Positions 1 through 64,000 of a DNA stretch of 64,000 nt are shown piece by piece (the stretch's first letter is position 1; each line of letters opens with the position of its first letter). The position numbers were made by a program, and so were the translations under genes. The DNA comes from Spirochaetia bacterium. Lineage in GTDB: Bacteria; Spirochaetota; Spirochaetia; SZUA-6; Bin103. Location of the stretch: NCBI GenBank assembly GCA_965203905.1, contig CBDBDQ010000005.1:7200001-7264000 (forward strand). The letters are read 5' to 3'. A model generated the notes under the pieces. It saw nothing but the letters and a program-made list of their open reading frames with translations, had not been told where the DNA came from and did no database searches.

Positions 1-433
1 CGTCGGGATGGTGCAGCGTGCGCAGCAGCAATTCCTGGTCCAGTGCCCGCAGGGCGGCCACCCAGCGTTCATGCAGCGCCTCCAGGAGGCTCAACGACGA
101 CTGGAGCGAGGTGGTGCGGGCGTCCGGCAGCTCGGCCCAAGCCGCCTCGTCGTACGGCTTGATGACCGGATTCTCCTCGGTAAGGGCCAGCTTGGTGCGG
201 AGGTAGGCGTTCAGGTGGCTGTCGGCGAGGTGATGCACCACCTGGCACACGCTCCAGCCGCCGGGCCGGTACGGCGTGGCGAGCTGACTCGCGGAGAGAT
301 CCTGCACCTCGGCACGCAACTCGCCCGGCAGGGCCTCGATCACGTCGATCCAATGCGCATGTTGCTGCCGGGTCGGACGCGGCACCTCCCGAAACCGCCC
401 GAGCGGGTACCTGAGTTGTTCCAGATCTTCCAT
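1..433 (-). CDS. yfiT: YfiT/BstA-type DinB-family bacillithiol transferase (runs off window edge)
   Basis: Not in ORF track; manual translation from ATG at 433: MEDLEQLRYPLGRF...TPYRPGGWSVCQVVHHLADSHLNAYLRTKLALTEENPVIKPYDEAAWAEL...LHERW. Confidence 0.85.
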   Translation of the reverse strand, partial: MEDLEQLRYPLGRFREVPRPTRQQHAHWIDVIEALPGELRAEVQDLSASQLATPYRPGGWSVCQVVHHLADSHLNAYLRTKLALTEENPVIKPYDEAAWAELPDARTTSLQSSLSLLEALHERWVAALRALDQELLLRTLHHPD

Positions 434-553
434 GGCGCGGATTATGCGAGCGGCGGCTCCCCGCGTCGAGCGGCCGGTATGCTATGGTCCCAATGTCGAA
501 ATACGCACGCATGACCGCGCGGTTGCGGCTGAGTGAGCCCTGGAGGAGCAAAT

Positions 554-1774
554 ATGGCTGAAACGGTCGTCATAGCCGGAGCGCTGGACACCAAGGGGGC
601 GGACTTCGCGTTCGTCAAGGAGCTGATCGAGGAAGCCGGGCTGGCTACCCTGGTGGTGGATTTCGGGGTGATGGGTGAGCCCGCGTTCGCCGCCGAGGTA
701 AGCCGCCAGGAGGTGTGCGCGGCCGGCGGCGGCGACCTCGCACACCTGGCGTCGGGCAGCCACAAGGACGAGGCGATGGCCACCATGGCGCGCGGCCTTG
801 CCGCCGTGGTGGGCAGGCTGCACGGCGAGGGACGGCTGGACGGCATCATCGGCATGGGCGGCAGCGGCGGCACCTCGCTGGCCACCACCGCCATGCGCGA
901 GTTGCCGGTGGGAGTGCCCAAGGTGATGGTGTCCACGGTGGGCGGCGGGGACGTCAGCGCCTTCGCCGGCACCAAGGACATCACCTTCATGCCGTCGGTG
1001 GTGGACGTCGCCGGCCTCAACCGCATCAGCCGCGACATCTACGCCAACGCCGCCGGCGCCATCGCCGGGATGGTGCGCACCCGTGCCGGCAGCGCCGACA
1101 CTCCGGCCGCCGGCGAACGGCCGCTGCTCACGGCGTCGATGTTCGGCAACACCACTACCGCCGTGGAGCACGCCCGCGGCATCCTCGAGGCCGCCGGCTA
1201 CGAGGTGCTGGTGTTCCACGCCACCGGCAGCGGCGGGCGCACCATGGAGGGGCTGATCAGCGACGGCTACATCGCCGGCAGCCTGGACATCACCACCACC
1301 GAGCTGGCCGATACGGTATGCGGCGGCGTGTTCGATGCCGGTCCCGAGCGCTGCCTGGCGGCGTCCCGCGCCGGCATCCCGGCGGTGGTCGTTCCCGGCT
1401 GCGTGGACATGGCCAACTTCGGCGGTCCCGAGACCGTGCCCGCGCAGTACCGCGACCGGCTCCTGTACGAGTGGAATCCGGACGTCACCCTGCTGCGCAC
1501 CAGCGTGGAGGAGAACCGCCGCATCGGTGAGATGATCGCCGCGGCCGTGAACGCCGCAACCGCCGCGGTGGCGGTGGTGGTGCCGCTCGGCGGCGTGTCG
1601 ATGCTGGACAGCGACGGCGAGCGGTTCTGGGACCCGGCGGCCGACCGCGCCTGCTTCGACGCGATCCGCGACAACCTGCGCCAGGGCATCCCGTTCCTGG
1701 AGGATGCGCACAACATCAACGATCCTGCCTTCTCGGGGCGGGTCGCGAATCTGCTGCTGGAGATGCTGCCATGA
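554..1774 (+). CDS. Tm-1-like ATP-binding domain protein (UPF0261)
   Basis: [47 protein letters not shown]; GGAGGAG RBS before ATG 554. Confidence 0.9.
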
Positions 1775-2610
1775 CCGGGATTCCGCGCCAGGAGATCCTG
1801 CGCCGGCTGCACGCCCAGGCCGCGGCCGGGACGCCGGTGGTGGGCTGCGGCGCCGGAACCGGCATCTCGGCCAAGCTCGCCGAGGCGGGCGGCGCCGACC
1901 TGATCATCATCTACAACTCCGGCCGCTACCGCATGGCCGGGCGCGGCTCGCTGGCCGGGATGATGCCGTACGGCGACGCCAACGGCATCGTGGTGGAGAT
2001 GGCCTCCGAGGTGCTGCCGGTGGTGCAGGATACGCCGGTGCTGGCCGGGGTGTGCGGCACCGACCCCTTTCGCCTGCTGCCGGTGTTCCTGCGCCAGCTC
2101 AAGGAGATCGGTTTCTCCGGCGTGCAGAACTTCCCCACGGTGGGACTCGTCGACGGCGAGTTCCGGATCAACCTGGAAGCCACCGGGATGGGCTACGACA
2201 AGGAGATCGAGGCGATCCGCCTGGCGCACGAGCTGGATCTGTTTACCTCCCCCTACGTGTTCGACGAGGAGCAGGCTGAGGCGATGGCGCGTGCCGGAGC
2301 GGACCAACTCGTCGCCCACGTCGGACTGACCACTTCCGGCAGCATCGGCGCGGGCGTCGCCATGAGCCTGGACCAGGCCATCGAGCGGGTGCTGGCGATC
2401 GCCGCGGCCGGCCGCCGGGTGCGCGACGACCTGCTGGTGATCTGCCACGGCGGCCCGTTCGACGAGCCCGAGACCGTCACCGAGGCGCTGGCGCGCATGC
2501 CCGGCATCGACGGGTTTTTCGGCGCCTCTTCGATCGAACGGCTGCCCACCGAGCGCGCCATCACCGGCCAGGTGCGGGCGTTCAAGGCGGCGCCCCTGGC
2601 GCCCCGCTGA
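1771..2610 (+). CDS. TIM-barrel phosphoenolpyruvate hydrolase-like family protein
   Basis: [49 protein letters not shown]; ATGA overlap with upstream gene. Confidence 0.9.
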
Positions 2611-2616
2611 TTCGGT

Positions 2617-2979
2617 CTACTCCAGCACGAAGTCGCGTTCCGCGGTGGAGTAGGCGATGATCATCTCCGCATCCTCGACGCCGTTGTTGATGCCGTTGTG
2701 GAATACCCCGGCGGGGACCGAGATGGTGTCGCCCGGCTGCATGGCGAACGACTCGTCGCCGAGCGTGTGGGTGATGGTTCCGCGCAGCAGGTAGAGCACC
2801 TCTTCGCAGGTGCGGTGACAGTGGCGCGGGTTGGAGGTCCCCGCCTTGATGACCACGTGTCCGAGGGTGATGCCGTCGGCGTTGCCGATAGCGGCGTTGG
2901 CCAGCCAGCGCAGCGCGCCCCAGCTCTGATCCTGACGGGCGGCGAGGCTCTCGTGGTCCCGGTACATCGTTCGTTGCAT
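2617..2979 (-). CDS. Cupin domain protein
   Basis: HCHRTCEEVLY and PAGVFH cupin motifs; AAGGAG RBS. Confidence 0.85.
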   Translation of the reverse strand: MQRTMYRDHESLAARQDQSWGALRWLANAAIGNADGITLGHVVIKAGTSNPRHCHRTCEEVLYLLRGTITHTLGDESFAMQPGDTISVPAGVFHNGINNGVEDAEMIIAYSTAERDFVLE

Positions 2980-3097
2980 GACATTCGCTCCTTGGCGCGG
3001 CAAGTGATGCTGCCGGCGATTGTGCGCGCACCACCGCATGCCTGTCGATACCTGGGAGGCTGTCTCGACGCTTGGGAGCGATGGCATAATCAGGGTC

Positions 3098-4195
3098 ATG
3101 CAGCGACTCGACTCCCAGCACCTGTGGATCAGCGGCGAGGACGGCTACTTCCGCTACCGCATTCCCGCTCTCACCGTGACCCCCGCCGGCACCGTGCTGG
3201 CCTTCTGCGAAGCGCGCAAGTACACCGGCGCCGACTCGGACCAGATCGACCTGCTGGTGCGGCGCAGCGACGATCACGGCAAGAGTTTCGGCCCCCCGCA
3301 ACTGGTGGCGACCGAGCCGGATTGGGTCTGCGGCAACCCCGCGCCTGTGGTGGACCGCGACACCGGCAGCATCTGGCTGCCGTTCTGCAAGAACCGCCGC
3401 GACGGCGACGAGCGCATGATCTGCCAGGGGCAGGCGCCGCGCACGGTCTGGGTCACCGCCAGCCACGACGACGGGGTCACCTGGGAGGAGCCGGTCGAGA
3501 TCACGGCACAGGTCAAGCAACCGGACTGGACCTGGTACGCCACCGGTCCCGGCCACGGCATTCAGCTCGCCTCAGGCCGCCTCCTGATCCCCTGCGATCA
3601 TATCGTCGTCCGCCACTACGAAGCGCACGACCCCTACCACTCCCACGTCATCTACTCGGACGATCACGGCGCCACCTGGGCCATCGGCGGCAGTACCGAC
3701 GAGGGGACCAACGAGTCGATCGCGGTGCAGACCGAGGACGGCTGGCTGTGTCTCAACTGCCGCAACAAGGGCACCCTGCGCCAGGCGGAGGGCGGCCAGC
3801 ATCGGGCGGTGGCGTGGAGCAACGACGGCGGCGAGACGTTCTCTCCCATCGTGCGCGACGTGGCGCTGCCGGAACCGATCTGCCAGGCGAGCATGTGCCA
3901 CTGGCCCGGCCGCGATGGACGCCAGCGGATCCTGTTCAGCAACCCCGCCGCGACCACCCGGCGCCGCATGACCGTGCGCCTCAGCTACGACGGGTGCCGC
4001 AGTTGGCCGCTGGCGCGGGTCCTGACCGAGGGCGCGGCGGCTTACTCCGACCTGTGCGTGGCGGGCGACGGGATGGTCTGCTGCCTGTACGAGGCCGGCG
4101 CCGGCAACGACCCCTACGATCGTCTGACCCTGGCGCGCTTCAACCTGGAGTGGCTCACCCGCGGCGCAGATCTGGCCGGCAGCGACGACTCGTGA
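3098..4195 (+). CDS. Sialidase-like BNR/Asp-box beta-propeller glycosidase (GH33-like)
   Basis: YRIP motif and five Asp-boxes (SDDHGKSF, SHDDGVTW, SDDHGATW, SNDGGETF, SYDGCRSW), AYSDL. Confidence 0.88.
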   Translation: MQRLDSQHLWISGEDGYFRYRIPALTVTPAGTVLAFCEARKYTGADSDQIDLLVRRSDDHGKSFGPPQLVATEPDWVCGNPAPVVDRDTGSIWLPFCKNRRDGDERMICQGQAPRTVWVTASHDDGVTWEEPVEITAQVKQPDWTWYATGPGHGIQLASGRLLIPCDHIVVRHYEAHDPYHSHVIYSDDHGATWAIGGSTDEGTNESIAVQTEDGWLCLNCRNKGTLRQAEGGQHRAVAWSNDGGETFSPIVRDVALPEPICQASMCHWPGRDGRQRILFSNPAATTRRRMTVRLSYDGCRSWPLARVLTEGAAAYSDLCVAGDGMVCCLYEAGAGNDPYDRLTLARFNLEWLTRGADLAGSDDS

Positions 4196-4298
4196 GCGTG
4201 ACGTTCCGCCAGACCGATCGGCGGGCGCCGGCTGTCGGGTGAGGTGAAGGTGAACCGCTCCTTGCCGGACTGCCTGCCGGCACGCTACACTGAGAGAG

Positions 4299-4835
4299 AT
4301 GGGCAAGTTCGGAATACAGGCTGTGCTGGCGGTTGCGCTGGCGGTAGTGACGCCTGCTCTGGCGGCGGCCGCAACTCCCGCGGTGGGCGAAACGGCACCT
4401 GACTTCGAGCTCCCCAGTGCCGCGGGCGAGACTCACTCGCTTTCGGCCACCCTGGAAGAGGGCCCGGTGGTGGTCGTCTTCTACCGCGCCTTCTGGTGAA
4501 CCTATTGCCGGCGTCAGCTGGTCGAGCTGACCGACAAGTACGAACAGATCCAGGAACTGGGCGCCGAGGTGGTGGCCATCAGCACCGACGACCTCTCCGG
4601 CGCGAAGTCGATCGTCGGCCGCGTCGGGATCCCGTTCCCCATCCTCTACAACAGCAAAGCCGACGTGGTGCGGGAATACGGGGTGTACAACCTGCTCGGT
4701 GACGGCCTCGCGGCACCCGCCACCTTCGTCATCGACGGCGACGGCGTAGTGCGCTGGTCGTACATCGGCCGCCGCAACAGCGACCGCCCCAAGGCGGCCA
4801 CGGTAATCAGCGAACTCCAGCGCCTCGAATCGTAG
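4299..4835 (+). CDS. AhpC/TSA peroxiredoxin-like selenoprotein (UxxC; TGA at 4497-4499 read as Sec)
   Basis: ORFs 4299..4499 and 4569..4835 are in frame; FYRAFW-TGA-TYCRRQL matches the WCxxC active site; signal peptide; APDFELP, PATFVIDGDGVVRW. Confidence 0.85.
4513..4531 (+). promoter_or_regulatory. Putative bacterial SECIS hairpin
   Basis: GTCAGCT-GGTCG-AGCTGAC: perfect 7-bp stem, G-rich loop starting 20 nt after the in-frame UGA. Confidence 0.7.
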
Positions 4836-4878
4836 CCGTCCGGGCCGGTGGCGCTGCCGGCATGCTATGGTAGCCGCC

Positions 4879-5859
4879 ATGGCCAGTACCGACTCACCCA
4901 TCGCCGGGCGTGACTGGAGCGCGCCGGTTCCCTACCCGGATCCGGCGGTCCAGGCACACGACCCCCGCTTCGCCGTCTTCAAGCTGAACAACGCCGCCGT
5001 GGAGAGGTTGTTCACCGGTGCCCGCTGGGCCGAGGGGCCGGTGTGGTTCGGCGATCACGACTGCCTGCTGTTCAGCGACATTCCCAACAACCGGATCCTG
5101 CGCTTCGACGCCGCCAGCGGCGCCGTCAGCGAGTTCCGCCGTCCTTCCAACAACACCAACGGCAACTGCCGCGACGCCCAGGGACGGCTGCTCTCCTGCG
5201 AGCACGACTCGCGCCGCGTCACCCGCACCGGGCACGACGGCAGCGTCAGCGTGCTGATCGACCGCTTCGACGGCAAGCCGCTCAACGGGCCGAACGATCT
5301 CTGCACCCATCCCGACGGCTCCATCTGGTTCACCGATCCCGGCTACGGGACCCTGTTCCAATACGAGGGGCACTGGGCCGAACACGAGCTGCCCGCCTGC
5401 GTGTACCGCCTCGATCCCGGCACCGGCCGGACGACCATCGCGGTGGCCGACATGGTGATGCCCAACGGCATCTGCTTCTCGCCCGACTACCGGCGCCTCT
5501 ACGTGGTGGAGACCGGCGCCTCCCACCACCCCGATTGCCCCCGCGTGATCTACGTATACGACGTGGAGGGAGAGCGGGCGCTGCGGCAGCGGGTGTTCGT
5601 CGACATGCAGCCGGGCGGCTCCGATGGGGTGCGCACCGACATCCACGGCAACCTGTGGGCGGCCGCGGGCTGGGCCGGAGAGGGCTACGATGGAGTTCAC
5701 TGTTTCTCGCCGGAGGGCGAGCTGCTCGGGCAGATCCACCTGCCGGAACCGTGCGCCAACCTGTGCTTCGGCGGCCGCAGGAAGAACCGCCTGTTCATGA
5801 CCGCCAGCCAGTCCCTGTACGCCGTTTACCTGGAGACCGTCGGCGCCCAGACCCCGTAG
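4879..5859 (+). CDS. SMP-30/gluconolactonase family protein
   Basis: WAEGPVW, FSDIPNNRI, LNGPND, PNGICFSPD, DGVRTDIHGNLW, ANLCFGG. Confidence 0.9.
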   Translation: MASTDSPIAGRDWSAPVPYPDPAVQAHDPRFAVFKLNNAAVERLFTGARWAEGPVWFGDHDCLLFSDIPNNRILRFDAASGAVSEFRRPSNNTNGNCRDAQGRLLSCEHDSRRVTRTGHDGSVSVLIDRFDGKPLNGPNDLCTHPDGSIWFTDPGYGTLFQYEGHWAEHELPACVYRLDPGTGRTTIAVADMVMPNGICFSPDYRRLYVVETGASHHPDCPRVIYVYDVEGERALRQRVFVDMQPGGSDGVRTDIHGNLWAAAGWAGEGYDGVHCFSPEGELLGQIHLPEPCANLCFGGRRKNRLFMTASQSLYAVYLETVGAQTP

Positions 5860-5967
5860 GGGAGTCGCTATAGGTCCTTGTCGGTAGCCCGCCAAGCTCC
5901 TATAGTGCGGGGTAGAGTCTGGGGTTCCGGTTGCAGCGCGGGAACCCGCTTCCAGGAGTGAGCAGCC

Positions 5968-8535
5968 ATGTCAGGATCGAACGGAACATTGGCGGTCGGA
6001 ATCCGCGAGCGGGAGGCACCGCATGTCCCGGCCGAGCGCGAGGTATCGATCCCCGCGTACGACGCGGACCGGTTCGAGCAGGTGGGCTTTCTCACCGCCA
6101 TGACCCTTACCCTGCTGGGGAACTACGCGCAGACCGGGCACTTCGGCGGGCCGCTTGCCTATACGCCGTACAACGTCGCCCTGCATCTGGCCGGCCCCGA
6201 TGCCGGCGGCCTGCGCTACGACTACCGCCGTCCCAAACATCCCTACGCCGACCGCTTCCTGCTGGCTGGCGGACATAACATCCCCACCGCGTACGCGCTG
6301 TGGATGATCATGGGCGAAGCGCTGGCCCGGCGCCACGCCGCCACCGGTGACGGCCGCTACCAGGTGGACCCCGAGGTGGCGCTGCTGCCGATCGACTGCC
6401 TGGGCTTCCGCCGCGGGGCGGGAGCGCTGGCGACCCTGCTGGCCGACCATGGGCTGACCGACGACCCGCTGTTCGCGCAGGCGAAGCTGCGTGGCATCCG
6501 CTCCCTCGCGGGTCACGCGGAAACCACCGACCTGACCAACGACGTCAACGGCGGTCCCTCCGGGATCGGCATCGGCACCTCGGCCGGCAAGGCCGCGTTC
6601 TGGGACTTCGCCGGTGCCCCGCCCTCCCTGAAGGTGATGGCCCTGGAGGGCGAGTTCGCCATGACCGCCGGACACGCCCAGGAGCTCAAGACCCAGGCGG
6701 TGGCCCAGCAGGTGGGCAAGCGGCTTCGCATCCTGCTGTCGTACAACAACGCCGGCATCGACGACCGGCTGCAAGGGGGCGTGGTTCCCGACGGTCTGGA
6801 TGCCTATTCCATCGAGGAGCAATGGGCCTCCTACGGCTGGAACGTGTTCTCGCTCGCGGACGGCAACAGCTACGACGAGATCCTGGCCGCGTTCCGCGCC
6901 ATGGAGCAGTGGGACCCCACGGACCGGCGGCCGATGATCGTGGTCGGACGCACCACCAAGGGCTGGTGGCCCGCCGCCGTCAACGGCACCATTCCCGGTT
7001 TCGGCGAACAGCTTGTCAGCTACCACAGCCACCCCTACGACATGAAGATGAACGTCCCCTACTTCGTCGGGCTGGCGCAGACCTTCGAACGCCGCTTCGG
7101 GGTGACCTTCGCCGGGATTCACGACGGCGCCGTGGACGACCCGCGGGAACGGCTGATCCAGTTCAAGTCCAACGTCGACGTGGTCATGTCGGTGCTGGAT
7201 CAGGACGGCCTCGGGGAATGGCTCGCCGACCGGATGCTGGCCATTGCCGACACGGTCGACGATGAACTGCCGCTCCGGATCGGCGTCACCGGCGACCCGT
7301 TCCAGGATCCGCAGTTGCGGGTGGCAAACCTGCCCACCGAACCGCGCAACCTGGAACTGACCCATCCCGTCAGCGGGGAGCGTTCGCAGGCCCAGGTGAC
7401 GCTGTTCCAGCAGCCCGGAGAGGTCGCCGGCACCCGCCGCGCCATCTCCGAGGTAGTGAAGTGGATGAACTACGTCACCGGCAACCGCTTCATCACGGTG
7501 GCGGCCGACCTCTCCGGATCGATCAACGTCGAGAGCGGGTCGCTGACCGGCCACTACGATCCCGTTTCCAATCCGGCCGGCACCCGCTTCAAGGCCGCGA
7601 TCCAGGAGGCCTGCAACACCCTCACGGCGATCGGCCTGGTGAGCCAGAGCGCCTCTCCCGACCCCGACCTGCACAACGGCGTGTGGGCCCTGAGCGGCAG
7701 CTACGGCGCCTTCACCCCGCTGATGTACCTGCCGGCCCGGGTGTGGAGCCAGCAGAACCAGGACAGCCCCTTCCGCGTCGGCGTGCTCAACATCCTGGCG
7801 GGACACTCCGGCCCCGAGACCGCGGCTGACGCGCGCACCCACTTCGGCATCTTCGCCCCGCAGGTGTGGCGCCTGTTTCCGCGTGGCCAGGCGATCTGCC
7901 TCAGCTTCTGGGACTACAACGACGTGGCACCCGGCTACTTTGCCGCCGCCGAGATCGCCGCCCGCGAGGCGGAAGTCGGCGTGATCGTGATCGAGGTGGC
8001 GCGTCCCGACTTCCCGGTGGCGGACCGCTCCCGGTTCGCCGACTCCGACCTCGCCGCGGCCGCCAAGGGCTGCTACGTGATCCGCGATTTCGCGCCCGAC
8101 CGCCCGCGTCACGGATACGTGGTGGTGCAGGGATCGAGCTCCACCTTCAACCTGGTGCAGGCACTGCCGCGGCTGGAGGCGCTGGGAATCAACGTCAAGG
8201 TGGTGGCGGCGGTGAGCGAGGAGCTGTTCGATCGCCAGCCCGAGGCCTACCGCAACGCGGTGCTGCCGCCGCAGGCGAAGGCCGACCTGATGGTGGTCAG
8301 CACCGGCACCCAGCGGGTGTGGCCGCTGCGCGACGTGGGGCCGCTGGTGAGCGAGTATTCGCTGACCTCGGACTGGCACGAGCGCTGGCTCACCGGCGGC
8401 ACCGAGGCGGACGTGATTGCCGAGGCCCACCTCGACGGCGACTCCATCGTGGCGGGGATCGAACGGTTCGCCGCCGAGCGTGCACAGCGCCTGGAGCGCC
8501 AGCGGAAGCTGCTCGCGGCACTGGATCCAGCCTAG
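5968..8535 (+). CDS. Divergent single-chain transketolase-like ThDP enzyme
   Basis: GHFGG, DRFLLAGGH, GHAE, ADLSGS, IQEA, GHSGPETAADARTH; ThDP motif is GEF...NN rather than GDG...N. Confidence 0.8.
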   Translation: MSGSNGTLAVGIREREAPHVPAEREVSIPAYDADRFEQVGFLTAMTLTLLGNYAQTGHFGGPLAYTPYNVALHLAGPDAGGLRYDYRRPKHPYADRFLLAGGHNIPTAYALWMIMGEALARRHAATGDGRYQVDPEVALLPIDCLGFRRGAGALATLLADHGLTDDPLFAQAKLRGIRSLAGHAETTDLTNDVNGGPSGIGIGTSAGKAAFWDFAGAPPSLKVMALEGEFAMTAGHAQELKTQAVAQQVGKRLRILLSYNNAGIDDRLQGGVVPDGLDAYSIEEQWASYGWNVFSLADGNSYDEILAAFRAMEQWDPTDRRPMIVVGRTTKGWWPAAVNGTIPGFGEQLVSYHSHPYDMKMNVPYFVGLAQTFERRFGVTFAGIHDGAVDDPRERLIQFKSNVDVVMSVLDQDGLGEWLADRMLAIADTVDDELPLRIGVTGDPFQDPQLRVANLPTEPRNLELTHPVSGERSQAQVTLFQQPGEVAGTRRAISEVVKWMNYVTGNRFITVAADLSGSINVESGSLTGHYDPVSNPAGTRFKAAIQEACNTLTAIGLVSQSASPDPDLHNGVWALSGSYGAFTPLMYLPARVWSQQNQDSPFRVGVLNILAGHSGPETAADARTHFGIFAPQVWRLFPRGQAICLSFWDYNDVAPGYFAAAEIAAREAEVGVIVIEVARPDFPVADRSRFADSDLAAAAKGCYVIRDFAPDRPRHGYVVVQGSSSTFNLVQALPRLEALGINVKVVAAVSEELFDRQPEAYRNAVLPPQAKADLMVVSTGTQRVWPLRDVGPLVSEYSLTSDWHERWLTGGTEADVIAEAHLDGDSIVAGIERFAAERAQRLERQRKLLAALDPA

Positions 8536-8546
8536 GCACCCACTGC

Positions 8547-9779
8547 ATGGCAACCACGCTTCAGGCACGGCCCCGGATCGCGCGGCGTATCGAACGGCTC
8601 GGCACCGAGACCGCCTTCGCCGTATCCGGCGATGCGGCCAGCTGGGCCGCACAGGGAAACCGCGTCTACCCGTTCCACCTGGGCGACATGAACATCCGTA
8701 CCCCGCTGAATATCATCCGCGCCGCGTATACCGCGATGGTGGAGGGAAGGACCTTCTACACCCCGGCGGCGGGCATCCCCCAGCTTCGCGAGGCGCTCGC
8801 AGAGGCGCTCAGCGAGCAGCGCAGGGTGGAGTACCACGCCACCAACGTGTCGGTGCAGCCCGGCGGCAAGCCGTGCATCGGGAAGTTCCTGATGGCGGTG
8901 ATGGAACCGGGCGACGGCGTGCTCTACCCGAACCCCGGCTATCCGATCTACGAGTCGCAGGTCGACTTTCTCGGGGGCCGCGGTCAGCCCTACACCTACA
9001 CCGTGGAGGACGCGCGCTTCGGTATCGACCGCGACTCGATCCAGCGGGCCGTGGACGACACCACGCGGGTGCTGATCGTCAACGCCCAGCACAACCCCAC
9101 CGGCGCCGACGCCAGCGAGGCCGAGCTGGAGTGGCTGGCCGAGCTGGCACGGGAGCGCGACCTGTGGGTGCTCTCGGACGATCCCTACGTCGACATCCGC
9201 TACGCCGGCCGCAGCCATACCATCGTGGAGTATGAGGGCATGTCCGAGCGCACCGTCATCGGCTACACCTTCTCCAAGAAGTACGCCATGACCGGCTGGC
9301 GGCTGGGTGCCGCCATCGGCCCCGCCCACGTGGTCGACATCATCACCAAGATCAATACCAATGACGAGTCGTGCACCAACCAGTTCGTGCAGATGGCCGG
9401 GGTGGAGGCGCTGCGCGGTGACCAGAGCGGCGCGGAAAGCATCCTCTCGACGCTGCAGGCGAGGCGGGACCTGATCGTGGACCGTCTGAACGCCATCGAC
9501 GGCGTGTCGGTGCCCGCCTCGGACGCTACCTTCTACCTGTTTGCCGACGTTACCGACGTCTACCAGCGCCACGGATACTCCTTCACCCGCGCCGGGGATG
9601 GGCAGAGGTTCCGGGTCGCGACCATGCGGGAGACCGGCGTGTCGTTCTGTGCCCGCACCCACTTCGGCCGCGCATTGCCGGGCGAGGAGCGGGTGTACGT
9701 CCGTTTCGCCTACTCGGGCATCGACGAGAACGACGCGGAAGAGGGACTGGCGGCGCTGAAGAGCTACTGGGAGGGCTGA
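8547..9779 (+). CDS. Class I/II PLP aminotransferase (aspartate aminotransferase-like)
   Basis: YTPAAGIPQLR, HNPTG, SDDPY, FSKKYAMTGWRLG. Confidence 0.92.
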   Translation: MATTLQARPRIARRIERLGTETAFAVSGDAASWAAQGNRVYPFHLGDMNIRTPLNIIRAAYTAMVEGRTFYTPAAGIPQLREALAEALSEQRRVEYHATNVSVQPGGKPCIGKFLMAVMEPGDGVLYPNPGYPIYESQVDFLGGRGQPYTYTVEDARFGIDRDSIQRAVDDTTRVLIVNAQHNPTGADASEAELEWLAELARERDLWVLSDDPYVDIRYAGRSHTIVEYEGMSERTVIGYTFSKKYAMTGWRLGAAIGPAHVVDIITKINTNDESCTNQFVQMAGVEALRGDQSGAESILSTLQARRDLIVDRLNAIDGVSVPASDATFYLFADVTDVYQRHGYSFTRAGDGQRFRVATMRETGVSFCARTHFGRALPGEERVYVRFAYSGIDENDAEEGLAALKSYWEG

Positions 9780-9843
9780 GGCCGGGCACCGGCACACCCG
9801 GCCGGAGATTGCCGGCACGCACCCGGCGGCTATATCTTGCCGC

Positions 9844-11190
9844 GTGCAGCAAGCGACGAGAACCGAGTTCCTGGAGCGCGACCAGCGCCACCTGATCCAT
9901 CCGATACACAGCCGCAGCGTCCACGCCAACGGCCACGTCTGGGTAAGCGGTCACGGCGCGGTCCTGGTCGACGCCGACGGCAAGGAGTACCTGGACGGCC
10001 TCGCGGGGCTGTGGAACGTGGCTGCGGGCCACGGCCGTGACGAGCTGGCGGACGCCGCCGCGCAGCAGATGAGCACCCTGGCCTACTGCTCCGCCTACGC
10101 GGGCAGCTCCAATCCCGCGGCCATCGAGCTGGCAGAGCGGCTGGCGGGCCTCACCTACCCCTCCATCAACCGCTTCTTCTTCACCTCGGGCGGCGGCGAG
10201 TCGAGCGAAACCTCGTTCAAGCTGGCGCGCTCCTACTGGAAGCTGCGCGGCAAGCCGCACAAGACCAAGGTGATCTCCCGCCAGTGGGGGTACCACGGGG
10301 TTACCCTGGCGGCCATGAGCGCCACCGGAATCTCCACCTACTGGCCCGCGTTCGAGCCGCGGGTGCCGGGTTTTCTGCAGATTCCCTCGCCCTACCCCTA
10401 TCGCTACGAGGCGCCGGCCGGGGTGAGCCAGGGCGTTGCCGCCGCCGACGAGCTGGAGCGCGCCATCCAGCGCGAGGGCGCCGACACGGTGGCCATGTTC
10501 CTGGCCGAGCCGGTGCAGGGCGCCGGCGGCGTGATCGTGCCGCAGGACGACTACTTCGCGCGCATCCGCGAGATCTGCGACCGTTACGACGTGCTGCTGG
10601 CGGCCGACGAGGTGATCACCGGCTTCGGCCGCACCGGCAAGCTGTTCGCCCTCGACCACTGGGGCGTGGAGCCGGACGTGATGCAGTTCGCCAAGGCGGT
10701 CACCTCCGGTTACTTCCCCCTGGGCGGAGTCGGCGTCAACGACACCATCGCCGAGGTGCTCGACGAGTCCTCTTCCCCGTGGATGCACGCCTACACCTAC
10801 AGTGCCCATCCCGTGGGCTGCGCGGTGGCGCTGCGCAACATCGACATCATCCTGGACGAGGATTTTCCGGCGCAGGCCGCCGCCAAGGGCGAGCACCTGC
10901 TGGCGGGCCTGGAGGCGGCCCTGGCGCACCACCCGAACGTGGGCGAGGTGCGCGGCAAGGGGCTGATGTGCGCGGTCGAGATCGTGCAGGACAAGGCCAC
11001 CAAGGCGGAGTTCCCCAGCGCCGACAACATCGGGGTGCAGGTGCACGCCGCGACCCAGCAGCGGGGCCTGTTCAGCCGCCTGCGCGGGGACGTGTTCTGC
11101 CTCGCGCCGCCGGTGGTCACCAGCACCGAGCAACTCGACCGCATCGTCGAGATCCTCACCGCCGCGATCGCCGAGGTGCTGCCCGCTTGA
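9844..11190 (+). CDS. Class III PLP aminotransferase (omega-amine transaminase-like)
   Basis: YLDGLAGLWN, YHGVT, EPVQGAGG, DEVITGFGRTG, FAKAVTSGYFPLG. Confidence 0.92.
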   Translation: MQQATRTEFLERDQRHLIHPIHSRSVHANGHVWVSGHGAVLVDADGKEYLDGLAGLWNVAAGHGRDELADAAAQQMSTLAYCSAYAGSSNPAAIELAERLAGLTYPSINRFFFTSGGGESSETSFKLARSYWKLRGKPHKTKVISRQWGYHGVTLAAMSATGISTYWPAFEPRVPGFLQIPSPYPYRYEAPAGVSQGVAAADELERAIQREGADTVAMFLAEPVQGAGGVIVPQDDYFARIREICDRYDVLLAADEVITGFGRTGKLFALDHWGVEPDVMQFAKAVTSGYFPLGGVGVNDTIAEVLDESSSPWMHAYTYSAHPVGCAVALRNIDIILDEDFPAQAAAKGEHLLAGLEAALAHHPNVGEVRGKGLMCAVEIVQDKATKAEFPSADNIGVQVHAATQQRGLFSRLRGDVFCLAPPVVTSTEQLDRIVEILTAAIAEVLPA

Positions 11191-11202
11191 CTCGCTTATT
11201 AG

Positions 11203-12033
11203 CTACGTGTACTTGACGTTCTCGATGTAGCCGTAGGCGGTGAGGGGCGCCGTGGCCATCAGGCCCCCGTCCACCGGCAGCACCACGCCGGAGATCCAGC
11301 GCGACTCGTCGCTGGCCAGGAACACCGCCGCCCAGGCGATGTCCCAGGCAGTGCCTTCCGTGCCCAGCGGTGCGGCCCGCCGTCGCAGGTCGCGGGTGCG
11401 CTCGGGAAAGTGGCCGGTGAACGCGGCGTGCAGGTGCCCGGGTGCGATGCAGTTGGCGCGGATGCCCTCGCGGCCGTGGTAGGCGGCGGTGGTCCGGGTG
11501 AGCATGTGCAGGGCGCCCTTGGCGATGCCGTAGGGGACGTTGATGGACATGCCGGCGCTGATGCCGTCGATCGAGGACACGTTGATGATGGAGCCGCCGC
11601 CGTGCGCCCGCATGTGGGGAATGGCGTGCTTGCTGGCGAAGACGGCGCTCTTGAGGTTGATGTCCAGGCTGCGCTCCAGCACCGCCTCGTCGAGCTCCGC
11701 TACCGTGCCCCCCACGCCGATCCCGCAGTTGTTCACCAGCACGTGCAGGGCACCGTAGCGCTCCACCGCCGCGGCCGCCATCGCCGCGCACTGCTCGCTG
11801 CTGGATACGTCGGCGGTGAATGCCGAGCCCTCGCCTCCCTCCGCCTGCAACGCCGCCAACGTGCGGGCGGCGTTCTCAGCGTGCAGATCCACCACCAGCA
11901 CGCGCGCCCCCTCGCGCGCCAGCGCCACCGAGATCGCGCGCCCGGTACCCAGCTCGGTGCCCTCGCGCGATCCGCCACCGGTGACGATGGCCACCTTCCC
12001 GGCCAGGCGGCCGTTACCATTCCTCGACTCCAT
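11203..12033 (-). CDS. SDR-family NAD(P)-dependent oxidoreductase
   Basis: VAIVTGGG, VNN, INVSS, YGIAK, GIRANCIAPG, VDGG. Confidence 0.92.
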   Translation of the reverse strand: MESRNGNGRLAGKVAIVTGGGSREGTELGTGRAISVALAREGARVLVVDLHAENAARTLAALQAEGGEGSAFTADVSSSEQCAAMAAAAVERYGALHVLVNNCGIGVGGTVAELDEAVLERSLDINLKSAVFASKHAIPHMRAHGGGSIINVSSIDGISAGMSINVPYGIAKGALHMLTRTTAAYHGREGIRANCIAPGHLHAAFTGHFPERTRDLRRRAAPLGTEGTAWDIAWAAVFLASDESRWISGVVLPVDGGLMATAPLTAYGYIENVKYT

Positions 12034-12127
12034 GCGCGGAGCATGCCCGAAAGCAACGGCTTGGGGTAGGCGCCAGTAGGCGCCTTGACGGTATGTCCCG
12101 GCGCTTCATACTTGCAGTCGAGGAGTA

Positions 12128-13327
12128 ATGCCCGTGGCTACGTTGAGTCAGGTACAGATCGACAGTTTCCGTGACCGTGGCTTCCTGGTGGTCTCCGACC
12201 TGCTGAGCACCGATGAAGTGAACCGCATCGCCGAGGCGGCGCGCGAGGAGTTCGAGACCCACCGTTACATGGCAGCCAAGGCACGCTTCCCGGCCCCGAC
12301 CAAGTATGTCCTGTCGGAGGACAGCCTGCGGCTGCCTGACATCCGCCTGGTGGTCGATCATCCGCAACTCGTGTCCGCCGTCAGCGAGCTGCTGGCGGAC
12401 GAGGTGTGCCTGTCGGCGTTCGTGATCTACTCTATGCCGCCCGGCACCCAGGGCACCGGCGGGGACTATCAGCGCAGCCACGAGTCGGCGCACTGCGACT
12501 ACAAGCCGTTCCGTCCGGTCGGCTCGTCGCTGCGCTGGCTGTTCGCGATCGTGCCGCTGGTGGACTACACGGAGGAAGTGGGACCGCTGCTGGTCTCCCC
12601 CGGCTCGCACAAGATCCCGGAGCTGACGCGCCGCGGCCGCGTGACCCACGTGCGCCGGGCGCGCGCCGACGAGTTGCCCGCTTTCGTCGACACCCGCCTG
12701 CGGCGCGGCCAGGTGGCGTTCATGGACATGTTCACCTGGCATCAGGCGTACGGCAACCGCTCCGACCGCCTCCGCTACGGCGTGTACAACAAGTACCGCG
12801 TGCGCAGCGCCCCGCCGGGCTGCGGTCCCTACCTATACCGCGACAGCTCCGCCGCGCTGTTCGGCACCACCGGCGGCGGGCTGCTGGCCAACCACGCCGC
12901 GGGCCGGATCGCGGAGACCCGGCTGCTGGTCGAGGCGGACGAGCGGTTCCTGGTCATCGACGGATGCGTTCCCGGAGGTCCGGCGCAGCCTGGTCCGAAA
13001 CGCGTGGGCAGCGATGAGGACAACGTCATCGGCCAGCTCCTGGAGGCGGCGGAGCGCCAGCTCGGCGGACAGCCGCCGTGGGTGAGCTACGTGGGCGACT
13101 ACCCCGTGGGCGCCGACGGCAGCGACCGCTGCCGGGTTTACGCCTGTCCCCGCGACGCGCTGCCGGGCGCCGCCGTGGCTGCTCCGGGCGCGCGCTGGCT
13201 TAGCGCCGATCAACTCCCAGGCGAGACCGGCAACTCCTGTCTCTCGACCGCGGCCGAGTCGTGGCTGCACGACCCGGTGCTGCGTGGCATCGGGCAATCG
13301 TACGCCCAGGCCCACGCACCCGCGTAG
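12128..13327 (+). CDS. PhyH-family Fe(II)/2OG dioxygenase with C-terminal NUDIX-like extension
   Basis: FRDRGFLVV, HCD, GPLLVSPGSH, TWH; extra ~140 aa C-terminal domain. Confidence 0.75.
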   Translation: MPVATLSQVQIDSFRDRGFLVVSDLLSTDEVNRIAEAAREEFETHRYMAAKARFPAPTKYVLSEDSLRLPDIRLVVDHPQLVSAVSELLADEVCLSAFVIYSMPPGTQGTGGDYQRSHESAHCDYKPFRPVGSSLRWLFAIVPLVDYTEEVGPLLVSPGSHKIPELTRRGRVTHVRRARADELPAFVDTRLRRGQVAFMDMFTWHQAYGNRSDRLRYGVYNKYRVRSAPPGCGPYLYRDSSAALFGTTGGGLLANHAAGRIAETRLLVEADERFLVIDGCVPGGPAQPGPKRVGSDEDNVIGQLLEAAERQLGGQPPWVSYVGDYPVGADGSDRCRVYACPRDALPGAAVAAPGARWLSADQLPGETGNSCLSTAAESWLHDPVLRGIGQSYAQAHAPA

Positions 13328-13344
13328 TCGAACCCGTACCCCGT

Positions 13345-14556
13345 ATGTGGAAGACCTTGCGCTCGGTAGTACGCTTCCGGCGCCGGGCGCGCACACCCCA
13401 GGAACGGCTGCGCGCGCAGGCCGTGAACATCGAGGACCTGCGGCAGCTGGCGCTGCGGCGCTTGCCGCGCGGCGTGTTCAACTACATCGACGGCGGGGCC
13501 GAGGACGAGGTGACGCTGCGCGCCAACAGTGACGCCTTCCGGCGCTGGAACTTCGCACCGCGGGTGCTGGAGGACGTGTCGCAGGTGGACACCGGCGTCA
13601 GCCTGCTCGGCCGCCGGCTGCCGTTTCCGCTGGTGCTCGCCCCCACCGGCTTCGCCCGCATGGCCGACCCGGAGGGCGAGCTGGCGGTGGCCCGCGCCGC
13701 CGCCCGGGCCGGGCTTCCCTTCAGCCTTTCCACGGTAGCCACGCGCTCCATCGAGGAAGTGGCGGCGGCCGCCGCTGACGGGGCGCTCTGGTTCCAGCTC
13801 TACGTGCTGCGCGACCGCGGCATGGTGCGGGAGCTGGTGCAGCGGGCGGCGGCGGCCGGTTACCAGGCGCTGATGCCCACCGTGGACATCCCCGTGCCCG
13901 GGCGCCGCGAACGCGACGTGCGCCGGGGCTTTACCCTGCCGCCGCAGCTCGGTCCCGGCACCATCGTCGACGGCATCCGCCACCCCGGCTGGACCTGGCG
14001 CTTCATTCGCTCCGATCCCATCGTGTTCTCCAACGTGGGCGCCGGTGCCGCCGGCGACGGCTCGACCCCGGTGGCGCTGTCCAGTCTGATCAACACCCTG
14101 TTCGACCCCGCCTTCACCTGGCGCGACCTGGCGTGGCTGCGGGAGATCTGGGAGGGAGCGCTGGTGGTCAAGGGGATCCAGACGGTGGCGGACGCGCGCC
14201 TGGCCGCCGACCACGGCTGCGACGCCATCGTGCTGTCCAACCACGGCGGCCGCCAGCTCGACGGGGCGCCGCCGATCCTCGACTTGGTGGCGCCGGTGGT
14301 GGACGCGGTCGGAAGCCGGGTGGCGGTGATCTGCGACGGCGGCGTGCGCCGCGGCGGCGACATCGTCAAGGCGCTGGCGCTTGGCGCCCACGCCTGCATG
14401 GCGGGACGCGCCTACCTCTACGGCCTCGGCGCCGGCGGCGAGGCCGGGGTGGACTACGCCATCGCCCTGCTGGCCGAGGAGATGGCGCGTACCATGGCGC
14501 TGCTGGGCTGTCGCACCGTGGCGCAGCTCGGCCGCGCCCATCTGACCCGCGCCTGA
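13345..14556 (+). CDS. FMN-dependent alpha-hydroxy acid dehydrogenase (LldD-like)
   Basis: YIDGGAEDE, WFQLY, LVVKG, SNHGGRQLD, DGGVRRGGD, GRAYLYGL. Confidence 0.92.
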   Translation: MWKTLRSVVRFRRRARTPQERLRAQAVNIEDLRQLALRRLPRGVFNYIDGGAEDEVTLRANSDAFRRWNFAPRVLEDVSQVDTGVSLLGRRLPFPLVLAPTGFARMADPEGELAVARAAARAGLPFSLSTVATRSIEEVAAAAADGALWFQLYVLRDRGMVRELVQRAAAAGYQALMPTVDIPVPGRRERDVRRGFTLPPQLGPGTIVDGIRHPGWTWRFIRSDPIVFSNVGAGAAGDGSTPVALSSLINTLFDPAFTWRDLAWLREIWEGALVVKGIQTVADARLAADHGCDAIVLSNHGGRQLDGAPPILDLVAPVVDAVGSRVAVICDGGVRRGGDIVKALALGAHACMAGRAYLYGLGAGGEAGVDYAIALLAEEMARTMALLGCRTVAQLGRAHLTRA

Positions 14557-14643
14557 ACTCTCCCGATGCGGGCCGGATCCGTGGCCAAAAGGCCGACACG
14601 GCGGCGCCGTGCGGCCCCCGTGGCCGGTCGACCTGGTCGCCCG

Positions 14644-15141
14644 TCAGTCGGGGCGCTCGAGGCGCAGCAGTTGGGCGGCGGCGCCGGAAGCGCCGGCCCA
14701 GGGGCAACCGATCCTGAACGCCGCCACGGCGCAGGTGCGCAGTGCCAGGTGGCGCCCGGCGAGCTGTCCCGCCAGTTCGCTGAAAGCCGGGTCGTGTCCG
14801 ACCAGCAGCACCGACCGCAGACTCTCGTCCAGGTCGTGGACCAGGGCCAGCAGGGTGCCGACCCGCGCCTCGTAAATCCTCTCGTCGCGGACAATGCGGT
14901 CGCTGGGGAAACCTGCCGCCCGCGCCCACTCGGCGGCCGTGGCGGCGGCGCGCGCCGCCGGACTGGTCACCACCAGCTCGGGCAGCGGTCCCCGTGCGGC
15001 GAAGCGGCTGCCAAGGGCGGCCGCCGCCCGCCGTCCGCGACCGGTGAGCTCGCGGGCGGCGTCGGGCTGGCCCGGTTGCGGCGACCTGGCCTTGGCATGG
15101 CGCAACAGATACAGCGTCCTGGTCGTCTCGTTCACGGTCAT
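14644..15141 (-). CDS. sixA: SixA-like histidine phosphatase
   Basis: LYLLRHAKA, RELTGRG, TSPAARA, LLVGHDP. Confidence 0.8.
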   Translation of the reverse strand: MTVNETTRTLYLLRHAKARSPQPGQPDAARELTGRGRRAAAALGSRFAARGPLPELVVTSPAARAAATAAEWARAAGFPSDRIVRDERIYEARVGTLLALVHDLDESLRSVLLVGHDPAFSELAGQLAGRHLALRTCAVAAFRIGCPWAGASGAAAQLLRLERPD

Positions 15142-16466
15142 TCCTCCCTCAGCCGCAGGTCACGCGCGAACACCCGTCCCGGACCGCCGCCCACGAACAC
15201 CCGCGCCTCCACCGCGCGCGCAGCGGCCGGTGCGCGCGCGCTCACCCCGGCATCGCGCCAGGGTACGGTCCCGCGCAACGGTGCGCTGCGGGGCGCCGCG
15301 GGAGCGCTGGTGAGCGCCCCGCCCAGGCCGTCCAGGAAGTAGAGCTGCAGGTGGGCGGCGACGGCCACCTGCTCCGTGCGCAATGCCCCGGTCAGCGTAT
15401 AGCCGCGTCCCGGCTCCACCGCCACCCGCTGCGCAAGGAACAGCGCCCCGCTGCCCGCGTTGGCCAGTCCCGGTGCCCCGTCGCCGCCGCGGGCGAACGC
15501 GCCTGCCCCCTCCGCGAAGCGCCGGTAGACGTGCCAGCCCGCCGGCACCCCGGCCGCATCCGGGTCGCCCAGCGCGCCGTTGTGCAGCCGCTCCAGCGTC
15601 GGTACGCGCGGCCGGTGATTGCAGAACGTCCACACGACGTTGCCGGAACGGTCCACCTCCAGCACCCGATGGTGGTGCTGATCGGAGATCAGGACATTGC
15701 CGTTCGGCTGCCGGTCCGCCTCGTAGAAGCTGGCGTAGTAGTCCACCGCGAACTGCCACTCCACCTCCCCCAGTGGGCTCACCTCCAGCACCCGGTGGTG
15801 GCGCGAGTCGGTGATCAGCACGCGCCGGTCGTCCACCCGGTCGGCGTCGCGCGGGAAGTTCAGCAGACCGGGCGCCGCGTCGCCGTAGCTCCACACGATC
15901 GTTCCGGCGCGGTCGATCTCCAGCACCCGGTTGGCACCGGAGGCGGCCAGCAGGATGTTGCCGTTCGGCTGCCGGTCGGCGTTGTGCGGATGGTGGATGG
16001 CCGGGCTCCGAAGACTCCACCGCACCCGGCCCGCGGCGTCCACGACCACTACCCGGTCCTGGTTGCGGTCGGTGACCAGAAAGGTCCCGTCGTCGAGCTG
16101 ATGGGCGTCGTTGGGATAGTCCAGCCGCGAGCCGTCCGAGAGAAGCCCCCACTGCGCCGAGTCGAGGCGCACGCTGCCGTCGGGGGCGACGACCAGCAGT
16201 CGATGATTGCCGGTGTCGGTGATCAGCGTGGCACCGTCCGCCAGCCGCTCGGCGCTGTGGGCGAAGTCCAGTCCATCGCCGAAGCGCCACACCACCTCGC
16301 CGGCCGGGGTCACCTCCAGGATCTCGCTGCCCTCGCCCAACTCGTCGCCGGCGTCCGCGACCAGGGTGTTGCCGCCCGCCAACCGCTGCACGCTGCAGGG
16401 AAAGTCGAGTATTCCTGCCCGCCCGTCTGCGCCCATTCCGATGAGCCGGACGGTACGTCCGTCCAT
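15138..16466 (-). CDS. Beta-propeller repeat protein (arylsulfotransferase/NHL-like) with C-terminal carbohydrate-binding-like domain
   Basis: About 6 repeats of A.R...G..LI.D...RV.EV...G..VW; C-terminal NGAL..AGW..QRVAVEPGRGYTL beta-sandwich. Confidence 0.65.
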   Translation of the reverse strand: MDGRTVRLIGMGADGRAGILDFPCSVQRLAGGNTLVADAGDELGEGSEILEVTPAGEVVWRFGDGLDFAHSAERLADGATLITDTGNHRLLVVAPDGSVRLDSAQWGLLSDGSRLDYPNDAHQLDDGTFLVTDRNQDRVVVVDAAGRVRWSLRSPAIHHPHNADRQPNGNILLAASGANRVLEIDRAGTIVWSYGDAAPGLLNFPRDADRVDDRRVLITDSRHHRVLEVSPLGEVEWQFAVDYYASFYEADRQPNGNVLISDQHHHRVLEVDRSGNVVWTFCNHRPRVPTLERLHNGALGDPDAAGVPAGWHVYRRFAEGAGAFARGGDGAPGLANAGSGALFLAQRVAVEPGRGYTLTGALRTEQVAVAAHLQLYFLDGLGGALTSAPAAPRSAPLRGTVPWRDAGVSARAPAAARAVEARVFVGGGPGRVFARDLRLREE

Positions 16467-16554
16467 CCTCACTGTCAACGCGGCTCGGGGGAGCCGAACC
16501 GCGTCAGCGACTGGCGCCGAGGGCAGCCGCCGGGAGCTGAGGCTGGGCGGGGCG

Positions 16555-18690
16555 CTACAGCGGGGCGACGTCGACGTCCCAGTACTCGATGCGGCCCTCC
16601 TCGCCGATCAGCGCCACCGCGCCGCCGCCCAGCGCGTCGTCGCTGGCCTCGATGGCCGGCCCGTCGTCGACCGCGCCGCGGATGGTGGTGCCGTCCACTT
16701 CCAGGGTGAGCCGGTGCTGTTCGTCGAGCCCGCCGGCCAGCGGCGCCTCGCCGAGCACCACGGTCGCGTTGACGCGGCGGACCAGCCGCACCACGCCGTC
16801 GCCGCCGATCAGCAGCGCGTAGTAGCGCTGCATGCCGCCGGCGCGCGCGCCGATGCCGCCCGCCTTGGCCATGTGGATGCGCATGGTCGCCGTGACCCGG
16901 TAGTCGGTCCAGGTCTCGCCGCCCTGCATCGCCAGCCCGACTCCCTCGTTCTGGATCAGCCGGATCGGCTCGGCCCAGTCCTTGGGCCAGAACAGGGAGG
17001 CGCCGTTCACCCAGGCGCGCCCCCACCACGGCAGCGCGCGGATCTTGGGACGCTCTTTCGCGGCGCCGCTCGGGCGCGACAGGTTGCTGCGCGGGGCGCC
17101 GTCCCAGGTCAGCCAGTCGAGATACAGCGTGCCGGACAAGGCGGCGGTGCCGGATGCCGCTGATTCCGCGGAGACGCCGACGCGGGCCACGGGGTGACCG
17201 TTGGTGTCGGGCATCTCCCACTCCAGCTCGGCGCCGGTGCCGGGCGCCAGCTCCACCGGATCGGAGGCGACTTTCTCCGTGTCATCCTCGGCGCGCACCA
17301 CCGTAGCCCACAGCCGGCACGCCACGGCACCGGTCGCCGCGGCATCCAGGTCCACCCGCGCGCGGATGCGCTGCCCCGGATGCAGGGTCGGCGAGGCCAG
17401 GAGCTGGTAGCCGCCCACCTTGTCGCCGTCCATGGGAATGAAGGTGGCGGTCGACGCGCCGGCGCCGTGCGCCGCATCGACGCCCTCGAACCGCACCGCC
17501 AGCCGGCCGCCGTCGTTGGCCACCGCCGTGGCCGCACCGCCCGGCTCGAACCCCTGCACCGAACCCGGCAGCGAGAAGTGGAAGCGCGCCCCCCGCTTCG
17601 GCGCGAGCGGATCCAGTCCCTGCAGGCCGCGGCCCAGGTTGATCAGCCGGTAGGACTGCTGCACCGCGTCGGTGATGCAGCGCCCGCCGTCGGCGGTGGG
17701 CAGGTACAACCGGTCGGCCACCGGGCCGCGCCACTTGCCGGCGCCGTCTCCGTTCGCCGTGGCCGGATCGATCGCCGCCAAGCCGCCGCGGATGCCGAGC
17801 AGGCAGCCGACGTTGCCGGAGTTGCAGTCGGTGTCCCAGCCGCAGGTGTTGGCGATCATCAGCGAATGGGCGAAGTCGCCGCCGCCGTGGAGCAGCGCCA
17901 GGATGATGATGGCGTGGTTGGGCACCATGTGGCAGTTGCCGCCGTACTTGTCGTAGCCGTAGCTGCCCTGCACGCGCCCGAAGCTCTTGCGCCAGTCGTC
18001 GCCGTCGGCGGCGTGCCACTCGCGGAGGTCGGCGATCAGGCGCGCGATCACCGAGTCGGCGGGAATGAAGCGCACGCCGGTGTCCAGCAGGGTGTTCATG
18101 TCCGACTCGGTGAACGCCGCCGCCTCCATCGCCGCCAGCACCTGGGCGCCGTACACCGCCTCGCCGTCGTGGCTCACGCTGCCCGCCTTGGCAGCGAGTG
18201 CGGCGGCCAGCTCGGGATCGCCCGGCGCCACCATGGCCCAGCCGTCGATGAAGATCTGGGCGCCGATCTGCTCCGCCACCACCTTGGTGTTGAGGGCGAT
18301 GGAGCCGCTGCACGGTGCCTCCACGCCGTTCTTGAGGCGCAGGTAGGCGGTGTGCTCGGTGGAGTTGCCCAGGCCACCCCACCACAGCACGGTGCGTTCC
18401 TCGATCAGATAGTTGAGCCAGGTGCGGCCGATGTCGGCGGCACTGACGTCTGCGCCCCCGGCGAAGTCCTCCAGCGCCCGAATGAAGGTGAAGGTTCCCG
18501 ATATGTCGTCGTCGGTGACGATCAGCGGCACGCCGAAGCGCTCGTGCACGTAGTCGGTGACCTCACCGAGCTCGCGATCGATCCGCTCGTACTCCCAGCC
18601 CTCGAACGGGCGCCCCAGGTAGACGCCGATAATCTTTCCCAACACGCCCGCGTAGACGCGTTCCGCATAGTCCCGTGGTAGCTGCATCAC
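16555..18690 (-). CDS. ADP-ribosylglycohydrolase family protein with C-terminal beta-sandwich domains
   Basis: GKIIGVYLGRPFEGW, TDDD, SHDGEA, GWDTDCNSGNVG. Confidence 0.85.
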   Translation of the reverse strand: MMQLPRDYAERVYAGVLGKIIGVYLGRPFEGWEYERIDRELGEVTDYVHERFGVPLIVTDDDISGTFTFIRALEDFAGGADVSAADIGRTWLNYLIEERTVLWWGGLGNSTEHTAYLRLKNGVEAPCSGSIALNTKVVAEQIGAQIFIDGWAMVAPGDPELAAALAAKAGSVSHDGEAVYGAQVLAAMEAAAFTESDMNTLLDTGVRFIPADSVIARLIADLREWHAADGDDWRKSFGRVQGSYGYDKYGGNCHMVPNHAIIILALLHGGGDFAHSLMIANTCGWDTDCNSGNVGCLLGIRGGLAAIDPATANGDGAGKWRGPVADRLYLPTADGGRCITDAVQQSYRLINLGRGLQGLDPLAPKRGARFHFSLPGSVQGFEPGGAATAVANDGGRLAVRFEGVDAAHGAGASTATFIPMDGDKVGGYQLLASPTLHPGQRIRARVDLDAAATGAVACRLWATVVRAEDDTEKVASDPVELAPGTGAELEWEMPDTNGHPVARVGVSAESAASGTAALSGTLYLDWLTWDGAPRSNLSRPSGAAKERPKIRALPWWGRAWVNGASLFWPKDWAEPIRLIQNEGVGLAMQGGETWTDYRVTATMRIHMAKAGGIGARAGGMQRYYALLIGGDGVVRLVRRVNATVVLGEAPLAGGLDEQHRLTLEVDGTTIRGAVDDGPAIEASDDALGGGAVALIGEEGRIEYWDVDVAPL

Positions 18691-18743
18691 GGCGGCATCC
18701 TAAGGTGGGCCACCGCCTGCTGCAAGACGCACGTCGCGGCAGC

Positions 18744-18884
18744 TCAGCCCAGCCGCAGCAACCGCCAGGCGGCCGGCAGCAGCAACGCCGCCCAGACCAG
18801 CTTGACCAGATCGAACAGGATGAACGGGGTAAGTCCCCAGGCCAGGATCGGGTTGTCCCAGCCGGCAACGGTTCCGAGCCCGCT
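18744..18884 (-). pseudogene. bioY: 3'-end remnant of a BioY biotin transporter gene
   Basis: Manual translation GLGTVAGWDNPILAWGLTPFILFDLVKLVWAALLLPAAWRLLRLG*; no recognisable 5' part. Confidence 0.7.
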
Positions 18885-18928
18885 TGCGCTTCGGCGTACC
18901 ATCCGGTACACACAAACACCCGCCCACC

Positions 18929-19828
18929 ATGTCGATCACCAAGACGCGCCTACGGCAGATCGTGTGCCTGCGACTTTCCGCGCTCCTGTGCGCCGCGCTG
19001 CTGGTGGCCGGTTGCAACCAGTTCATTGACCGGCAGGAGTACCAGCCAACCCCGATACCCGCCGACGTCACGCGCTTGTTCAGAGTGTCCGGCGATTCCG
19101 GCTCGGACACGGTGTGGATCGTCGAACAGGGCGGTCCGCAGCACGAACTCGCCGACGATCCGCGCGCCGAGTTCAGGAACTTCCCCAACCACGAGGACCT
19201 GCTCTTCGCCCTGGTGCATCAGACCCTCACGCTGGAGAATGACCTGGCGGCCCGCTATGAGGAGCTGTCGTTGGCCGACCTCAAGGCGGAGGTCGACGTC
19301 AGCGTGGAGATACTGCGCCGGACCATCCGCCACTTCAAGGCGCAGGGGAAGCGTGTGGTGGTGGTCGGGCACTCGTTCGGGGCGATTCTTGCCACCCGCT
19401 ATCTGGCGCTCGAAGGCCCCGGCGAGGTGGACCGATTCCTGATCATGGCGGGACGGCTGGACATGCCCCGCGTCGTCGTTGACGGCGCGCTGAATGGCGT
19501 GTGGCACTACTTCCCGAATGGGGGAGAACCGGTACGTGACCCCACGCTGCAACCGGTGACAAGTCAACAGTTCACTGAGCTTCGCATCGCGGGTGCCGCG
19601 GCACACGACCGCTACACCGCGCGGCTTGCGGGCACCGACCTGAGCCGCGTGATTTACGTGTACGGCACGGCCGACGAGGCAATTGGGCGCCTGAGCGAGG
19701 TCGAGGACTCGTTCTTGAGATCGATGGGGAGCACGGTCATCAAGGTAGAGGGCGGGCACCACACCAGCATGTTCGAAGATCCCGAGACCATCCGCAGGAT
19801 CGCCGAAGCCCTGCAACGGCCGCTTTGA
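18929..19828 (+). CDS. Alpha/beta-hydrolase lipoprotein (paralog 1)
   Basis: Lipobox LVAGC, QGGP, GHSFG nucleophile, YGTADE, GGHH. Confidence 0.8.
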   Translation: MSITKTRLRQIVCLRLSALLCAALLVAGCNQFIDRQEYQPTPIPADVTRLFRVSGDSGSDTVWIVEQGGPQHELADDPRAEFRNFPNHEDLLFALVHQTLTLENDLAARYEELSLADLKAEVDVSVEILRRTIRHFKAQGKRVVVVGHSFGAILATRYLALEGPGEVDRFLIMAGRLDMPRVVVDGALNGVWHYFPNGGEPVRDPTLQPVTSQQFTELRIAGAAAHDRYTARLAGTDLSRVIYVYGTADEAIGRLSEVEDSFLRSMGSTVIKVEGGHHTSMFEDPETIRRIAEALQRPL

Positions 19829-19877
19829 TATGGCTCCACGTCTCTCGATACCGCATGCACAAGCCAGCAGACGACAG

Positions 19878-20738
19878 ATGTGGTACCTGCGGCTCGCCAC
19901 GCTGCTCCTGGTCGGCGTCCTCGCGGTCGGCTGCCGCGGAGTGGTCGCCACACCACCCTACCAGGCGACGCCGCTGCCGGCCGACACCAGCGAGCTGTTC
20001 CGGGTGTTCGGCAATGCCGACGCCGACACGGTGTGGATCTTCGAGCAGGGCGGTCCGTCGCATACGCTGCTGGAGAATCCTCACCTTTACCTCAGCGGGT
20101 TCCCCGTCTTCCGGGAGATACAGTTCGTCCAGGTGCATCAGACCCTTACCCTCAACCACGGCCTGGCCGCGCGCCATGCCGAGCTTTCCCTCGCCGACCT
20201 GCAGGCCGAGGTCGACGTCAGCGTCGAGATCCTGCGGCGCACCATCGCGCACTTCAAGGCGCAGGGCAAACGGGTGGTGGTGATCGGATACTCCTACGGC
20301 GCGTTCCTCACCGCGCGCTACCTGGCTGCGGACGGCCCCGGCGCCGCCGACCGCTTCGCGCTCATCGCGGGGCGCCTGGACATGCCGGAGACCTTCGTCG
20401 ACGGCGCGCTCGACGGCGTGCTGCATCACTTCCCGAACGCGGTCGATCCGCAGCCGTTTCCGGTTCAGCCGGCCACCGACCGCGAGTTCATCCGCCTGCG
20501 GATCATGGGAGCCACGGCACACGATCGCTATACGGTGCGGCTTGCCGGGGCCGACCTGCGGCGGGTGCTCTACGTGTACGGCACCGCGGATACCGTGGTC
20601 GGGCGGCTCACCACTGCGGAAGTGCGGTTCCTGGAGTCGGCGGGGAGCCGGATCATTGCCGTGCCGGGCGGCAGCCACCTGTCCCCCGTGATAGATCCGG
20701 CCGTGTTGCAGCAGATCATCGACGCGTTGCAGGAATAG
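19878..20738 (+). CDS. Alpha/beta-hydrolase lipoprotein (paralog 2)
   Basis: Lipobox LAVGC, QGGP, GYSYG, YGTADT, GGSH; colinear with upstream paralog. Confidence 0.8.
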   Translation: MWYLRLATLLLVGVLAVGCRGVVATPPYQATPLPADTSELFRVFGNADADTVWIFEQGGPSHTLLENPHLYLSGFPVFREIQFVQVHQTLTLNHGLAARHAELSLADLQAEVDVSVEILRRTIAHFKAQGKRVVVIGYSYGAFLTARYLAADGPGAADRFALIAGRLDMPETFVDGALDGVLHHFPNAVDPQPFPVQPATDREFIRLRIMGATAHDRYTVRLAGADLRRVLYVYGTADTVVGRLTTAEVRFLESAGSRIIAVPGGSHLSPVIDPAVLQQIIDALQE

Positions 20739-20789
20739 CGGCGGGGCGCCGCACGGCGGGGCAGGGAGTCGCTGCCTCGGCGCTGCCGC

Positions 20790-21242
20790 TCATCCCGGTT
20801 TGCCGCGCGCAAGCTCCGAAAGCCTGGTCTCTTCCGGCACGTCCGTGTCACTTTCGAACAGCAACCGGTACCCGTCGGGATCCTGCAACTCGGTAACCCA
20901 CATCGCGTTCCCGACCTGCGGCTCGGTAGCATCGTGTCCCCGCTCGCGCACAGCGCGGTAGAACGCCACGGCGTCTGCGCAGAAGAAACACAGGACCACC
21001 CCCGCTCCCTTGTCCGGACCGAACCGGCGCGCGTCGTGGCCGGTGGTTCGGAACTGCTGCAACATGAGCGATGCGCCGCCCAAGCGCAGCTGACACCAGC
21101 GCAGCACGCCCTCGTCGACCCACTTGCCCTCCAGGGCAAACCCCAGCCCGTCCACGTAGAAGGCGAGGGAAGCGCCCATGTCGGCCACCGCCAGGAACGG
21201 AACCACTTCCCTGACCTCGGTCACGCTGCCGGAGTTCGCCAT
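20790..21242 (-). CDS. VOC/glyoxalase family protein
   Basis: VPFLAVADMGASLAFYVDGLGF, LQDPDGYRLLF. Confidence 0.88.
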   Translation of the reverse strand: MANSGSVTEVREVVPFLAVADMGASLAFYVDGLGFALEGKWVDEGVLRWCQLRLGGASLMLQQFRTTGHDARRFGPDKGAGVVLCFFCADAVAFYRAVRERGHDATEPQVGNAMWVTELQDPDGYRLLFESDTDVPEETRLSELARGKPG

Positions 21243-21256
21243 CCGCCCCCGCTCGG

Positions 21257-22120
21257 TTACAACTTCAGGTACGCGCCGGGGCGCCGATTCGTCGCTGCCG
21301 GCACGGCGCACCCGGAGTAGCGCGGCTGCAGCGGGGTCAGGCGTTCGAGCGCCTCCTGCGGCGCCCCCGCGGTGAATGCCCGGTGGCTGGCCGAGTAGGA
21401 GGCGCGCATACGCTCCGAGAGCTCGTCCCAGCGCGGCAGGTACCACATCGTCAGCACCGTGCGCCGCTGGCCGGTGCGATTGGCCCGAGGTGCGTGCAGC
21501 ACGCGCGAGTCGCCGATCAAAAGGTCTCCGGCCGTAATCGGCACGTCGATCTGACCCGCGGCATCGGCGTACTTGATCGACGTGTCGGGATCCTCGTAGC
21601 GGATATCGGTGCCGTGCCCCTCGTACTCGTGCTGCGGATACCGGCGCCGGTGCGAGCCCGGAATGACCCGCAGGCAGCCGTTCGCCGGCGACGTGTCCAC
21701 CAGGTAGTACATGAGAAACACCTTGACCGGGAGAGGATCGGCGCTCTCCGGTTCGTCCCAGTACATCCAGTCCTGGTGCCAGTACGCCGACTTGGTGCGG
21801 GGCTCACGCGAGATGATGAAACCTGACAGGTAGCGGACCGAGTCGAACCCGAGGTCCTCCAGCGCGGCCAGCGCCCGCGGCCACGAGATGAGATCGGCGA
21901 ATACCGCGGGCGCGAACGGAATCGGCTGCCAGGCTCCCTGTCCACCCTGGACGCGCTTCTCCTCCTCGGTGAGCTGGTCGAGCAACGCCGACGTTTCCCG
22001 CCGGAGCGAGTCGAGCATCGGGGCATCGAGAACGTCGGGGACGATGCAGAACCCGTCGCTGACGAGCTGCTCGCGTGCGCGCGCCAGGCGGACAGTGCCT
22101 GTCGCGGTTGCCGGCGCCAC
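21257..22120 (-). CDS. PhyH-family Fe(II)/2OG dioxygenase
   Basis: DGFCIVPDVL, WHQD, NGCLRVIPGSH, GDLLIGDSRVLH, RRTV. Confidence 0.88.
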   Translation of the reverse strand: MAPATATGTVRLARAREQLVSDGFCIVPDVLDAPMLDSLRRETSALLDQLTEEEKRVQGGQGAWQPIPFAPAVFADLISWPRALAALEDLGFDSVRYLSGFIISREPRTKSAYWHQDWMYWDEPESADPLPVKVFLMYYLVDTSPANGCLRVIPGSHRRRYPQHEYEGHGTDIRYEDPDTSIKYADAAGQIDVPITAGDLLIGDSRVLHAPRANRTGQRRTVLTMWYLPRWDELSERMRASYSASHRAFTAGAPQEALERLTPLQPRYSGCAVPAATNRRPGAYLKL

Positions 22121-22130
22121 GGCTTCGGCG

Positions 22131-23123
22131 CTAAGTAGCTTGGCCCTTCAGGCGCCGGCGCCGGGCGCGCATCTCCACCTCTGATTCGGACGAGCCGTCG
22201 AAGAAGCTGCCGAACCACTTGTCGAGCGGGATGATCTCGCCGCCGTAGTTGCAGTCGAAGTACTTGTGGTGGAGGTAGTGGAAGTATCCGCCGTTCTTGA
22301 TCTCGTGCTCATCGCCGACCTCGATCTTGAAGAAGCCGGTATGGCCGGGAACCGGTGATACCCCGGCGTGCATGAGGTGGAACACCGCGTGCAGCGGATG
22401 CGACGGAATGACCCAGTGGATCAACACACCGCTGAAATACAGCAGGTGCTCGATGGGATGCATCGACAGCCCCGACCACGGCCCGGGATTGACGTTCTTG
22501 TGATGCAGGTAGTGGGCCGACTTGTACAGCGGCTTCCAGTGAGTGAGCCGGTGCACCCAGTAGAAGTGGAAGTTGCGCAACAGGGGGATGGCCAGCATCA
22601 GCAGCACGAAATAGACCGGGCTGGTTGCGAAGGCGATCGTCGGCAGCACGCCGTTGGCGTAGAGCCACAGCGTGACCGCTTCGTACGCGGTCCAGATCAG
22701 CCCGCCGCTGACCAGGGTCCAGAACACGTTGTCCCGGGTCTGGTTGCGGAACATGAAGGTGCGATTGTTGGAACTCGGCCAACGGTTGCTGAACTTGTGG
22801 CGAACGTCCTGGGCGCGCTGGATGTACAGCCGCAGGTGCACCGAACCGTAGAGCACGATGATCAGCACCGCGTTGCGGGCATAGATCTCGGCGATCCAGC
22901 CCACCCCGAAGGTACCGGTACGGCTCAGGTCCGGCGTGAACCAGAGCCAGCAGACCACCGCGAGCACGGTATAGAAGAGGTTGTACGGCCAGTAGAATGC
23001 AACCAGCGATTTCAGGGCCGGCCACAGCCGGAGCGGCCAGGAGAACAGCGCCGAAGGCGCCGGCAGCGGGTCGGGCAGCCACTCACCGCGCCGGTCGCGG
23101 TGCCGGAGATCAGCTTCAGCCAT
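22131..23123 (-). CDS. Sterol desaturase / fatty acid hydroxylase family membrane protein
   Basis: His boxes HFYWVHRLTH, HYLHH, HPIEH, FHYLHH; hydrophobic segments. Confidence 0.88.
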   Translation of the reverse strand: MAEADLRHRDRRGEWLPDPLPAPSALFSWPLRLWPALKSLVAFYWPYNLFYTVLAVVCWLWFTPDLSRTGTFGVGWIAEIYARNAVLIIVLYGSVHLRLYIQRAQDVRHKFSNRWPSSNNRTFMFRNQTRDNVFWTLVSGGLIWTAYEAVTLWLYANGVLPTIAFATSPVYFVLLMLAIPLLRNFHFYWVHRLTHWKPLYKSAHYLHHKNVNPGPWSGLSMHPIEHLLYFSGVLIHWVIPSHPLHAVFHLMHAGVSPVPGHTGFFKIEVGDEHEIKNGGYFHYLHHKYFDCNYGGEIIPLDKWFGSFFDGSSESEVEMRARRRRLKGQAT

Positions 23124-23718
23124 AACGGTGAGTGTAGCCAAACGCCAAGCGGTTGCCCACCCCATCCACCCCATCACACCCCATCGGCCCAATCGGGCGG
23201 CGGAACCAGGGCATTCCATGTTGAACGACGTGTGCAGTCCCATGTGACAAGGGATGTTCCGGAAGGTAAGGAAGTGGCCGAGCGGCGATGATGGCTTCGG
23301 CACCTGTCAGATCGGCAGCTTCAGGATTCGTGGTTCGTTCGCTGTACGATGTGTCCAGAAATGAACGGGGGGGCCTCCCGCAACGTCGGTCTCCGCCGAT
23401 GCGTTGCTGTCCCGTGGGTCGACCTCTCGCGGTAGCCAGCCTTGATGGCGTCAACTGCTGGTCGGGTCGGCCACGGTGCGGCGCCGCGCTGAAGGATTCT
23501 GCAAAAATTGCCAAAAAAAATTGGGCTGGGCACTTGACGGGTTTGGCGCTGCTCATAGCGGCCTCCTGCCGCACGTTCCGGCCCCTCCGACCCTTCGAAC
23601 ATCCCGCCACGCCCTCCAGGCCCGCCAGCACCCGCCAGCGTCGGCCTGAGCCCTTCCCAGTGCCGGTCCCGGGACTTGGCTAAACCGGTCATTTCTCAGC
23701 CATGATTATATTTACGCC

Positions 23719-25236
23719 ATGGATACTGTGGCTACCGCGACCCCTACCGGCTTCTCCTCCTCGCTCTCCGGGCTCCCCGACCAGGTGCTGCTGGCGCACA
23801 CCAGGTCCCTCGTCCTGCACGAGCAGGCGCTGCAGCTCGCCGTCCTCGACCACCTGCGCGAGATCCACGCCCGCCACCTGCACCTGCGCCTCGGCTTCTC
23901 CAGCCTGTTCGACTACGCGGTGCGCGAACTGGGCTACAGCGAAGGCGCCGCCTGGCGCCGTATCAAAGCCATGCGCCTGTGCTCCGATACCGCCGGGACA
24001 CGCGAGCGGCTGCAGGACGGCTCGCTCTCCCTGAGCGCGGCGGCGCAGTTGCAGAACACCTTCGATCTCCTGCAGCGCACGGCGACCGCCGTCGCGGACC
24101 CCGGCTCGCCACCCGCGGCACCGGAGCTGCTGCCGCGCGCCACGGGGGCGACGCCGGAGACGGGGGCTTCGGGGGCCGCGGCAGCGGCGCCGGCGCGAGC
24201 GGTGCCGGCGCTGGACGCGGCGCAGCGGCAGGAGCTGGTCGCGCAGGCGAGCGGCAAGAGCACCCGCGAGGTGAAGCAGTTGTTGGCCGCGGTGGCTCCC
24301 GAGCTGGCGTGGCCGGCCGATCGCCTGCGGGCGCTGGGCGACGGCCGCTGCGAGCTGAAGGTGGTGATCGACTCTGCCTGTCAGTGTGGGATCGAGCAGC
24401 TGCGGGCACTGCTGTCGCACGTGGACCCGCACCTGACGCTGGGGCAGTTGGTGGAGCGGCTGGTGCAGGACGGCCTGCAGCGCTACGACCCGGGGCGACC
24501 GCCGCGCGGTCGCAGAGGTGGGCGCCGGGAGGCAAGCGCGGGCCAGGCGCCGGAGACGAAGCCGCAGGAAGCGCCGGCGGGCGGAGCGACTTCGCCGGCG
24601 AAGCGGGGCACGCAAAAGAAACCCGGAGCGCCGCCGCCGGAGGGCACGAGCGCCGGTGGCAGCACCTCGGCGGTGGCAGCGCTGTCCGCGCCGCCTTCGG
24701 GGCGCGAGACTTGCGGCGGCAGCACCCCGGTGAGTGCCAAGCCAGCGGCGGCGGCGCCCGGCACCACTACTTCGGCGGCGAAGGTGGCGGCTGGTTGCGG
24801 GTCCCGCGCCACCGTACCGCCGTTGCCAGCAGACCGGAGCTTGCCGACCCCGCGGGAAGCAGCGGATCGCGGTCGCAACGCTCCTTCGCCAGCGAAGCGG
24901 GCAGGGGCGGCGCAGCTCGACGGCCGTTCGCAGCCGCAGCCAGAGGCAGCCGGCCCCTCCGGAGGCAGCGCGCAGCCGCCCCACCGGGCGCGCCGATCCC
25001 GCTACATCCCGGTACCAGTGCGGCGCGAGGTGTGGCGACGCGACGGCGGCTGCTGCAGTTACGTCGATCCGCACAGCGGACGGCGCTGCGGCTCCCGCTT
25101 CCTGCTGGAGCTTGACCACATCGTTCCCTTCGCCCTCGGCGGCGGTGCGGAGCCCGGGAACTTGCGCCTTCGCTGTCGAGCCCACCACCGCTTCCGGCAT
25201 CGGGAGGACGCGCCGTCGCCAGACGGGGCCACGTGA
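23719..25236 (+). CDS. HNH endonuclease with helical N-terminal domain (DUF222/13E12-like architecture) and low-complexity linker
   Basis: GFSSLFDYAVRELGYSEGAAWRRI N-terminus; RYIPVPVRREVWRRDGGCC...RCGS...ELDHIVPFALGG...NLRLRCRAHH C-terminus. Confidence 0.85.
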   Translation: MDTVATATPTGFSSSLSGLPDQVLLAHTRSLVLHEQALQLAVLDHLREIHARHLHLRLGFSSLFDYAVRELGYSEGAAWRRIKAMRLCSDTAGTRERLQDGSLSLSAAAQLQNTFDLLQRTATAVADPGSPPAAPELLPRATGATPETGASGAAAAAPARAVPALDAAQRQELVAQASGKSTREVKQLLAAVAPELAWPADRLRALGDGRCELKVVIDSACQCGIEQLRALLSHVDPHLTLGQLVERLVQDGLQRYDPGRPPRGRRGGRREASAGQAPETKPQEAPAGGATSPAKRGTQKKPGAPPPEGTSAGGSTSAVAALSAPPSGRETCGGSTPVSAKPAAAAPGTTTSAAKVAAGCGSRATVPPLPADRSLPTPREAADRGRNAPSPAKRAGAAQLDGRSQPQPEAAGPSGGSAQPPHRARRSRYIPVPVRREVWRRDGGCCSYVDPHSGRRCGSRFLLELDHIVPFALGGGAEPGNLRLRCRAHHRFRHREDAPSPDGAT

Positions 25237-25495
25237 ACGGCGCTCGCCGGGGTGCGAGTTGGGCGGTTGGGCCGTCGGGCGTCGGTCCGAGGGCAGCGGG
25301 AGCAACTGTCTATTTGCCGCCGGCTTGTCGCGCCGCGTGGGATAGTCCTGAGGCCGAACGCCGACGCGGCGAGGTCGCGCTCCTCCGAGCCGGCTGTCGT
25401 TCCTTCCACGAGCCGTCCACTCGCCGCCGCCGGCACCGCCAGGGCCGCAGGATCCTCGGGTGATCCAGGACGCCAACTCCGGCTACCATGAAGGG

Positions 25496-26812
<1,317 letters not shown>

Positions 26813-26963
26813 ACTGGCCCGGCCACCGGCTTGACCGGTGCCGCCAGCGTGCCACGGCGTCTATTGCGTTGACGGCGGGTTGCCCCGACGCAATCACGGG
26901 TTGTGGTGGTGGCCTGGGTGGAGTGTCTTCCATACGGTATCATTCCGATCTGAGTCTTCCGAC

Positions 26964-27761
26964 TCAGGCACGCCAAACGAGTTCATCGAGCGGAATGCCG
27001 GGGTCGACGCGGTGGGCCGGCGGCAGCGGCTCTGCCACCGGCACGGTCCCGCAGAGCCAGTTCCAGGTGTGCTCACCCCGGCGCCGGTCGCGATAGGACT
27101 CGACCTCCGTCACGTACGGGTGCCTCTCGGGGTACTGGAACGCGGGAACGGCGGAAGACGCGGTCACCCAGTCCCGCTTCGGCAGCGTGTTCCGGTAGTA
27201 GGAGAACTTGATCATGCCGCGCCGCGTCGCGTTCAGCTTCGGTCCCGCCTTGTGCCAGATCCCATACCGGGTCAGGACAACGGTCCCTGCCGGAACGGTA
27301 AGCGAAAGTTGCCCCAGAATGTCCCCGTAGTGGGCTATCGCCTCGCGATCGACCACCCGTTGGTGGGAGCCGGGCAGAACCATCGTCGGACCATCTTCGA
27401 GTTCCACCGCCTGCGGATAGTAGTAGCACTGCAGATGGGTGATGCCGTAGCCCTGGTCGGTGAGCCCATCGGAATGCCACGTCTGCCCACCGTGTGGGGC
27501 CTCGTAGAGATGGTGGTGTGCGCTTGCCGGCACCAGGAGGTTGGCGCCCAGCAGCGAACGAGCCACGCCACCGACCTGCGCTTGCAGAAGCACCTCGCGG
27601 CGGAACGCCTCGCTGCGCACGAAGTCGGTCAGGTGGCCGGCGGGCACCGATCCGCATGCCCTGTTAAGCGCGCTGTCGACGACGCCCTCCAGCATGACGT
27701 AACCGTCGTGGATGAAACGCATCACCTGTTCATCGTTCAAGGTCGGCTCGATATCCCTCAT
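26964..27761 (-). CDS. PhyH-family dioxygenase (PTLND subfamily, copy A)
   Basis: MRDIEPTLNDEQV..GYVMLEGVV, QTWHSDG, YYYPQ, GPTMVLPGSH, YGIWH; ATG 1 nt after upstream stop. Confidence 0.85.
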   Translation of the reverse strand: MRDIEPTLNDEQVMRFIHDGYVMLEGVVDSALNRACGSVPAGHLTDFVRSEAFRREVLLQAQVGGVARSLLGANLLVPASAHHHLYEAPHGGQTWHSDGLTDQGYGITHLQCYYYPQAVELEDGPTMVLPGSHQRVVDREAIAHYGDILGQLSLTVPAGTVVLTRYGIWHKAGPKLNATRRGMIKFSYYRNTLPKRDWVTASSAVPAFQYPERHPYVTEVESYRDRRRGEHTWNWLCGTVPVAEPLPPAHRVDPGIPLDELVWRA

Positions 27762-27762
27762 G

Positions 27763-28185
27763 TCACCCGTACCTTTCCAGTATGAACTCGAACCCGAGGT
27801 AGGCGTTATCGAGATCGGAAAAACGGTACACTTCGGGCCGCGGAAACTGCACGATCCGCCACCCGTCGCGGACCGCGTCGAGCACCGATGTGTAGGGGAT
27901 GTCCTGCGACGGCAGCACCGGTTCGTCGGACGCGGCGGGATCGTAGAGCGTCCACGCGCTGAGCGAAGAGCGCGGGTTGGTCGACTTCGAATAGAGGTAG
28001 AGAAGCGTCTGGCGGGGCGCGTGTTCCGCCTCCAGGACGCTGACGCCCTGACGCAGATCCGCCTCGGTGAGCACGCCGGTTCGCAGCTTTTGCAGGCAAC
28101 CGTCGAGCCAATCCCTGACTGCCGACCTGGTCCGAAACTGGCGGCCACCGTGCACTGCTCCATCGGAGTGACCGTGCTGACTCAC
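27763..28185 (-). CDS. Small uncharacterised protein (PY.S.L.A.RDGWR..QFP family, copy A)
   Basis: Clear homolog of 41855..42235; start position uncertain. Confidence 0.75.
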   Translation of the reverse strand: MSQHGHSDGAVHGGRQFRTRSAVRDWLDGCLQKLRTGVLTEADLRQGVSVLEAEHAPRQTLLYLYSKSTNPRSSLSAWTLYDPAASDEPVLPSQDIPYTSVLDAVRDGWRIVQFPRPEVYRFSDLDNAYLGFEFILERYG

Positions 28186-28290
28186 GGGGCCAGCGTATGG
28201 TGCGCCCGGTCGGTTTGTCCATCCGCGGTGACGCCTCCCGCCCCCGAGATCCGTTGTCGAACCGGCCCGACTAGTCCATAGTTTACGTCC

Positions 28291-28557
28291 ATGGACAAAA
28301 GAACGATTCCCGCGGGCGAATTCAAGCAGAAGTGTCTCGCCCTTATCGACCAGGTCGCCGCGACCGGCACCGCGATCGTCATCAGCAAGTATGGAAAGCC
28401 CGTGGCCCGCTTGATGCCGCTGGAGGAACCGGAGCAGACCGAGCAGCGGATTCTGGATGCACTCCGCTCCGGCAGCGGCGGCATGCTCGTGGATGAGGAA
28501 ACGTTCCTGGCGCCCACGGCGGATATCGCCGGCTGGCCCTCGGACGCCGCACCATGA
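28291..28557 (+). CDS. Phd/YefM antitoxin
   Basis: IPAGEFKQKCLALIDQV...IVISKYGKPVARLMP. Confidence 0.9.
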   Translation: MDKRTIPAGEFKQKCLALIDQVAATGTAIVISKYGKPVARLMPLEEPEQTEQRILDALRSGSGGMLVDEETFLAPTADIAGWPSDAAP

Positions 28558-28940
28558 TCACCCTCGACACCCATGTCGCCGTATGGTGGACCCAGACGCC
28601 CGAGCACCTCAGCCCGGCGGCGGCACAGAGCATTCACCGCGCGGACCGGATCCTGGTTCCCGCGATCGTGTTCTGGGAGGTCGCGCTGCTGGTACGCAAG
28701 GAGCGCCTGCGGCTGAACAACGATCAGCCGGCCGGGGCATGGGCGCAGCAGGTGCTGGCAATCCCGCGCGTCCAGGAAGTTCCACTCACCCAGCGGCTCG
28801 CGGTTGCCGCCGACGCGGCCGCCATGCACGCCGATCCCGCGGACCGGTTCATCGCGGTGACCGCGCATGACCTGAGTGCACCGCTGGTCACCAAGGATCA
28901 CCTGATGCGAAACCTTCCCTGGCTCCCGACGGTGTGGTGA
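28554..28940 (+). CDS. vapC: VapC PIN-domain toxin
   Basis: ITLDTH, FWEV, HADPADRFI, LVTKD; ATGA overlap with antitoxin. Confidence 0.9.
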   Translation: MITLDTHVAVWWTQTPEHLSPAAAQSIHRADRILVPAIVFWEVALLVRKERLRLNNDQPAGAWAQQVLAIPRVQEVPLTQRLAVAADAAAMHADPADRFIAVTAHDLSAPLVTKDHLMRNLPWLPTVW

Positions 28941-29306
28941 TTGCATCGTAATCCGCGCGCCCTCAGGCGATTCCTCGCCCGGTCACGGTCTGGGAGATGC
29001 AGCGACCGCCGCGGCTACGGGTCGGCGCTGGCCAGATGATTCGCCGTCACCGCGGTTGACCGCAGCAACCGCGCCAACTACATTACGCTCTTTCCCGAGT
29101 CGCAGCCCGCTGCGGCGCGCCGTTTCATTCGATACAAGTGCCACGTTTCCCATGTTTCGCAAGATGAGTTACCACGAGCCGGCACGGTCACTCCGTGACA
29201 CGGAAGACCATGAAACCGTCGCATGGCGCAGTGCATGGTGACCGCCACTTTCGGATCAGACCAGCATCGGGCCGGCTCGGGCCGGCCGTGCACTAACTGC
29301 GGCTAG

Positions 29307-30701
29307 ATGATCCGCGGCGCTGGATGGAAGCGGTGGCCGTGGAGGTGGTTCCGTGGCTGGTTCCACAGCCATCGCACGCACATCGATCGCCGGCTCCACG
29401 TGGAGGTAGGGCGCGGGGCCGTCGCCCGCTACGTGGTCAGCCGCAAGGATCTGCCCGCGTTCCGGTTCGTGGATCTGTATCGCGCGATCGACGCTTGCCT
29501 GGCCTCCGTCGACAACGTGCGGTGCATCGAGTCCGACAACAGCGAGAGCCTGAACAGACTGTTGCACGGCCGCGTCAACCGCTGGGACTCGCGCAGGATC
29601 ACGAGGTCGCCGCGCACGGCATGGACCGTCGGCCCCGATGAAGAGGTCTTTCTCCCGACCGATCGCTACTGGATCTTTCCCGAGGACGCGACGGCCGCCT
29701 GCGCCATCATCCGCCTGCGCTACGACCGGGAGCACGAAACGGCGGTCCTCGCTGTCGCGGGGATCGATTCGGATCGGGTCGACGCACTGCTCAAGCGGCT
29801 GATCGCCGACAGCATCGTCACCTCGATCTATCGGGCACGGCTACTCACCCTGTCCTACGAGACGGGGACGCGCGACGAGCTTGGCGATGTCGAGAAACCG
29901 GAACGCCTGCGGGTCAGCTTCACGGTCGCCGCGCCGGTGTCGCGGCGTGAATTCGTGGTCGACGAGGAGTTGTACAAGCTGCTGTGGCGGAACGTCGTGG
30001 ATCTCCACGAGCGACGCCAGGTTCTCAAGACGCACGGCGTCCCGATCCGCCGCGGAGTCCTGCTGTACGGACCGCCGGGAACCGGGAAGACGTTCGCCTG
30101 CCGTTACCTCTGTGGGCAATTGCCCGACACCACCCGTATCGTGGTTGCCGGCACTGCCCTGAATCGGATCGGTCAGTTGTTCGACTTCGCATGTACCTAT
30201 CAACCGTCGGTGGTGATCCTGGAGGACGTCGACCTCGCCTTCGCCGCCCGCGACATCAGCCTCTACTCCTCGTCGTTGGGTGATCTGCTCGACCGGATGG
30301 ACGGACTGCGCCCGTCAGACGACGTGGGGGTGATTCTGACGACCAATTCGATCGAACGTCTGGAAGCCGCGATCAAGGACCGTCCGGGACGCATCAGCCA
30401 GTGCGTGTACTTTGGACCGCCCGGGGAGACGTTGCGGCGCCGCTACCTCGAGCACTACGCCGAGGGGTACGACTGCACCGCGGCTGACGTGGAGCGACTG
30501 GTCGCCATGAGTGAGGGGACGACGCCGGCCTTCCTCAAGGAGTGGGTCCATCGCACGGTGCAGATTGCGACGGAGGTTCTGGACGGAGAGGATGGAGAGG
30601 AGCGCCTGCGCCTGTCGCAGGACGCCTTCCAGGAGGCGTTCGACGAGATGAAGCACGCGGGCGACTCATCGGCGCGTATCGTCGGCTTCCTCCCGGAGTG
30701 A
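29307..30701 (+). CDS. AAA+ ATPase with unknown N-terminal domain
   Basis: RGVLLYGPPGTGKT, ILEDVD, LTTN, DRPGR second region of homology. Confidence 0.85.
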   Translation: MIRGAGWKRWPWRWFRGWFHSHRTHIDRRLHVEVGRGAVARYVVSRKDLPAFRFVDLYRAIDACLASVDNVRCIESDNSESLNRLLHGRVNRWDSRRITRSPRTAWTVGPDEEVFLPTDRYWIFPEDATAACAIIRLRYDREHETAVLAVAGIDSDRVDALLKRLIADSIVTSIYRARLLTLSYETGTRDELGDVEKPERLRVSFTVAAPVSRREFVVDEELYKLLWRNVVDLHERRQVLKTHGVPIRRGVLLYGPPGTGKTFACRYLCGQLPDTTRIVVAGTALNRIGQLFDFACTYQPSVVILEDVDLAFAARDISLYSSSLGDLLDRMDGLRPSDDVGVILTTNSIERLEAAIKDRPGRISQCVYFGPPGETLRRRYLEHYAEGYDCTAADVERLVAMSEGTTPAFLKEWVHRTVQIATEVLDGEDGEERLRLSQDAFQEAFDEMKHAGDSSARIVGFLPE

Positions 30702-30741
30702 GCCGCATGGGCGCCACCGGCATTACCCTGCTCGCCCCAAG

Positions 30742-31127
30742 CTACGACAGTCGCTTGAGGCGGAAGTTCTCGAAGCGAATCCAATGTTGTTCATCCGCCG
30801 GGCCGTTGTAGCACTAGATGCTCACCTGGTCGTTGCCTGGCGGCGGAAGTTCGCCCTTCGCGGCGGTCTGGAATTCGGTATCGCCTTGCGGGCAATACTG
30901 CGCCTCCCAGGAATCGGCGGTAACCAGCAGGCGCAGGCGGACGCTCTTGGTCGGCATCGGCTGTCTGCCGGGGATGATGTAGAGTTGGCCATCGACGAGT
31001 TCCTTGACCTCCTTGAACACCGGTTTGCCGGCTTGGTACCAGGTGATTCCCGCCTGCTCGTACTGTTGCGTGGGAAGCGTATGGTTGGTGACCGTTACTT
31101 CGACGGCGAAGGTGCCTTCACTCTTTC
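30742..31127 (-). pseudogene. Remnant of a concanavalin/DUF1349-like beta-sandwich protein
   Basis: GTFAVEVTV..QQYEQAGITWY...QVSI*CYNGP..HWIRFENFRL*; internal TAG at 30814-30816 and no 5' end. Confidence 0.55.
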
Positions 31128-31174
31128 ACGCACGCGGCAAACTCTCAACAGCTCCCCATCGCCTCCGCGGTGGG

Positions 31175-31978
31175 TCAGCGTCTGCGCCAGACGGGGGGCC
31201 GTTTCTCGATGAACGCCTGCATGCCCTCGCGGGCGTCTTCGCTGGCCAGCATTGCGTCGTAGGCGGGGTAGGTGGCAGCGAATGCGGCCTCGACGGAGCC
31301 GTGGGCCAGCCCCCGGAGCATCATCTGCTTGGTGGCGCGCAGGGCGAGGGGGGCAGCGGCCAGCAGCGCGCCGGCCCAGCGCGCGACCTCCGCGGTCAGC
31401 TCGGCGGCATCCACCACGGCGTTGAGCAGGCCGTAGTTCAGCGCTTCCTCGGCGCTGAAGAGGCGGCCGGTGAGGGCGATCTCCATCGCCTGCTTGAGAG
31501 GGACCTGGCGCGCCAGGCGGTGCAGGCCGCCGTGGGCGGCCAGGCCGACGCGCGGCTCGGGCAGCCCGAAGCGGGCGTGGCGGGCGGCGATCGCCAGGTC
31601 GCAGGCCAGCACCAGCTCCAGGCCGCCGCCGATGGCGTCGCCGTTGACCGCCGCGATCACCGGCTTGTCCAGGTCGAAGCGCTCGGTGAGCCCGCCGAAG
31701 CCGGTGGCCGGCATCTCGTCCACCGCGCTGCGCGCCCGCTCCTTGAGGTCGGTGCCGACGCAGAACGCGCGCGCGCCGGCGCCGGTGAGAACGAGCACGC
31801 GCGCCGCCCGGTCCGCGGCGTAGGCGTCGAACACCGCCGCCAGCTCGGCATGGGCCGCCGGATGCAGCGCATTGCGGCGCTCCGGGCGGTTCATGGTGAC
31901 GGTAACCACGGCGCCGTCGCGCCGCACCCCGAGATGCTCCAGCGCCCGTTCGTCGAGCGGATTCTTGACAGGGGCCAT
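31175..31978 (-). CDS. Enoyl-CoA hydratase/crotonase (CaiD-like)
   Basis: NRPERRNAL, KPVIAAVNGDAIGGGLEL, FGLPEPRVGL, DAREGMQAFIEKR. Confidence 0.92.
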   Translation of the reverse strand: MAPVKNPLDERALEHLGVRRDGAVVTVTMNRPERRNALHPAAHAELAAVFDAYAADRAARVLVLTGAGARAFCVGTDLKERARSAVDEMPATGFGGLTERFDLDKPVIAAVNGDAIGGGLELVLACDLAIAARHARFGLPEPRVGLAAHGGLHRLARQVPLKQAMEIALTGRLFSAEEALNYGLLNAVVDAAELTAEVARWAGALLAAAPLALRATKQMMLRGLAHGSVEAAFAATYPAYDAMLASEDAREGMQAFIEKRPPVWRRR

Positions 31979-32053
31979 GTCTCACCCTACCCTGCCGAGG
32001 TTCCGGCGCCCATCACCGAGGCGCCGCGGGACACACACATCAAGGAGGATCCC

Positions 32054-34090
32054 ATGAAACGAATCGCATTCCTCGCCGCGCTCGTGCTGTACGCGGCACC
32101 GCTGCTGGTGATGGCCGGCGGCACCGACGAATCGGCTGCCAGCGGCGACACCGCCGCTGTCGCGGGCCCGAGTTCCGACCGCGTGCGGCTGCCGATCGGC
32201 CAGTACAACATGGACGACTACGTGCAACGCACCGGCGCCGAGATCGTCTTCTCCGAGTCGCCCTTCCTGGCCGGCAAGGGTCTGCCGCCCATCGAGGAGC
32301 GGCTGCCCGACAACCCGGTGGTGATGGAGACCTGGATCGAGGACGGCAAGTACGGCGGCACCCTGACCTGGACCGAGTACACCATCGACTACGACCACTA
32401 CCTGCGCCACCTGAACGCGGTGCAGTTGATGGAAATCGCGCCGTCGGCGAGCAATCACCGCTACAACTTCGTTGGCGCCGAGATTCAGCCCTCGGTCCTG
32501 GAGCGCTGGGAGCAGAACGACGCGGCCGACGAGTTCACCTTCACCATCCGCAAGGGGCTGAAGTGGTCGGACGGCGTGCCGGTCACCACCGAGGACGTGC
32601 GCTACGCCTTCGAGGACAACTACTTCAACGAGGAGATCACGCCCAACCTGCCGACCTGGGCACAGTGGGGCGGCGAGCCGGTCAGGCTGTCGATCGTCGA
32701 CGACTACACCTTTTCATTGAGCTTCGCCAAGCCCTACGGCCTGTTCCTGAGCGAGCTTACTGGGCGGGCGCCGGGACACTTCATGCGCCCGGCCCACTAC
32801 ATGAAGCAGTTCCACACGGCCTACACCGACATCAAGGATATCGAGGGGGTCATGAAGGAGCAGGGCTACTCCGCCGAGGAGTGGGGCAAGTTCTACAACT
32901 CCTACGACGTGCCCAGCCAGACCGCGGCCAGTTACGTCCCCACGCGCTATCCGAACGCCATCGAGGCGCCGTCGCTGCATCCCTGGAACGTGGTCGACGA
33001 GCCCAACCCGAGCGAGTTCATCCTGGAGCGCAACCCCTACTTCTACAAGATCGACCCGACCGGCAAGCAGCTTCCCTACATCGACCGCGGCCACCGCATC
33101 TTCGTCACCGACCTGGAGGTGATGACGGCCAAGATCGTGGCGGGCGAGACCGACCTGCAGTTCCAGTTCATCCGCCTCGGCGACTTCCCGCTGTTCAAGT
33201 CCAACGAGGAGAAGGGCGGCTACCGCACCATGGCGCTGCCGGCGTGGCAGGACCAGCTCCTGATCTACTTCGCCTCGCTGACGCCCGAGGACGAGGTGTA
33301 CGCCGAGATCGTGCAGGACAAGCGCTTCCGGCAGGCGGTGTCGCTGGCGATCGACCGTACCGAGGTGAAGAAGTCGGTGTTCCTGGACTTCGGGCGCGAG
33401 GCGCAGTACGCGCCGCCCAAGGGCTCCGACGTCTGGGAGCAGTACATGGACGACGCCTACATGCAGTACGACGTGGACGCCGCCAACGCGCTGCTCGACG
33501 AGATGGGCCTGCAGTGGGACGCCAAGGGCGAGTACCGGCTGATGCCCGACGGCCGCCGGCTGGCGATTCCCTTCACCTACTACGAGGTAACCCCGACCGC
33601 CACCCCCGGCGCCGAGCTGTTCCCCGAGTTCATGAAGCCGATCGGCATCGACACCCAGATCAAGCAGGTGGACGGGCGCCTGTACTGGAGCCAGAACCGC
33701 GCCTTCGAGATCCACTTCGCCGACTGGTGGCTGCCGGTGCAGTACATGCACATCTACGGCCCCGCGTTCTTCAGCGTGACCGCGTTCGGCTGGCACAACT
33801 GGATCGCTACCAACGGCGAGGCCGGAACCGAGCCGCCGGACGAGGTAAAGCGGCTGTACGAGCTCAAGGAGATCATGCAGTCCACCGGCGACGCGGCCGA
33901 ACGCCAGGCGGCCCACAAGGAGATCTGGGAGAGCCAGGCCGAAAACATCTGGGTGATCGGCACGGTCGCCGCCGCCCCGGTGCCGTTCGTGTACAACGCC
34001 AACCTGGGCAACATCGGCAACGCCGCGGATGAGGGCTATTACTCGGTGGTGGTGGGCGACGCCGCCGAGCAGTGGTACTGGAAGAATTAA
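32054..34090 (+). CDS. ABC transporter substrate-binding protein, family 5
   Basis: Signal peptide; LPPIEERLP, GKYGG, KWSDGVPVT, ERNPYFYKID..QLPYID; AAGGAGG RBS. Confidence 0.9.
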   Translation: MKRIAFLAALVLYAAPLLVMAGGTDESAASGDTAAVAGPSSDRVRLPIGQYNMDDYVQRTGAEIVFSESPFLAGKGLPPIEERLPDNPVVMETWIEDGKYGGTLTWTEYTIDYDHYLRHLNAVQLMEIAPSASNHRYNFVGAEIQPSVLERWEQNDAADEFTFTIRKGLKWSDGVPVTTEDVRYAFEDNYFNEEITPNLPTWAQWGGEPVRLSIVDDYTFSLSFAKPYGLFLSELTGRAPGHFMRPAHYMKQFHTAYTDIKDIEGVMKEQGYSAEEWGKFYNSYDVPSQTAASYVPTRYPNAIEAPSLHPWNVVDEPNPSEFILERNPYFYKIDPTGKQLPYIDRGHRIFVTDLEVMTAKIVAGETDLQFQFIRLGDFPLFKSNEEKGGYRTMALPAWQDQLLIYFASLTPEDEVYAEIVQDKRFRQAVSLAIDRTEVKKSVFLDFGREAQYAPPKGSDVWEQYMDDAYMQYDVDAANALLDEMGLQWDAKGEYRLMPDGRRLAIPFTYYEVTPTATPGAELFPEFMKPIGIDTQIKQVDGRLYWSQNRAFEIHFADWWLPVQYMHIYGPAFFSVTAFGWHNWIATNGEAGTEPPDEVKRLYELKEIMQSTGDAAERQAAHKEIWESQAENIWVIGTVAAAPVPFVYNANLGNIGNAADEGYYSVVVGDAAEQWYWKN

Positions 34091-34178
34091 CGAGGTCGCC
34101 TTGAGACGTTCCGTCGCGCGTGTCCGGGGCTCAGCCGCCGGGCTCGCGCGGCGCTGACCTGCCCGGAGCACCGCCCGG

Positions 34179-35174
34179 ATGCTGGACTATGTGACCCGCC
34201 GCTTCGTCTACATGCTGCTGATGATAGCGGCCATGTCGCTGGTGGCGTTCATCATCATCCAACTGCCGCCCGGCGACTACCTGACCATGTACGTGCGCCA
34301 GCTCGAGGCGAGCGGCGAGGTGCTGGACGAGTCGGAAATCGAGTCGCTGCGCCGCCAGTACGGCCTCGACCAGCCGCAGCACCTCCGCTACCTGAAGTGG
34401 GTGGGCGGCATGTTCCGTGGCGACTTCGGGCGCTCGGTGCAGTGGCACAAGTCGGTGATCGACCTGGTGGGCGAGCGGCTCCTGCTCACCATCGTGATCA
34501 GCCTCGGGGCCACGGTGTTCACCTACGCGGTGGCGGTCTCCGTGGGGATCTACTCCGCCACCCACCAGTACTCGCTGTTCGACTACTCGGTGACGGTGGT
34601 GGGCTTCGTGGGCCTGGCCACGCCCAACTTCCTGCTCGCGCTGGTGCTGATGATCGTGTTCAACAATGCGTTCGGCGTCTCCATCGGCGGGTTGTTCTCG
34701 CCGGAGTACTCCACCGCGCCGTGGTCGCTGGGCAAGGTGTGGGACATGATCAAGCACCTGCCGGTGCCGATCATCGTGCTCGGCACCGCCGGCACCGCGG
34801 GCGTGATCCGGGTGATGCGCGGCATGCTGCTCGACGAGCTGCGCAAGCAGTACGTGATCACCGCGCGCACCAAGGGGCTGTCGGAGAGCCGGCTGCTGTT
34901 CCGCTACCCGGTGCGGCTGGCCCTCAACCCGATCGTCAGCACCGTGGGCTGGGTGCTGCCGGCGATCGTCTCCGGCGACACCATCACCGCCCTGGTGCTG
35001 AGCCTGCCCACCGTCGGCCCGCTGCTGTTCCGCGCCCTGCTCACCGAGGACATGTACCTGGCCGGCACCATCGTCATGTTCCTGTGCTTCCTGACCATCA
35101 TTGGCATGTTCGTCTCCGACCTGATCCTCGCCGCCCTCGACCCCCGCATCCGCTTCGAAAAAGCCCAGGCCTGA
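34179..35174 (+). CDS. ABC transporter permease (DppB/OppB-like)
   Basis: QLPPGD, YGLD, YVITARTKGL EAA-like loop, LDPRIR. Confidence 0.92.
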   Translation: MLDYVTRRFVYMLLMIAAMSLVAFIIIQLPPGDYLTMYVRQLEASGEVLDESEIESLRRQYGLDQPQHLRYLKWVGGMFRGDFGRSVQWHKSVIDLVGERLLLTIVISLGATVFTYAVAVSVGIYSATHQYSLFDYSVTVVGFVGLATPNFLLALVLMIVFNNAFGVSIGGLFSPEYSTAPWSLGKVWDMIKHLPVPIIVLGTAGTAGVIRVMRGMLLDELRKQYVITARTKGLSESRLLFRYPVRLALNPIVSTVGWVLPAIVSGDTITALVLSLPTVGPLLFRALLTEDMYLAGTIVMFLCFLTIIGMFVSDLILAALDPRIRFEKAQA

Positions 35175-35278
35175 CGCCCTCCGCCGCACTCGAACCGCAG
35201 CCCGAACAGATCCGACGATCCGGAGCGATCCGCGTGATTGGGTGGGTCGTAGTACCACCGATCGACACACTGTTCCTG

Positions 35279-35473
35279 TTGAACAACAAGCATCGCAAGA
35301 CCCTCGCCAGCGCGTTTATGAACCCGGTGTCTGGCTCCATCGAGTGGACCGATGTCGAGACTCTGCTTCTCGCCGCCGGCGCGCGGCTGATCAAGGGACG
35401 AGGCTCACGTGTGCGGTTGGAGAAAGATGGTGAGATTGAGACGTTCCACAGGCCGCACCCGAGCAATAGCTAG
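35279..35473 (+). pseudogene. hicA: Truncated HicA-family toxin
   Basis: LNNKHRKTL...IEW..VETLL...GRGSRVR...FHRPHP then early stop; no hicB present. Confidence 0.7.
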
Positions 35474-35490
35474 GCAATCGTCCGCCGGTG

Positions 35491-35922
35491 TCAGCCGTCG
35501 GCCACCTCGAACGCCGTCACGTTTCGCGTTTCGCGGCTGAACTCCACCCCGATCAAGTGGATCCGCTGCCCCCCACCAGGAGCAGTCGGCCCGCCACCGG
35601 ATCGGGCACTCCCCAACCGTGTCCGCTCGCCGCGGGAGCGGTACTTCGCCGCGTAGTCCCGCTCCCGCAACTGCGCCAGCGCCGATCCCGACGATGCCAT
35701 CTCCACCACCTTGAACTCGAACAGATACACGTGCCCGCCGGTGCGTACTGCCATGTCCAACCGCCCGTGGTTGCTCGATTCCTCCACCGCGATCTCGTAC
35801 CCCAGCGCCGCGAAGTACGAGTAGAACACGCTCGCGTAGAAGCCCTCGTAATTCGCGATCTGGTTGTTCGTGTACCACTGGTACGGGATGCTCGCGAAGA
35901 ACGTGTGGAACAGCTCCTTCAG
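35491..35922 (-). pseudogene. C-terminal PD-(D/E)XK fragment of an AAA-ATPase-like nuclease
   Basis: FFASIPYQWY..YEGFYASVFYSYF..GRLDM..YLFEFK..IGVEFS; no N-terminus. Confidence 0.75.
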
Positions 35923-35969
35923 GCCCTCTCAGCGCCCGCGGGTGGCGCGGCCTCGGTCAGGCGGTGGTT

Positions 35970-36172
35970 GCTCCACGGTCCACTCACCCCCTCGACCGAG
36001 CAGTAGACAGTTATGCCCGCGCGCATCATCAGGATAGTCCCCCACGAGTTCGCCCAACTCAACTGCCGTTCTGACCTCGCCTGAGTAATTACTCTCTCAG
36101 GGGGTGCCATCTGCCGTACAGCGTGCTGCAGGTACAGCAGGCATCAGGCGACAGCGCGCCGCACACGTCCAT
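35970..36172 (-). pseudogene. Frameshifted DUF4258-like toxin remnant
   Basis: Manual: LLYLQHAVRQMAPPERVIT, then frameshift, GEVRTAVELGELVGDYPDDARGHNCLLLG. Confidence 0.6.
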
Positions 36173-36201
36173 GGTCCCTTCCGAGGCCATTCATTTGGGC
36201 C

Positions 36202-36229
36202 TTGACCGTGAGGAGGCTTTGAGTATGAT
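36202..36229 (+). promoter_or_regulatory. Sigma70-type promoter of the RHH-MazF operon
   Basis: TTGACC-N16-TATGAT upstream of GAGGA RBS. Confidence 0.55.
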
Positions 36230-36248
36230 CTTACTGAGGATATGATTC

Positions 36249-36542
36249 ATGAATGAGCGCGTCACCGTCACGCTGCCCGCGGAGTTGGTTCGGGAAATCG
36301 ACCGCCACGAGCGCAATCGGAGCAAGTTCGTCTTGCGCTCAGTCCAACGCGAGCTGGACCGGCGCCGGCGGGACGAGCTTCGCCGCTCGCTGCGGAAGCC
36401 CCACGTGGAGAGTCAAGCGCTCGCCGAGGCCGGCGAGCGCGAGTGGTTGGCCGGTCTACCTGACGGAGACGGGGACCTGGTTGACCTGGCGCAGGGCCAG
36501 GCCGTTCGCTGGATCCCTGGACAGGGCTGGATCGAGCAATAG
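36249..36542 (+). CDS. Ribbon-helix-helix antitoxin
   Basis: RVTVTLPAELVREID...NRSKFV; directly upstream of toxin. Confidence 0.8.
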   Translation: MNERVTVTLPAELVREIDRHERNRSKFVLRSVQRELDRRRRDELRRSLRKPHVESQALAEAGEREWLAGLPDGDGDLVDLAQGQAVRWIPGQGWIEQ

Positions 36543-36592
36543 TGTGCGCGACCGCGGGCGGCGCCACGCGCGGTGTCTCGGGGTAGCGCGTC

Positions 36593-36937
36593 GTGCGACT
36601 CGGTCGCGGAACCATCGTACTGGTGACGCTCGATCCGACCCTCGGCCACGAGCAGCAACGCTTGCGGCCGTGCGTGGTGGTAACCGATCCAGAGGTGACA
36701 GAGGATCAGCGCTTTCCGATGGTCTGTGTTGTTCCGGTCACCATGACCCGAGGTGAGGGTGCCCTCTATCCGACGCTAACGCCGGGCGGGAGCGGCCTGC
36801 GAGCCTCTTCATACGCATTGGTGGACCAGGTTCGTGCCGTCGACAAGCGGCGCATTACCAGGGTCTTCGGTCGGGTCAGCGCCGACGAGCTGAAGGCGAT
36901 CGATGAGGGTCTGCGATTGTTGCTGGGCCTGGGGTGA
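36593..36937 (+). CDS. mazF: PemK/MazF-family toxin
   Basis: RGTIVLVTLDPTLGHEQ..RPCVVV, VDQVRAVDKRR. Confidence 0.9.
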   Translation: MRLGRGTIVLVTLDPTLGHEQQRLRPCVVVTDPEVTEDQRFPMVCVVPVTMTRGEGALYPTLTPGGSGLRASSYALVDQVRAVDKRRITRVFGRVSADELKAIDEGLRLLLGLG

Positions 36938-37221
36938 TGTGACGGCGCGGAGTAGTGCGGTGCCGGACGAGGTTCCAGGGTTTCGATTCGGTTGTCGTGG
37001 ACAACGAGGACGGCGACTGCGACCGGAAACTGGCTGAGGTTCTGCTGGTGCTGGAGGTTCTGGTCAACGGTGACGAACACATCGAACTCGGTCGCAGCCC
37101 TGCGAAGCAGCTCGCCGTTGCGGATGCCTGCCCAGCCCCTCCGTGGCACGGTCTGCACCTCATGGCCTTCCAGTAGCCGAGCAAACTGACGCGGGACCGA
37201 CTCATCGAGCAGAATGCGCAC
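36766..37221 (-). CDS. DUF5615 PIN-like toxin, C-terminus apparently frameshifted or replaced
   Basis: MRILLDESVP, GWAGIRNGELL, FVTVDQNL; tail runs antisense into mazF. Confidence 0.7.
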   Translation of the reverse strand: MRILLDESVPRQFARLLEGHEVQTVPRRGWAGIRNGELLRRAATEFDVFVTVDQNLQHQQNLSQFPVAVAVLVVHDNRIETLEPRPAPHYSAPSHHPRPSNNRRPSSIAFSSSALTRPKTLVMRRLSTARTWSTNAYEEARRPLPPGVSVG

Positions 37222-37429
37222 GGTCTATGAGCAGTTCGCCGGCAAGCTCAAGCACATCCTTGGCCTGGCGGCGGGACACCGAGGGGAAGGAATCGAGGAA
37301 CTTGTCCAGGCTGTCGCCGGCTTCCAGATGGTCCCACAGACTCTGGACGGGCACCCGGGTGCCGGCGAATACGGGCATTCCTGACATGATCTCTGAGTCC
37401 TGGACAACCAAGCCGGAGAGGCTGCGCAT
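37202..37429 (-). CDS. DUF433 antitoxin
   Basis: IMSGMPVFAGTRVPV..L..GDSLDKFLDSFPSV. Confidence 0.88.
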   Translation of the reverse strand: MRSLSGLVVQDSEIMSGMPVFAGTRVPVQSLWDHLEAGDSLDKFLDSFPSVSRRQAKDVLELAGELLIDRAHSAR

Positions 37430-37607
37430 CTGTGCTGGCTCCCTTGAAACGAGGATAAACAAATCTCGGCGTTGGTGGAAGAAGAACGCTGACCGGCGTG
37501 CTTGCATATTGGTGGCAGCCGCTCAACCTCGCGTTCGATCATCCTCGCAGCCTCTGCGCGACTCTTGAGATTTGCAGGGATCGCTCGTTCGATGTCGCGG
37601 TGGATGC

Positions 37608-38435
37608 CTACTCCGGGTGCTCCTTGAACTCGGTATAGTCGCGCTCTAGTTGCTCGGCGTTCGGGTCCAGGACCGGGCCCGCGTCGTCCTGTGGCTCGTA
37701 GCCGAGCACCTCGCGCGCCTTGTCGAGCGAGAAGATTTTCCAGTAGTTGTCCGAGGTGGCGAACACCACCGTGTAGCCGACCTCCGGGGGAGCGTCGATG
37801 GCGCGGATGTGGATCTGGGCGGTGTCGCGGTGGCTCAGCCACAAGGAGAGGGCCGAACCATCGAAGGTGGGCACGTCGTTGGACAGCGTGAAGCCGATCC
37901 GGATGGCGATAGTGGAGAGGCCGCGGGTGTCGTAGTAGTAGTGGCCCATCGCCTCGCCGTAGGCCTTGGACATGCCGTAGTAGCCTGACGGGCGGATCGG
38001 CGCGGTCTCGTCCAGTAGCGGGTAGGGACGCTGCACGCGCTCGAATTCCCCGGCGAAGATGTCGCAGTAGGGCCGATCGCGGTAGAAGCCACCCACCGCG
38101 TGCTGGGAGCTGCCGAACACGATGCGCCGCACCCCGCAGCGCAGCGCCGCCTGGTACACGTTGTACAGCCCCTGGATGTTGAAGCTGACGGTGGAGTCGA
38201 AGGGCGCCTTCATGCTGCGGTCGGCGGCCAGGTGCACCACCACGTCCTGGTCCTTGAACGCCGGCACCAGCGAGTCGATGTCGGCGATGTTGCCGCGGAA
38301 GTCGTGCTCCGCGTCGAGCCCCGGGGTGCCGTAGCGCGACAGCGCCGAGAGTTCGTAGCGCTCCGCGAGCTGGCGCTGCATCGCCTGCCCCACCACCCCG
38401 CTCAGTCCAGTAACCAGTACCCGGGTCTTCGCCAC
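37608..38435 (-). CDS. NAD-dependent epimerase/dehydratase (uronate dehydrogenase-like)
   Basis: VLVTGLSGVVG, VHLAA, YGMSK, IRIG, WLSHRD, LGYEPQD. Confidence 0.85.
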   Translation of the reverse strand: MAKTRVLVTGLSGVVGQAMQRQLAERYELSALSRYGTPGLDAEHDFRGNIADIDSLVPAFKDQDVVVHLAADRSMKAPFDSTVSFNIQGLYNVYQAALRCGVRRIVFGSSQHAVGGFYRDRPYCDIFAGEFERVQRPYPLLDETAPIRPSGYYGMSKAYGEAMGHYYYDTRGLSTIAIRIGFTLSNDVPTFDGSALSLWLSHRDTAQIHIRAIDAPPEVGYTVVFATSDNYWKIFSLDKAREVLGYEPQDDAGPVLDPNAEQLERDYTEFKEHPE

Positions 38436-38617
38436 CAGTGCCTCCCGCGGCGCAGTGTAGCGCGAGTCGGCGCTTTGTGGGCACCGCCCGGCGGGGCGAG
38501 CCGGCGCCTCATCAGCGACTCCTGCACGACGCGCGACGCCGGCTGCATCCTCTACACCGCGACCGAATTCCCGCCGCAACGCTCGTCGCGTCGGTGTCGA
38601 AGCCCGAGGTCACGTCG

Positions 38618-39496
38618 TCAGCCGTCGGCCACCTCGAACGCCGTCACGTTGCGCGTCTCGCGGCTGAACTCGACGCCGATCAGGTGGATCGGCTCGCCGC
38701 GGCCGCGGTACTTCGCGGCGTAGTCCCGCTCCTGCAACTGCGCCAGCGCCGCTCCCGGCGGCGCCTTGAACTCGAACAGGTATACATGCCCGCCCGTGCG
38801 CACCGCCATGTCCAGCCGGCCGTGGCTGCTCGAGTCCTCCACCGTAATCTCGTAGCCGAGCGCCGCGAAGTAGGAGTAGAAGACCAGGTTCACCTTCGAG
38901 AACTTGCTGATGCCGGTCAGGAAGGTGAACCGCACGTGCGCGTCCGAGTCCTTGATAACCCCGTAAAGGCCGCGCAGGTAGTCGCGGTTGGCGCGCGCCA
39001 CCTCCGGCGCCTCCACCAGCGCGTCCAGGATCGGCTTGTCGTACTCGTCCACCAGCACCGCGACCGGCCGTCCCGTCTTGCGATGGAGCGCTCGCAGCAG
39101 ACGGCGCAACCGCCCGCCGGCGCTGCTCACCCCGCGCGCTTCGATCTGCGCCTCGTCTTCCAGGTCCTCCAACTGGAGCAGCACGTCCTCATGCAGCTTC
39201 CCGCGCTCCGTGAAGCTCTCCCCGCCGAAGCTCAGCCGTACCACCGGATGGCGCTGCGACCAGTCGTGCCGGTCGTGGATGTAGAGCCCGGCGAACAGCG
39301 CCTCGTTGCCCTCGAAGAACTCCTTCAGCGTGTCCAGGAACAGGCTCTTGCCGAACCGCCGCGGCCGCGACAGGAAATAGCGCGTACCCTCGCGGAGCAG
39401 CCGTTCGACGTACGGCGTCTTGTCCACGTAGTAGCAGCCCTCCTCCCGCAGCGTGCGGTAGGTCTGGATGCCGATGGGCAGTCTGTGCCGCGTCAC
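38618..39496 (-). pseudogene. AAA-ATPase-like/PD-(D/E)XK protein with large in-frame internal deletion
   Basis: LPIGIQ, YVDKT, RPRRFGKS, LVDEYDKP, TGISKFSKVNL joined directly to VFYSYF..FEFK. Confidence 0.75.
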
Positions 39497-39563
39497 AGGC
39501 GCATCGTACCCCGTCGTGGGTCGGCGCTCATACTGCCGCGCTGTCGGCTTGGGCCTGAGAGCC

Positions 39564-40925
39564 CTACGAGCCCGCGTACGCGTCCAACTCGCCCTCCTGA
39601 AACGAGACCTCCAGCCACGGGTCGCGGGTCTCCCGGCGAAACTCCAGCAACCTCGCGCGCATCTTCGTCGCCACCGCCGCCAACGAAGGCTCGGCGATCA
39701 GGTTGCGGGTCTCGTCGGGGTCGGCCTCCATGTCGAACAGCGCCTCGCGGTCCTGCTGCAGAAAGCCCGCGCGCGGCCGCCGGCCCAGCATGTCGATCTC
39801 CTCGTCTCGCACCGCGGTCCAGGTGAGCGAGCGGAACAGGTCGCTCGGCAGCGGCGTCTCGAGCCGGTGCGCCAGGTTGCGCACGTACTTGTAGCGGCGT
39901 CCGCGCAGCGCCCGGTAGGGGTAGTAGTTGGTGACCTCGTGGAAGCAGTGGGAGAAGAAGGTTTCCTCCCAGATTCCATCTCCGGGATGGGGAGTGTCAT
40001 CTTCCAGGATCGGCAGCAGCGAACGGCCCGGCAGTGCCACGTCTCCCTGCGGCTGCTCCGCCCCGCACCACTCCAGGATGGTGGGCATGAAGTCGACCCA
40101 GCTCATCAGCGCCCGGCTGTGGATGCCGCCCCGGCGCTGCTGCGGATCGCACACGATCAGCGGGCAGCGATGGCCGCTGTCGAAGCTGGAGGCCTTGGCG
40201 CCGGGGAACGGCATGGCGTGGTCGGTGGTGACGAAGATCAGCGTCTCCCCGGCACGGCCCGACGCTTCCAGCGCCGCCACCACCGCGCCCACCACCTGGT
40301 CGTAGCGCGACACGCTCTCGTAGTACTCCGCCAGGTCGCGGCGCACCCGCGGCACGTCGGGCAGGAACCCGGGCACGATCACTTCCTCGGGGTCGTAGGG
40401 CGCGGGCGTGATGCCGGCGTGCATCCGCTCGTTGCCGAAGCCACGCCCGGCGCGATGCGGATACGCCGAGCCGACGTGCAGGTAGAAGGGCTGCTTCGCG
40501 TGCCCGCTCAGGAACGCCGTCACCTTCGCCGCCATGTCGTCCGGACTGCGGAGGTCGACCTGCGGCTCGTAGTCGAACGGATAGACGCTCGCCGGCTCCA
40601 CGTGCTTCTTGCCGATGCAGGCGGTCGCGTACCCGTTGGCCCGCAGGATCGCAGGCGTCGACTGCATCCACTCGTGGGTGCGGAACCCGTGGATGCCGTG
40701 GCAGTGCCCGTACTGGCCGTGGGTGTGGCTGTGCTGGCCGGTCAGGATGCAGGCGCGGCTCACCGCGCACGACGGGCTGGTGCAGAACGCGTAGTCGAAC
40801 ACCGTCCCGCGCGCCGCGAGCGCGTCGATGTGCGGCGTCCTGATCACCTCGTTGCCGTAGCAGCGCGCCAGCCGGCTCCAGTCGTCGGCGATGACGAACA
40901 GCACGCTGCGGCGGCGGTCACTCAC
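39564..40925 (-). CDS. Formylglycine-dependent sulfatase (sulfamidase-like)
   Basis: IADD, SPSCAVSR, LTG, GKKH, TDHAMPFPGAK, E.LFD...DPDE. Confidence 0.88.
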   Translation of the reverse strand: MSDRRRSVLFVIADDWSRLARCYGNEVIRTPHIDALAARGTVFDYAFCTSPSCAVSRACILTGQHSHTHGQYGHCHGIHGFRTHEWMQSTPAILRANGYATACIGKKHVEPASVYPFDYEPQVDLRSPDDMAAKVTAFLSGHAKQPFYLHVGSAYPHRAGRGFGNERMHAGITPAPYDPEEVIVPGFLPDVPRVRRDLAEYYESVSRYDQVVGAVVAALEASGRAGETLIFVTTDHAMPFPGAKASSFDSGHRCPLIVCDPQQRRGGIHSRALMSWVDFMPTILEWCGAEQPQGDVALPGRSLLPILEDDTPHPGDGIWEETFFSHCFHEVTNYYPYRALRGRRYKYVRNLAHRLETPLPSDLFRSLTWTAVRDEEIDMLGRRPRAGFLQQDREALFDMEADPDETRNLIAEPSLAAVATKMRARLLEFRRETRDPWLEVSFQEGELDAYAGS

Positions 40926-40944
40926 CGGCGTGGGATCGGGGCAA

Positions 40945-41847
40945 TCAGCGCCGCGCCTCCTCCAGCGCCAGCTTCTGCGGGTAGGTGTGGAACTCCAGCG
41001 GGCGCCGGCGCGGGGGATGTCCCATCGGCCATCCGTCGGCGCCGAGGAACTCGGCGAACTGGTGCGACTTGCCGCACAGCCAGTAGAACATCTCGGCGAT
41101 GTCGTGCCAGTCGCGCAACTGCTCCGGCACCGGCGGCCTCCTGCCCCGGTAGTGGGTGTTCTCCAGGTCGTTCAGGTCGTCGAGGTTGAAATCGGGTTCG
41201 ACGATCCAGTCGCGCTCGGGCGGCGCCATGCGCCAGTAGAGGTACTTGAGCATGTTTCTGAGCCCCGGCGCGGTGGAGGGCGGCCTGCGGTGCCAGATCG
41301 AGTACACGGTGATGAAGATCGATCCCGCGGGCGCGGCCGTGTGCACGGCCCAGTTGATGCTGCGGTAGTGGCCCATGAACTTGACCAGGTTGAACAGGAA
41401 GTGGGACCCGGGCAGCACCTCGGTCGGTCCCAGCTCCAGCGGCGTGTCCTGCGGATAGTAGAACACCTGCAGGTGGTTCAGCGCGTGGCCGTGGCGCGAG
41501 CAGCCGTCGCGATGCCAGCCCTGCGCCGGATGCGGCGACCTGGCCTGGTGGTTGAACATCCAGGTGGGCAGCACCGGGTTCTTTCCCAGCAGCGAGCGCA
41601 CCGCGCCGGCGGCCTGCGGATTGAGCAGCACCCCTTCCACGAACCACGGCTCGCGCAGCAGGCCGTCATCCTCGAACGCGCCGCCGTCGTCGTTCGCGTA
41701 GGGGTGGGCGGCGATGTACTCCGACACCCGGCGGTTGATCGAATCCGGCACCACCCCTTCCAGCATCAGGTAGCCCTGCTTGCAGAACTCCAGCACCTGG
41801 GTGTCGTTCAAGGTCGGTGCCACATCGGGCATCCTCGGTGCGCTCAT
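40945..41847 (-). CDS. PhyH-family dioxygenase (PTLND subfamily, copy B)
   Basis: PTLNDTQV..GYLMLEGVV, QGWHRDG, FYYPQ, GPTEVLPGSH, YSIWH. Confidence 0.85.
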   Translation of the reverse strand: MSAPRMPDVAPTLNDTQVLEFCKQGYLMLEGVVPDSINRRVSEYIAAHPYANDDGGAFEDDGLLREPWFVEGVLLNPQAAGAVRSLLGKNPVLPTWMFNHQARSPHPAQGWHRDGCSRHGHALNHLQVFYYPQDTPLELGPTEVLPGSHFLFNLVKFMGHYRSINWAVHTAAPAGSIFITVYSIWHRRPPSTAPGLRNMLKYLYWRMAPPERDWIVEPDFNLDDLNDLENTHYRGRRPPVPEQLRDWHDIAEMFYWLCGKSHQFAEFLGADGWPMGHPPRRRPLEFHTYPQKLALEEARR

Positions 41848-41854
41848 TGCGCCG

Positions 41855-42235
41855 TTACCCCCATCTCTCAAGGATGAACTCGCAGCCCAGGCCGTAGGTG
41901 CGCGACTCATCGAGCATCAAGGCCATGTTGGGAAACTGAATCACCCGCCAGCCGTCGCGAATCGCCTCCAGCGGCGACTGGTAGGGCCAGTCCTCCACCT
42001 CGGGCGGCCCCTCCAGGATCTCGCCGTCGCGAACCAGCGCCATGCCGTGCACCGGCGACCCCAGCGACGAGCCCTGTGTCTGCAGGTACAGCAGGTCCTG
42101 CCGCTTCGCACCGCCGCGCGCCAGCTCTTCCAGCGTGTTCCTGAGCTTCTCTTCAGTCAGCTCGCCGTTTCTGAACTGCTCCAGGCAATCTCGGATGACG
42201 CCCCGGCCGGCGGCCGCTACTGGACCCGCTGCCAT
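41855..42235 (-). CDS. Small uncharacterised protein (PY.S.L.A.RDGWR..QFP family, copy B)
   Basis: C-terminal half of track ORF 41855..42598; homologous to 27763..28185. Confidence 0.75.
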   Translation of the reverse strand: MAAGPVAAAGRGVIRDCLEQFRNGELTEEKLRNTLEELARGGAKRQDLLYLQTQGSSLGSPVHGMALVRDGEILEGPPEVEDWPYQSPLEAIRDGWRVIQFPNMALMLDESRTYGLGCEFILERWG

Positions 42236-42615
42236 CCTTCCGCCTCCTGCTTGGTGGACCCCGACGGCGGCGGGCCGAAGGCGTAGAAGTAGCACAGCTC
42301 CTCGGCGCCGTCGTTGAACGACTGGTGGGTGACCCCCGCCGGGATGTACACCGTCATTCCCTGCGCCACCCGGAACTCCTCGCCGTCCATCACCAGCCGG
42401 CCCGAGCCGCTGACCACGTAGTAGATCTCCTCGGCGTCGGGATGGATGTCGGCCACGGTTTCGTGTCCCGGCGCCAGCCAGAACAGCCCGGCAGAGAGGT
42501 GCTCGGCCCCGCAGTGCTCCCTGCTCACCAGCAGGCTCACCTTGCGCGACAGGTTGGGGGCCTGCCAGATCGGCTGCTCGCCCTGGTCGATGACCCATTC
42601 CGGATGCTTGTTCAT
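42217..42615 (-). CDS. Cupin domain protein
   Basis: DIHPDAEEIYYVVSGSG, YIPAGVTH; GGAGGT RBS. Confidence 0.85.
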   Translation of the reverse strand: MNKHPEWVIDQGEQPIWQAPNLSRKVSLLVSREHCGAEHLSAGLFWLAPGHETVADIHPDAEEIYYVVSGSGRLVMDGEEFRVAQGMTVYIPAGVTHQSFNDGAEELCYFYAFGPPPSGSTKQEAEGWQRVQ

Positions 42616-42638
42616 GACACCTCCCAGTGTGTGCCCGG

Positions 42639-43391
42639 TCATACTAATACGAATCCTCCGTTGACGTGGAACGTGGCGCCGGTGACGTAGGTGGCACGGT
42701 CGGACACCAGGTACAGCACCGCGTCCGCCAGCTCGCGCGGCGTGCCCTGCCGGTCGAGGAACGAGATCTTGGCGAAGTCGCGCTTCACCTCCGGCCCGAA
42801 GCTGTCGGTGATCGGCGTGTCGATGCTGCCGGGCGCGATGGCGTTGGCCAGGATGCCGTCGGCGGCGAAGTTGCGCGCCACGTACTTCATCAGGGCGAGC
42901 ATCCCCGCCTTGCTGGCGCCGTAGCCGGCCTGGGCCGTGACGCTGCCGAGCACGGCGCCGGCGGAGGAGATGTAGACGATGCGGCCGAACCGCTGCGCGC
43001 GCATGTGCGGCAGCACCGCCCGCGTGCACAGGAAGGCGCCGGTGAGGTTGACCCCCAGCACCTGGTTCCAGCGCTCCAGGGTGGTCTCCTCCCACGGCGT
43101 GGTGGGACAGATGCCGGCGTTGTTCACCAGGATGTCCACCGTGCCGAAGCGCTCCACCGTGGCCGCGACCATTGCCTCCACCTGTTTCTCCAGGGCCACG
43201 TCGACAGCCACGAACAGGCCCTGCGTCCGGGTCCGCGACTGCACCAGGGAGACTGTCCGCTCGCCGCCGGCCGCGTCCAGGTCGGCCACCACCACGCCCG
43301 CGGCACCCGCTTCCGCCAGCACCTCCGCGGTGGCCCGGCCGATGCCGGACGCCGCCCCCGTCACGATCGCTACCTTGCCCGATATGTCCAC
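42639..43391 (-). CDS. SDR-family oxidoreductase (FabG-like)
   Basis: TGAASGIG, NNAG, YGASK, NAIAPG, VNGG. Confidence 0.92.
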   Translation of the reverse strand: MDISGKVAIVTGAASGIGRATAEVLAEAGAAGVVVADLDAAGGERTVSLVQSRTRTQGLFVAVDVALEKQVEAMVAATVERFGTVDILVNNAGICPTTPWEETTLERWNQVLGVNLTGAFLCTRAVLPHMRAQRFGRIVYISSAGAVLGSVTAQAGYGASKAGMLALMKYVARNFAADGILANAIAPGSIDTPITDSFGPEVKRDFAKISFLDRQGTPRELADAVLYLVSDRATYVTGATFHVNGGFVLV

Positions 43392-43448
43392 CCCGTCCCC
43401 CTTGTGGCGCTCTACGACTCGACCATGTAACGGACCCCCGGACTTCAG

Positions 43449-43480
43449 GCGGGGCGCCGGCCCCGTGACCGGCGCCCCGC
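43449..43480. terminator. GC-rich stem-loop downstream of the SBP gene
   Basis: GCGGGGCGCCGG-N8-CCGGCGCCCCGC, 12-bp inverted repeat, no U-tract. Confidence 0.5.
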
Positions 43481-43489
43481 TCTAGTGAC

Positions 43490-45463
43490 CTACGAATCGA
43501 AGAACCACTGCTCCGCGCTGAAGGTGATGGCGGCGCCCGAGCCGCCGTGCGGGATGTTCGCCAGCCGGGTGGACGCCAGCATCGGCCAGGTCTCGTCCTC
43601 CACCACGTTGATGAACCACAGGTTGTCCTTTATCAGCCCGAACATCTCGTCGACGATCGCCGTGTCTTCCGGCGTGCCGGGCTTCACCAGCATCATCTCC
43701 TCGCGCAGCTTGTAGAGCCGCTGCACGCCGGCGGGCGGTTCCTCGCCCTCGGCGCCGCCGGTGGTGTACCACTTCTGCCAGGCGTTGCCCCAGCCGCGGC
43801 TGCCGGGCAGCAGGTCGTCGAACACCGGGATCGACCACATCACCCCGTGGTTGCGGTTCACCGTGGCCTTGATCTCGCTGGCGCTCTTCCGCTGTCCCCA
43901 GAGGCCGCCGTCGATCGTCTTGGTGGTGGCCTGCAGCCCCACCTCGCGCAGGTGCTCGACGATCAGCTCCGCCACCAGCGGCTCGTCGCCCAGGTAGGAG
44001 GAACTCTCGAACGGAATCTGGAACACGTTGCCGTCGGGTCCCAGGCGCCAGCCGTCGGCGTCGCGCTGGTCCAGGCCCACGGCGTCCAGCAGCTCATTGG
44101 CCCGCTCCTGGTCGTACTCGGCCGGCGCAAACACCTTCGGCTTGCCGACCAGCCCGATATACACCGAGTCGATGATCTCGTCGCGGTTGATTGCCAGGTT
44201 CAGCGCCTGCCGGAAGCGGAGCTCGCTCACCAGTTGACGCCACACCGGATCGGCATGGGTGTGGTTGAGCCACACCGTCGCATAGTGGAAGTGCACCGGC
44301 GTGAGCAGGGTGCGGTAGCCGCCCTTGCTCTCGTTCTCCTTGTACAGCGGCACGTCCTTGAGCACCGAACCGTCCAGGAAGAAGTCGAGGTCGCCCGCCA
44401 TCATGCGAATCGCGTTGTTCTGGGCGTTGGAGACGAACACCATCTGGTGCTTGTCGATGTAGGGAAGCTGCTGGCCCTCGGTGTCCACCTTGAAGTAGTA
44501 GGGGTTGCGTTCCAGCATCGACACCGTCTCCTGCACGTCGGTGACGATCCAGGGGTTGAGCACCGGGAAGCCGACCCGCTCCGGCGGGAACTGCTCCCAG
44601 CGGATGATGTCCTTGGCGTGGAACAGGTTCCACCACTCGCCCGCGGCCAGCGACCGCTCCTGGATCATGTCCTCCAGGTCGGCCAGCGGGGTGTAGTCGG
44701 CGTGGAACTGCGTCAGGTAGTGCTTGGGCTTGATCAGCTCCTCGTAGCCGCGCCAGCCGTCGATGGCAAGCTGCACCAGGAAGCGCCCGTAGGGCTGGGT
44801 GAAGCTGATCCTGAAGGTGTGGTCGTCGATCACTTCGAATGTCATCGGCTGGCCGTCGGCGGCGCCGCTGTCGCGCAGCCAGCGCGGAAAGCTGGGCGTC
44901 AGCTTCTCGTTGAGCAGCACGTCCTCGTAGGCGAACAGCACGTCATCCATCGTCACCGGCACGCCGTCGGACCACTTCAGCCCCTTGCGCAGACGCAGCG
45001 TGAAGACCCGGTCGCCATCGCTCACCTCGAAGCTCTCCAGCACGTTGCCCGTCATGTTGCCCAGCTCTTCGTGAATGATGTTTCCCGACGAGGTGAGCAG
45101 CGACTCGTTCTGGTTGTGGAACAGGATGCCGTCCCAGAACGGCGAGAAGTGGCCGTGCCTGAGCGTGCCGCCGTACTTCCCGACCTGCCAGTCCAGGTTG
45201 TAGGTGGGTATCAGGGTCCCCGGTCCCACCACCAGCGGCTCGTCGGGCAGCCGCTCGTCCACCGGCGGCAACTCACCGCTCGCCACCAGGGCATCGAGCA
45301 TCGGCGACTGGCGGTACATCCCCATCGCCATCGCCTCGGTGTCACTTGCGGCCTCCGCACCCGCACCCTCGTCGGCGGCTCCGGCGAACAGCGCCGCGGG
45401 AACCAGCAACGCTGCCAGCAACGCCACGACTACCAATTGCGAACGTCTTGCGTCCTTCAACAC
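43490..45463 (-). CDS. ABC transporter substrate-binding protein, family 5
   Basis: Signal peptide, LPPVDERLP, GKYGG, KWSDGVPVT, ERNPYYFKVD..QLPYID. Confidence 0.9.
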   Translation of the reverse strand: MLKDARRSQLVVVALLAALLVPAALFAGAADEGAGAEAASDTEAMAMGMYRQSPMLDALVASGELPPVDERLPDEPLVVGPGTLIPTYNLDWQVGKYGGTLRHGHFSPFWDGILFHNQNESLLTSSGNIIHEELGNMTGNVLESFEVSDGDRVFTLRLRKGLKWSDGVPVTMDDVLFAYEDVLLNEKLTPSFPRWLRDSGAADGQPMTFEVIDDHTFRISFTQPYGRFLVQLAIDGWRGYEELIKPKHYLTQFHADYTPLADLEDMIQERSLAAGEWWNLFHAKDIIRWEQFPPERVGFPVLNPWIVTDVQETVSMLERNPYYFKVDTEGQQLPYIDKHQMVFVSNAQNNAIRMMAGDLDFFLDGSVLKDVPLYKENESKGGYRTLLTPVHFHYATVWLNHTHADPVWRQLVSELRFRQALNLAINRDEIIDSVYIGLVGKPKVFAPAEYDQERANELLDAVGLDQRDADGWRLGPDGNVFQIPFESSSYLGDEPLVAELIVEHLREVGLQATTKTIDGGLWGQRKSASEIKATVNRNHGVMWSIPVFDDLLPGSRGWGNAWQKWYTTGGAEGEEPPAGVQRLYKLREEMMLVKPGTPEDTAIVDEMFGLIKDNLWFINVVEDETWPMLASTRLANIPHGGSGAAITFSAEQWFFDS

Positions 45464-45517
45464 TTGTGTAACCTCCCATCGAGACCGTCCAATCACGGTC
45501 ACGGTCCGTATCGAAAC

Positions 45518-46648
45518 CTACTGAGAGTAGGGGTCGGCCGCGTCGCGCAGCCCGTCCCCCAGAAAGTTGAACATCAACACGGTGATTATCACGAACAGCA
45601 CCGGTATCAGCAACCAGGCGCTGTGCGCTATCGCCTGCACGTCCTGCGCATCCTGCAGCAACACGCCCCAGCTTACGGCCGGCGGCAGCATGCCGATGCC
45701 GATGAAGCTGAGCGCCGTCTCGCCGAGGATCATGTTCGGTATCGCAAGGGTCAGCGAGACGATGATGTAGCTCAGGAACGACGGCACCAGGTGCTTGGCG
45801 ATGATCACACCCTCGCCGGTGCCCGCGAGTTTCGCCGCCGTGACGAAGTCCTCGCCGCGCACTGAAAGAAACTTGCCCCGCACCACGCGCGCCAGGCTGG
45901 TCCAGCCGATGATCGACAGGATCATCGTGATCGCGAAGTAGGTCTTCGGTATCGACCAGTTCTGCGGCAGCGCGGCGGCCAGCACCATCCACAAGGGAAT
46001 CGTCGGGATCGAGATCAGCACGTCGATGATGCGTTGCACGACGTTGTCGACCAGGCCGCCGAAGTAGCCGGAGATACCACCCAGCAGCACGCCCAGGAAC
46101 AGGCTCAGCGCCACGCCCACCAGGCCGATGGTGAGCGAGATGCGGGCGCCATACACGACCCGTGAGAACAGGTCCCTTCCCAGGTGGTCGGTGCCGAACA
46201 GGAACACCTGGCCGCCGGGTGCCCCGAACAGGTGCAGATCGCCGCGAATCAGGCCCCAGAACTTGTACTCCGAGCCGCGTACGAAGAGTCGGATCGGGTA
46301 ACGCTCCGTGTGCTCCTCGACGAAGTGGCGGCGGAACGTCTCCGGGTCCCGCTCGCGCCGGTAGCCGTACACGAAGGGCCGCTGCAACCCGCCTTCCGGA
46401 GCGACGAAATGAATGCTGTGGGGCGGCGCCTGCAGCAGCTCCGCGAACCGCTCGCGCGCGGTGTAGGGTGCGATGAACTCCGAGAAAATCGCCAGCAGGT
46501 AGAGCACGCCGAGCACCGGCGCGGCGATCACCGCGAGCTTGTGCCGGCGGAAGCTCCACCAGATCAACTGCCACTGCGAGGCGGAGAAACGGCGGTCGGT
46601 GTCGGCCGGGCTCTCCGTCGCGGCAGGCGCGGCGGCGCGTTGCGTCAC
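45518..46648 (-). CDS. ABC transporter permease (DppC/OppC-like)
   Basis: [36 protein letters not shown]; start overlaps stop of upstream permease. Confidence 0.9.
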   Translation of the reverse strand: MTQRAAAPAATESPADTDRRFSASQWQLIWWSFRRHKLAVIAAPVLGVLYLLAIFSEFIAPYTARERFAELLQAPPHSIHFVAPEGGLQRPFVYGYRRERDPETFRRHFVEEHTERYPIRLFVRGSEYKFWGLIRGDLHLFGAPGGQVFLFGTDHLGRDLFSRVVYGARISLTIGLVGVALSLFLGVLLGGISGYFGGLVDNVVQRIIDVLISIPTIPLWMVLAAALPQNWSIPKTYFAITMILSIIGWTSLARVVRGKFLSVRGEDFVTAAKLAGTGEGVIIAKHLVPSFLSYIIVSLTLAIPNMILGETALSFIGIGMLPPAVSWGVLLQDAQDVQAIAHSAWLLIPVLFVIITVLMFNFLGDGLRDAADPYSQ

Positions 46649-47646
46649 GTCTCGGACACCTGTTCGAAGCGGATGCGGGGATCGATCCAGGCCAGCATAA
46701 CGTCCGATATCAGGGTGCCGGTCACCACCAGCGTGCTGAGGATGATCACGAAGCTCCCGGCCAGGTACATGTCCTGGAACAGCAAGGCGCGCAGCAGCAC
46801 CGGTCCGACGGTGGGAATGTCCAGCACCAGCGAGATCAGCAGCTCGCCCGAGAACAGGAACGGCAGCAGCCAGCCGATGGTGCTGATGAGCGGGTTGACC
46901 GCCAGCCGCACCGGGTACTTGAACAGCAGGCGGCTTTCCTTGAGTCCCTTGGCACGGGCGGTGATCACGTACTGCTTGCTCAGCTCGTCGAGCAGCGTGC
47001 CGCGCATGATGCGGATCAGCGCCCCGGTGCCCGAGATCCCCAGCAGGATCATCGGCACCCACAGGTGGGCGAGCAGATCGAAGAACTTGCCCCAGCTCCA
47101 GGGCGCTCCCAGGTATTCGGAGGAGTGCAGCCCCGACACGTTGATCCCGAACTGCGAGAACAGGGTCCACACCACCAGCAGCGCCAGCAGGAATCCGGGC
47201 GTGGCGATGCCGATGAAACCGAGGAAGGTGAAGAAGTAGTCCGCGATCGAGTACTGGTGGGTGGCCGAGTAGATGCCGATCGGAATCGCCACCACCCAGA
47301 TGAACAGCACCGACAGCATGGTGATCACCACGGTGAACCAGACGCGCTGGCCGATCACCTCGCTCACCGGCCGGTTCCAGTTGAACGACCAGCCCAGGTC
47401 GCCGCGCAGGATGATGTTGCTGATCCACAACAGGTACTGGGAGTGCAGCGGCCGGTCCAGCCCGTACTGCTGGGTGAGGCGCGCGATCTCGTCGTCCGCC
47501 AGCTCGGTGCCGGAGGCGCGCAGGGTCTCGATCAGCGTAGTGAGGAAGTCGCCGGGGGGAAGCTGAATGAGAAGGAACGAAATGAGGGAGATGAACAGCA
47601 GCAGGGGTATGAGAATGGCGATACGGTTGGCTATGTAGCGCAGCAT
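46645..47646 (-). CDS. ABC transporter permease (DppB/OppB-like)
   Basis: QLPPGD, YGLD, YVITARAKGL, IDPRIR. Confidence 0.92.
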   Translation of the reverse strand: MLRYIANRIAILIPLLLFISLISFLLIQLPPGDFLTTLIETLRASGTELADDEIARLTQQYGLDRPLHSQYLLWISNIILRGDLGWSFNWNRPVSEVIGQRVWFTVVITMLSVLFIWVVAIPIGIYSATHQYSIADYFFTFLGFIGIATPGFLLALLVVWTLFSQFGINVSGLHSSEYLGAPWSWGKFFDLLAHLWVPMILLGISGTGALIRIMRGTLLDELSKQYVITARAKGLKESRLLFKYPVRLAVNPLISTIGWLLPFLFSGELLISLVLDIPTVGPVLLRALLFQDMYLAGSFVIILSTLVVTGTLISDVMLAWIDPRIRFEQVSET

Positions 47647-47755
47647 CTACGGTCCGAGCACCAGCATCGGAAAACAGTATGCCACTCCCCGCGGGCGGTC
47701 AACGTCGAGCCAACGACGGGTCGACAGGGACTTTGCCACGCATCGGGGAGCTATT

Positions 47756-48556
47756 TCATCGAGCTGCAGCGTGGCTCTCGCGGCGCTCGCGGCGCAGGAA
47801 CGGATCGTCATCCGGCCCGGTCCCGGCCGCCGCTCCCAGCGTGGTCCCAACCCGCTTCAGTACGACCGCGGTCGCCTCCGACAGCACCGGCTCGTTCAGC
47901 GCCCGGTGGATCTCGGCCGCCGTCCAGCCCGGAAACGCCCGGCTCACCGCCGCGCTGCGAAAGCGCCCGCCTTCCCGCAGGTGAATCGTCAGGCCGGGCC
48001 GGAGCGCCGCCGGACGGCTCGGCGCAGGCTGCTCCGGCACCTCGACCCACACCTCCGGAAAGCCCCACGACTCGTACAGCCGCAGCTTGCCGCGGCGCAC
48101 GTCGGTGGTGTTGTCCACCTCCAGCACCACCTCCGGCAACGCATCGGTGCCCACCTCGATCGCGTTGCCTGCCGGGATCGCCTGCGCCGGGAGCAGAAAC
48201 AGGATCTGGTCCGCCTGCACGATGCGCTGCCGCTCGCCACGGGCGTTGCGCACCACCAGGTCGGTGTGCCCGACCGCCTCGATCGGCGCCCCACGCGCCG
48301 CCGCGATCCGGTCGGCCAAGCGGGCCAGGCGCGAAGCCGGGAGCTCGTGGTAGTAGCTGACCGGCGGGTCGCAGATCATGGCTGTTTCGGTGTCGCCGTC
48401 CCAATACTCGAAGCGGACTTCGCCGTCGTGGACCTCGTCGATCGTATCCATCTCTTCGCGCGAGATGCGGACCGGGTGGCAGCCCGGAAACTCCAGCGCT
48501 TCCGGCCCACGGCGCTCCCCCGGCGGTGACAGAACGGTGACGATCGGGTCGGCCAT
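47756..48556 (-). CDS. Uma2/DUF820-family endonuclease
   Basis: QADQ, PEVVLEVD, KLRLYESWGFPEVW, SRAFPG. Confidence 0.8.
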   Translation of the reverse strand: MADPIVTVLSPPGERRGPEALEFPGCHPVRISREEMDTIDEVHDGEVRFEYWDGDTETAMICDPPVSYYHELPASRLARLADRIAAARGAPIEAVGHTDLVVRNARGERQRIVQADQILFLLPAQAIPAGNAIEVGTDALPEVVLEVDNTTDVRRGKLRLYESWGFPEVWVEVPEQPAPSRPAALRPGLTIHLREGGRFRSAAVSRAFPGWTAAEIHRALNEPVLSEATAVVLKRVGTTLGAAAGTGPDDDPFLRRERRESHAAAR

Positions 48557-48683
48557 CGAATCTATCCTTGCACGCGAGGCGTGCTCAGGACAATCAGGAG
48601 GAATGGTGGGAATGGGCGCAGGATGCGCTCGGCGACGCGATCCGCTACGGTAAGGCATCGCAAGCGAACGGAGGAGCAGCATC

Positions 48684-49754
48684 GTGGGAGCTTCGATGAT
48701 CGACGTGCAGGCGCTGGAGGCGTTCTGCATCGCCGCCATGACGCAGGCCGGCATCGGCCGCGAGGACGCCGAGCTGTCGGCGCGGGTGTTCGTGACCACC
48801 GACACCTGGGGCACGTTCACCCACGGCACGCGGCAGATCCGGGGGCTGATGAAGAATGCGCGCCGCGGCCGGCTGGCCGCCGCCGCCCGCGAGGAGACCG
48901 CCGGCGAGGGGGCGTCGTGGGCGATCATCGACGCCCGCCACGGCATGCCGCCGGCCATTTCCTGCCGCGGCGCCCTGCTGGCGGTGGAGAAGGCGCGCCG
49001 CACCGGCATGGCCTACGTCGGCATCCGCGGCAGCAGCCACTTCGGCGCCGCCGGCTACTACGCCAACCTGATCGCCGAGCAGGGCATGTTCGGGCTGGCG
49101 ATGTGCAACGTGGAGCCGTGCATGACGGTGCCGGGTGCGCGCAGCCGCATCCTGGGCACCAACCCGATCGCCTGGGCCGCGCCCACCGGCACCGGCCGCA
49201 GCATCATGCTCGACATCGCCACCAGCGCCGTCGCCGCCACCAAGATATTCGCCGCCAAGACCGAGGGCCGCAGCATCCCCGACACCTGGCTGGTGGACGA
49301 CGCCGGAGTTCCCACCACCGACCCCACCATCTACCCCGAGCAAGGCGCGCAGCTTCCTATGGCCGGCCACAAGGGCTACGGCCTGGCGGTGCTGGTCGAG
49401 ATCCTCACCGCGGTGCTGACCGGTTCCGCGATGATGGGCGAGGTGCACAGTTGGGTCGCGGACGATCCGGTGCCCCCCGACCAGGGACACGCCTTCCTGG
49501 CCCTGGACGTCGGCGCCATGATGCCGGCGGAGCGCTTTCACCAGCGCATGGCAGTCATGTGCGAGGCGATCAAGGGTGCGGACGCAGCCGCGGGCGGGAC
49601 CATCTACCTGCCCGGCGAGATGGAGTGGGAACGCCGCGAACAGGCACTGGCGGACGGCATCCCGCTGCCCCAGGACGTGCTGATCAGCCTGCGCGGACTG
49701 GCCGCCGACAGTGGCATCGATCCCGCCGCCTACGGTCTCGACCTCGGCGCATGA
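48684..49754 (+). CDS. Ldh_2-family (ComC/AllD-like) NAD(P)-dependent oxidoreductase
   Basis: THG, SHFGAAG, GTNPIA, LDIATS, GHKGYGLA, YLPGE. Confidence 0.9.
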   Translation: MGASMIDVQALEAFCIAAMTQAGIGREDAELSARVFVTTDTWGTFTHGTRQIRGLMKNARRGRLAAAAREETAGEGASWAIIDARHGMPPAISCRGALLAVEKARRTGMAYVGIRGSSHFGAAGYYANLIAEQGMFGLAMCNVEPCMTVPGARSRILGTNPIAWAAPTGTGRSIMLDIATSAVAATKIFAAKTEGRSIPDTWLVDDAGVPTTDPTIYPEQGAQLPMAGHKGYGLAVLVEILTAVLTGSAMMGEVHSWVADDPVPPDQGHAFLALDVGAMMPAERFHQRMAVMCEAIKGADAAAGGTIYLPGEMEWERREQALADGIPLPQDVLISLRGLAADSGIDPAAYGLDLGA

Positions 49755-50581
49755 GCGGCACCATGGTGCTCGGCTACGACGTCGAGACCGCGTCGGATAA
49801 CACGGTCGGGTTTCTCGAGGGCGCCACGGAGCTGCATGAGAAGTTCGGCGTGCCCTGGACGATCTATCTCACGGGACAGACGGTCGAGAAGTGCACGCAT
49901 GCGATACGCCGGTGCATGCAGAGTCCGCTGCTCACGGTGGCCCAGCACACCTACAGCCACGTGCTGCTCAAGAGCGTGTACATGACGCCGGGGGACGGCA
50001 AACCGGTACACGGCGCGGTGCCCAACTTTTTCCAGGAGGGCGGCTCTCTCGATCAGATTCGCGACGAGATCGCGAAGGCGCAGGGCGTGATCAAGGAGCT
50101 GCTGCAGGTGGACTGTCACGGGCTGACCGGTCCGTGGGGCTATTGCCGCGGGCTGGTGGATCGGCCGGACCTGCTGCAGATCCTGCGCGACAACGGGATC
50201 CGGTGGATCCGCACCAACGCCCGCGATCACCGCGACTGCCAGCCCACCCCTTTTTCCGAGCAGCCATTCTTCTACGCCGACCAGGGCTTCCCCGAAATCC
50301 TGGAGCTGGGGATCCAGGGCTACCAGGACCACTTCTACTGGGAGCGGTTCGACGACCGCACGCACGGCGAATCCTACCAGGATTATCTGTTCGCCATGGT
50401 CGACGAGACGGCCAGGAACGGCTGGCTCTGGAACCTGTGCAGCCACGATCACGGCACTCCGACCAGGCGCGAGTTCGAGGAAAAATGCGGGTGGCTCGGC
50501 GACCTGATCGCCCGCGCCAAGGAGACGGGCCTGCGCTTTGCCTCGCCCCCGGAGATATATGAAGAACTAAAGGCAAACTGA
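49751..50581 (+). CDS. Polysaccharide deacetylase-like (NodB fold) protein
   Basis: LGYDVE, QHTYSH, GLTGPWG, CSHD; ATGA overlap with upstream gene. Confidence 0.75.
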   Translation: MSGTMVLGYDVETASDNTVGFLEGATELHEKFGVPWTIYLTGQTVEKCTHAIRRCMQSPLLTVAQHTYSHVLLKSVYMTPGDGKPVHGAVPNFFQEGGSLDQIRDEIAKAQGVIKELLQVDCHGLTGPWGYCRGLVDRPDLLQILRDNGIRWIRTNARDHRDCQPTPFSEQPFFYADQGFPEILELGIQGYQDHFYWERFDDRTHGESYQDYLFAMVDETARNGWLWNLCSHDHGTPTRREFEEKCGWLGDLIARAKETGLRFASPPEIYEELKAN

Positions 50582-50663
50582 TTAGGACTCCACTTGAAGC
50601 GAAATTCGGGTGGTCTCGTACCGTATCGGCGACATCCTATACTTGAGCCACATAATCGGACCA

Positions 50664-50875
50664 CGCCGGGATTCCCTACCACCGCCTCTACGACCTACCC
50701 CGAGCGCGGCGCGCAGTTGCCGATGGCCGGCCAGAGCGATACGGCAGCCTCGGCAGCCCCCATCCGGGAGCGCGCTTGCCTGGCCGTAGACGTCAGCGGC
50801 GTGGTAGCCCACAGGGGGCTACCACGCCGACCTGCCACGATGCGCGCCGCGACGAAGGAATGGACACAGCCGCGC
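50664..50875 (+). pseudogene. Decayed partial copy of the Ldh_2 gene
   Basis: YPERGAQLPMAG vs YPEQGAQLPMAG (49301-49370), and ACLAVDV vs AFLALDV (49490-49592), with indels. Confidence 0.65.
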
Positions 50876-51088
50876 TGACTGGCCGGCAACAGAAGCCGCA
50901 ATCCGGCTGACTTCGGTCTTGACCTCCACGGTTGAGCAGGAACAGATTATTGTGCAGTGCACCCTTACGGATATTGGGTATCGTCCCTGACGCCATGGGT
51001 CTGGACTCTACTGTTCAACAGCTCTCCGCAGGTGGTGCAGATCCAGTCTCAGCCATCGTAGCGGTGTTAGGCTGGGGCCTTTAATGTT

Positions 51089-52780
51089 ATGAGAGTTACT
51101 TCCATCCAAATCAACAATTTTCGGGGCATCAGGGATCTCAAGCTCGACCTGGGCCAGGTCACTGTCTTAGTCGGCGAGAACAACACGGGCAAGACTTCAG
51201 TGTTGGACGCACTGCGCCTTTGTCTTCGCGACCTTGGCCCGCGCCGGCGCGTGGTCTTTGACGCGCTGGACTTTCATCTTCCGGACGACACGACTGACCC
51301 CTCCTCCGCCGATCCGATAAGGATCGACATAGCGTTCTCAGAGGGCTCCAGCGGCGAGTGGAACGAACAACTAGTCGGTCGCCTCAACCGTGACGGGATT
51401 CTGCAAGTGGACGACGACGGTCGTGGACACGTGCGGCTGCGCGTAACCTGCGCTTATGCTCCTGCTGATCGGGAGTTTAGTCAAGATTGGTCGTTCCTCA
51501 ATCTTTCGGGAGATCAGTTGACCACCGTTGATGTGCGAGCCCTCACGAGACTACAGCAGGAGGTCTCGTACTTCTACCTTACCGCACTGCGCGATGCCGC
51601 ACATCATTTCGATGCACGGGGGCCGTTCTGGCGGCCGTTTCTCAAGGACTCTCAGCTCTCCGTCGAGAAGAAAGCCGAGATTGAGCAGAGACTGCGCGAA
51701 GTGAACGATCTTGTGGTGAATTCCCATACCAGCTTCGAGCAGGTACGTGAAGGACTTCGTCAAGTGCAGGACATTGTTCCACTCGCTGCTGATGAGGTCG
51801 TCTCGATCGAAGCGGTTCCCGGACGCATGTTCGATATGCTGGCAAGGGCTCAGCTATACCTCGGTACCACCTCCGGATCGAAAATCCCGGTTGGCCGGCA
51901 CGGTGAGGGCACTCAGAGTCTCTCGGTGCTGATGTTGTTCTCCGCCTTTCTTAAGGCGTGGCCCGAAGGATCTCCGATCATCGCCTTGGAGGAACCGGAG
52001 GCTCATCTGCACCCTTCGGCGATTCGGGCCCTGGCGCAACTCGTCGACGACTTCGGCGGGCAGAAGCTTGTCTCGACGCACAGCGGCGAATTTATCGCAG
52101 AAGTGGAGATCCGTGACATTCGGCGGTTGACCCGTAGCCCCGCAGGGATCAAGTCCTTCCGCGTTCCCCCAAAGCTGCTCTCCGCTGAAGAGACAAGGAA
52201 ATTCAACTATCACATTCGTCAGGGCCGGGGGGAACTGTTGTTTGCTCGCTGCTGGTTACTGGTGGAAGGAGAGACCGAGACCTGGGTGTACCCTGCCGCT
52301 GCCCGGGCGATGGGAGAGAACCTTCATCGCGAAGGCGTGAGGTTGGTTGAGTACCGCCAATCCGATGTCGGACTGCTTGCCAAAGTCGCTAACGCCCTTG
52401 GCATCAGTTGGTTTTGTGTAGGTGACGACGATGACGAGCGGACCAGCACCGAACCCAAGGTGCTGGAGAACCTGGACTCGGCTGCAGTGGCGGATCGCGT
52501 CGTATTCCCATACGTGGACATTGAGACTCACTTGTTGTCCAATGGATATGAAGCGATCTACCGGGAACAAATGCCGATGCAGAACCTGAAAAAGATCAGG
52601 TTACCAGCGTCGGACCCTGGCTACTGGAAAGAGTACGCCCAACATCTACCAGGACGGGCTAAGACCAGAGCTGCCGCCGATGTCGCCGCCGAATTGGAGC
52701 GACGCGGCGCGCCGGGAGTAACCCCCGAGATTCGTAGCGTACTGACCACGGTTATCGGTCTTTCGCGAGGGGAAGGTTAG
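51089..52780 (+). CDS. gajA: OLD-family ABC-ATPase/TOPRIM nuclease (Gabija GajA-like)
   Basis: INNFRGI, GENNTGKT, EEPEAHLHP, STHS, LLVEGETE, GDDD. Confidence 0.88.
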   Translation: MRVTSIQINNFRGIRDLKLDLGQVTVLVGENNTGKTSVLDALRLCLRDLGPRRRVVFDALDFHLPDDTTDPSSADPIRIDIAFSEGSSGEWNEQLVGRLNRDGILQVDDDGRGHVRLRVTCAYAPADREFSQDWSFLNLSGDQLTTVDVRALTRLQQEVSYFYLTALRDAAHHFDARGPFWRPFLKDSQLSVEKKAEIEQRLREVNDLVVNSHTSFEQVREGLRQVQDIVPLAADEVVSIEAVPGRMFDMLARAQLYLGTTSGSKIPVGRHGEGTQSLSVLMLFSAFLKAWPEGSPIIALEEPEAHLHPSAIRALAQLVDDFGGQKLVSTHSGEFIAEVEIRDIRRLTRSPAGIKSFRVPPKLLSAEETRKFNYHIRQGRGELLFARCWLLVEGETETWVYPAAARAMGENLHREGVRLVEYRQSDVGLLAKVANALGISWFCVGDDDDERTSTEPKVLENLDSAAVADRVVFPYVDIETHLLSNGYEAIYREQMPMQNLKKIRLPASDPGYWKEYAQHLPGRAKTRAAADVAAELERRGAPGVTPEIRSVLTTVIGLSRGEG

Positions 52781-54651
52781 TGACCAGATTCGAGCACCTC
52801 AATAAGAACCAACGTAAGGCGGTAACCTGGCACAACGGGCCGCTACTCGTGCTGGCAGGACCGGGTTCGGGCAAGACCGCAGTGTTGACACTTCGTGTTG
52901 CGCGGATTATCGAAGAGAACGAGCATGCGGCGGTGCTAGCGCTCACTTTCACCAACAAGGCCGCCGCCGAAATGCGAGAGCGCGTCGATAAGCTCCTTGG
53001 TCAGCGTGGCGAGCGCGCACACCTATGTACGTTTCATTCGTTCGCCGCCGAAATCCTCCGCCAGCACGGTAGCCATCTCGGATTACGACCCGATTTCAGC
53101 CTTCTTACGCAAGACGACGACCGCATCGCCATTCTCGAAGAGGCAATCGCCGAACTGCCCGACGAAGGTGATTCACTGCCGACAGATCGTAAGAATCTCA
53201 TCGCCTTCGTGGATCGACTCTTTGCCGAGTCGTATGACGGGGGAACAGAGGCTGCATCGTTGGCTCACACTCCCTCGTGGGTCCCGTTGCTTTACCGGGG
53301 CTACTGCGAGGCACTGCTCGCCGGCAACCGCCTGGACTTTGGTAGCCTGTTACACTTTACACGACAGCTCCTGAAAGAGAAGCCCGGTGTTGCCCGGGTG
53401 CTACGACTGGGGTGGACGCATGTCTGCGTCGACGAGTTCCAGGACACCAATAAGGCTCAGTATGACCTGCTTCGTCTTATCGCACCAGTAGAGCGCCACG
53501 ATCTATTCATAGTAGCGGACGACGACCAGATCATCTATCAGTGGAACGGAGCGAGCCCGAAACGGTTGCACGCGCTGCGCAACGACTACAATACCAAGAT
53601 CGTGCAACTACCTGAGTGCTATCGCTGCCCCGCACCGGTCGTCACGCTTGCAAACCGACTTATTGCCCACAATTCGGGAAGAGTTCACGACAAAGTGCCC
53701 ATATCCGCCCGCAGCACTTCGAGGGGCAGTCTCGATGTAGTCCGCGTTCTCGACCTTCCTTCACCAAACCAGGAGGCCAGGTTCATAGCAAATGACATCG
53801 TCGAGCGCAAAGTTTCGGCGTCTGATTGTGTCATCCTTGGACGCACCGCACGCTTGATTGGCGAAGTAGCGACTGCTCTGCGTGATGCCGGACATGAGGC
53901 TCACGTAGCTCGCAGAAAGAGCGACTTTGAATCACCAACGGTGCGCCTGTTGGTGGAGTCTCTCCGACTGGCAAACGCACGCCATGATCGTGACATCCTA
54001 CGAAGACTCTGCCTCGCTTGGGATGACCTGGTCGGCGTAACCCTTGAACCCGATGCGATCGCAGCCGCCGCCGCACTGGTAGGGGGCGACTTTTTGCGCG
54101 CATGGTCTGATGCCGCGGCCGGGGCCGTTTCTGGACGAGCAGCGAGCGTTTTGACGAGGATCCGATCCAATCTGGTGGACGCACTGGCTTTCCCTACGGT
54201 GGTGGACTGGTTTGTTGAACAAGGGTGGAGGTCCTGGAGTGGAGACAATGACCTTGGGCTCACCGAGCAGGAGGTCGAGACATGGAACACCCTCCACAGT
54301 GAGATCAGCCGCGAGTATGGCGGAAGCATTACGCTAAATTCCTACCTCATACACCTTGATCTAGCGTCAAAGGAGTCGCGTCCTGGAGGCAACTCGCTAC
54401 GTTGTATGACTGTACATGGCGCGAAGGGATTGGAGTTCAAACACGTGTATCTGATTGGGATGGCTCAGGAGGTATTTCCATCATTTCAGGCCCTGCGCAA
54501 CGGACGACGGAGCCGGCAACTAGAGGAAGAGCGTCGGAACTGCTTCGTGGCGATCACCCGTGCGGAGGAGACCCTGACGCTCACTCGGTCGCGGATGTAC
54601 TACGGATATCCCAAGGGCCCATCCCAGTTTCTCAGCGAGATGAGGCTGTAG
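52780..54651 (+). CDS. gajB: UvrD-like SF1 helicase (Gabija GajB-like)
   Basis: LAGPGSGKT, TFTNKAA, VDEFQD, TVHGAKGLEF, EERRNCFVAITRA; 1-nt overlap with gajA. Confidence 0.88.
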   Translation: MTRFEHLNKNQRKAVTWHNGPLLVLAGPGSGKTAVLTLRVARIIEENEHAAVLALTFTNKAAAEMRERVDKLLGQRGERAHLCTFHSFAAEILRQHGSHLGLRPDFSLLTQDDDRIAILEEAIAELPDEGDSLPTDRKNLIAFVDRLFAESYDGGTEAASLAHTPSWVPLLYRGYCEALLAGNRLDFGSLLHFTRQLLKEKPGVARVLRLGWTHVCVDEFQDTNKAQYDLLRLIAPVERHDLFIVADDDQIIYQWNGASPKRLHALRNDYNTKIVQLPECYRCPAPVVTLANRLIAHNSGRVHDKVPISARSTSRGSLDVVRVLDLPSPNQEARFIANDIVERKVSASDCVILGRTARLIGEVATALRDAGHEAHVARRKSDFESPTVRLLVESLRLANARHDRDILRRLCLAWDDLVGVTLEPDAIAAAAALVGGDFLRAWSDAAAGAVSGRAASVLTRIRSNLVDALAFPTVVDWFVEQGWRSWSGDNDLGLTEQEVETWNTLHSEISREYGGSITLNSYLIHLDLASKESRPGGNSLRCMTVHGAKGLEFKHVYLIGMAQEVFPSFQALRNGRRSRQLEEERRNCFVAITRAEETLTLTRSRMYYGYPKGPSQFLSEMRL

Positions 54652-54935
54652 TGCACTATGGGTGAACCGAACACCATGATGTGTGGAGCACGGCGACAGC
54701 CCTCCGCGGCCTCCAAGAGCCAAGGGCGCCCCGCGAGGCCTTGTCGATATGGGCGGACCGCGGCTCAGCCATAATCGATCAGCCTAGCTGGGCTTGGATC
54801 GCTGTTCGCTGTTGCAACAGAGGCACAGGTGCACAGGCGCCGTAGGGCCGTGTTAGGGACGTGCTGCCGCACTTGACGTCGAGTGCCATAGAATGGCAGG
54901 CTTGACCTCCAGCTACCTCATAGGAGTAAACCCAC

Positions 54936-55916
54936 ATGAGTGCGCTCAATCAGCAGCAGGTTGACCAGTTTCGGGAACAGGGATTCCTGAAGGTCGAAAG
55001 AGTGCTGGATCCGGCCACCCACCTCGATCCGGTGATCGAGGAATATACAGGGGTACTCGACTCCCTGGCCAAGGAGCTGTTCGCCGCCGGTGAGATATCC
55101 TCCACCTACGACGAGCTTCCGTTCGGCGAGCGGGTAACGCGAGTCTACGCCGAGAGTGGCCGCAATCACGCGCAGTACTTCGACTTCTCGCTGCCGTTCG
55201 CGAACGTCCGCGAGGACACGCCGTTCTGGTGCGGGCCGGCGGTGCTGAACGCCTTCACCGCGGAACCCCTGCTGGACGTGGTGGAAGCGCTCATCGGCCC
55301 GGAGATCTATTCCAACCCGGTGCAGCACGTGCGCATCAAGCCGCCGGAGAGCAGGCTGCCCAAGGATGGCAACGGCAAGCCGATCATCGGGGCCACCCAG
55401 TGGCATCAGGATCACGGCGTGGTGACCCCCGAGGCCGACGAGACCAACATGCTGACCGTCTGGTTCTCGCTCTACGACACGCCGGTCGAAGCGGGACCGC
55501 TGAAGGTCGTTCCACGCAGCCACACCGACGGCCTGCGCACCCACTGCCCCAACACCGGCCGCGCGATTCCGGAGAAGCTGTTCGAAGTCGACGCCACGGT
55601 GCCCGTTCCCACCGCGCGCGGCGACGTGGTGTGTCTGCACCGGCAGACGGTGCACGGTTCGCTGGCCAACGTCGGCAACGAGATCCGCTGGAGCTTCGAC
55701 CTGCGCTACAACCCGATCGGCCAGCACACCGGGCGCGGGGCGTTCCCCGGCTTCGTGGCCCGGAGCCGCAAGGCGCCGCACCGGGAACTGCGCGACGCCG
55801 ACGAGTGGCGTCGAAGCTGGGAAGAGTGCCGCCGGCGGATGGCCCACATCAACCAGGGGGGGGAGACCGACGTGCCCTTCGGCCGCTGGACCGACGGCCA
55901 TCCCGACTGCGCCTGA
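54936..55916 (+). CDS. PhyH-family Fe(II)/2OG dioxygenase
   Basis: FREQGFL, WHQD, GPLKVVPRSH, TVHGS, RWSFDLRY; AGGAG RBS. Confidence 0.9.
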   Translation: MSALNQQQVDQFREQGFLKVERVLDPATHLDPVIEEYTGVLDSLAKELFAAGEISSTYDELPFGERVTRVYAESGRNHAQYFDFSLPFANVREDTPFWCGPAVLNAFTAEPLLDVVEALIGPEIYSNPVQHVRIKPPESRLPKDGNGKPIIGATQWHQDHGVVTPEADETNMLTVWFSLYDTPVEAGPLKVVPRSHTDGLRTHCPNTGRAIPEKLFEVDATVPVPTARGDVVCLHRQTVHGSLANVGNEIRWSFDLRYNPIGQHTGRGAFPGFVARSRKAPHRELRDADEWRRSWEECRRRMAHINQGGETDVPFGRWTDGHPDCA

Positions 55917-56069
55917 GGTACCGGCCGCCATCCCGGAAATGCCGCCGAAGCCCGTGCCGGCGGCCCCTCGTCGACTCCGATCCAGCAGCGCGCCGCGAAA
56001 TACCGGCAGCACTCCACACCGGTTTCCACCGTGGGGTGGCGGAGTGACCCCCGCGCAACCGCTGCCCTG

Positions 56070-57272
56070 ATGGACTGCGAGTCGGCAGCCGATGCCACCC
56101 GGCGGGTGCTGGCCGCGGTAAGCAGCACGCGCCTGCTGGCCACCGCCCGGGCCCTGATCGACATACCGAGCCCGTCCGGGCAGGCCGGGGCGGCCGCCGA
56201 CCGGCTCGCCGAACTGCTTGCCGCTGACGGGTTCGCCGTGAGCCGACCGGTCGCCGACTGGCCGCCGGCGCCGGCGGTGGTGACCCGCCTCGAATCCGGC
56301 GCTCCCGGCCGCGTGCTGCAGTTCGACGGCCACCTCGACACCGTGCATCTGCCGTTCCGCGCCTCGCAGTTGCATGACCGCGGTGGCGGAAGCGTGCTGA
56401 CCGGCTCCGGTGCCGCGGACATGAAGGGCGGCATCGCCGCCGTGGTGGAAGCGTTGCGCGCCCTGCGCGACGTCGGCGTGCCGACGGCCGGATCAGTGCT
56501 GCTCACCGCCCACGAGCACCACGAAGGGCCGGTGGGAGACGGCCGCCAGGTGGCGGCGCTGGCGCGCGCCGGGATCCACGGCGACGCCGTGCTGCTGCCC
56601 GAGTACCAGGCGACGCCGCTGCCGTTGCGCGGTCGCGGCGCCGCGATCGTCAACCTCGTCCTGCGGCGCTCCGGCGAGCCGATCCACGAGGCGTTGCGCA
56701 CCGGCGAACTGCCCGACGTGGTCGCCGCGGGGGCGGAGCTGGTCCTGGAGCTCACGGCGCTGGGGCGCCGGCTGCGCGCGGAGAGCGGCGCCTCGCGCGC
56801 CGAGTCCGACTCCCTTTTCGTGGGCCGCTGCGCCGCCGGCGAGATCTACAACCAGGTCCCGACGGAGTGCCGCATCGAGGGCATCCGGCGCTGGGTGGAG
56901 CCCGGCCAAGGGGCGGCGGCGCGGGCCCAGGTGCTGGAGCTGGCCCAGGCGGTGGCCGAGCGCCACGGCCTGACCGTCTCCCTGCAGATGCAGACCCGCA
57001 CCGAGGCGTACTCCGTGGCCGCCACCGACCCCGTGGTCACTGCCCTTCAGGCTGCCTGCCGCGACGTCACCGGCAGCACGCTTCCCACCGGCCCCAAGCC
57101 GTTCGTGGACGACGGCAACCGCTACGCATTCCTCGCCGGCATCCCCGCACTCACCCACGGCCCGGCGGCCAGCGGCGCCCACACCACCGACGAGCAGGTG
57201 CCGGTCGCCGAGTTGCTGCGCGTGGCCCGGGTCTACGCCCTCACCGCCCTTGCCTACTGCGGGGCCGGCTGA
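56070..57272 (+). CDS. M20-family metallopeptidase/deacylase (ArgE/DapE-like)
   Basis: DGHLDTV, GSGAADMKGG, HEHHE, GP..GAHTTDE. Confidence 0.85.
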   Translation: MDCESAADATRRVLAAVSSTRLLATARALIDIPSPSGQAGAAADRLAELLAADGFAVSRPVADWPPAPAVVTRLESGAPGRVLQFDGHLDTVHLPFRASQLHDRGGGSVLTGSGAADMKGGIAAVVEALRALRDVGVPTAGSVLLTAHEHHEGPVGDGRQVAALARAGIHGDAVLLPEYQATPLPLRGRGAAIVNLVLRRSGEPIHEALRTGELPDVVAAGAELVLELTALGRRLRAESGASRAESDSLFVGRCAAGEIYNQVPTECRIEGIRRWVEPGQGAAARAQVLELAQAVAERHGLTVSLQMQTRTEAYSVAATDPVVTALQAACRDVTGSTLPTGPKPFVDDGNRYAFLAGIPALTHGPAASGAHTTDEQVPVAELLRVARVYALTALAYCGAG

Positions 57273-57287
57273 CTGACACCACTACAC

Positions 57288-57614
57288 TCACCGACCTGTT
57301 CCGGATGCGTGGGGAGTCACGAGATCAAGTCGCGATGCCAGGCGATCCTCCTCGCTCTCAAGGTCGTACTGGTTTTGCAGGCCCATCCAGAACCTGGCGC
57401 TGTTTCCGAAGAAGCGTGAGAACAGCAGCGCCGTCTCCGCGGTAATGGCGCGCTGGCCATGAACGATGGCATGAATGCGCCGCGGGTCAACGCCAATTGC
57501 CTTGGCCAACCCGTACTGGGTGATGTTCATCGGCGACAGAAACTCCTCGGCGAGGACCTCTCCAGGATGAATCGGGGGTAGCTTGTTCCGTTCGTACTCG
57601 TTTTCTTTCAACAT
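57288..57614 (-). CDS. higA: HigA antitoxin (HTH)
   Basis: PIHPGEVLAEEFL, ITQYGLAKAIGV, RAITAETAL, FWMGLQNQYDL. Confidence 0.92.
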   Translation of the reverse strand: MLKENEYERNKLPPIHPGEVLAEEFLSPMNITQYGLAKAIGVDPRRIHAIVHGQRAITAETALLFSRFFGNSARFWMGLQNQYDLESEEDRLASRLDLVTPHASGTGR

Positions 57615-57669
57615 ATGTGCAAGTAACCATCCCAATGAAACGAGGCACCATGCCTCAATTTACCGAGAT

Positions 57670-57951
57670 TCAGTGGTAGTCCGTTATCTCTACCCGCTCA
57701 GCATCTCCGTCGACCCACACAAAGCACACTCGCCATTGGTCGTTGATGCGAATCGCGTGCTGTCCCGACCGATTGCCTTTGAGAGCCTTGAGCCGGTTGC
57801 CTGGCGGTATCCGAAGGTCATTCAGATCCGTCGCGTTGTTCAGCACCATCAGCTTCAGTTGCGCTTGTCGCTGAACGGCACGCGGCCACCTCGCGACGCG
57901 CTCCCGTTTGAATACCGCCTCGGTGTGTCGATCTCGAAAACTCCGAATCAA
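57670..57951 (-). CDS. higB: HigB (RelE-like) toxin
   Basis: IRSFRD, DLRIPPGNRLKALKG, IRINDQWRVCF, EITDYH. Confidence 0.92.
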   Translation of the reverse strand: MIRSFRDRHTEAVFKRERVARWPRAVQRQAQLKLMVLNNATDLNDLRIPPGNRLKALKGNRSGQHAIRINDQWRVCFVWVDGDAERVEITDYH

Positions 57952-58000
57952 CGACGCCGGATAATAGCGCGCCGCGCTATTGGTGTCAAGCGCTATGCGA

Positions 58001-58116
58001 CCCGCCGCCACCGGCGCCCACACCGACGACGAACAGGTGCCGGTCGCCGAACTGCTGCGCATGGCCCGCGTCTACGCCCGCACCGCCCTCGCCTGCTGTA
58101 CTGCGCGGGTCCTTGA
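58001..58116 (+). repeat. Degenerate direct repeat of the M20 gene 3' end (57161-57272)
   Basis: [27 protein letters not shown] vs [27 protein letters not shown]. Confidence 0.85.
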
Positions 58117-58199
58117 CGGCGGCGCCGGGGCCGGCCCAGCAACCGTTGCGACGTTTCCGCGCTGCGGCGGTTGCGGCGGCAGTGGCGGGCGGCGGGTAA

Positions 58200-58228
58200 T
58201 TGACAGGAGCCGGCCGGATCACAATAAT
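58200..58228 (+). promoter_or_regulatory. Sigma70 promoter of carbohydrate ABC operon (copy 1)
   Basis: TTGACA-N17-AATAAT; both hexamers and the 17-nt spacing are kept in copy 2 despite spacer changes. Confidence 0.7.
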
Positions 58229-58275
58229 GCAGGGCTGCTGTCCTCCGCGGCCCACCGGACGAGAAAGGAGAGAGG

Positions 58276-59250
58276 TTGGCGCAATCTGCAAACGCCCCCC
58301 CCCCCGGCGCAACGCGAGTTGAGTTGAACCTGGCGTTGCGCCGCAAGGCGTGGCGGGAATACTCGATCAACTGGGAGCTGTACCTGATGGCGCTGCTGCC
58401 GGTGATCTGGCTGGTCGTGTTCATGTACCTGCCGATGTACGGCAACGTGATCGCGTTCAAGCGGTTCGTGGCCTCCAAGGGCATCTGGGGCAGCCCGTGG
58501 ATCGGCTTCGACAACTTCGAGCGCTTCTTCACTTCGTTCAAGTTCGGGAACATCATGTGGAACACGTTCTTCCTGAACGCGTACGACCTGGTGCTCGGCT
58601 TCCCGATCCCGATCATCCTCGCCATCCTGCTGCACTACACCCCATTCCAGGGCTACAAGAAAACCGTGCAGATGGTCACCTACGCCCCCCACTTTATCTC
58701 CACGGTGGTGATGGTGGGCATCATCTTCAAGCTGTTCTCGCAGCGCATCGGCATCGTCAACGTGGCGCTCACCGCGCTCGGACTGCCGGAGTCCAACTTC
58801 CTCGGCTCACCGCTGTGGTTCCCGCACATCTACGTGTGGACCAACATCTGGCAGAACATGGGCTACGCCACGATCATCTTCCTGGCGGCCCTGTCGGCAG
58901 TCGACCCGGAACTGCACGAAGCGGCACGCGTCGACGGCGCCACCATCTGGCAGCGCATCTGGCACATCGATCTGCCCGGCATCGCGGCGGTGGTGATCAT
59001 CCTGCTGATCCTGCGCCTCGGACAGATTCTCAACATCGGCTTCGAGAAGGTGTTCCTGATGCAGAACACCGTCAACATCGTCGCCTCGGAGGTCGTGGAC
59101 ACCTACGTCTACAAGGTCGGGCTCGCGTCGCGCAATCCCAACTTCTCCTACGCCTCCGCGATCGGACTGTTCAAGAACGTGATCGCCTTCTTCCTGCTGA
59201 TCGCCGTCAACCGCATCGCGCGGCGCACCAGCGAGACCAGCCTGTGGTAG
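58276..59250 (+). CDS. Carbohydrate ABC permease (LplB/YteP-like), copy 1
   Basis: PMYG..IAFK, SPWIG, APHFISTVV, ELHEAARVDGA. Confidence 0.92.
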   Translation: MAQSANAPPPGATRVELNLALRRKAWREYSINWELYLMALLPVIWLVVFMYLPMYGNVIAFKRFVASKGIWGSPWIGFDNFERFFTSFKFGNIMWNTFFLNAYDLVLGFPIPIILAILLHYTPFQGYKKTVQMVTYAPHFISTVVMVGIIFKLFSQRIGIVNVALTALGLPESNFLGSPLWFPHIYVWTNIWQNMGYATIIFLAALSAVDPELHEAARVDGATIWQRIWHIDLPGIAAVVIILLILRLGQILNIGFEKVFLMQNTVNIVASEVVDTYVYKVGLASRNPNFSYASAIGLFKNVIAFFLLIAVNRIARRTSETSLW

Positions 59251-59260
59251 GCGGGCACTG

Positions 59261-60247
59261 ATGGCAACCATGCGAAGGGCGGGGCTTGGCGGCTCCGGCG
59301 CTGCCGCTGCCGCGCTGCCGGGCGGCGGCAAACGCCGATCCTCCATCCGCCACGCCAAGGAAGACCGGCTGTTCTACGTGCTCGACGTGGGACTGCTCGG
59401 CTTCACCTTCCTGCTGGTCATCTACCCGCTGATCTACGTGGTCAGCTCGTCATTCAGCGATGCCCTCGAAGTGGTGGCCGGGCGGGTGTGGTTGTTGCCG
59501 GTCAAGCCCTCCCTGGAAGGCTACAAGGCGGTGTTCGAGTACAACGAGCTGTGGCTGGGCTACGGCAACACCATCTTCTACACCGTGTTCGGGACCATCT
59601 ACAACGTGGTCATGACCATGCTGATCGCCTACCCGCTGTCGCGCCGCGACTGCAAGGGGCGCGGCCTCCTGATGTTCCTGTTCACCTTCACCCTGTTCTT
59701 CCAGGGCGGGCTGATCCCCACCTACCTGCTGATCCGCAGCATCGGGCTAATCGACACCCGCGCGGCGCTGATCATTCCGTTTGCCATCGGGGTGTGGAAC
59801 GTAATCATCACCCGCACCTACCTGCAGTCCAACATCCCGGGCGAGCTGTACGAGGCGGCACGCGTCGACGGCGCCACCAACACGCGCATGCTGTGGAGCG
59901 TCGTATTGCCGTTGTCCGGTCCGATCATCGCCGTCATCACCCTGTTCTACGCGGTCAACCACTGGAACCAGTTCTTCAACGCGCTGGTCTACATCCGCCG
60001 CCAGGAGTTGCGTCCGCTGCAGATCATCCTGCGCGAGATCCTGGTGCTCAACTCGCCGGGGGTGATCGACCAGTTGATGGCCTCCGCCTCCCCGGAGCAG
60101 GTGGAAGCGCTACAGGCGCGCATGTACCTGCAGGGGTTGATCCAATTCGCGCTGATCGTGGTGGCCACCGCCCCGATTCTGGCGGTCTACCCGTTCGTGC
60201 AGAAGTACTTCGTGCGCGGCGTGATGATCGGGGCGTTAAAGGGATGA
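59261..60247 (+). CDS. Carbohydrate ABC permease (LplC/YtcP-like), copy 1
   Basis: AYPLSR, GGLIPTY, ELYEAARVDGA, YPFVQKYFVRG..IGALKG. Confidence 0.92.
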   Translation: MATMRRAGLGGSGAAAAALPGGGKRRSSIRHAKEDRLFYVLDVGLLGFTFLLVIYPLIYVVSSSFSDALEVVAGRVWLLPVKPSLEGYKAVFEYNELWLGYGNTIFYTVFGTIYNVVMTMLIAYPLSRRDCKGRGLLMFLFTFTLFFQGGLIPTYLLIRSIGLIDTRAALIIPFAIGVWNVIITRTYLQSNIPGELYEAARVDGATNTRMLWSVVLPLSGPIIAVITLFYAVNHWNQFFNALVYIRRQELRPLQIILREILVLNSPGVIDQLMASASPEQVEALQARMYLQGLIQFALIVVATAPILAVYPFVQKYFVRGVMIGALKG

Positions 60248-60345
60248 GCCGGACGGCGCAAGGTAAATTGCAATTCGGAATCCGGGTGTTACCCGGAAAG
60301 AAACGAGATCGCGGCGCCAGGCCGCGAGAACGAGGAGCAGCACAC

Positions 60346-62067
60346 ATGCTCAAACTCATGGCAGTCGCACTGGCCGCGCTGCTGGCGGTGGGCGGAGTCG
60401 CGTTCGCCGCCGGCGACGAGGAAGCAGCCGCAAGTGCGTATCAACTGAACCCGCCGGGGACCTATCCGGTGGTAGACGAGAAGGTGACGATCACGGCGAT
60501 CGCCTACTACTCGTCGAGCACGTCGTCGGGCACTCCCGAAGACGCGGCGTTCGCGACCTACCTGGAGGACCTCACCAACGTGCACGTCGACTTCATCGAG
60601 ATGATCGAGTCGAACGGGGCACAGGAGAAGTTCAACCTGATTCTGGCGTCCGGAGACCTGCCGGACATTCTCATTCCGCACAGCTCGATTACCGCGCAGC
60701 AGGTGTTCCTGCACGGCAACAACGGCACCTTCCTACCGCTCAACGACCTGATCGAGGAGCACATGCCGTCGTTCAAGCAGCGCTTGGGCGAGTGGCCGTC
60801 GATCAAGGCGCGGCTGACCATGCCGGACGGCAACATCTACTCATTCCCGGACGTGTCGAATTGCTTTCACTGCCAGTTCTCGGCCAAGCTGTGGGTATAT
60901 CAGCCGTGGGTTGAGAAATTGGGGCTGAAGTGGCCGCCGGAGACCACCGAGGAGCTGTACGAGACGTTCAAGGCGTTCAAGACGCAGGATCCCAACGGCA
61001 ACGGCCAGGCGGACGAGATTCCGATTCTCGGCGCCGTGGACGGCTGGCGCCAGGACCCGTTCACCTTCCTGATGAACCCGTTCATCTTCACCAGCCACCC
61101 GTACGGCAACAACTACGGCGCGTTCCTGGAGCGCAGCCCGACCGACGTGCGCTTCGTGGCCAACACGCCGGAGTGGCGTGAGGGCCTGAAGTACATGCGC
61201 CGCATGTACGCCGAGGGACTGCTTGGCGACGAGAGCTTCGTGTGGACCCGGCAGGAGGGGATGTCCGCGGTCGAGAACCCGGACAAGGAGCTGGTGGGCT
61301 CGTTCCCGGCCGGTTGGTTCGGAATGATGACCATGAACGGCGCCGGTACCGGCCGCTTCGCGCACTTTCAGCCGATTGCGCCGGTGACGGGACCGACCGG
61401 ATTGCAACAGGCCACCTTCTTCCCGCCCTCCCTGCGCTACCAGACGCAGATCACCCCGAGCGGCGCCGACCGCAAGGAGATCATCGCGCAGTGGGTGGAT
61501 TGGTTCTACGAGGACCCGATCGTGAACGGCAACCTGGCCTGGGGCTGGCGCCGCGAGGGCATCGACTGGCGCTGGCTCACCGACGAGGAGAAGGCCAAGG
61601 GCTGGGTGGCGCGCGACGGCAACCCGGCACAGACGCTGAGCATCAACGTGCACGCCTTTGCGCGCGACCTGTACGACGACGGCTGGCCGCGCACCTCACC
61701 GGGCCGGTTCGACATGATCTCGCACAGCGCGCTGCCGCCGGAATGGGCGGAGGATCCCTCCAAGCAGGAGTACCGCCTGATGGTGGCCACGCGCGACCTG
61801 TACGCTCCGTACAAGACCGAGAGCTACATCCCGCCCGACCTCGTTTTCGACGAGACCACGCAGGATGAGCTGATCGACCTGGCGGAGACCCTGACCAGCC
61901 GCACCGGCCTGGTGCTGCAGCGGGCGACCGAGTTCATCAACGGCACCCGCGACATCGACAACGATGCGGCGTGGAATGACTACGTGGCGGAGCTGGAGCG
62001 TGCCGGCATCGACCGTTACGTCGAGCTGTGGCGCGACAGCCTGGCCAACGGAGGCTATTTCAACTAA
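60346..62067 (+). CDS. Carbohydrate ABC substrate-binding protein (LplA-like)
   Basis: Signal peptide, LASGDLPD, PDGNIYSFP, FKTQDPNGNGQADEIP; GAGGAG RBS. Confidence 0.9.
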   Translation: MLKLMAVALAALLAVGGVAFAAGDEEAAASAYQLNPPGTYPVVDEKVTITAIAYYSSSTSSGTPEDAAFATYLEDLTNVHVDFIEMIESNGAQEKFNLILASGDLPDILIPHSSITAQQVFLHGNNGTFLPLNDLIEEHMPSFKQRLGEWPSIKARLTMPDGNIYSFPDVSNCFHCQFSAKLWVYQPWVEKLGLKWPPETTEELYETFKAFKTQDPNGNGQADEIPILGAVDGWRQDPFTFLMNPFIFTSHPYGNNYGAFLERSPTDVRFVANTPEWREGLKYMRRMYAEGLLGDESFVWTRQEGMSAVENPDKELVGSFPAGWFGMMTMNGAGTGRFAHFQPIAPVTGPTGLQQATFFPPSLRYQTQITPSGADRKEIIAQWVDWFYEDPIVNGNLAWGWRREGIDWRWLTDEEKAKGWVARDGNPAQTLSINVHAFARDLYDDGWPRTSPGRFDMISHSALPPEWAEDPSKQEYRLMVATRDLYAPYKTESYIPPDLVFDETTQDELIDLAETLTSRTGLVLQRATEFINGTRDIDNDAAWNDYVAELERAGIDRYVELWRDSLANGGYFN

Positions 62068-62091
62068 ATCGCTAGTAGCCGCGGAAAAACG

Positions 62092-62118
62092 ACGGCCGGC
62101 TCGCCCTGAGCCGGCCGT
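62092..62118. terminator. Stem-loop terminator, probably bidirectional
   Basis: ACGGCCGGCTC-GCCCT-GAGCCGGCCGT with an A-tract before and T-tract after. Confidence 0.7.
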
Positions 62119-62119
62119 T

Positions 62120-62261
62120 TCATTTGTAAGGGTCGGCGGCGTCGCGCAGGCCGTCGCCGACGAAGTTGAAGGCCAGCACGCCGACGATCACGAACACCCC
62201 CGGAATCAGCAGCCACGGGTGCAGCGCCACCGTCTGCACGTTCTGTGCCTCGTGCAGCAGC
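62120..62261 (-). pseudogene. 3'-end remnant of a DppC-like permease
   Basis: [21 protein letters not shown]...[12 protein letters not shown], homologous to the end of 45518..46648. Confidence 0.8.
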
Positions 62262-62262
62262 G

Positions 62263-62719
62263 TTCGTGGGCCGCTGCGCCGCTGGCGAGATCTACAACCA
62301 GGTCCCGACGGAGTGCCGCATCGAGGGCATCCGGCGCTGGGTGGAGCCCGGCCAAGGTGGTGGCGGCGCGGGCCCAGGTGCTGGAGCTGGCGCAGGCGGT
62401 GGCCGAGCGCCACGGCCTGACCGTCTCCCTGCGGATGCAGACCCGCACCGAGGCGTATTCCGTGGCCGCCACCGACCCCGTGGTCGTTGCCCTTCAGGCT
62501 GCCTGCCGCGAAGTCACCGGCAGCACGCTTCCCACCGGCCCCAAGCCATTCGTGGACGACGGCAACCGTTACGCGTTCCTCGCCGGCATCCCCGCGCTCA
62601 CCCACGGCCCGGCGGCCAGCGGCGCCCACACCACCGACGAGCAGGTGCCGGTCGCCGAGTTGCTGCGCGTGGCTCGGGTCTACGCCCTCACCGCCCTCGC
62701 CTACTGCCCCGGTCCCTGA
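62263..62719 (+). pseudogene. 5'-truncated, frameshifted copy of the M20 peptidase gene
   Basis: Near-identical to about 56817-57272, with one extra base near 62357. Confidence 0.85.
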
Positions 62720-62736
62720 GGCGCGGCGTCATGTAA

Positions 62737-62765
62737 TTGACAGGAGCCGGGGATCTCACAATAAT
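62737..62765 (+). promoter_or_regulatory. Sigma70 promoter of carbohydrate ABC operon (copy 2)
   Basis: TTGACA-N17-AATAAT. Confidence 0.7.
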
Positions 62766-62812
62766 CCAGGGCTGCTGTCCGCCGCGGCCCACCGGACGAG
62801 AAAGGAGAGAGG

Positions 62813-63775
62813 TTGGCGCAATCTGCACACGCCGCCGCAGAACGCGAGTTGAAGCTGGCGCTACGCCGCAAGGCGTGGCGGGAATACTCGATCAACTGGG
62901 AGCTGTACCTGATGGCGCTGCTGCCGGTGATCTGGCTGGTCGTGTTCATGTACCTGCCGATGTACGGCAACGTGATCGCGTTCAAGCGGTTCGTCGCCTC
63001 CAAGGGCATCTGGGGCAGCCCGTGGATCGGCTTCGACAACTTCGAGCGCTTCTTCACCTCGTTCAAGTTCGGGAACATCATGTGGAACACGTTCTTCCTG
63101 AACGCGTACGACCTGGTGCTCGGCTTCCCGATCCCGATCATCCTCGCCATCCTGCTGCACTACACGCCGTTCCAGGGCTACAAGAAAACCGTGCAGATGG
63201 TCACCTACGCCCCCCACTTCATCTCCACGGTGGTGATGGTGGGCATCATCTTCAAGCTGTTCTCGCAGCGCATCGGCATCGTCAACGTGGCGCTCACCGC
63301 GCTCGGACTGCCGGAGTCCAACTTCCTCGGCTCACCGCTGTGGTTCCCGCACATCTACGTGTGGACCAACATCTGGCAGAACATGGGCTACGCCACGATC
63401 ATCTTCCTGGCCGCCCTGTCGGCGGTCGACCCGGAACTGCACGAGGCGGCACGGGTGGACGGCGCCACCATCTGGCAGCGCATCTGGCACATCGATCTGC
63501 CCGGCATCGCGGCGGTGGTGATCATCCTGCTGATCCTGCGCCTGGGACAAATCCTGAACATCGGCTTCGAGAAGGTGTTCCTGATGCAGAACACCGTCAA
63601 CATCGTCGCCTCGGAGGTCGTGGACACCTACGTCTACAAGGTCGGGCTCGCGTCGCGCAATCCCAACTTCTCCTACGCCTCCGCGATCGGACTGTTCAAG
63701 AACGTGATCGCCTTCTTCCTGCTGATCGCCGTCAACCGCATCGCGCGGCGCACCAGCGAGACCAGCCTGTGGTAG
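62813..63775 (+). CDS. Carbohydrate ABC permease (LplB/YteP-like), copy 2
   Basis: Protein identical to copy 1 from LALRRKAW onward. Confidence 0.92.
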   Translation: MAQSAHAAAERELKLALRRKAWREYSINWELYLMALLPVIWLVVFMYLPMYGNVIAFKRFVASKGIWGSPWIGFDNFERFFTSFKFGNIMWNTFFLNAYDLVLGFPIPIILAILLHYTPFQGYKKTVQMVTYAPHFISTVVMVGIIFKLFSQRIGIVNVALTALGLPESNFLGSPLWFPHIYVWTNIWQNMGYATIIFLAALSAVDPELHEAARVDGATIWQRIWHIDLPGIAAVVIILLILRLGQILNIGFEKVFLMQNTVNIVASEVVDTYVYKVGLASRNPNFSYASAIGLFKNVIAFFLLIAVNRIARRTSETSLW

Positions 63776-63785
63776 GCGGCCGCTG

Positions 63786-64000
63786 ATGGCGACGCTACGG
63801 CGGTCGCAAGCTGCTGGCGCCGGCGCGGCCGCGGCAACGCTGCCGGGCGGCGGCAAGCGCCGATCCTCCATCCGCCACGCCAGGGAAGACCGGCTGTTCT
63901 ACGTGCTCGACGTGGGACTGCTCGGTTTCACCTTCCTGCTGGTCATCTATCCGCTGATCTACGTGGTCAGCTCGTCGTTCAGCGACGCCCTCGAAGTGGT
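63786..64000 (+). CDS. Carbohydrate ABC permease (LplC/YtcP-like), copy 2, truncated by window edge
   Basis: MATLRR...EDRLFYVLDVGLLGFTFLLVIYPLIYVVSSSFSDALEV matches the gene at 59261. Confidence 0.88.
   Translation, partial: MATLRRSQAAGAGAAAATLPGGGKRRSSIRHAREDRLFYVLDVGLLGFTFLLVIYPLIYVVSSSFSDALEV

Follow-up and report, generated by a model that had tools for sequence, protein, structure and literature searches.

A small protein encoded directly upstream of a clade of PhyH-type oxygenases and its predicted association with the enzyme

PhyH-type enzymes usually work alone. In the window, the whole stretch of 64,000 nucleotides analysed here, two PhyH genes are each preceded by a small open reading frame (ORF), which raises the question of what a partner gene contributes to such an oxygenase. 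The features concerned are the following.

26964..27761, minus strand: PhyH-family Fe(II)/2-oxoglutarate (2OG) oxygenase A, 265 aa; PF05721, 40.4 bits
27763..28185, minus strand: small partner protein A, 140 aa; similar to B and to the paralogues of its own genome, without a Pfam or NCBIfam match
28127..28184, minus strand: dispersed repeat of 85 bp, here in a copy with an internal deletion; it directly follows the GTG of small ORF A in frame and adds 54 nt net
39564..40925, minus strand: sulfatase directly downstream of oxygenase B; context, not part of the conserved module
40945..41847, minus strand: PhyH-family Fe(II)/2OG oxygenase B, 300 aa; PF05721, 32.7 bits
41855..42235, minus strand: small partner protein B, 126 aa
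42217..47646, minus strand: cupin, short-chain dehydrogenase (SDR) and peptide-type ABC transporter genes, upstream of locus B and co-oriented; context, not conserved
12089-13327, 21257-22147 and 54930-55916: the other PhyH ORFs of the window, with no small gene and no signature

The coordinates and spacings given in the initial annotation were borne out: the stop of the small ORF lies 1 nt ahead of the ATG of oxygenase A, and 7 nt separate the small ORF from oxygenase B. Both oxygenases score above the PF05721 gathering cut-off of 22 bits. The small proteins share 39% identity over 122 aa (E 2e-23) and the oxygenases 37% over 257 aa, oxygenase B being a different subtype of the same PhyH clade. 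The signatures proposed for the paired enzymes (PTLND, YYPQ, GPT.VLPGSH, WH.DG and P.RDW) occur in both; with an added pattern, R.M.K, the count is six of six in each paired PhyH and none of six in the other three of the window, which were also rightly described as having no partner. Only two small-protein genes were found in the 64-kb window. Locus A is a stand-alone pair flanked by a convergent class III aminotransferase gene and a divergent Phd/PIN pair, and locus B lies in a run ordered ABC transporter, SDR, cupin, small gene, PhyH and sulfatase.

Several features around locus A were recorded separately. The divergent pair encodes a Phd/YefM antitoxin and a PIN toxin (window 28291-28940, plus strand), and at 23719-25236 (plus strand) lies the gene of a low-complexity protein of 505 aa whose C-terminus weakly matches HNH (E 5e-4). 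ORF A has its native GTG start, which the orthologue in genome G308 also has; that orthologue lacks the 18 extra codons contributed by the repeat insert. The 85-bp repeat has 65 matches in the genome, 55 of them near full length, with a further copy at window 29176-29259 (plus strand). In a related strain (run X6; a single contig of depth about 4) the last part of small ORF A lacks 5 nt (27768-27771), so that its junction with the start of the oxygenase gene is displaced. Two RNA-labelled runs held 4% of the words, in short contigs.

Residues H96, D98, H170, R181 and K185 are invariant in 63/63 aligned clade members, and R181 is presumably the 2OG-binding arginine. As the iron triad, R181 and K185 are all kept, the protein looks catalytically intact, and by its sequence oxygenase A looks like an ordinary Fe(II)/2OG oxygenase that is probably active. 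The genome encodes 213 PhyH ORFs, and all seven paired ones fall into a single clade of 14 among 203 trimmed sequences (FastTree, support 100); clade size depends on trimming (10/209 untrimmed), and the trimmed set was used. This clade comprises seven paired members, six with long C-terminal tails and one solo protein. All five clade PhyHs of genome G301 are paired, and the 17 of G302 comprise 7 paired, 7 long and 3 solo. The clade is wider than the PTLND type, and since 7 of its 14 own-genome members have no adjacent partner, the subfamily, which had been proposed to be dedicated, is not strictly so. None of the 13 long, HEAT-type members has an adjacent small gene (HEAT repeats were identified by Pfam for L009 alone and in the other long proteins by length and by eye). 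In this long-tailed branch (G000:C5 370714-372555, 1637809-1639539, 2665472-2667676, 5324180-5325664, 132974-134428 and 6363963-6366845; also L177-L183), C-terminal repeats stand in place of the partner gene and the interface motif described below is lost.

An iterated profile found seven small genes in the genome, and 7/7 lie directly upstream of a same-strand PhyH gene, which is not explained by chance because PhyH ORFs make up only about 3% of genes (the gene total being estimated from 8 Mb). In the five pairs outside the window, stop and start overlap by 4, 4, 8, 8 and 29 nt with the starts chosen. The expectation that homologs would adjoin PhyH genes held well beyond this genome. Among the best 80 of at least 534 confirmed GTDB matches, all ranked by one paralogue, 80/80 are followed by a clade PhyH, and the titles of these records name Spirochaetia, Latescibacterota, Gemmatimonadota, Chloroflexota, Poribacteria, Opitutales and Planctomycetota. 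Of the metagenome loci retrieved with ORF A, 39/43 show adjacency, as do 37/39 of those where at least 300 nt lie downstream; the two misses are L096, with the clade PhyH 216 nt off, and L105, with no PhyH in 1,002 nt. Five other genomes have 19/21 paralogues directly before a clade PhyH (5 of the 21 are already among the best 80), and in the other two an unrelated PhyH (L145) or a short ORF (L157) comes first, with a clade PhyH within 1 kb. The short ORF (L157:1861-2271, plus strand) encodes 136 aa and appears glyoxalase/VOC-like by eye. At L128, which was counted as adjacent, the PhyH is a decayed fragment only (L128:3387-4037) and the small gene carries unusual substitutions, possibly a case of joint pseudogenisation.

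The small gene was present in 17/18 genomes of the same family, in 0/12 genomes from other families of the order and in none of 300 sampled genomes of the phylum. In the relatives, 29/29 small genes (28 loci) adjoin a PhyH gene, 25 of the clade and 4 unrelated. The latter (L213, L215, L216 and L217, from four related genomes) have the small gene 4 nt upstream of an unrelated classical PhyH and a second small gene within 1-14 kb. In one of these loci, the insert of the PhyH encoded at L216:588-1562 (minus strand) is expanded by a five-residue unit repeated in tandem, of which L213 has fewer copies. Natural fusions were also found, in which the small domain forms the C-terminus of two other PhyH lineages, P0170 (a cluster of 8 proteins, named from Planctomycetota) and P0281-P0283. 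Their PhyH parts lie outside the paired clade, and they may be fusions to the upstream neighbour. P0280, P0284 and P0285 look by eye like read-through or frameshift products and were not counted. Pairing is thus not strict with respect to the PhyH lineage, as shown by the 4/29 small genes of the relatives that precede an unrelated PhyH and by the domain's fusion to two other lineages.

Stop and start overlap in 83/111 complete pairs, and paralogues are 18-53% identical. No third gene is conserved beside the pair across phyla, the recurring neighbours being lineage-specific catabolic genes.

The view that the pair is old and co-inherited was supported by the distances between proteins. The small-protein and PhyH distance matrices of 63 pairs correlate with r 0.95, a value reached by 0/2000 permutations, and the seven own-genome paralogues alone give r 0.88, which 16/5040 permutations reach. 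The comparison of the two phylogenies agreed with this, as 14/18 well-supported splits of the small-protein tree recur in the PhyH tree; congruence of this kind can come from linkage alone. The 165 pairs, with an effective number of 59 at 80% identity, were too few for inter-protein covariation, whose top pairs are invariant columns. Tree congruence accordingly fits a small gene that has no functional link to the oxygenase and rides along as a linked cassette, the more so as these genomes are very rich in PhyH genes and solo clade members exist. Such a passenger is nevertheless extremely unlikely to have stayed paired across seven phyla and between paralogues only 18-53% identical, with a kept stop/start overlap, a predicted complex and concordant loss of the interface motif.

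The predicted complex points to physical association instead. Four copies of small protein A (residues 18-140) modelled with oxygenase A scored 0.80 (0.80, 0.79 and 0.81), against 0.01 for the best of three controls, so that the modelling proposed in the initial annotation favours a complex. The score is a model confidence obtained with our own alignments; the mark applied was reached by 116/157 solved complexes and 2/215 mismatched pairs, and serves as a rough guide here, the multi-copy job being unlike the calibration. Up to four small copies were folded, and the contacts scored are those between small protein and oxygenase. The runs agree in at least 79% of contacts, with a partner pLDDT of at least 87. 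In the predicted interface of 108-115 contacts two small copies meet the oxygenase at its residues 89-94, 121-127, 134-153, 173-176 and 215-231, and most of the interface is formed by 134-153 and 215-231. A sequence search of the PDB found no similar solved complex.

The interface was then compared with sequence conservation in 36 clade members from three genomes (19 paired, 13 long HEAT-type and 4 solo). At a threshold of 70% conservation in 165 paired oxygenases, eight columns of the interface qualify: R135, 142, 143, Y145, I148, G150, Q151 and Y223. These were matched at 0.57 in paired, 0.06 in HEAT-type and 0.19 in solo members, and 56 conserved non-interface columns at 0.77, 0.69 and 0.67, respectively; the interface columns had been chosen on paired sequences, and loops are in any case more variable than core strands. 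The aromatic/aliphatic pair at 145/148 occurs in 19/19 paired, 0/13 HEAT-type and 2/4 solo members, counted from HMM-aligned columns, as a regular expression for the insert mis-parsed 8/165 pairs and 4/19 test rows (length 41). All 13 HEAT-type proteins group together, along with four outgroup-labelled rows of the own genome, and the two solo proteins that lack the motif sit on a second branch, which leaves about two independent losses behind the motif test. The solo proteins L169 and L174 keep the motif without an adjacent partner and perhaps use one encoded elsewhere. By eye, neither the unrelated PhyHs preceded by a small gene (L213, L215-L217) nor the fused PhyHs show the motif, and these pairings need an explanation beyond the model.

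A transient role, in which the small protein acts as a chaperone in the folding or metal loading of the clade and HEAT repeats replace it in the fused branch, would agree with the translational coupling and with the 13 HEAT-type members that have no adjacent small gene. Auxiliary chains that aid expression are also known, as reported for TlxJ (PMC13311259). We regard this role as very unlikely, since the extensive, subtype-specific interface of the model (108-115 contacts) suggests a stable complex rather, and the small protein has no conserved metal-binding residues in its alignment.

The composition of the small protein bears on whether it could itself be an enzyme. In protein A the conserved core begins at residue 58 and is predicted to be beta-rich, and the N-terminal helical hairpin is optional. 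The motif CL...R.G.LTE..LR, which had been listed as shared, is indeed present in A and B, but it belongs to this hairpin and is missing in 3/7 paralogues. The most conserved positions are A104, W109, P115, L136 and G108, and the conserved polar residues are Q59 (98%), Y98 (98%), D107 (95%) and E133 (88%); no His, Cys, Lys, Arg or Ser is invariant in the aligned small proteins. An enzyme or binding protein that handles the substrate or an unstable product of the bound oxygenase would be in keeping with the strict two-gene unit, which has no third conserved gene, with these few polar residues and with the predicted contact near the metal-site loops. It is unlikely, given the identity of the most conserved positions, the lack of an invariant His, Cys, Lys, Arg or Ser, and the fact that no enzyme fold was recognised in the structure searches.

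The small protein could not be assigned to a named family, as had been anticipated. Searches of Pfam, NCBIfam and PDB sequences gave no accepted match, the 14-3-3 matches from the PDB (E 0.4-0.7) being dismissed as chance. Clustering of the family gives 510 proteins at 90% and 429 representatives at 50% identity. Foldseek at E 0.001, the structural search that had been suggested, gave no match for either model. A wide search with the full-length model gave helical-hairpin matches only, and GFRP is absent among the 50 matches listed for the core.

GFRP and the KCTD proteins come into consideration through their architecture. In these systems the partner docks on neighbouring subunits, as in the model of the small protein, and GFRP, the KCTD1 CTD and the KCTD12/KCTD16 H1 domains are of similar size. 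A GFRP-like allosteric regulator would form a closed ring in which a metabolite bound between subunits switches the oxygenases, the enzyme being active alone. The small protein would then be the bacterial equivalent of the GFRP/KCTD ring fold, sensing a metabolite and bringing several oxygenases together under allosteric control. This is a tentative and rather doubtful reading. The whole-domain structural match is weak, and the GFRP Pfam model PF06399 matched no small gene in 5 genomes at E 1. To our knowledge, the GFRP/KCTD fold, with its closed pentameric ring, is known only from eukaryotes. If the likeness were real, the small protein would represent a prokaryotic root of the fold, a portable module re-coupled or fused to several PhyH lineages, and a feedback-regulatory subunit for PhyH-type oxygenases, of which none was found in the literature searched.

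A stable subunit is the preferred reading. That the small protein and the oxygenase physically associate is, in our estimate, very probable. The fuller reading, to which we give a probability of roughly 0.55 and for which adjacency, stop/start overlap, congruent trees, the complex model, the interface columns and the natural fusions speak, is that the two genes encode one heteromeric enzyme in which a small-protein oligomer braces the oxygenase and stabilises or completes its substrate pocket. The small protein would be a non-catalytic subunit that oligomerises via its 85-residue beta-rich core, and each oxygenase is predicted to dock across the junction of two neighbouring small subunits. The docking elements of oxygenase A would be the clade-specific insert 134-153, the C-terminal segment 215-231 and the loop 89-94 before the H-x-D motif. 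In related oxygenases the insert helps form the substrate site. If the partner fixes these docking elements in position next to the metal, it may stabilise the enzyme and complete or gate the pocket; translational coupling would serve to balance the amounts of the two chains. Among the three roles proposed in the initial annotation, accessory subunit agrees best with the complex model and the interface test, and product processing is less likely because few polar residues are conserved. The substrate may, very tentatively, be a small anionic organic compound undergoing catabolism, given the invariant extra lysine K185 and the catabolic genes nearby, which encode a sulfatase and a peptide-type ABC transporter in this window and, by eye, enolase- and aldolase-like proteins elsewhere.

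If the clade needs its small subunit, an oxygenase expressed alone would give an inactive or misleading protein; the cognate partner and the predicted interface residues make these enzymes directly testable, and the interface motif allows a prediction, from the sequence of a clade member, of whether it needs a partner. A heteromer of this type would be a new architecture in 2OG oxygenase biochemistry and would give a function to a family of 429 representatives. In Poribacteria, PhyH genes are reported to make up more than 1.9% of genes, mostly without a function, and the PhyH expansion itself is in this respect already known (PMC3909097). What would be new, and what the results point to, is a 2OG oxygenase heteromer with an unrelated small subunit, paired in uncultured bacteria of several phyla. 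No published description of the pair was found in the literature searched, and PMC13361646 gave no match to the terms used; the pair may stand as an unnamed cluster in supplementary catalogues (PMC10849945, PMC13617357, PMC3909097).

Among named families, DUF4177 (PF13783) has in common with the small protein a helix-G-W-strand motif and is the nearest named cluster by language-model features (score 0.78-0.80). The lead was not confirmed, as the small protein has no Pfam match to PF13783 and the profile-profile comparison gave a probability of 2.4% over 11 columns, with a shallow template of 3 sequences. The nearest solved relatives of the oxygenase by profile are SnoK (5EPA), EctD, SptF and PHYHD1, which are single-gene proteins. 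They have the same domain, the H-x-D...H triad and an arginine 11 residues past the distal histidine, to which the clade adds the invariant lysine K185, a fixed-length insert and the upstream partner gene. These relatives are distant (best E 8e-10, SnoK), so no substrate can be transferred to the oxygenase.

A functional parallel to the proposed heteromer is provided by TlxI/TlxJ and TlxA/TlxC, in which, as reported, a catalytic Fe/2OG oxygenase needs a non-catalytic auxiliary chain from the same cluster, and this chain is a dead oxygenase homologue whose heterodimer mimics a homodimer (PMC12141560). In contrast, the small protein has no PhyH match, and its predicted fold is small, unrelated to that of the oxygenase, and predicted to bind the enzyme with two subunits; since the partner is not an oxygenase homologue, the pair is not a member of the TlxI/TlxJ type. 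Collagen prolyl 4-hydroxylase is a 2OG oxygenase with a non-homologous structural subunit, protein-disulfide isomerase. That system, however, is eukaryotic and belongs to another oxygenase family with a large thioredoxin-fold partner.
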